From contig NZ_JAYKGW010000040.1 of NCBI RefSeq assembly GCF_035285525.1, forward strand, positions 1 to 12,147: a stretch of DNA of 12,147 nucleotides. Direction: 5' to 3'. The DNA is from Okeania sp. Lineage in GTDB: Bacteria; Cyanobacteriota; Cyanobacteriia; Cyanobacteriales; Microcoleaceae. A model generated the notes under the pieces. That model was not told the origin of the DNA. It saw only the letters and a program-made list of their open reading frames with translations, and did not search any database. The position numbers and the translations under genes were made by a program. Below, piece by piece: positions 1-12,147 of this stretch. The stretch's first letter is position 1; every line of letters starts with the position of its first letter.

Positions 1-2
1 AT

Positions 3-242
3 GGAACTGAACCTGTTTACGAACCTATTGAATTTGAGAGCAATGTCTTACGGTTAGAAAATGAGGCGGAATATGTATTTACGGCTTGAGCAGGAGCGGA
101 TAGTCTATCGGTAGTGGATGCTAGCAATCCTGAAACTGTGGTTAACAATACTAGCAGCGAAGATTTAGCCTTGGCTAAGATTCCTGTAGGTGTTGATGGA
201 GTGGATCGCCCAGAGTCGTTGGCCATAACTGGGGATAGTTGA
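3..242 (+). pseudogene. Upstream segment (cut by the window edge) of the large secreted protein. It is a YVTN/LVIVD-like beta-propeller repeat region, interrupted by an in-frame TGA and one frame off from the 239..3688 ORF.
   Basis: My frame-3 translation reads GTEPVYEPIEFESNVLRLENEAEYVFTA*AGADSLSVVDASNPETVVNNTSSEDLALAKIPVGVDGVDRPESLAITGDS*. The TGA at 87-89 sits inside one repeat unit (YVFTA-x-AGADSLSVVDASNP). The frame ends at TGA 240-242, overlapping the TTG at 239. The motifs resemble YVTN/LVIVD propeller repeats and the paralogous fragment at 7007..7744 (KYLYVSNPHLSGSGDVLIFDV; NPRGIAITGGD). Confidence 0.4.
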
Positions 243-3200
243 GCGAACCTTGGAATGTATCTTTCTATGGGCAAGAGGATGATTTTAATCCTAACCGGAT
301 TCTCACAGCAACTTGGCAAAGAGACCCTGATGATGGTATCGGTAAGTGGACTTATGATGGCGGTAAAACCTGGATTGAAGGTGCCAATACTAGCTTCACT
401 ATTCCTGAAAATAGAACCCTAACAGCAGGTCAGACTTATTATTGGGCAGTAGAAACATTCTCCGAAAACGAACTACACCCAGAATTAGAGTTTGGTGAGT
501 TGACCACAGAGATTCCACCTGCATTAAATGGCGACGATACTTTCCACAGCGTCAGCTTATTAACTCACGGTTTCCAGTTTCCCGGAACAGTTTCAGGAGT
601 TCCCGAACGCTACTACGACCTAGCTGACGGTATTGCTAATCTGGATTCCGATACTGATGGGTTGATTTTAAGGTATGAACCTGCCACTGGTTACTGGGTT
701 CCTGTGAACGAACAGGGACAAGTGTTGTTTTCACCCTCTGGCAATAATTATTTAGCCGAGCTACGAGAATTTATCGCACCGGAAAATCCTGCCCCAGGCC
801 AAATTAATTATCTAGAATCTCAAACTCCAGTGGTACTGCTGGCAGATTGGTCTCATGATTCGAGCATTCCTGATTCTGGTTTTTCTGAAGCTGCTGCGGA
901 TTCTTTATTTGCCTCCCTGGTACAGTTAGACCAGTTGTTGATGGATGAAAATAGCGATACCACACAAGGACCTATTCTGAGTTCTCCCCTACACTTGATT
1001 GGTTTCAGTCGCGGTACTGTTGTTAATAGTGAAATCGTTCAACGCTTGGGTACTTATTTCCCCGAAGCGGGAGGTAAACCGGGAACGGGGCAAGGAGACT
1101 TACAGATGACGACCTTAGACCCCCATGATTTTGACCAACCAGGGTTGTCGTTGTTGGGGATAAATAGTTTTACTGATTTCCGGGAGCCAAAAGTTCAGGT
1201 TTGGGATCATGTGACTTTTGCCGATAATTATTATCAAACTGTTCCTAATTTACTAGCTAATTCTTTGACTCCAGCAGGTCGAGATATTCCTAATCTGCCA
1301 GCAACCGAGTCTGGTAAGACAGCAACTGGGTTGGAGTTCCCACGACAGGGGTGGCGATCAGAATCTCCCAATCCTAATGCTCCCTTATTAGGGGAACCCG
1401 ATCTGTCGGTTTTCTTAGGTACTAATAAGAATGAACCTGACTACAACCGCAGTCGAGCAGGTTTTACCAGGGAAACCGATCCGTTTTATGGTTTGGGAGG
1501 AACTCATACACGAGTACCTAGTTGGTATGCGGGAACTGTAGATTTGGAGTCGGTTAATTTTCCCAATAATGAGCAGTCTGATGAGCATGGGATTTATCGT
1601 CAACGGAGTGATGGGCGTTATGAGCAGTTTTTCGATAGCTCGTTTTCCTATGGAGAAGGGGTGACAAATAAACCGCGAGTCACTCCGTGGTACAGACCAG
1701 ACCACAAGCAAGCAGGTTTTAATGATAGTGCTGAGGATGCACCGAGTGAAGGTATAGGTACGGGTTGGTTTTATTCAGTGCTGGGTGGGGGTAAAGATTT
1801 GCGGACTCAAACTGGTGTAGATAAAGTGCCTGTTGATTTTGATAATACTTATGACGCGCAGATGCGGGGTGATTTTGCTGTGCCGACTTTGTTCAATGGT
1901 AATTTTGATGCGGTGTTTAATCCTAAAGGTACGTTTCGTAAGAGTGTTTCTCAAGCTATTCCGGGATGGTCTTTTCATGGTGGTGGGTCGGCAATAATGA
2001 CAAAACAGTTAGTGGATTTGAAAGGTGTGAGTACCTTGACAGAACACTTGAAAAATGTAGGTAACGATCCGACTTCAAAGGAGTATCAGACAGATTATGC
2101 GTTGCAACTCCGACCAGGGGATTCTATTACCCACAATCGCTTCGTGGTTCCCGACGAGGGTGTGCTGCGCTTCGATTTACACGTTCCTAACGCTGCCTCA
2201 AATCCACGTTTACCTACTAGCAGTATCAGAACCTTCATCAGAGCCAGCGATTCAACTAACTGGCAGCCTTTGACACCGACATTTACTTACAAAGCGCAAA
2301 ATCCAGCAGAACGAGGTGAAAATGCAGTGGGTTACTATGACTTTGTTAACGGACAATACATCGATCCCTACACTCGTCAGATAGATTACGGTCAAGAGGG
2401 ATTTGAAACCTTCCATATAGAAATCCCTGACGAACTGCGTGGCAAGTCTGCTCAACTGAGATTCGACTTAGGTAGCAGTAGTAGTCCAGTTTATCTTGAT
2501 AATGTCTTCTTCAAAAGTCAACATTTGATGTTAGGCAATCCCAGTTTTGCCAAACCTTCAGAAAATACTCACCGCGAGAATTATTTGATTGAAAAACCAC
2601 AGTATTCCTTGTCTTACAACGATGCGATTAAAGGTCCTAATTGGGTGAGTTGGCAGCTCAATCAGTCTTGGTTGGGAGGGTTAAATCGTATAGATATAGA
2701 ACCACGCACACCACCAGAAGGGTATAACGATCTCTTTCCCCCAGGCTTTGATGACAATTTCCCCGATTATCCTGATGGCGTTCGACCTGTTGATGGTACT
2801 TTTAGTCCTGTAAGTCGCAACAGTTTTCCATGGTCTTTAGATGACGAGCTTCCCGAAAATTGGGTAAAAACCCAAGGGGTTGATTACCTGATGAATAACC
2901 AAATTACTCCTCGACGTCTCGATCGCGGTCACATGGTTCCAGTAAGTTATCGAACTCGCAGCTTTAAAGATGGTTTTTCAACTTATCTAACAACAAATAT
3001 GCTCCCGCAACTTTCATTCGTTAACCGAACCGCAGGACCTTGGTTCCGGCTCGAAAGAGAAACCAGACTTGCGGTTGAAGGTAATAGCGATCTTGAGTTT
3101 AATATCATTGCTGGTGGAGTTGGTTACGACCCCACTCGGCAAGGACCAAGGGGAGACGATATCAGGTATCCAGCAGGACATCCTTTTGAAAATCATCCAA

Positions 3201-3688
3201 ATCCAGTTCCAGGAGTAGTCCAAAACTTTGTTGCCACGCAACAAAATGAAGAGACAGGGGAATGGGAGTACGTTCAAGATAGCAATGACAGAATTGTAAT
3301 CAACTTACGTGGCTCTAACGAATGGATTGCCAATCCCAAACAAATAGGAGTTCCTGACTACACTTGGAAGGTTTTCGTACCTTTGCATCCCGGTCAGGGA
3401 GCAGCCGACATCACGCAGAACACCCCTGTAACTGCCGTTATCTTCCCCAATGCTGACCCCAGGGGATTTCCAACGGTAACAATAGAGGACACTGAGTTTT
3501 ATCGGATACCATTGCCCAATGGCACGGAATTAACAATTGACAGTAACTCTGTGGGTGATTGGACTCAGTACGCTATCAGCGTCAGGGAGTTAGAAGATAT
3601 AACCGGCTACGACTTTTTCTCGGAGGTGCCCCGGGACATCCAAAACATTATCGAACCAAGAACCAACAGAGAGTTGTTCCTTGCTTAG
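239..3688 (+). CDS. Large multidomain secreted hydrolase or toxin-like protein. Domains in order: Fn3-like segment, lipase-like alpha/beta hydrolase, beta-sandwich (CBM/lectin-like) domain, C-terminal DNA/RNA non-specific endonuclease (NucA/Serratia nuclease family). The 5' end is probably not native and continues upstream in another frame.
   Basis: The open frame is uninterrupted for 3450 nt. The only start at the 5' end is the TTG directly after a TAG, and the first in-frame ATG is about 230 codons in. Lipase-like signals: SLLTHGF (HG at nt 566-571), VVLLADWSH, LHLIGFSRGT (GxSxG, Ser codon at 1007-1009), TLDPHDFD. Beta-sandwich signals: FNGNFDAVFNP...IPGWSFHGGG...LRFDL...VYLDNVFF (about nt 1880-2518). 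Nuclease signals (about nt 2522-3685): YSLSYNDAIKGPNWVSWQL, RRLDRGHMVP (nt 2921-2932), YLTTNMLPQ (Asn at 2996-2998), GPWFRLERETR, VPDYTWKVFVPL, VRELEDITGYDFFSEVPRDIQ. These are collinear with Serratia nuclease motifs (DRGH, N119, W..LE, YWKVIF, VDEIEKRTG). Confidence 0.85.
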   Translation: MSEPWNVSFYGQEDDFNPNRILTATWQRDPDDGIGKWTYDGGKTWIEGANTSFTIPENRTLTAGQTYYWAVETFSENELHPELEFGELTTEIPPALNGDDTFHSVSLLTHGFQFPGTVSGVPERYYDLADGIANLDSDTDGLILRYEPATGYWVPVNEQGQVLFSPSGNNYLAELREFIAPENPAPGQINYLESQTPVVLLADWSHDSSIPDSGFSEAAADSLFASLVQLDQLLMDENSDTTQGPILSSPLHLIGFSRGTVVNSEIVQRLGTYFPEAGGKPGTGQGDLQMTTLDPHDFDQPGLSLLGINSFTDFREPKVQVWDHVTFADNYYQTVPNLLANSLTPAGRDIPNLPATESGKTATGLEFPRQGWRSESPNPNAPLLGEPDLSVFLGTNKNEPDYNRSRAGFTRETDPFYGLGGTHTRVPSWYAGTVDLESVNFPNNEQSDEHGIYRQRSDGRYEQFFDSSFSYGEGVTNKPRVTPWYRPDHKQAGFNDSAEDAPSEGIGTGWFYSVLGGGKDLRTQTGVDKVPVDFDNTYDAQMRGDFAVPTLFNGNFDAVFNPKGTFRKSVSQAIPGWSFHGGGSAIMTKQLVDLKGVSTLTEHLKNVGNDPTSKEYQTDYALQLRPGDSITHNRFVVPDEGVLRFDLHVPNAASNPRLPTSSIRTFIRASDSTNWQPLTPTFTYKAQNPAERGENAVGYYDFVNGQYIDPYTRQIDYGQEGFETFHIEIPDELRGKSAQLRFDLGSSSSPVYLDNVFFKSQHLMLGNPSFAKPSENTHRENYLIEKPQYSLSYNDAIKGPNWVSWQLNQSWLGGLNRIDIEPRTPPEGYNDLFPPGFDDNFPDYPDGVRPVDGTFSPVSRNSFPWSLDDELPENWVKTQGVDYLMNNQITPRRLDRGHMVPVSYRTRSFKDGFSTYLTTNMLPQLSFVNRTAGPWFRLERETRLAVEGNSDLEFNIIAGGVGYDPTRQGPRGDDIRYPAGHPFENHPNPVPGVVQNFVATQQNEETGEWEYVQDSNDRIVINLRGSNEWIANPKQIGVPDYTWKVFVPLHPGQGAADITQNTPVTAVIFPNADPRGFPTVTIEDTEFYRIPLPNGTELTIDSNSVGDWTQYAISVRELEDITGYDFFSEVPRDIQNIIEPRTNRELFLA

Positions 3689-3713
3689 GAAGTTGTAAAT
3701 TCAAATTCGTTTG

Positions 3714-3739
3714 GTGGCAATCGCTTTACCGATTGCCAC
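3714..3739. terminator. Perfect 10-bp stem-loop between the convergent nuclease and PRP1 genes; candidate bidirectional terminator.
   Basis: GTGGCAATCG (3714-3723), loop CTTTAC, CGATTGCCAC (3730-3739) are exact reverse complements. It lies in the 77-bp gap between stop codons at 3688 (+) and 3766 (-). There is no strong U-tract on either side. Confidence 0.5.
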
Positions 3740-3765
3740 GCTTAACTTAGGCTTCAGTATGATGC

Positions 3766-4482
3766 TTAGAGTTTTCCAAAGGCTTCGCCATCTAAATAAG
3801 CATCTACCGCAAGCCTCCCGTCGGGCAAAATGGTGTGGTGAAGTTGAATATACTCAAAAGAAGGGGAAGCAAAATTGATCAGACCTCTGAAATCGACATT
3901 CATAAAGTAAATCTCGTTTCCAGTCATTCCTTGGAGATCGGCGTTTCGGAAATTAGAGTTTTCAATGGTAATATCCATCATTTGCACATTTCTTAAAGTT
4001 GCTCCTTCAAAATTGCAGTTTTGGATATTACCTTCAGACATGAAACGACACCCGTTAAGATTAGCTCTCTTTAAATTTGTATTCAACAAGCCAAGTAAGA
4101 CAGCTCCTTCAAGAGTCGCATCTTCCAGGTCGCATCTTTCAAAAGCGCCTTCACTTAGGCTGGCTTCTTTCAAACAAGCTCTTCTGAAGTTGCTGTCTTC
4201 AATCCAATCCAATCTGGCTTGGCTCAAGTTTGCTCCTTCAAAGTTGCTATTTTTAATCGAACTAAACCTGGCTTGGCTCAAGTCAGCACCTTCAAAGTTG
4301 CTATTTTTGACGCTACAGTAGGTTCCTCTCAAACAAGCTCCTTTAAAGTTGCTATTTTCAATCCCACTCAAAAATTTGGCCTCGCTCAAGTCAACCCCTT
4401 CGAGATCGAGATTGACAAGAGGAGTATTTCTAAATTCTCTTTGCCCTTGGGCATAGCATCTAAGTAGTTCTTTTGCATCCAT
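3766..4482 (-). CDS. Pentapeptide-repeat protein (PRP1), convergent with the nuclease gene.
   Basis: The sequence shows A(D/N)LXX-type repeats throughout, for example NFEGADLSQARF, NFEGANLSQARL, CDLEDATLEGAVL, NFRNADLQG. The N-terminus MDAKELLRCYAQGQREF and the C-terminus TILPDGRL are both typical of cyanobacterial PRPs. I prefer the ATG at 4482 (MDAKELL, matching the MNAEELL start of PRP2). The ORF track's TTG at 4497 is the alternative. Confidence 0.85.
   Translation of the reverse strand: MDAKELLRCYAQGQREFRNTPLVNLDLEGVDLSEAKFLSGIENSNFKGACLRGTYCSVKNSNFEGADLSQARFSSIKNSNFEGANLSQARLDWIEDSNFRRACLKEASLSEGAFERCDLEDATLEGAVLLGLLNTNLKRANLNGCRFMSEGNIQNCNFEGATLRNVQMMDITIENSNFRNADLQGMTGNEIYFMNVDFRGLINFASPSFEYIQLHHTILPDGRLAVDAYLDGEAFGKL
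4214..4321. repeat. Intragenic tandem duplication, 2 x 54 bp, inside PRP1 (encodes IKNSNFEGA(D/N)LSQAR units).
   Basis: Copy A is 4214-4267 and copy B is 4268-4321. They share perfectly conserved blocks ctggcttggctcaagt (16 nt) and ttcaaagttgctattttt (18 nt). A weaker third unit follows with a 51-nt offset (cctttaaagttgc at 4340). Confidence 0.85.
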
Positions 4483-4554
4483 AATTTTCTTTGACAACTC
4501 ATTGATACAATTTTAGGAGCTTTTCCTTTTAGTGTAAATATATTAACTAGAACC

Positions 4555-5037
4555 ATGATCGAGAAAACGAGCCGTAAATTCAATCAAGACGAACGCCTCT
4601 GGCGCATTGACGCTAAATGGGGAACTGTCGTGGATGGAAATGAAACCGACGATTTAATTCAAGTGCTGTGGGATGGAGAGTATAGCCCCCTACCTACTCC
4701 CACCATTGCCGTTATTAAGACTTCAGAAAAAGAACAATTTCTTGAAGAGATGCAGCAATTTTATCCTCCCTTTAGCTATTGGTGGCGACTCCAGGAAACC
4801 AAGGATTTCAAGGTAATTTTTGTTCAAAATGGTCCAGACGAAGATTCTTACTCCACTTTTGGTATCCATGCCCAATTTGAGGACTTAATCTATAATTTTA
4901 CTATTAATAATTTCAGCATTCCGCACAGGGGAGTGATTTCACAGGTGCGCATTTCTTTGAACAAAAAAAGAAGTTGGTTTGAGAAGTATAAAAAGAATTA
5001 TGCTTTTTTTGATGAAAACGGGCAAGTAGAGCTTTGA
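4555..5037 (+). CDS. Hypothetical 160-aa protein with no recognised domain. It is divergent from PRP1 and convergent with PRP2.
   Basis: ATG-initiated ORF with no overlapping competitor. I see no signal peptide or TM segment. The sequence is not repeat-like and I recognise no family (no resemblance to the NuiA sequence as I recall it). Confidence 0.6.
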   Translation: MIEKTSRKFNQDERLWRIDAKWGTVVDGNETDDLIQVLWDGEYSPLPTPTIAVIKTSEKEQFLEEMQQFYPPFSYWWRLQETKDFKVIFVQNGPDEDSYSTFGIHAQFEDLIYNFTINNFSIPHRGVISQVRISLNKKRSWFEKYKKNYAFFDENGQVEL

Positions 5038-5071
5038 TGCTTGAGACCAGATGCTTTTGAGTTTGCCTCCC

Positions 5072-5707
5072 CTAAACTAAAATTTTCCAATAGTCTTTAA
5101 TATACTCTCCTTCGGGAGTAGTAATAGTGTCAATAATGCACTCAGACCATAAATTGGAGCCAGCGATCCTGGCTCCAGTCAGATCGACATTTCCTAAGCT
5201 AGTTTCACAAAAAATTGCCCTCTCCAGATTAGCATTTTTCAAGCTAACATCCTGGAACATTGCTTGGCCTAAATTGGCTTCTATTAACAAGGCTTCATCA
5301 AGGTTGACTTGGAGTAAAGAAGCCTCCACAAGGCAGGAATTTTCTAAATTAGCTCTCTTCATGTTAGCATTACTAATTTCTATGTTTCCTAATCTTGCAT
5401 TTTTAAGATTGACTTCTTCCAGGTTAATATTTTTTAGATAGGCATCAAAAGAAACTTCCGTCAAATTAGCGTGATTTAGATTTACTTCCTCTAGTTCCGC
5501 ATACCTTAATCTAGCTTGAGTAAAATTGGCGCAACTTAAATTTACTCCTTTGAATTTCACTCTGTACAGTTTAGCTTGAGTGAAGTCGGCGTTGGTAAAG
5601 TTAGCTGCTTCAAGATGACAATCTCTTAATTCGATCCCTCTTAAGTCAGCACCAGTAAAATTCCTTTCTCCACCACTGTAACGTCTGAGCAATTCTTCCG
5701 CGTTCAT
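5072..5707 (-). CDS. Pentapeptide-repeat protein (PRP2).
   Basis: MNAEELLRRYSGGERNFTGADLRGIELRDCHLEAANFTNADFTQAKL... is a regular pentapeptide register over about 170 aa, with a TPEGEYI tail. By hand count it has about 30 D/E against 21 K/R, so it is acidic. Confidence 0.9.
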   Translation of the reverse strand: MNAEELLRRYSGGERNFTGADLRGIELRDCHLEAANFTNADFTQAKLYRVKFKGVNLSCANFTQARLRYAELEEVNLNHANLTEVSFDAYLKNINLEEVNLKNARLGNIEISNANMKRANLENSCLVEASLLQVNLDEALLIEANLGQAMFQDVSLKNANLERAIFCETSLGNVDLTGARIAGSNLWSECIIDTITTPEGEYIKDYWKILV

Positions 5708-5757
5708 AATTTGTATTCCAATAGAGATTCTACATTATCAACTATACAATTATTTGA

Positions 5758-6171
5758 TTAAAAAGCCTCAGTATAGTAACAATCAGACCATCGCAAGTTC
5801 CTAACAATCAAACCCTTGTGGGGCGGACTAATCCAAAACAGATTCCCGTTCCCGATTTCACCTGGAAGATTGCCACAGTCCTCGAACCTGGTCAAAGCCT
5901 TTCTGACATTGATGCCAATACCCAAGTTATTGCTTTGATTACACCAAATCGTCGGCCTCCTGCTGGTAAGACTGGGCCTGTCCAACTTCCAGGCGGGGAG
6001 ACGCGCCAAGTCGCTAACTGGGAACACTGGCCAAATTGGCGAGTTAATGTAAATTACCTTGAAGAGATTACGGGTTATGACTTTTTCTCAGATTTACCAC
6101 AGGAGATTCAACAGGTTATTCAGGCAGATGATTCGAGCGAGCTGACTTTACCTCTACAATCGAAACCATAA
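5758..6171 (+). pseudogene. Orphan, 5'-truncated C-terminal fragment of a second, divergent Endonuclease_NS domain that lacks the catalytic DRGH/Asn region.
   Basis: Translation from just after the TGA at 5755-5757 reads ...SIVTIRPSQVPNNQTLVGRTNPKQIPVPDFTWKIATVLEPGQ...ALITPN...WRVNVNYLEEITGYDFFSDLPQEIQQVIQ. This is collinear with the last ~135 aa of the large protein (RIVINLRGSNEWIANPKQIGVPDYTWKVFVPLHPGQ...AVIFPN...ISVRELEDITGYDFFSEVPRDIQNIIE). Homology runs up to the upstream stop, 50 bp from the PRP2 start. The only start is a GTG at 5818. Confidence 0.7.
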
Positions 6172-6219
6172 AATCTATGGAAATGCGAGTAGTCACCTCA
6201 GTTTACTGAAGAGCTATCA

Positions 6220-6921
6220 CTAATCAATCCCGTCGGAAGTAACAACGCTTCCGTCGGGCATGATAGTTTGCCTGTAGTATTCGAGAATCAGAACAGAACT
6301 TGCTCCGCGAAAGTCAGCAAATTCAGCATAATTATCATAACCGTCACAGTCTTCAAACCGTACATTTTGAAAGCAGGTATAGTCAAAGCCACTTCCGCAA
6401 ATTTTCGTTCTTACGAAGATAGCCTCTGTGAAATTACATTGCTCAAAAACGCATCTATCAATCTTTGCCCCACAGAGGTTTACTCGTTCTAGGTTCGCTC
6501 TATCAAAGCCACAATAAAACAACACGGTTCCTTCTAGATTGACATTTACCAGACAAGCCATATCAAAAAAGCTCTCCAAAATATTGGCTTCTTGAAGGTC
6601 TGATCCGTTGAGATTAGCGTCAGATAGACGGCAATCATATAATTCAGCACCCCTGAGATTTGCCCCCTTGAGGTTAGCGTCAGATAGCTCGCAGTTCCAC
6701 AATTCAGTACCTCTGAGATTAGCACCTTCAAGATTAGCATCATCTAATACAGCAAACTTGAGTTTAGAACCACTAAAATTGATTCCCGGAAGGTGTGCCC
6801 CTTTTAGTTGGAGACCTTCCGAACGGTGTTCCCCTTGCAACTCCAGCCCAGAAAAATCTCTTTCACCTGCTGCATATCGCTCCAGTAATTTTTTAGTTGT
6901 TATCTGCATTATGCGTGTCAT
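6220..6921 (-). CDS. Pentapeptide-repeat protein (PRP3), convergent with the orphan nuclease fragment.
   Basis: TKKLLERYAAGERDFSGLELQG is followed by GANLRGTELWNCELSDANLKGANLRGAELYDCRLSDANLNGSDLQEANI..., with a TIMPDGSVV tail. GGAGAG lies 6 nt upstream of the ATG at 6921 (minus sense: taggagagtaactATG). Confidence 0.9.
   Translation of the reverse strand: MTRIMQITTKKLLERYAAGERDFSGLELQGEHRSEGLQLKGAHLPGINFSGSKLKFAVLDDANLEGANLRGTELWNCELSDANLKGANLRGAELYDCRLSDANLNGSDLQEANILESFFDMACLVNVNLEGTVLFYCGFDRANLERVNLCGAKIDRCVFEQCNFTEAIFVRTKICGSGFDYTCFQNVRFEDCDGYDNYAEFADFRGASSVLILEYYRQTIMPDGSVVTSDGID
6608..6727. repeat. Intragenic tandem duplication, 2 x 60 bp, inside PRP3, equal to 20 aa (four pentapeptides).
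   Basis: Copy 1 (6608-6667) and copy 2 (6668-6727) match at 46 of 60 positions by my hand alignment. They encode GANLRGAELYDCRLSDANLN and GANLRGTELWNCELSDANLK. Confidence 0.85.
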
Positions 6922-7006
6922 AGTTACTCTCCTAAATTTAGATTAGATCGTCATCTTCAGTATATCCAATTCTTCCTAATCTGATGATTTTGATAACCCT
7001 GCTGTA

Positions 7007-7744
7007 GTGCTTAACAGTGGTAATGTGGGAATCATCCAAGACCCATTAGGTGAGAATCCTGAGTTGGTGGCAGCGACTCGACCACTTCCAGACCATTTAA
7101 CTCACGATTTGGTGTTGAGTAATGATGATAAGTATTTGTATGTTTCTAATCCCCATTTGAGTGGTAGCGGTGATGTGCTGATTTTTGATGTGGAGGAGAT
7201 AATCGAGACGTTGTTATCCCCAGGGGATTATGAGATTGATGTTTTAGACCGGGGTGTGGGTTCTCCATTTTTTGATGAGAGTACGGCACGGATGGTGACG
7301 GAGAATGATTTTGAGTTTGTGCCCATTGATGATATTAATCCGGATATTAGTATAGCTGCTGATTTTGAGATTCTGCAAGAGGACAGGCCGCGTAATCAGT
7401 TTGTGTTTGGAGTGCCCGATGATACGACCAGGGGTCCGGTGGCGATTGGAGGGAATCCACGAGGGATTGCGATTACTGGTGGTGATTGGTTGGATTTGAC
7501 AGGGCCAACATCTACAACTGAAGACCTCTTACCAGAGTTTAAATGGGAGTTTGAGTATCCTGATGAAATTGAAGAGATCAACCTATTTGTGAGCGTGTTT
7601 GAGCAAAATGAGGGTTTACTGCCATGGGATAATTTTGTGGATTTATCCGGTCCTAATGGCAACCCATTTCTCGCAGACCAGGGACTGATAAGGAAGGCAG
7701 AAGGAAAAGAAAGGTTCTTTGGGATAAGGTTTTTTTATAACTGA
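7007..7744 (+). pseudogene. Isolated internal fragment of a YVTN/LVIVD-like beta-propeller protein, paralogous to the region at the window start. It lacks a native start and ends in an apparently unrelated tail.
   Basis: The frame opens immediately after a TAG (7004-7006), with only a GTG as start. It contains DDKYLYVSNPHLSGSGDVLIFDV and VAIGGNPRGIAITGGD (compare EYVFTA.AGADSLSVVDASNP and DRPESLAITGDS at 3..242), followed by an Fn3-like start (LPEFKWEFEYPDEIEEINLFVSV). The last ~20 aa (GLIRKAEGKERFFGIRFFYN) are low complexity. By my hand counts, GC is like that of the large gene (~48 percent). Confidence 0.5.
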
Positions 7745-7754
7745 TTATCCGGAC

Positions 7755-7768
7755 ATGATATATATCAT
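7755..7768. repeat. Perfect 14-bp AT-rich palindrome with partially complementary flanks.
   Basis: ATGATATATATCAT is its own reverse complement. The flanks CCGGAC and ATCTGG (7749-7774) extend the pairing imperfectly. It lies 11 nt after the stop of the 7007..7744 fragment. Confidence 0.9.
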
Positions 7769-7815
7769 ATCTGGTTCTCCTTGTTTCTTAAAGAGGGAAA
7801 GTTTGTAGTTGGTAG

Positions 7816-7847
7816 AGGGTTTGGAGACTAAACTCCTACAGTTTTTT
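7816..7847 (+). terminator. Intrinsic-terminator-like hairpin plus T6 within repeat copy 1.
   Basis: AGGGTTTGG, loop AGA, CTAAACTCCT form 9 pairs (including one G:U) with one bulged T, followed by ACAG and TTTTTT (7842-7847). Confidence 0.4.
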
Positions 7848-7895
7848 CACGAATGATTTCTTGTTTCTTAAAGAGGGAAAGTTTGTAGTTGGTAG

Positions 7896-7928
7896 AGGGT
7901 TTGGAGACCAAATCCCTACAATTTTTTT
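7896..7928 (+). terminator. Intrinsic-terminator-like hairpin plus T7 within repeat copy 2.
   Basis: AGGGTTTGG, loop AGA, CCAAATCCCT form 9 Watson-Crick pairs with one bulged T, followed by ACAA and TTTTTTT (7922-7928). It sits where the plus-strand fragment and minus-strand trmH converge. Confidence 0.45.
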
Positions 7929-8647
7929 CACGAATGATTTATTCTTTTTTTCTTCCTTCTTTCTTCTTCCTTCAAGAAGAAAAATTTCTTCTCAATAAGT
8001 TCTCCTGCTTTAATAGATTTGCGCAACCAATCTAATTCTAAATCTAATTTTTCTGCTTCAGTTAATTCCCAATTATGATGTTCTTTTTTGAGGCGGTTAA
8101 TTACATCATATAAACATAGAGCAACACTAACAGAAATATTAAAACTTTCGCTAAATCCCATCATGGGAATTTTTACTAATACATCTGCATAGTTTTGAGC
8201 ATATTCTGATAAACCACTAATTTCTGAACCAAACATTAATGCTACTTTTTTGTTGACAGATAATTGTTCAATAGTTATCTCTTCTTGATAGAGAGTTGTT
8301 GCTGCGATTGTATAACCTTGACTTTTTAATTTATGCAAACATTCATCTGTATTATTTATGCCTTGTTGATTATAACGATGTAATGTTAGCCAACGATCTG
8401 AACCAATGGTTACACCATGAGTAACTGTAAAAATATTTTTATTCTCTACAATATGCACATCTTGTACACCAAAACTATCACAACTTCTGAGGACGGCACT
8501 AGCATTGTGGGGTTGATAAATATCTTCTAAAATAACAGTAATGTAGCGGGTTCGTTGCTGTAAAACTGATAAAATTTTTTGCCGACGGGCGACACTGGCA
8601 AAGTTACTTAAGTAAGTAATTAATTCTTGTTTTTCTTGTAGTTTCAT
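7928..8647 (-). CDS. trmH: tRNA (guanosine-2'-O)-methyltransferase, SpoU/TrmH family.
   Basis: All three SpoU motifs are present: LEDIYQPHNASAVLRSCDSFGV (compare E. coli TrmH KPHNVSAIIRTADAVGV), ALMFGSEISGLS, and IPMMGFSESFNISVSVALCLYD. The size (239 aa) fits TrmH, with a K/E/R-rich C-terminal tail. Confidence 0.85.
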   Translation of the reverse strand: MKLQEKQELITYLSNFASVARRQKILSVLQQRTRYITVILEDIYQPHNASAVLRSCDSFGVQDVHIVENKNIFTVTHGVTIGSDRWLTLHRYNQQGINNTDECLHKLKSQGYTIAATTLYQEEITIEQLSVNKKVALMFGSEISGLSEYAQNYADVLVKIPMMGFSESFNISVSVALCLYDVINRLKKEHHNWELTEAEKLDLELDWLRKSIKAGELIEKKFFFLKEEERRKKKRINHS

Positions 8648-8702
8648 GCACCATTAATATTAACTAGGGTTTGCGCTCAAAAGTCATTTTGTTAGGGGAG
8701 AG

Positions 8703-8729
8703 AGTAGGGAGTAGGGAGTAGGAAGTAGC
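8703..8729. repeat. STRR-like tandem heptamer repeat, (AGTAGGG)n, about 3.8 copies.
   Basis: AGTAGGG AGTAGGG AGTAGGA AGTAGC, read directly from the sequence. Heptameric short tandem repeats are characteristic of heterocystous cyanobacteria. Confidence 0.8.
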
Positions 8730-9242
8730 TAATAATTAGGATTTAGGGTAGTTGTAAAAGAGGTTCTCATTTATAATTGCCCCTTAGTTTTTCTGTCATA
8801 ATTCCCCGTTTAGGTTAATTTTTTCTTTTCGGCTTTATTAACCGAAAATTTGGTACTTTTTTAGTACCTAAAATTCTTCAAACCTTTATTTTATTTATAA
8901 ATTATTTAATATTTTATCGGTAAGCTCTAACTATACAGCGATGCGTCCTAGGGAACAGGGAACAGTACCCTAAGAAAGGAAGAAAGGGTTTCAGTATTTA
9001 AAATGTCCGCGCCCTTTGCTGCAACTGCTATTTAGCATATCAGCAATAATAAATATAGATTAAAAATCAGGAAAAAGCTAAATTTATAGCACTATAAACA
9101 AACTGTTAGGAAATTGATGAAAATGATAATAATTGACTTCAATATTTGCAGTTTATAGCTTCATCATATTGATCTAATCTAATAAATGAATATTTAAAAT
9201 TATAGCAATCATATTTCATTTGTGAGAGTTTAGTGGTAATTT

Positions 9243-9270
9243 AGGAGTTAGAATTCAGGAGCTAGAAGTC
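9243..9270. repeat. 2 x 14-bp tandem repeat in the long intergenic region.
   Basis: AGGAGTTAGAATTC and AGGAGCTAGAAGTC match at 12 of 14 positions. Confidence 0.7.
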
Positions 9271-9405
9271 AAAATATGAAATGTTTTTGATTGATATTAA
9301 TCGTTCTTAAATATCTCATAAGTCATTTTTGATTGCTATATTATTACTGATGATTTTTGAGTTGAAGTTGTTCTTCTTTGTTTGTTTTCATTGAGAAAAA
9401 TATTT

Positions 9406-10152
9406 TCATTTTTTCATTAATTTTCTCCTGGCTTTATAAGGCTTTACCAGTTCCTCTAAGGGGACTTTTCTGGTTTGGTTATTCTTCACATTCACCTGAT
9501 AAATAATATTATTATCAACATCTAATCCTGTTAGCCAACCACTTCGAGGATGATATGCACTGGTATCAATATCTAGCCAACCTTCTCCAGAAACTAATTC
9601 ACCAGGTTCAACATCATCGAAAGTAAAAGTTATAGTGTGACCTACAATAATCAATTTATCAGAAAAGTAGGGTTTTTCCATAGAATGAAATTGATCGCGA
9701 ATCCAACAATATTCCTGGGAAGCTTGCATTTTAATAGGTAGTTTGGGATTAATCCCGGCATGAACTAACCAAATATCTCCTAAGTCTAGATATAGAGGTA
9801 GAGATTGCATCCATTCTAAATCATCATAAGGCATAATTCCTGTATCTCGATAACTTTCCACAGTTTCGAGGCCACCACTGTGATACCAACCTTGCCATAC
9901 TTCATGCTTATTATGTTTATTTCCTGTATTTGAGAGAGCTTGAATCATCATGTGTTCATGGTTCCCTAAAATACACTGATAAGGGCTTTTTCTGACAAAT
10001 TCTACCACTTGAGAACTTTTCGGACCTCTATCAATTAAGTCTCCTAAAAAATATACCATATCGTCTTTGCCAGGAGCTATCGCTTCTAACAAAGTGATTA
10101 AGGCATCATAATGCCCATGTATATCTCCAATGATAATACGTCTATTCTTCAT
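9406..10152 (-). CDS. Metallophosphoesterase, PPP-family serine/threonine phosphatase or ApaH-like.
   Basis: Canonical PPP motifs appear in order: IIGDIHGHYD, YFLGDLIDRGPKS, LGNHEHMM, then LVHAG and VGHT further on. Confidence 0.85.
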   Translation of the reverse strand: MKNRRIIIGDIHGHYDALITLLEAIAPGKDDMVYFLGDLIDRGPKSSQVVEFVRKSPYQCILGNHEHMMIQALSNTGNKHNKHEVWQGWYHSGGLETVESYRDTGIMPYDDLEWMQSLPLYLDLGDIWLVHAGINPKLPIKMQASQEYCWIRDQFHSMEKPYFSDKLIIVGHTITFTFDDVEPGELVSGEGWLDIDTSAYHPRSGWLTGLDVDNNIIYQVNVKNNQTRKVPLEELVKPYKARRKLMKK

Positions 10153-10321
10153 TTTTGTTACTGATAATTTCTACTATCGCACTTTAATTTTCCTGTTTAT
10201 TAAGGTAGACAAAATTACAAATTTTAGCAGAGTTAAAATTTAATCAAGTTTTAGTTACCAAACTTTAATTAAAGTACCTAATATTCAACTAAACTATTAC
10301 ATTTTACCATATAGTTTTTCA

Positions 10322-10346
10322 GGGTATTTTCCGACTCAAAATACCC
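10322..10346 (-). terminator. Perfect 9-bp stem-loop just downstream of the DUF1995-like gene.
   Basis: GGGTATTTT (10322-10330), loop CCGACTC, AAAATACCC (10338-10346). It lies 27 nt past the stop at 10373 in minus sense. There is no clear U-tract in minus sense, so the call is tentative. Confidence 0.4.
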
Positions 10347-10372
10347 TCTAAACTTTCAATCTATCTGAAAAC

Positions 10373-11134
10373 TTAGTTACTTAAAGCACGCAAAAACTTT
10401 TGAATTTCTGTTAATAATCTTTTCCGTTTTGGCGGAGCAGTTAATGTCTCAGAGGACGAAGTAGAGTTATCTGCATTAGTTGCACCAGTAGCTTCAGCTA
10501 AAATTATATCTACTTCATCTCCGAGTGGTTTCTGTGGTCTTTCTGCAATTAATTTATACTGGCCATTTTCTAAGAGCAAAATTTGCCAGGGGGAAGGATA
10601 ACAACGATATAATGCTGCCTCACCTAGAGACCTGATGTAATAGCAAGATTCAATAGTTTTGATAAATCTTTCCCTAACTTGACGTGCGGCATAACCAATT
10701 CCCACAATAGATACATCCTCTAATTTAGGGATCAACATAATAACTGGGCGATCGCCAGCCAGATTAGACAATTTTTCAGCTTGGGCCACTTCTACAGCAG
10801 AAGGAGCTATTAATAAAAAACATTGGTCTTCGGGTTGAACTTTTTGGTCAACTGGAGACCTACTTGTGCCAATATCTTCTATTTTAAATGTGGCATCTTG
10901 CCAATCTCGTCTGGCTAAAGCTGCTGCTCCAGTGTCAGGAAAAAAGACTTTAAGCTGAGTACCTATTTCTAGTAAAGCAGGAATAAATTGTTTTGCCAAA
11001 GATTGAGCTTGAAGTTCGATATCTGGAACAATTATTTCAATTTGGAGTCTTTTATGACCATCTTGAAGAGCTGCTTTTGTAGCCTCCATTGCCTGGGCGA
11101 TCGCTTCGTTTATATCATTGGGTAATTTAGTCAT
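10373..11134 (-). CDS. Conserved cyanobacterial/plastid-lineage hypothetical protein, probably DUF1995 family.
   Basis: The 253-aa ORF has an N-terminus LPNDINEAIAQAMEATKAALQDGHKRLQIEIIVPDI that resembles DUF1995 proteins as I remember them. It contains two HIP1 sites. The family assignment is from memory and has not been searched. Confidence 0.6.
   Translation of the reverse strand: MTKLPNDINEAIAQAMEATKAALQDGHKRLQIEIIVPDIELQAQSLAKQFIPALLEIGTQLKVFFPDTGAAALARRDWQDATFKIEDIGTSRSPVDQKVQPEDQCFLLIAPSAVEVAQAEKLSNLAGDRPVIMLIPKLEDVSIVGIGYAARQVRERFIKTIESCYYIRSLGEAALYRCYPSPWQILLLENGQYKLIAERPQKPLGDEVDIILAEATGATNADNSTSSSETLTAPPKRKRLLTEIQKFLRALSN
10748..10755. repeat. HIP1 (highly iterated palindrome) octamer GCGATCGC.
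   Basis: Exact GCGATCGC read in the sequence. Confidence 0.95.
11097..11104. repeat. HIP1 octamer GCGATCGC.
   Basis: Exact GCGATCGC read in the sequence. Confidence 0.95.
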
Positions 11135-11165
11135 CTATCTTAATATTTACTAAAATATATTGTGA

Positions 11166-11193
11166 TTGACAGAAGATTAAAAAAAAATATCTT
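11166..11193 (+). promoter_or_regulatory. Candidate sigma70-type promoter for the 11244 ORF.
   Basis: TTGACA (11166-11171), a 16-nt A-rich spacer, then TATCTT (11188-11193), about 50 nt upstream of the ATG. This is a pattern match only. Confidence 0.3.
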
Positions 11194-11243
11194 CGTTAGT
11201 TTTCATAACCATAACTAAGTATATAGTTAAACTGGGAAAAAAT

Positions 11244-12110
11244 ATGACACAAAATCATCCTTTTGAAAAATCAACTGAGGAACTAAAAGAATATTTACAA
11301 ATTAGTCAAGTTGAAGGAAATTATGCAGTTAATAACTCCATGGAACCTGTAACTACTCTGGCAATAGGAGAAGAAGGTGGAAATGGTTTTACAACTGAGG
11401 TATTAGGAGAAGCAGGTGGTGCAACTACTTTAGCATTAGGAGAAGAAGGTGGCGATTTTCCTGATGCAACTACTTTAGCAATAGGGGAAGAAGGTGGAGA
11501 TGGTATGACAACTGAGGCATTGGGAGAGGAGGGTGGTGCAACTACTCTGGCAATAGGGGAAGAAGGTGGAGGTTTCAATGAAGAGATTTATCTGGAATTT
11601 TATCCTGAGGTTAATGTTGCTATCAATAGAGGAGAATTAAGTTCTGGTTGGGAACATTACCTTCAGTTTGGAGTATTTGAAGCTGAACGGATAGGATTTT
11701 TTACAGGTACTAATAGTAATGATATTATTACTGCTTTTGGCAACAATAACAGAATTATTGGTGTTAATACTCTAGGATATGATTTGGTAAATGATGAAAT
11801 AATTCCTAATAGTTTTGGTGTGGGAGAAATTGATGTATTAATTGGTAGTTTTGGAGTAGGAACAACAGACAAATTCATACTGGGTTTTTCTCAAGAATCG
11901 CCTTTTTATGTTGGGTTGGGAAGTTTCGATTTTGCTTTAATTAAAAACTTTGAAGTCGATTTCGACGAAATTCAATTATCAGGAAATTTAGATGATTATA
12001 GTCTGGAAATTATTAATAACTCGGTGAATATATCTATCCAATCGGGAGATTTAATTGCGATTATAGAAAACTTACCATCTCTAGATAATTTGAGGATTAA
12101 TTTTGTTTAG
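11244..12110 (+). CDS. Repeat protein: N-terminal 6 x TT-x4-EE-GG motif array followed by a degenerate RTX-like C-terminal module of the kind seen in cyanobacterial Ca-binding proteins.
   Basis: ATG-initiated 288-aa ORF. Residues 37-109 read TTLAIGEEGGNGF TTEVLGEAGGA TTLALGEEGGDFPDA TTLAIGEEGGDGM TTEALGEEGGA TTLAIGEEGG. Then comes YLEFYPEVNVAINRGELSSGWEHYLQFGVFEAER. The C-terminal part has GTNSNDIITAFGNNNRIIGV, GEIDVLIGSFGVGTTDKFILG and FDEIQLSGNLDDYSL, typical of cyanobacterial hemolysin-type Ca-binding-like proteins. Confidence 0.8.
   Translation: MTQNHPFEKSTEELKEYLQISQVEGNYAVNNSMEPVTTLAIGEEGGNGFTTEVLGEAGGATTLALGEEGGDFPDATTLAIGEEGGDGMTTEALGEEGGATTLAIGEEGGGFNEEIYLEFYPEVNVAINRGELSSGWEHYLQFGVFEAERIGFFTGTNSNDIITAFGNNNRIIGVNTLGYDLVNDEIIPNSFGVGEIDVLIGSFGVGTTDKFILGFSQESPFYVGLGSFDFALIKNFEVDFDEIQLSGNLDDYSLEIINNSVNISIQSGDLIAIIENLPSLDNLRINFV
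11352..11570 (+). repeat. Imperfect tandem nucleotide repeats (33-45 nt units) encoding the TT-x4-EE-GG motifs.
   Basis: The recurrent block is actact(c/t)t(g/a)gca(a/t)tagg(a/g)gaagaaggtgg. Coordinates were derived from codons 37-109 of the ORF. Confidence 0.85.
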
Positions 12111-12147
12111 TTAATTGGGTGGATTTCATATTTGCCAAAATACTTGA

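Follow-up and report, generated by a model that had tools for sequence, protein, structure and literature searches.

Pentapeptide-repeat proteins as probable immunity partners of NucA-type nuclease domains in giant proteins of filamentous cyanobacteria

The pentapeptide-repeat proteins (PRPs) encoded on a 12,147-nt stretch of Okeania sp. DNA (NZ_JAYKGW010000040.1, positions 1-12147; hereafter the window) very probably form a new class of nuclease immunity proteins. The region is best read as a partly decayed toxin/immunity array resembling those of polymorphic toxins, in which the PRPs inhibit their cognate nuclease domains, a reading to which we assign a probability of about 0.8. The original prediction proposed the PRP genes as cognate immunity or inhibitor genes, and it is supported by their enrichment beside homologous nucleases, by co-variation of the two partners, and by the intact catalytic residues of the nuclease. 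No description of a PRP nuclease inhibitor was found in the literature.

Table 1. Features of the window, with coordinates counted from its first nucleotide.
Feature	Coordinates	Strand	Basis or context
Giant nuclease gene, N-terminal remnant	1..238	+	blastx to L001 giant protein
Big ORF, 1149 aa	239-3688	+	NucA-type domain at C-terminal end
'bigN' + 'bigM', conserved giant-protein body (aa 1-761)	239..2521	+	Homology to other loci
NucA-type DNA/RNA non-specific endonuclease domain (aa 762-1149)	2522..3688	+	Pfam, NucA alignment, AF2/Foldseek
PRP1	3766-4482	-	Pfam Pentapeptide; 78 nt from nuclease stop, tail-to-tail
orf160, 160-aa ORFan	4555..5037	+	Head-to-head with PRP1, tail-to-tail with PRP2
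PRP2	5072-5707	-	Pfam Pentapeptide; cognate nuclease absent from window
Orphan nuclease C-terminus (last ~117 aa)	5818-6171	+	Similarity to big ORF, Pfam
PRP3	6220-6921	-	Pfam Pentapeptide; adjoins orphan nuclease C-terminus
orf245, giant-gene beta-propeller fragment, truncated on both sides	7007..7744	+	tblastn
80-nt element, two tandem copies, with short hairpin	7780..7947	.	TRF

The body of the big ORF, which terminates in the junction motif VYLDNVFFKS, gave no Pfam or PDB matches, and its homologues in 20-25 loci lie just 5' of the nuclease domain there. The domain begins with HLMLGNPS at residue 762, matches Pfam Endonuclease_NS (PF01223) over residues 771-1132 (E 3.7e-26; score 92.6 bits, cut-off 23), and aligns in sequence with Anabaena NucA (2O3B_A and 1ZM8) at E ~1e-31. 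LDRGHMVP, TNMLPQ, and RLERE align with the corresponding motifs of NucA (2O3B and 1ZM8); the domain retains the catalytic His of DRGH, the Mg-binding Asn in TNMLPQ, and the Glu further downstream, and neither the His nor the Asn varies across an alignment of 35 sequences. An AF2 model of the domain (pLDDT 84.9, pTM 0.87) has 2O3B_A and 1ZM8 as its top Foldseek matches (E ~1e-20; TM-score 0.87 on target). Compared with NucA the domain carries three insertions, two of which (~75 aa and ~32 aa) are structured in the AF2 prediction, and it is acidic overall (pI 4.65) and variable from about aa 815 onward. The proposal was staked on a domain that is not catalytically dead, and, as judged from its residues, the domain is apparently intact.

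The nuclease gene as a whole had also been described as intact, which holds for the domain with its catalytic residues and fails for the gene, which is damaged upstream of position 239. The N-terminal remnant is in a different frame from the big ORF and contains a TGA at 87-89; its homology to intact relatives stops at ~237, and it has 86% nucleotide identity to L087 6895-7134, where the TGA codon is TTA. In blastx against the giant protein of L001, window positions 9-236 correspond to aa 85-160, and position 239 onward corresponds to aa 644 onward. Given the nonsense codon and the loss of ~480 aa upstream, the main gene may be a pseudogene, and the local system may therefore be inactive. A separate assembly (L085) is 100% identical across window positions 1418-7084, and a scan for promoter and terminator consensus sites gave nothing above chance. 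Further along, orf245 derives from a giant gene of the same family, corresponds to roughly aa 410-640 of the L001 protein, and has 89% nucleotide identity to L087 7858-8339, inside an intact 1689-aa gene; its homologues are placed by tblastn directly 5' of 'bigN' in 16 loci. The tandem element (TRF period 80, 2.1 copies, 92% matches) begins 36 nt past the truncated orf245 stop; a search for it gave two matches, where shuffled sequence would be expected to give 0.

All three minus-strand PRP genes of the original prediction are where it had placed them. Their products belong to the pentapeptide-repeat class, which is defined by at least eight tandem A(D/N)LXX-type repeats, in that all three match Pfam Pentapeptide (E between 1e-21 and 2e-36; scores of 76.6-123.7 bits, cut-off 20.2); they are not members of the Qnr/MfpA NCBIfam families, scoring 45.6-57 bits against cut-offs of 240-500. 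[quoted passage not shown] The earlier hand count for PRP2 is exact, at 30 D/E and 21 K/R. An N-terminus of the type ELLxRYxxGxRxF is present in all three as described, except that PRP3 has KLL for ELL. This shared cap is no proof of recent paralogy, as it also occurs in PRPs with no linkage to a nuclease (L069, for example), its stretch aligns with the start of the NCBIfam Alr5209 PRP model, and pairwise identity among the three is 32-35%. The C-terminal TIMPDG-type motif is also found in PRPs without nuclease linkage.

The association was surveyed in 79 related loci, comparing giant-type nuclease modules with genes for small secreted NucA-type nucleases. A PRP gene starts within 1 kb downstream of 29/29 giant-type modules, convergent in 28/29, and of 0/46 small NucA-type genes (Fisher p 2e-21; 19/19 after dereplication, p 8e-17), which is the enrichment beside homologous nucleases that had been anticipated. 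Many of the PRP genes begin 16-300 nt past the module. The 29 modules come from at least 20 species-level genomes of filamentous cyanobacteria, in Tychonema, Okeania, Microcoleus, Lyngbya, Geitlerinema, Oscillatoria, Phormidium, Desertifilum, and other genera. Five related genomes have the PRP gene entirely antisense within a giant ORF that is still open.

Cyanobacterial genomes carry many PRP genes, and the N-terminal cap, within the stretch covered by the Alr5209 model, is shared with nuclease-unlinked PRPs, so the adjacency could in principle reflect nothing beyond the abundance of such genes. The neighbourhood statistics already refute this explanation, whose probability we regard as negligible: in addition to the contrast between the two nuclease types, the PRP background is 7 genes in 939 kb (0.0075 per kb), the chance of 19 independent PRP neighbours is ~4e-41, and the position, spacing, and strand of the PRP gene are kept across genera even at 30-50% nuclease identity.

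The small NucA-type loci have a different convergent downstream gene, coding for a protein of ~131 aa that matches NuiA (2O3B_B, E 2e-36). NuiA is a proven inhibitor of NucA and blocks its active site (PDB 2O3B). There are 38 copies of NuiA-like genes in 36/55 small-type loci and none in the 24 giant-type loci searched for such ORFs, a search outside which the window itself fell; NuiA and PRP are mutually exclusive among the surveyed loci. The PRP thus fills the position and orientation of NuiA in giant-type loci. Convergent orientation had been put forward as the main caveat to an immunity role, and it now counts as support, since nuiA is likewise convergent after small nucA genes, with all 38 copies on the minus strand.

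The subtype of the nuclease C-terminus and that of the PRP co-vary across genomes, again as predicted (Mantel rho 0.42, p 8e-4), with an only marginal result after dereplication (rho 0.26, p 0.046), and most modules with a close relative have their best nuclease match and their best PRP match in the same module elsewhere. PRP1 homologues are convergent after same-subtype nucleases in L086 (nuclease 60% and PRP1 54% identical to those of the window) and in L088/L089 (nuclease C-terminus 96.6%, PRP1 88%), and PRP1 is the predicted cognate immunity protein of the domain at 2522-3688. The best database match of PRP2 (E 6e-84) and a 94%-identical homologue are found in L002 (Okeania sp. KiyG1) and L087, where the PRP2-like genes are convergent and lie 31-53 nt past the end of one nuclease subtype (98.6% identity between the two nucleases). 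PRP2 is therefore a candidate orphan immunity gene, with its predicted nuclease found only in those other, Okeania-like genomes.

The described pairing of a reversed PRP gene with a nuclease C-terminus stands for PRP1 and PRP3; the partner of PRP2, orf160, is an ORFan and not a nuclease. Searches of Pfam, NCBIfam, and PADLOC gave no match for orf160, similarity to the big ORF is absent, and it is ruled out as a nuclease partner on these grounds. A database search returned a single homologue cluster (P0001, 90% identity); copies with 95.6% identity are present on contigs L088/L089, and every copy with DNA on that side (L080-L083, L088, L089) adjoins a PRP1 homologue. The ORF beside PRP3 aligns with aa 1032-1148 of the big ORF at 41% identity (E 8e-24) and lacks catalytic motifs, since its Pfam match extends only over positions 156-222 of the 223-position model (the last third). 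The same orphan C-terminus is retained in L087 (91% aa identity) and in L004 (87%, with the ORF broken), and in L087 it is followed, in the same place, by a 302-aa PRP3 homologue, which is just 58% identical overall because of extra coils, the N- and C-termini being near-identical. These matches point to the ORF as a remnant of the cognate nuclease of PRP3, and to PRP3 as a leftover immunity gene.

Comparison with L004, a Lyngbya relative, illustrates how sharply the nuclease end changes. Identity to the window is 60-100% per 30-residue block over aa 499-798 (mostly 73-100%). From about aa 815, just past NWVSWQLNxSWLG, it is only 0.17-0.6 (mostly 0.3-0.4); along with the swapped nuclease end, L004 has another PRP subtype. 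L033 is similar, with 80% identity in 'bigN' and 30-33% in the nuclease. Orphan cassettes made up of a 'bigM' piece, a nuclease end, and a PRP gene occur in the window (5818-6921) and in L003, L006, L014, L033, L050, and L087, and poly-PRP arrays and orphan PRPs without a partner gene are also present among the loci. In read-through genes, the PRP gene directly follows the nuclease domain and is not at the gene end. The PRP appears linked to the nuclease domain, not to the rest of the giant protein.

Adjacency and co-inheritance are expected of any tightly linked pair, and they therefore establish a functional link rather than inhibition as such. A PRP serving the nuclease as a chaperone for folding or export, as an adaptor, or as a regulator would show the same adjacency and co-variation as an inhibitor. 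Accessory proteins containing PRPs have been reported close to T6SS effectors, and the title of Kim et al. 2021 refers to a PRP and a DUF2169 protein as 'T6SS accessory proteins.' We consider such a role improbable, however, as partnerless PRPs and poly-PRP arrays persist, a pattern characteristic of immunity genes that would make no sense for chaperones; the PRP stands where NuiA stands; and a non-specific nuclease with intact catalytic residues, made in the cytoplasm, needs neutralising.

A second question is what the inhibited nuclease is for. It could be a surface or extracellular enzyme for DNA scavenging or matrix remodelling, with its variability due to drift and the PRP guarding only the producer's cytoplasm prior to export, as NuiA does. 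NucA/NuiA, the closest characterised system, operates in this manner, and the giant proteins of relatives have adhesin-like content, including Ig-like, cadherin-like, PKD, and DUF4114 domains, as well as a lactonase-type beta-propeller. Among these relatives, whose N-termini are cut or uncertain, one weak RHS-repeat match was found, and no secretion signal, known toxin-trafficking domain, or delivery machinery was identified; nor was a Rhs, CdiA, PAAR, LXG, or similar trafficking module. We nonetheless judge this housekeeping role less likely than not, because the switch from mostly 73-100% to ~35% identity occurs inside one gene with the PRP swapped too, and because orphan cassettes of nuclease end and PRP keep a stretch of the conserved body, beside arrays of unpaired PRPs. 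Swapped tips, orphan cassettes with a piece of the body, and unpaired immunity arrays are hallmarks of polymorphic toxins (Zhang et al. 2012, PMC3482391), and a conserved N-terminal region with a variable tip, a co-varying downstream gene, and orphan cassettes are all found here. The system may have an interbacterial role.

In the toxin/immunity reading, the toxin would be a giant multidomain protein ending in, or containing, a NucA-type beta-beta-alpha-metal endonuclease domain that is hypervariable over its distal ~330 aa, and having a conserved body of ~760 aa. Immunity would be conferred by a cytoplasmic acidic PRP of 150-330 aa encoded immediately downstream, usually tail-to-tail. We infer that the PRP physically binds and inhibits its cognate domain, preventing its activity within the producer and probably within sister cells as well, so that the PRP would play the part that NuiA plays for small secreted NucA nucleases; variable nuclease insertions would provide subtype specificity. 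In the window, PRP1 would pair with 2522-3688 and PRP3 with a lost nuclease of which 5818-6171 remains, and PRP2 would be an orphan.

The likeliest mode of inhibition, at about even odds, would be insertion of the rod-shaped beta-helix into the DNA-binding groove as a duplex mimic, by analogy with characterised PRPs. MfpA, Qnr, and AlbG target enzymes at the sites where these bind DNA. The PRPs of the surveyed modules (146-357 aa) have properties that fit a cytoplasmic DNA-like inhibitor, with no signal peptide found, an N-terminal helix cap followed by a predicted beta-helix, and a median pI of 4.5 (n=55). Most PRPs are acidic, and because the nuclease domain is itself acidic, charge alone is no argument for mimicry. 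The PRP may instead be an immunity protein that binds an exosite, such as the subtype-specific insertions, in the manner of colicin Im proteins. Specificity tracks the hypervariable part of the nuclease, including both insertions predicted to be structured, and this, together with the acidity of the nuclease and the very variable PRP length, gives exosite binding a real but minority share of the probability; the site of action of MfpA, Qnr, and AlbG and the active-site block by the analogue NuiA argue for the groove. The fuller proposal, that PRPs are a hitherto unrecognised class of immunity proteins neutralising His-Me finger (NucA-type) toxins by duplex-DNA mimicry, with an antisense, codon-aligned PRP gene overlapping the toxin ORF in one clade, is tentative and falls a little short of an even chance. 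If it is correct, part of the large pool of cyanobacterial PRPs would acquire a defined function, and in that clade toxin and antidote would occupy opposite strands of one DNA stretch, coupling their inheritance.

Among known systems, NucA/NuiA (2O3B, 1ZM8, and 1J57) is similar in its homologous nuclease, with a predicted NucA fold and catalytic residues kept, and in a partner gene just 3' of the nuclease and tail-to-tail with it, as PRP1 is. It differs in that NucA is a secreted protein of ~270-330 aa with a signal peptide, whereas the nuclease here is a hypervariable domain of a giant protein, with three insertions, and the partner is a pentapeptide-repeat beta-helix and not a NuiA homologue. 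MfpA, Qnr, and AlbG share the Pfam Pentapeptide fold class (predicted here), acidity, and similar size, although their target is DNA gyrase and the genomic partner here is a non-specific nuclease.

Polymorphic toxins (Tox-NucA; Rhs and CdiA) likewise have a conserved N-terminal body, a variable C-terminal nuclease, and a variable adjacent partner, as well as poly-immunity arrays and orphan cassettes in which part of the body is retained; most partner genes here occupy the opposite strand, an arrangement atypical of such systems. The immunity families reported for Tox-NucA are Imm36, Imm-SUKH, and Imm-NTF2, with cyanobacteria outside the listed range, and the same study took operons as same-strand genes only, keeping head-to-head pairs separate and leaving tail-to-tail pairs unmentioned (Zhang et al. 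2012, PMC3482391). PRP genes have been seen beside toxins in two other settings. GH-E His-Me finger toxins, of the same nuclease superfamily as NucA, lie beside YjbI-like PRP genes, which were labelled as of unknown function, with no immunity gene recognised (Jablonska et al. 2017, PMC5714182), and a 2026 preprint mentions, for a T7SS toxin of Mycobacterium chelonae, an antitoxin annotated as a PRP; that work is based on annotation and predicted structures, and the toxin, first predicted to be an ADP-ribosyltransferase, is treated as a nuclease by the preprint's authors. Both cases share the PRP gene beside a toxin, and they differ in involving other toxin families and other organisms, with neither a NucA-type domain nor cyanobacteria.

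The locus is most likely a decayed polymorphic-toxin-like nuclease system with accompanying pentapeptide-repeat protein (PRP) immunity genes, and the reading of the PRPs as putative immunity proteins is strongly supported by comparative genomics of related loci and contigs (designated L001 to L090). The nuclease and PRP features of the original prediction were confirmed at their coordinates by ORF calls, Pfam matches, and alignment to Anabaena NucA. The nuclease domain of the 1,149-aa ORF starts at HLMLGNPS (aa 762) and matches the NucA structures 2O3B_A and 1ZM8 (E about 1e-31), with the catalytic DRGH, the Asn of TNMLPQ, and the next Glu all kept, and with three insertions of about 35, 75, and 32 aa relative to NucA. 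An AF2 model built from a 35-sequence alignment (pLDDT 84.9, pTM 0.87) has NucA as its top PDB match (TM-score 0.87 on the target); insertions 2 and 3 are modeled as additional beta structure, and confidence is low for insertion 1. The orphan nuclease C terminus matches only the end of the Endonuclease_NS Pfam model and therefore could not be an active enzyme. The body of the large protein (aa 1 to 760) matches no PDB sequence, even with E values of up to 1 allowed, and a GFSRG motif within it gives only an impression of resembling a hydrolase nucleophile elbow.

Coordinates of nuclease, PRP, and neighboring features in the window and of antisense PRP genes in related loci
Feature	Location	Strand	Remarks
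Endonuclease_NS	aa 771-1132 of ORF 239-3688	+	Pfam E 3.7e-26
PRP1	3766-4482	-	Pentapeptide-repeat protein (Pfam)
orf160	4555-5037	+	160-aa ORF
PRP2	5072-5707	-	Pentapeptide-repeat protein (Pfam)
Orphan nuclease C terminus	5818-6171	+	41% identity to last 117 aa of ORF 239-3688, E 8e-24
PRP3	6220-6921	-	Pentapeptide-repeat protein (Pfam)
245-aa ORF	7007-7744	+	
Antisense PRP gene	L012 11078-11797	-	Open giant ORF opposite
Antisense PRP gene	L024 4935-5390	-	Open giant ORF opposite
Antisense PRP genes (three)	L028 10216-11679	-	Open giant ORF opposite
Antisense PRP gene	L046 8660-9139	-	Open giant ORF opposite
Antisense PRP gene	L058 12136-12630	-	Open giant ORF opposite

The three PRPs of the window are only 32 to 35% identical to each other. 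Their shared N terminus was considered as a mark of recent paralogy and rejected as such because the cap is also present in PRPs unlinked to nucleases and lies within the stretch matching the NCBIfam Alr5209 PRP model. PRP1 is modeled (pLDDT 91.9) as an N-terminal helix followed by a beta-helix and matches HetL, QnrB1, AlbG, and MfpA; PRP2 contains 30 D/E and 21 K/R residues, exactly as counted by hand in the original prediction. PRP1 would be the partner of the nuclease at 2522-3688, and a pair of this type recurs in L086, where a nuclease 60% identical to that of the window has a 4-nt overlap with a convergent PRP that is 54% identical to PRP1 and includes its unusual C terminus. Contigs L088 and L089 match more closely (96.6% identity for the nuclease C terminus and 88% for PRP1), and in L080 a PRP1 homologue comes third among the PRPs behind a different nuclease, is unpaired, and retains the final 27 nt of the window-type nuclease gene. 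PRP2 would be an orphan immunity gene: its best match (E 6e-84) and a 94%-identical homologue both follow a single nuclease subtype in convergent orientation; they are found in L002 (Okeania sp. KiyG1) and L087, whose nucleases are 98.6% identical to each other, and this subtype is absent from the window. PRP3 would have been paired with a nuclease now lost except for the remnant at 5818-6171; L087 has a PRP3 homologue behind the same orphan C terminus (fragment 91% identical in aa), and L004 has kept the fragment and lost the PRP. The order of the large ORF, PRP1, orf160, PRP2, the orphan C terminus, and PRP3 is not peculiar to one assembly, since L085, a Logan assembly obtained independently, matches positions 1418-7084 of the window at 100% identity.

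One genome per GTDB species was scanned with the nuclease domain, yielding 79 loci. There are 24 giant-type loci, in which the nuclease is part of a protein of about 1,450 to more than 4,700 aa that has the window's upstream regions, and these giant proteins carry Ig-like, cadherin, PKD, and DUF4114 domains and a lactonase-type propeller; the 55 small-type loci code for proteins of 260 to 460 aa, the majority with a hydrophobic, signal-peptide-like N terminus. The predicted enrichment of PRP genes was borne out, with all 29 giant-type nuclease ends (the window counted) followed by a PRP gene whose start is less than 1 kb away, often 16 to 300 nt, versus none of the 46 remaining, small-type ends, and with a PRP background of 7 genes in 939 kb in the surveyed small-type loci. 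Fisher p values are 2e-21, and 8e-17 with the 19 modules left after removal of close duplicates, for loci that are related by descent and are not independent trials. Three additional orphan nuclease ends also have a downstream PRP, and the layout persists across many genera at 30 to 50% nuclease identity. The PRP is convergent in 28 modules, and a minority of PRPs share the strand of the nuclease (L001 11927-12493, L003 11088-11654, L005 1404-2096, and L087 473-2222), so that the convergent orientation is preferred but not obligatory.

The commonest neighbor of the small NucA-type genes is a gene coding for about 131 aa, located about 200 to 240 nt downstream and identified as NuiA, the known NucA inhibitor (2O3B_B, E 2e-36). 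It is present in 36 of the 55 small-type loci (within L017-L079) and in none of the 24 giant-type loci (Fisher p 8e-9), and each of the 38 copies is encoded on the opposite (minus) strand, so a tail-to-tail arrangement is conserved for NucA/NuiA pairs. Convergence, entered in the original prediction as a caveat against toxin-immunity pairing, thus no longer counts as one. Because giant and small loci differ in this way, PRP and NuiA are mutually exclusive at the same position and strand beside homologous nucleases, and no other single argument speaks as strongly for a NuiA-like role of the PRP. Some small NucA-type genes in Microcoleus (L031, L037, and L042) are without NuiA and have a convergent gene for a 104-aa membrane protein at +36 nt and, about 1.6 to 1.8 kb downstream, a 680-aa membrane protein that contains pentapeptide repeats; these membrane proteins may be a third kind of nuclease partner.

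The PRP is tied to the nuclease end rather than to the rest of the giant protein. The body of the L004 protein (uncultured Lyngbya) is mostly 73 to 100% identical to that of the window in 30-residue blocks over aa 499 to 798, identity drops to mostly 30 to 40% from about aa 815, right after NWVSWQLNxSWLG, and the L004 PRP is of another subtype than the window's. Similarly, L033 is 80% identical to the window over the first 380 aa and only 30 to 33% in the nuclease. Many main genes have downstream cassettes in which part of the conserved body and a nuclease end are followed by a PRP in convergent orientation (for example, in L003, L006, L014, L033, L050, and L087). The proposed co-variation between nuclease C terminus and PRP subtype was recovered (Mantel rho 0.42, p 8e-4; dereplicated, 0.26, p 0.046), and where a module has a close relative, its top nuclease hit and its top PRP hit mostly fall in one and the same module of another genome. 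In L090 (1171-2660), a truncated PRP1 homologue adjoins an ISAz013-type transposase gene, another sign of cassettes in recombination-prone regions.

From this pairing we infer that the PRPs inhibit the nuclease, and the suggested mode is an acidic, rod-shaped beta-helix lying in the DNA groove of the nuclease. Such DNA mimicry is plausible by analogy with the behavior of MfpA, Qnr, and AlbG and given the acidity of the PRPs (median pI 4.5 for 55 module PRPs). However, PRPs are mostly acidic in general and the nuclease domain of the window is itself acidic (pI 4.65), both of which caution against relying on this mode. The subtype specificity suggests that the PRPs may contact the variable nuclease insertions.

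The nuclease ORF had been described as intact, and it is not. Window positions 9-236, in a different frame from this ORF, match aa 85 to 160 of the L001 giant protein, and positions 239 onward match it from aa 644; a stretch of about 480 aa that takes in the propeller is lost at position 237/238, and there is a TGA at 87-89 where L087 has TTA. Part of the missing region (about aa 410 to 640) matches the 245-aa ORF beyond PRP3, which was considered as a PRP3 partner and is instead a propeller-region fragment from a giant gene belonging to this family; the equivalent position in L087 is the start of an intact giant gene. The right end of this fragment and the left end of the large ORF are adjacent points of the intact protein, and the breakpoints stem either from paralogues having recombined or from an assembly misjoin within a short draft contig; L085 spans the junction at 6982-7017, and that at 237/238 is outside it. 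At 7780-7947, 36 nt past the stop of the fragment, an 80-nt element containing a hairpin (GGTTTGGAGACCAAACC) occurs as a tandem pair and could represent a small mobile or repeat element located at the breakpoint. The local copy of the nuclease system is partly degenerate.

orf160 was considered as a second type of toxin and rejected, having no family match and no similarity to the large ORF. Its homologues comprise one database cluster and a few near-identical copies in metagenome contigs; it travels with PRP1 and not PRP2, adjoining the PRP1 homologue in every related contig with DNA on that side (L080, L088, and L089 among them), and it is more conserved than PRP1 in L088 and L089 (95.6% versus 88% aa identity). 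No link to nucleases was detected in the related contigs, and orf160 is treated as an ORFan, an unrelated or unknown gene. Anti-phage defense was also considered and rejected, with no PADLOC matches, and the window has no tRNA genes or Rfam matches. Promoter and terminator counts over 3500-7100 are at or below shuffled expectation, and a single 10/12 promoter-like site upstream of PRP1 (4538-4510, minus strand) has no statistical weight. Unrelated to the nuclease and PRPs is a 288-aa ORF at 11244-12110 with tandem GEEGG-rich repeats of 117-nt period at 11351-11569.

In five related loci (L012, L024, L028, L046, and L058), the giant ORF stays open past the nuclease, reads across the strand opposite the PRP gene, and continues in frame to a conserved HExxH-containing region, followed by PKD repeats in L012 and L046; Ig-like and DUF4114 domains are also present in L012. 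The seven minus-strand PRPs concerned have complete N- and C-terminal caps and contain no TTA, CTA, or TCA codons (stops on the opposite strand), whereas all other PRPs examined have 4 to 46 antisense stops (4 to 22 among those of ordinary size). Given the codon usage of each locus, the chance of zero stops is 2e-3 to 9e-7 per gene, and both strands are therefore apparently under coding constraint. The PRP frame coincides with the nuclease-bearing giant ORF in L012, L024, L028, and L046; in L058 (a complete Waterburya chromosome), an IS insertion with a transposase-like ORF splits the nuclease (about 10500-11800), and the PRP is antisense within the downstream ORF carrying the nuclease C terminus and HExxH region. 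These look like genuine long overlapping genes coding on both strands, and the antisense-embedded PRPs of five genomes would be unusually well-supported bacterial examples. The window PRPs have 6, 15, and 9 antisense stops and do not show this pattern.

Cyanobacteria code for dozens of PRPs per genome, and to our knowledge almost none has a known role, so a conserved, subtype-matched pairing with nucleases would offer a testable function for a whole PRP subgroup. The literature search found no characterized PRP nuclease inhibitor and no description or test of PRP immunity for NucA-type nucleases or in cyanobacteria, and neither a 2021 PRP review (PMC8145042) nor a 2026 nuclease-inhibitor review mentions a PRP that inhibits a nuclease; the clear PRP functions in the former are gyrase protection (MfpA, Qnr, and AlbG) and the SV2C toxin-receptor domain. 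There are hints of PRP immunity, however. YjbI-like PRP genes are located beside GH-E His-Me finger toxins for which no immunity gene was found (Jablonska et al. 2017, PMC5714182), and PRP immunity is a possible explanation for these unexplained genes in proteobacteria; on the basis of annotation and predicted structures, a 2026 preprint mentions an antitoxin annotated as a PRP for a T7SS toxin of Mycobacterium chelonae. Zhang et al. 2012 (PMC3482391) list Tox-NucA as a polymorphic toxin domain with immunity families Imm36, Imm-SUKH, and Imm-NTF2, with cyanobacteria outside its listed range and with operons defined from same-strand genes only, head-to-head pairs being examined separately. The pairing described here points to a polymorphic-toxin-like system in filamentous cyanobacteria, a phylum missed by that survey. 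A nuclease toxin with a dedicated inhibitor is a known arrangement, and we rate the inhibitor fold as the new part, as the PRP would be a new fold among nuclease inhibitors and immunity proteins.

Follow-up and report, generated by a model that had tools for sequence, protein, structure and literature searches.

Graspetides are compact, genetically encoded protease inhibitors and scaffolds for engineered macrocycles, and how they are exported and finally processed is poorly understood. The closest described system to the locus examined here is plesiocin of Plesiocystis pacifica (PsnA2/PsnB; group 2/2a; 7DRM-7DRP), in which a single ATP-grasp enzyme is encoded beside a multi-repeat precursor having a leader with the motif LFIEDL, four repeats of a TTxxxxEE core and a short C-terminus. 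The plesiocin core has been cross-linked experimentally, and its 'AIGEE region' occupies the active site of PsnB, where Arg213 binds the first Glu and Arg101 contacts the second; the former residue is common to all graspetide groups, whereas the latter occurs only in group 2a. Elastase and chymotrypsin are both inhibited by group-2 graspetides, and the plesiocin variant Psn-LLLR acquires trypsin inhibition. The group-2 graspetides of Rheinheimera (RcpA/RcpB, RapA) likewise pair TTxxxxEE cores with a single cognate ATP-grasp enzyme; their esterification was followed through -18 Da losses and methanolysis, they inhibit elastase (PNAS 2024, PMC11626197), and their short precursors carry a GG site that is cleaved by the peptidase domain of the transporter RcpC (PMC11626197). 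Unusually large precursors have been described for corallotide (group 15) and for group 41 (ACS Chem Biol 2026, PMC13097080), which set a precedent for large, multi-repeat substrates with folded domains, but which differ from the present protein in having a Lys-Asp isopeptide core, other tailoring enzymes and an N-terminal helical domain (PMC13097080).

The window analysed here is an entire contig of 12,147 nt, and its last gene encodes a 288-aa protein that combines a leader, six plesiocin-like cores and a predicted beta-roll tail. We consider it roughly 80% probable that this gene encodes the substrate of a plesiocin-type group-2 ATP-grasp macrocyclase, which would be exported as an inhibitor array carried on the beta-roll. 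In our judgement, a group-2-type precursor that bears a beta-roll tail and has no double-glycine cleavage site is a new architecture for graspetides. Our literature search, which did not extend to the data sets of earlier surveys, found no work tying graspetides to RTX proteins, type I secretion, twin-arginine export, Trichodesmium or Okeania.

A plesiocin-type core array in a 288-aa protein

The gene and its core repeats, all read from the translation, are as follows.

11244-12110, + strand: precursor gene, 288 aa, comprising leader, six cores and predicted beta-roll tail; stop codon at 12108-12110; taken from the ORF list and translation
11352-11381, + strand: core repeat 1, TTLAIGEEGG, aa 37-46; fits the plesiocin core TTxxxxEE with AIGEE
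11391-11420, + strand: core repeat 2, TTEVLGEAGG, aa 50-59; degenerate
11424-11453, + strand: core repeat 3, TTLALGEEGG, aa 61-70
11469-11498, + strand: core repeat 4, TTLAIGEEGG, aa 76-85
11508-11537, + strand: core repeat 5, TTEALGEEGG, aa 89-98
11541-11570, + strand: core repeat 6, TTLAIGEEGG, aa 100-109

Translation of 11244-12110 (+) bore out the 288-aa protein, with 36 residues ahead of the array, that the original prediction had proposed, and the six motifs lie exactly where they had been placed (aa 37-109; nt 11352-11570). As had also been claimed, the TTxxxxEE spacing is exact in five of the six units, unit 2 ending in EA, and every unit is followed by GG and a short linker, here of 1-5 residues. 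The segments that correspond to the one seated in the PsnB active site read AIGEE three times, ALGEE twice and VLGEA once. Given the T and E content of the protein, 0.019 occurrences of TT....EE would be expected, five are seen, and the other five reading frames contain none across the whole window; the array is not due to chance. At the DNA level, Tandem Repeats Finder reported a 117-nt period, equal to a three-unit block, present in 1.9 copies at 85% identity, so the repeat copies are partly recent duplicates and should not be counted as independent.

The repeat motif is retained across homologues of many phyla. Across 538 cores, position 3 is hypervariable (L 37%, M 20%, Q 15%, K 12%, then Y, E and R), and positions 9 and 10, which were left unconstrained, are nevertheless G in 97% and 90% of cases. 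The six units of the window carry L, E, L, L, E and L at position 3. Repeat 2 could accept at most one ester because Ala stands in place of its second Glu and Val occupies its position 4. The chemistry described in the original prediction, namely a TTxxxxEE core whose repeats each receive two Thr-Glu esters, and protease inhibition, agrees with the literature.

We found 267 homologues of the 288-aa protein at E<=1e-3, with full-length matches in Okeania, Dapis, Hydrocoleum and Trichodesmium; Pfam and NCBIfam scans returned no family match, even down to E<=10. The number of repeats among relatives ranges from 2 to 13, most of the closest having 7-13 compared with six in the window, and the window's protein is also the shortest among its close relatives (288 aa versus 350-488). 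The AF2 model of the full-length protein has a pLDDT of 47.9, with aa 1-110 predicted to be disordered (pLDDT 25-33); it was too poor for a fold search, so only a model of the tail alone was used.

A PsnB-like ATP-grasp gene accompanies related arrays

A ligase gene cannot appear in the window, because the contig stops 37 nt after the precursor stop codon. The genome scan for homologous loci covered genomes other than the window's own, and a metagenome scan intended to extend the contig yielded just two 2.9-kb contigs, both from relatives (50-54% identity). The upstream genes DUF1995-Metallophos-SpoU are common to the window and to loci of Dapis BLCC M229 (L001) and Okeania SIO2C9 (L003). In both of these orthologous loci a RimK-family ATP-grasp gene, whose product is 301 aa long, lies 0.6-1.7 kb downstream of the precursor, at 12793-13698 in L001 and 11860-12765 in L003; downstream is where a partner gene had been suggested. 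Among same-clade, tail-bearing relatives with sufficient flank, an ATP-grasp gene was found downstream in 14 of 14, at 0.06-1.8 kb from the stop; in a fifteenth, more distant tail-bearing relative (L024) it lies upstream. The three tail-bearing relatives with no ATP-grasp match are on contigs that stop within 0.6 kb of the precursor stop. Extrapolating from these relatives, a ligase gene most likely lies beyond the contig end in this genome as well.

The association reaches well past this clade. Co-occurrence with an ATP-grasp neighbour, which had been set beforehand as the test by which the prediction could fail, was positive: of the 79 loci that carry TTxAxGEEGG arrays, 70 have such a gene, always within 1860 nt and at a median distance of 320 nt. 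These loci come from at least six phyla, the groups sampled being Cyanobacteria, Planctomycetota, Myxococcota, beta- and gamma-Proteobacteria, Gastranaerophilales and Thermoanaerobaculia. Three loci (L070, L073 and L078) have no nearby ligase despite adequate flanks. The original prediction had also named a peptidase/ABC exporter as something to look for; the 10-kb surroundings in L001 and L003 contain neither, nor any type I secretion genes. Compared with a RiPP in the strict sense, which loses its leader and is freed as a short peptide, the clade has no leader cleavage site and, over the same 10 kb in these two loci, no peptidase/PCAT gene.

The identity of the neighbouring enzyme, together with the matching core, supports the plesiocin-type reading. 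The best PDB match of the ATP-grasp from an orthologous locus is PsnB (7DRM, E 1.2e-32); MdnC, CdnC and MdnB come next. Its best NCBIfam models are TIGR04187 'ATP-grasp ribosomal peptide maturase' (4e-42) and then MvdD and MvdC, with scores under the curated cut-offs of every NCBIfam maturase model. In the relatives' enzyme, the catalytic Arg213 of PsnB and its residues Lys172, Thr180, Arg192, Leu196 and Val201 are conserved, and the residues of the PsnB leader pocket are conserved, for the most part, or conservatively replaced. In the Dapis orthologue, Arg213 is aligned with Arg204 and Arg101 with Asn93, whereas Arg72 falls in a poorly aligned stretch with no Arg opposite it in the cyanobacterial enzyme; with Arg101 replaced by Asn and Arg72 lacking an aligned Arg, the order or the topology of the rings could differ from those of plesiocin. 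By sequence comparison, these features suggest a clade that is sister to group 2a. Membership in the microviridins (group 1) was also considered and rejected, as both the TxKxPSDx(D/E)(D/E) core and the PFFARFL leader are absent, the relatives have one ATP-grasp gene rather than two, and the matches to MdnC and MdnB are weaker than the match to PsnB.

The leader and its HPF motif

Two features precede the array.

11244-11351, + strand: leader-like N-terminus, aa 1-36; hydrophilic, with neither a signal peptide nor a double-glycine site; conserved among relatives (alignment A1)
11256-11264, + strand: HPF motif, aa 5-7; H5 and F7 invariant, P6 at least 90% conserved (alignment A1)

The window's leader begins MTQNHPFEKSTEELKEYL... 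and lacks the group-2a motif LFIEDL; leaders of the form SLFIxDL were seen in the beta-proteobacterial relatives L044 and L062. By analogy with plesiocin, we propose HPF as the putative site recognised by the ATP-grasp enzyme, Phe7 taking the role of Phe15 of LFIEDL. HPF also opens the precursors of Nostocales, Planctomycetota, Cellvibrio and Pleionea. At HPF loci the ATP-grasp enzymes are 44-100% identical to four query enzymes from such loci, and at loci with no called HPF nearly all are at most 41% identical to the same queries. The exceptions are L036 and L054, whose ATP-grasp enzymes reach 58% and whose start codons are probably mis-called. Judged by these identities, the HPF leader tracks the enzyme clade.

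What follows the HPF motif varies. The uncharacterised short precursors of Nostocales, Cellvibrio and Pleionea (L025-L031, L057, L064, L067, L070, L074-L077 and L081) share the HPF start and the TTxAxGEEGG cores with the window's protein, and their ATP-grasp enzymes are 44-60% identical to that of the window's clade, but they are only 89-150 aa long and have no tail domain; in many of them, the leader has a double-glycine-type end. The HPF precursors of Planctomycetota (~300 aa) appear to have a twin-arginine signal directly after HPF. In the window's clade, neither a TAT-like nor a GG-type motif precedes the first core. A search of PDB sequences with the leader and cores, which sought the PsnA2 peptide chain, returned no match because the query is short and of low complexity.

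The C-terminal tail

The array is followed by a 179-aa tail that occupies the extreme C-terminus of the protein and has two parts.

11574-11684, + strand: helical part of the tail, aa 111-147, FNEEIYLEFYPEVNVAINRGELSSGWEHYLQFG; the model places its helices at residues 4-10, 12-19 and 26-32 (tail numbering)
11697-12107, + strand: predicted beta-roll part of the tail, aa 152-288, from the structural model and fold search

The original prediction had described this tail as RTX-like. The description stood as far as the predicted fold is concerned, a beta-roll near the CylK N-domain and RTX domains, and did not stand at the level of family models, as the tail matches nothing in Pfam even at E<=10, RTX models and the tandem nonapeptides of PF00353 included. 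Modelled on its own with AF2 (pLDDT 85.3, pTM 0.82; high confidence in only one of five models), the tail shows a few short helices packed against an asymmetric beta-roll. Its best Foldseek match is the N-terminal Ca2+-binding beta-roll of CylK (E 2e-5 to 2e-4), followed by CyaA RTX block V and AlgE R-modules, and also by serralysin/lipase RTX domains, all with modest TM-scores of 0.43-0.49. The likeness to the CylK N-domain (7RON, 7ROO, 7FH6) and to RTX beta-rolls lies in the helical element set on an asymmetric beta-roll and in a GxxGxD-type turn, with 24-26% identity to CylK over ~170 columns. In CylK, however, the domain lies at the N-terminus and contributes to an active site together with a beta-propeller, whereas the window's tail is C-terminal and stands alone. 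RTX proteins also carry tandem GGxGxDxUx nonapeptides, in contrast to the tail, which has just two isolated RTX-like turns, both conserved (GTNSND, which is GTNGND in relatives, and GVGEIDVLIG). The tail corresponds to the parallel beta-roll of RTX proteins at the level of predicted structure only.

The tail is well conserved, being 181 aa long in 14 of the 18 relatives from the genome scan and in one of the two contigs from the metagenome scan, and D51, G83, D88 and L90 (tail numbering) are invariant in alignment A2. A word-index search with the tail found only the protein itself and one fragment, reflecting a prefilter limit, and an exhaustive HMMER search found 1132 relatives. The module occurs in up to 15 copies in giant proteins and also within RTX + cadherin-like proteins. 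The helical motif of ~38 aa also stands alone as tandem copies in many other proteins, such as P0136 (a glycosyltransferase) and P0147, and many of the matches in a search of 1.8 billion proteins cover only tail residues 2-38.

Proposed function and alternative explanations

In the mechanism that we propose, the 288-aa protein would be made in the cytoplasm, where the 301-aa ATP-grasp ligase would dock on the leader, probably via the invariant HPF. The ligase would then phosphorylate both Glu side chains of each TTxAxGEE unit and join them to the two Thr hydroxyls, giving a ring-within-a-ring hairpin per unit, with T1-E8 and T2-E7 as the expected links. If each of the five perfect repeats takes up to two esters and TTEVLGEA no more than one, about 11 dehydrations would be expected overall. 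As there is no double-glycine site, the product would not be freed by a double-glycine peptidase, unlike the Rheinheimera graspetides, and no RcpC-like gene lies near the window's relatives. The array would instead remain joined to the C-terminal Ca2+-dependent beta-roll, which may serve export in the style of type I secretion and/or folding and anchoring outside the cell. There, by analogy with characterised group-2 graspetides, the array could act as a multi-headed serine-protease inhibitor in which the variable third residue of each unit sets the target specificity.

Several other explanations were weighed against this mechanism. The array might be modified by the ATP-grasp enzyme and yet be neither a protease inhibitor nor a released peptide, serving rather as a rigid, protease-resistant spacer in a Ca2+-binding surface or extracellular protein, such as one that filamentous cyanobacteria use in their sheath, in adhesion or in motility. 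The missing leader-cleavage (GG) site in the window's clade would suit such a role, as would a tail whose length is kept more faithfully than the number of repeats, its recurrence in giant proteins and in typical surface proteins of the RTX + cadherin-like kind, and the lack of a protease or transporter gene around L001 and L003. We nonetheless regard a mere spacer as unlikely, given that the core is almost identical to that of proven inhibitors, that its sole hypervariable position behaves like a specificity residue, and that the short GG-leader precursors of other cyanobacteria, with the same core and HPF, resemble classical released peptides.

Two further explanations dispense with the modification altogether or with its enzyme in this genome. 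The window's gene could be an orphan or decaying copy whose ligase was lost or displaced and whose array is shrinking; it has the fewest repeats among its close relatives in the shortest protein, repeat 2 has lost its second Glu, the contig stops exactly where the ligase spacer begins, and L070, L073 and L078 illustrate arrays with no ligase nearby. Decay is very improbable, however, in an ORF that is intact from the leader to the last tail residue and keeps HPF and five perfect cores; the 85% identity of the 117-nt super-repeat signals recent duplication instead, the ligase lies downstream in each of the 14 same-clade relatives whose flanks are long enough, and a contig break within a spacer that varies from 0.06 to 1.8 kb is a plausible effect of assembly. 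The original prediction had itself offered the alternative of an ordinary secreted repeat protein free of cross-links, in which TTxAxGEEGG would be purely structural or Ca2+-binding. No family model recognises the protein, its acidic, Gly-rich repeats adjoin a tail of Ca2+-binding type, and no ligase is visible in the window, all of which an ordinary repeat would accommodate. This alternative was not supported and now seems scarcely credible, since 70 of the 79 loci, from at least six phyla, have a graspetide-type ATP-grasp gene no farther than 1.9 kb from the array, the core array is the sole feature shared by these otherwise unrelated proteins, the neighbouring enzyme is closest to PsnB, and the motif is that of the plesiocin core, for which cross-linking is experimental.

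If the proposed substrate role is correct, the fusion would show that PsnB-like enzymes accept protein-sized substrates and that cores are able to work while still attached to a protein, and nature would offer a ready-made display or secretion handle for such cores. A broader interpretation, which we put forward tentatively and hold to be somewhat less probable than even, is that in marine Oscillatoriales the stapled inhibitor array on its Ca2+-dependent beta-roll forms a surface protease shield. After type I export, the beta-roll would hold the array at the filament surface as a multi-specific display; the hosts concerned are bloom- or mat-forming (Okeania, Trichodesmium, Dapis, Hydrocoleum and the window's organism). 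More generally, the cassette of HPF leader and TTxAxGEEGG cores may have found three export solutions, a double-glycine leader, a twin-arginine signal and a beta-roll tail, of which the twin-arginine route would suit a substrate that is already cross-linked. These hosts include ecologically important marine cyanobacteria (Trichodesmium, Okeania relatives), in which extracellular inhibition could affect grazing, pathogens and colony-associated bacteria. The HPF leader and its matching enzyme clade provide a second leader/enzyme pair for one core, which should be useful to dissect leader recognition, and RiPP miners limited by motif and length may miss long precursors such as this 288-aa protein.

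Other features of the window

Scans of the window for Rfam families, tRNAs and terminators gave nothing relevant. One further site was noted upstream of the gene.

11166-11193, + strand: promoter-like site, TTGACA-16-TATCTT, 51 nt 5' of the start codon; consensus match only, 10/12

This site counts for little because the region yields 10 such sites against 4.6 expected. An antisense ORF at 11321-11578 (-), opposite the array, is presumably a side effect of the repeat sequence and no gene.

A repeat array of plesiocin-type cores

The repeat array is carried by the following gene, and its six core units occupy aa 37-109 (nt 11352-11570) of the precursor:

11244-12110, + strand, precursor ORF, 288 aa
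Unit 1: TTLAIGEEGG
Unit 2: TTEVLGEAGG
Unit 3: TTLALGEEGG
Unit 4: TTLAIGEEGG
Unit 5: TTEALGEEGG
Unit 6: TTLAIGEEGG

Neighboring units are 1-5 residues apart, with a 36-aa hydrophilic N-terminus before the array and a 179-aa tail after it, and the stop codon is found 37 nt from the window end. ORF and motif listing thus bore out every factual claim of the original prediction, namely six TT-x4-EE-type units, their coordinates, the 36-aa N-terminus, the C-terminal tail, and a stop 37 nt before the end. TT....EE matches the window protein five times versus 0.019 expected from its own composition and is found in none of the other five frames of the whole window; the array is far above chance. Tandem Repeats Finder reports a period of 117 nt (equal to three units) repeated 1.9 times at 85% identity, and therefore part of the array was recently duplicated. 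The significance of the array rests on its conservation in other genomes, which is strong. An 85-aa antisense ORF (11321-11578, - strand) sits exactly over the array and most likely represents a side effect of that repetitive, GA-rich coding region, not a gene.

According to the PsnB paper, the plesiocin core is TTxxxxEE, with four copies in the substrate PsnA2 and two Thr-Glu macrolactones per core, in agreement with the original prediction. The same paper describes an "AIGEE region" of the cores that overlays well in the active site, and its numbering (Thr32, Glu37, and Glu38) implies a plesiocin core of TTxAIGEE. Three of the six window units contain exactly TTLAIGEE.

The array co-occurs with an ATP-grasp ligase

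In a homologue search, the window protein was listed on one contig only, the 12,147-nt window itself. Full-length homologues (49-68% identity) are present in Okeania, Dapis, Hydrocoleum, Trichodesmium, and other Microcoleaceae, and two of these reside on long contigs (Dapis locus L001 and Okeania locus L003). Upstream of both precursors, on the opposite strand, are counterparts of three window genes:

7928-8647, SpoU methylase gene
9406-10152, calcineurin-like phosphoesterase gene
10373-11134, DUF1995 gene

As all three are common to the window, L001, and L003, the loci are orthologous. In both relatives, the first gene 3' of the precursor encodes a 301-aa RimK-family ATP-grasp protein located 0.6-1.7 kb past the stop, which is where a partner gene had been supposed to lie. 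No peptidase or transporter gene was found within 10 kb of the precursor in either relative.

Scanning 185,579 species, each through a single genome, with the core pattern yielded 292 relatives; the best 79 loci, together with up to 8 kb of flank, were searched by tblastn using four ATP-grasp proteins that neighbor precursors. These loci span Cyanobacteria, Planctomycetota, Myxococcota, beta- and gamma-Proteobacteria, Gastranaerophilales, and Thermoanaerobaculia. The expected co-occurrence was indeed observed: an ATP-grasp homologue is present in 70 of these best 79 loci, always ≤1860 nt from the repeat gene (median 320 nt), of which 33 are co-directional and downstream and 31 divergent and upstream. 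The array-bearing proteins are otherwise unrelated in architecture, and therefore the array itself travels with the enzyme. Nine loci lacked a match in the ≤8-kb flanks. In four, the contig ends within ~0.6 kb on the expected ligase side, and in two, one flank is short, while L070, L073, and L078 had no match despite >7 kb flanks on both sides; L070 is the second locus in its genome, the other of which has a ligase. Among the 18 tail-bearing relatives (L007-L024), 15 have the ligase. It is downstream, 0.06-1.8 kb past the stop, in the 14 belonging to the window's own clade and upstream in the more distant L024, and the remaining three loci are at contig ends. Okeania hirsuta PAB10Feb10-1 has two different systems, one tail-bearing with the N-terminal HPF motif and 12 cores (L013), the other a 285-aa precursor with 11 cores and no HPF leader (L080), which adjoins a distant ATP-grasp 33% identical to the HPF-type enzymes.

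Enzyme clade and leader motif

The closest solved relative of the Dapis enzyme is the plesiocin macrocyclase PsnB (7DRM, E 1.2e-32, residues 3-292 aligned), and the next PDB matches are MdnC and MdnB (microviridin) and CdnC (chryseoviridin). Its top NCBIfam models are three "ATP-grasp ribosomal peptide maturase" families, aligned end to end with scores below their narrow curated cut-offs. Residues were mapped using the PsnB-paper numbering with a PDB chain offset of 20, which reproduces 13/13 named PsnB residues and validates the mapping. Arg213, which according to the PsnB paper holds the Glu that is phosphorylated first, is kept, as are Lys172, Thr180, Arg192, Leu196, and Val201, while the leader-pocket residues Tyr171, Ile193, and Phe203 have conservative replacements. 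Arg101, which the PsnB paper describes as binding the second Glu and conserved in group 2a only, is replaced by Asn. The conservation of Arg213 and the other residues but not of Arg101 suggests that the Dapis-type clade, as judged from sequence, probably lies beside group 2a as its sister, outside the group itself.

The window leader lacks LFIEDL, the leader motif of plesiocin. Instead, HPF occupies aa 5-7, with H5 and F7 invariant and P6 nearly so among 14 aligned homologues, and precursors from Nostocales, Planctomycetota, Cellvibrio, and Pleionea likewise begin with M-x(1-6)-HPF. The four query enzymes all came from HPF loci. ATP-grasp proteins of HPF-start loci are 44-100% identical to them, whereas those of loci without a called HPF are just 27-41% identical; leaders of the latter are myxobacterial "FVKYELP", beta-proteobacterial "SLFIxDL", and Gastranaerophilales types. 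The exceptions, L036 and L054, have no called HPF yet their enzymes are 58% identical, and their precursor starts are probably mis-called. Thus, leader type and enzyme clade go together, as would be expected if HPF were a docking motif, and we infer that window Phe7 may play the part of PsnA2 Phe15.

A candidate specificity position

Among 538 cores from the 79 loci (L007-L085), position 3 is the sole hypervariable position of TTxAxGEEGG (L 37%, M 20%, Q 15%, K 12%, then Y, E, and R, with F also occurring) and often differs between repeats of one protein. Positions 9-10, left free in the search pattern, are G in 97% and 90%. The window residues are L, E, L, L, E, and L (aa 39, 52, 63, 78, 91, and 102). 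Plesiocin is reported to inhibit elastase at 16 nM and chymotrypsin at 7.5 nM, and an engineered variant, "Psn-LLLR", gains trypsin inhibition; its name points to a single specificity residue in each repeat. This residue would probably be core position 3, the variability of which is in keeping with a role in protease specificity (P1-like). RcpA/RcpB, another group-2 system, loses up to five waters and inhibits elastase (PMC11626197), so the protease inhibition named in the original prediction for group-2 graspetides agrees with the literature.

The tail module and precursor architectures

The full-length AF2 model was poor, with residues 1-111 predicted to be disordered, as expected for the core region. 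For the tail alone (32 sequences), the best of five models reached pLDDT 85.3 and pTM 0.82, the other four being worse, and predicts a fold in which three short helices precede a stack of short strands. In Foldseek searches of the PDB, CylK ranked first (five entries, E 2e-5 to 2e-4, 24-26% identity, query-normalised TM 0.43-0.49), followed by CyaA RTX block V, AlgE R-modules, an Aeromonas RTX-like domain, and serralysin and lipase RTX domains. According to the CylK paper, the N-terminal domain of that protein consists of a short helical component on an asymmetric Ca2+-stabilised beta-roll; it has a single GXXGXD motif and resembles in structure the RTX domains whose folding is extracellular. 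Its layout, a helical part packed on a beta-roll, is the same as that of the predicted tail. The tail alignment contains two conserved RTX-like turns, GTN(G/S)ND with an invariant Asp and GxGExDxLxG with invariant D88 and L90. Thus, the earlier "RTX-like" label holds at the level of fold (Foldseek and the predicted beta-roll) but not of family, as the Pfam RTX model did not match the tail.

No Pfam family covers the ~170-aa tail module (11571-12107), which an exhaustive search found in 1132 proteins, including RTX + cadherin-like proteins and giant proteins with up to 15 tandem copies. Proteins with the module, tandem giants included, are exemplified by P0121 (3127 aa), P0122, P0123, and P0124. 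Other proteins, such as glycosyltransferase P0136, carry tandem copies of just the first ~38 tail residues; this repeat (FNExxYLxxYPDVxxAVxxGxxxSGxxHYxxxG) is separate and widely spread.

Five architectures share the same core:

(a) 89-150 aa, HPF leader, double-glycine-type leader end in many
(b) Planctomycete, ~300 aa: HPF, twin-arginine signal (e.g. SRRVAL plus hydrophobic stretch), ~200-aa domain, C-terminal cores
(c) myxobacterial, up to 17 cores
(d) LFIxDL-leader peptides
(e) the window's clade: ~35-aa HPF leader, 2-13 cores, conserved tail (181 aa in 14/18 tail-bearing relatives)

The window's clade lacks both a GG site and a signal peptide. Short HPF precursors of 89-121 aa with double-glycine-type ends such as EMEQVSGG and ANKVVGG (L057, L064, L067, L070, L074, L076, L077, and L081) look, by sequence, like classical released graspetides. 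With the same core, they illustrate that a single leader/core cassette is paired with different export solutions. Planctomycetota-type precursors (L026, L035, L042, L045, L047, L051, L056, L059, L071, L072, L073, and L078, near locus position 8001) have a twin-arginine signal (S/T-R-R-x-x-L plus a hydrophobic stretch) within ~20-40 residues after HPF and a ~200-aa domain carrying the cores at its C-terminus; export by TAT would be a good match for a substrate whose cross-links form before it leaves the cytoplasm.

The array, the leader motif, the adjacency of a PsnB-like ligase in orthologues, and the predicted beta-roll are established, and we place the probability that the window protein is a substrate of a plesiocin-type ATP-grasp macrocyclase at about 0.8. 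Following characterised group-2 systems, the two Glu of each core would be phosphorylated with ATP and attacked by the two Thr to form nested lactones, ~11 in the whole array, and the modified array would inhibit proteases. The tail may provide export and/or extracellular Ca2+-dependent folding with the array staying attached, as suggested by its beta-roll fold and the absence of other export signals; this model of an attached, exported inhibitor is tentative, at somewhat below even odds. Group 2 graspetide chemistry, the core, and the enzyme family are already known, and large graspetide precursors have precedents (PMC13097080). Our literature search found no description of HPF leaders as a class, of the architecture with a beta-roll tail, or of the twin-arginine variants, each of which might be listed in the mining sets of Ramesh et al. 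2021 and Lee et al. 2020.

Other features of the window

The remainder of the window includes the following:

239-3688, + strand, 1149-aa protein gene, DNA/RNA non-specific endonuclease domain in the last third alone (aa 771-1132)
3766-4497, - strand, pentapeptide-repeat protein gene
4555-5037, + strand, ORF without family match
5072-5707, - strand, pentapeptide-repeat protein gene
6220-6921, - strand, pentapeptide-repeat protein gene
7007-7744, + strand, ORF without family match

The first 770 residues of the 1149-aa protein match no Pfam family. The three separate pentapeptide-repeat genes fall within 3.2 kb, with two family-less ORFs interleaved. The gap separating ORF 7007-7744 from the SpoU methylase gene contains 2.1 copies of an 80-nt unit at 92% identity (7780-7947), each copy holding a short inverted repeat (GGTTTGGAGAC...AAAC); the unit was found in none of the 87 fetched loci and has no Rfam match. 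From the SpoU to the phosphoesterase gene, ~760 nt (8648-9405) have no ORF ≥60 aa and contain short tandem repeats (GAGTAGG x3.9 at 8702-8728, others at 8950-8987 and 9238-9271). This gap is far shorter in Dapis and Okeania than in the window.
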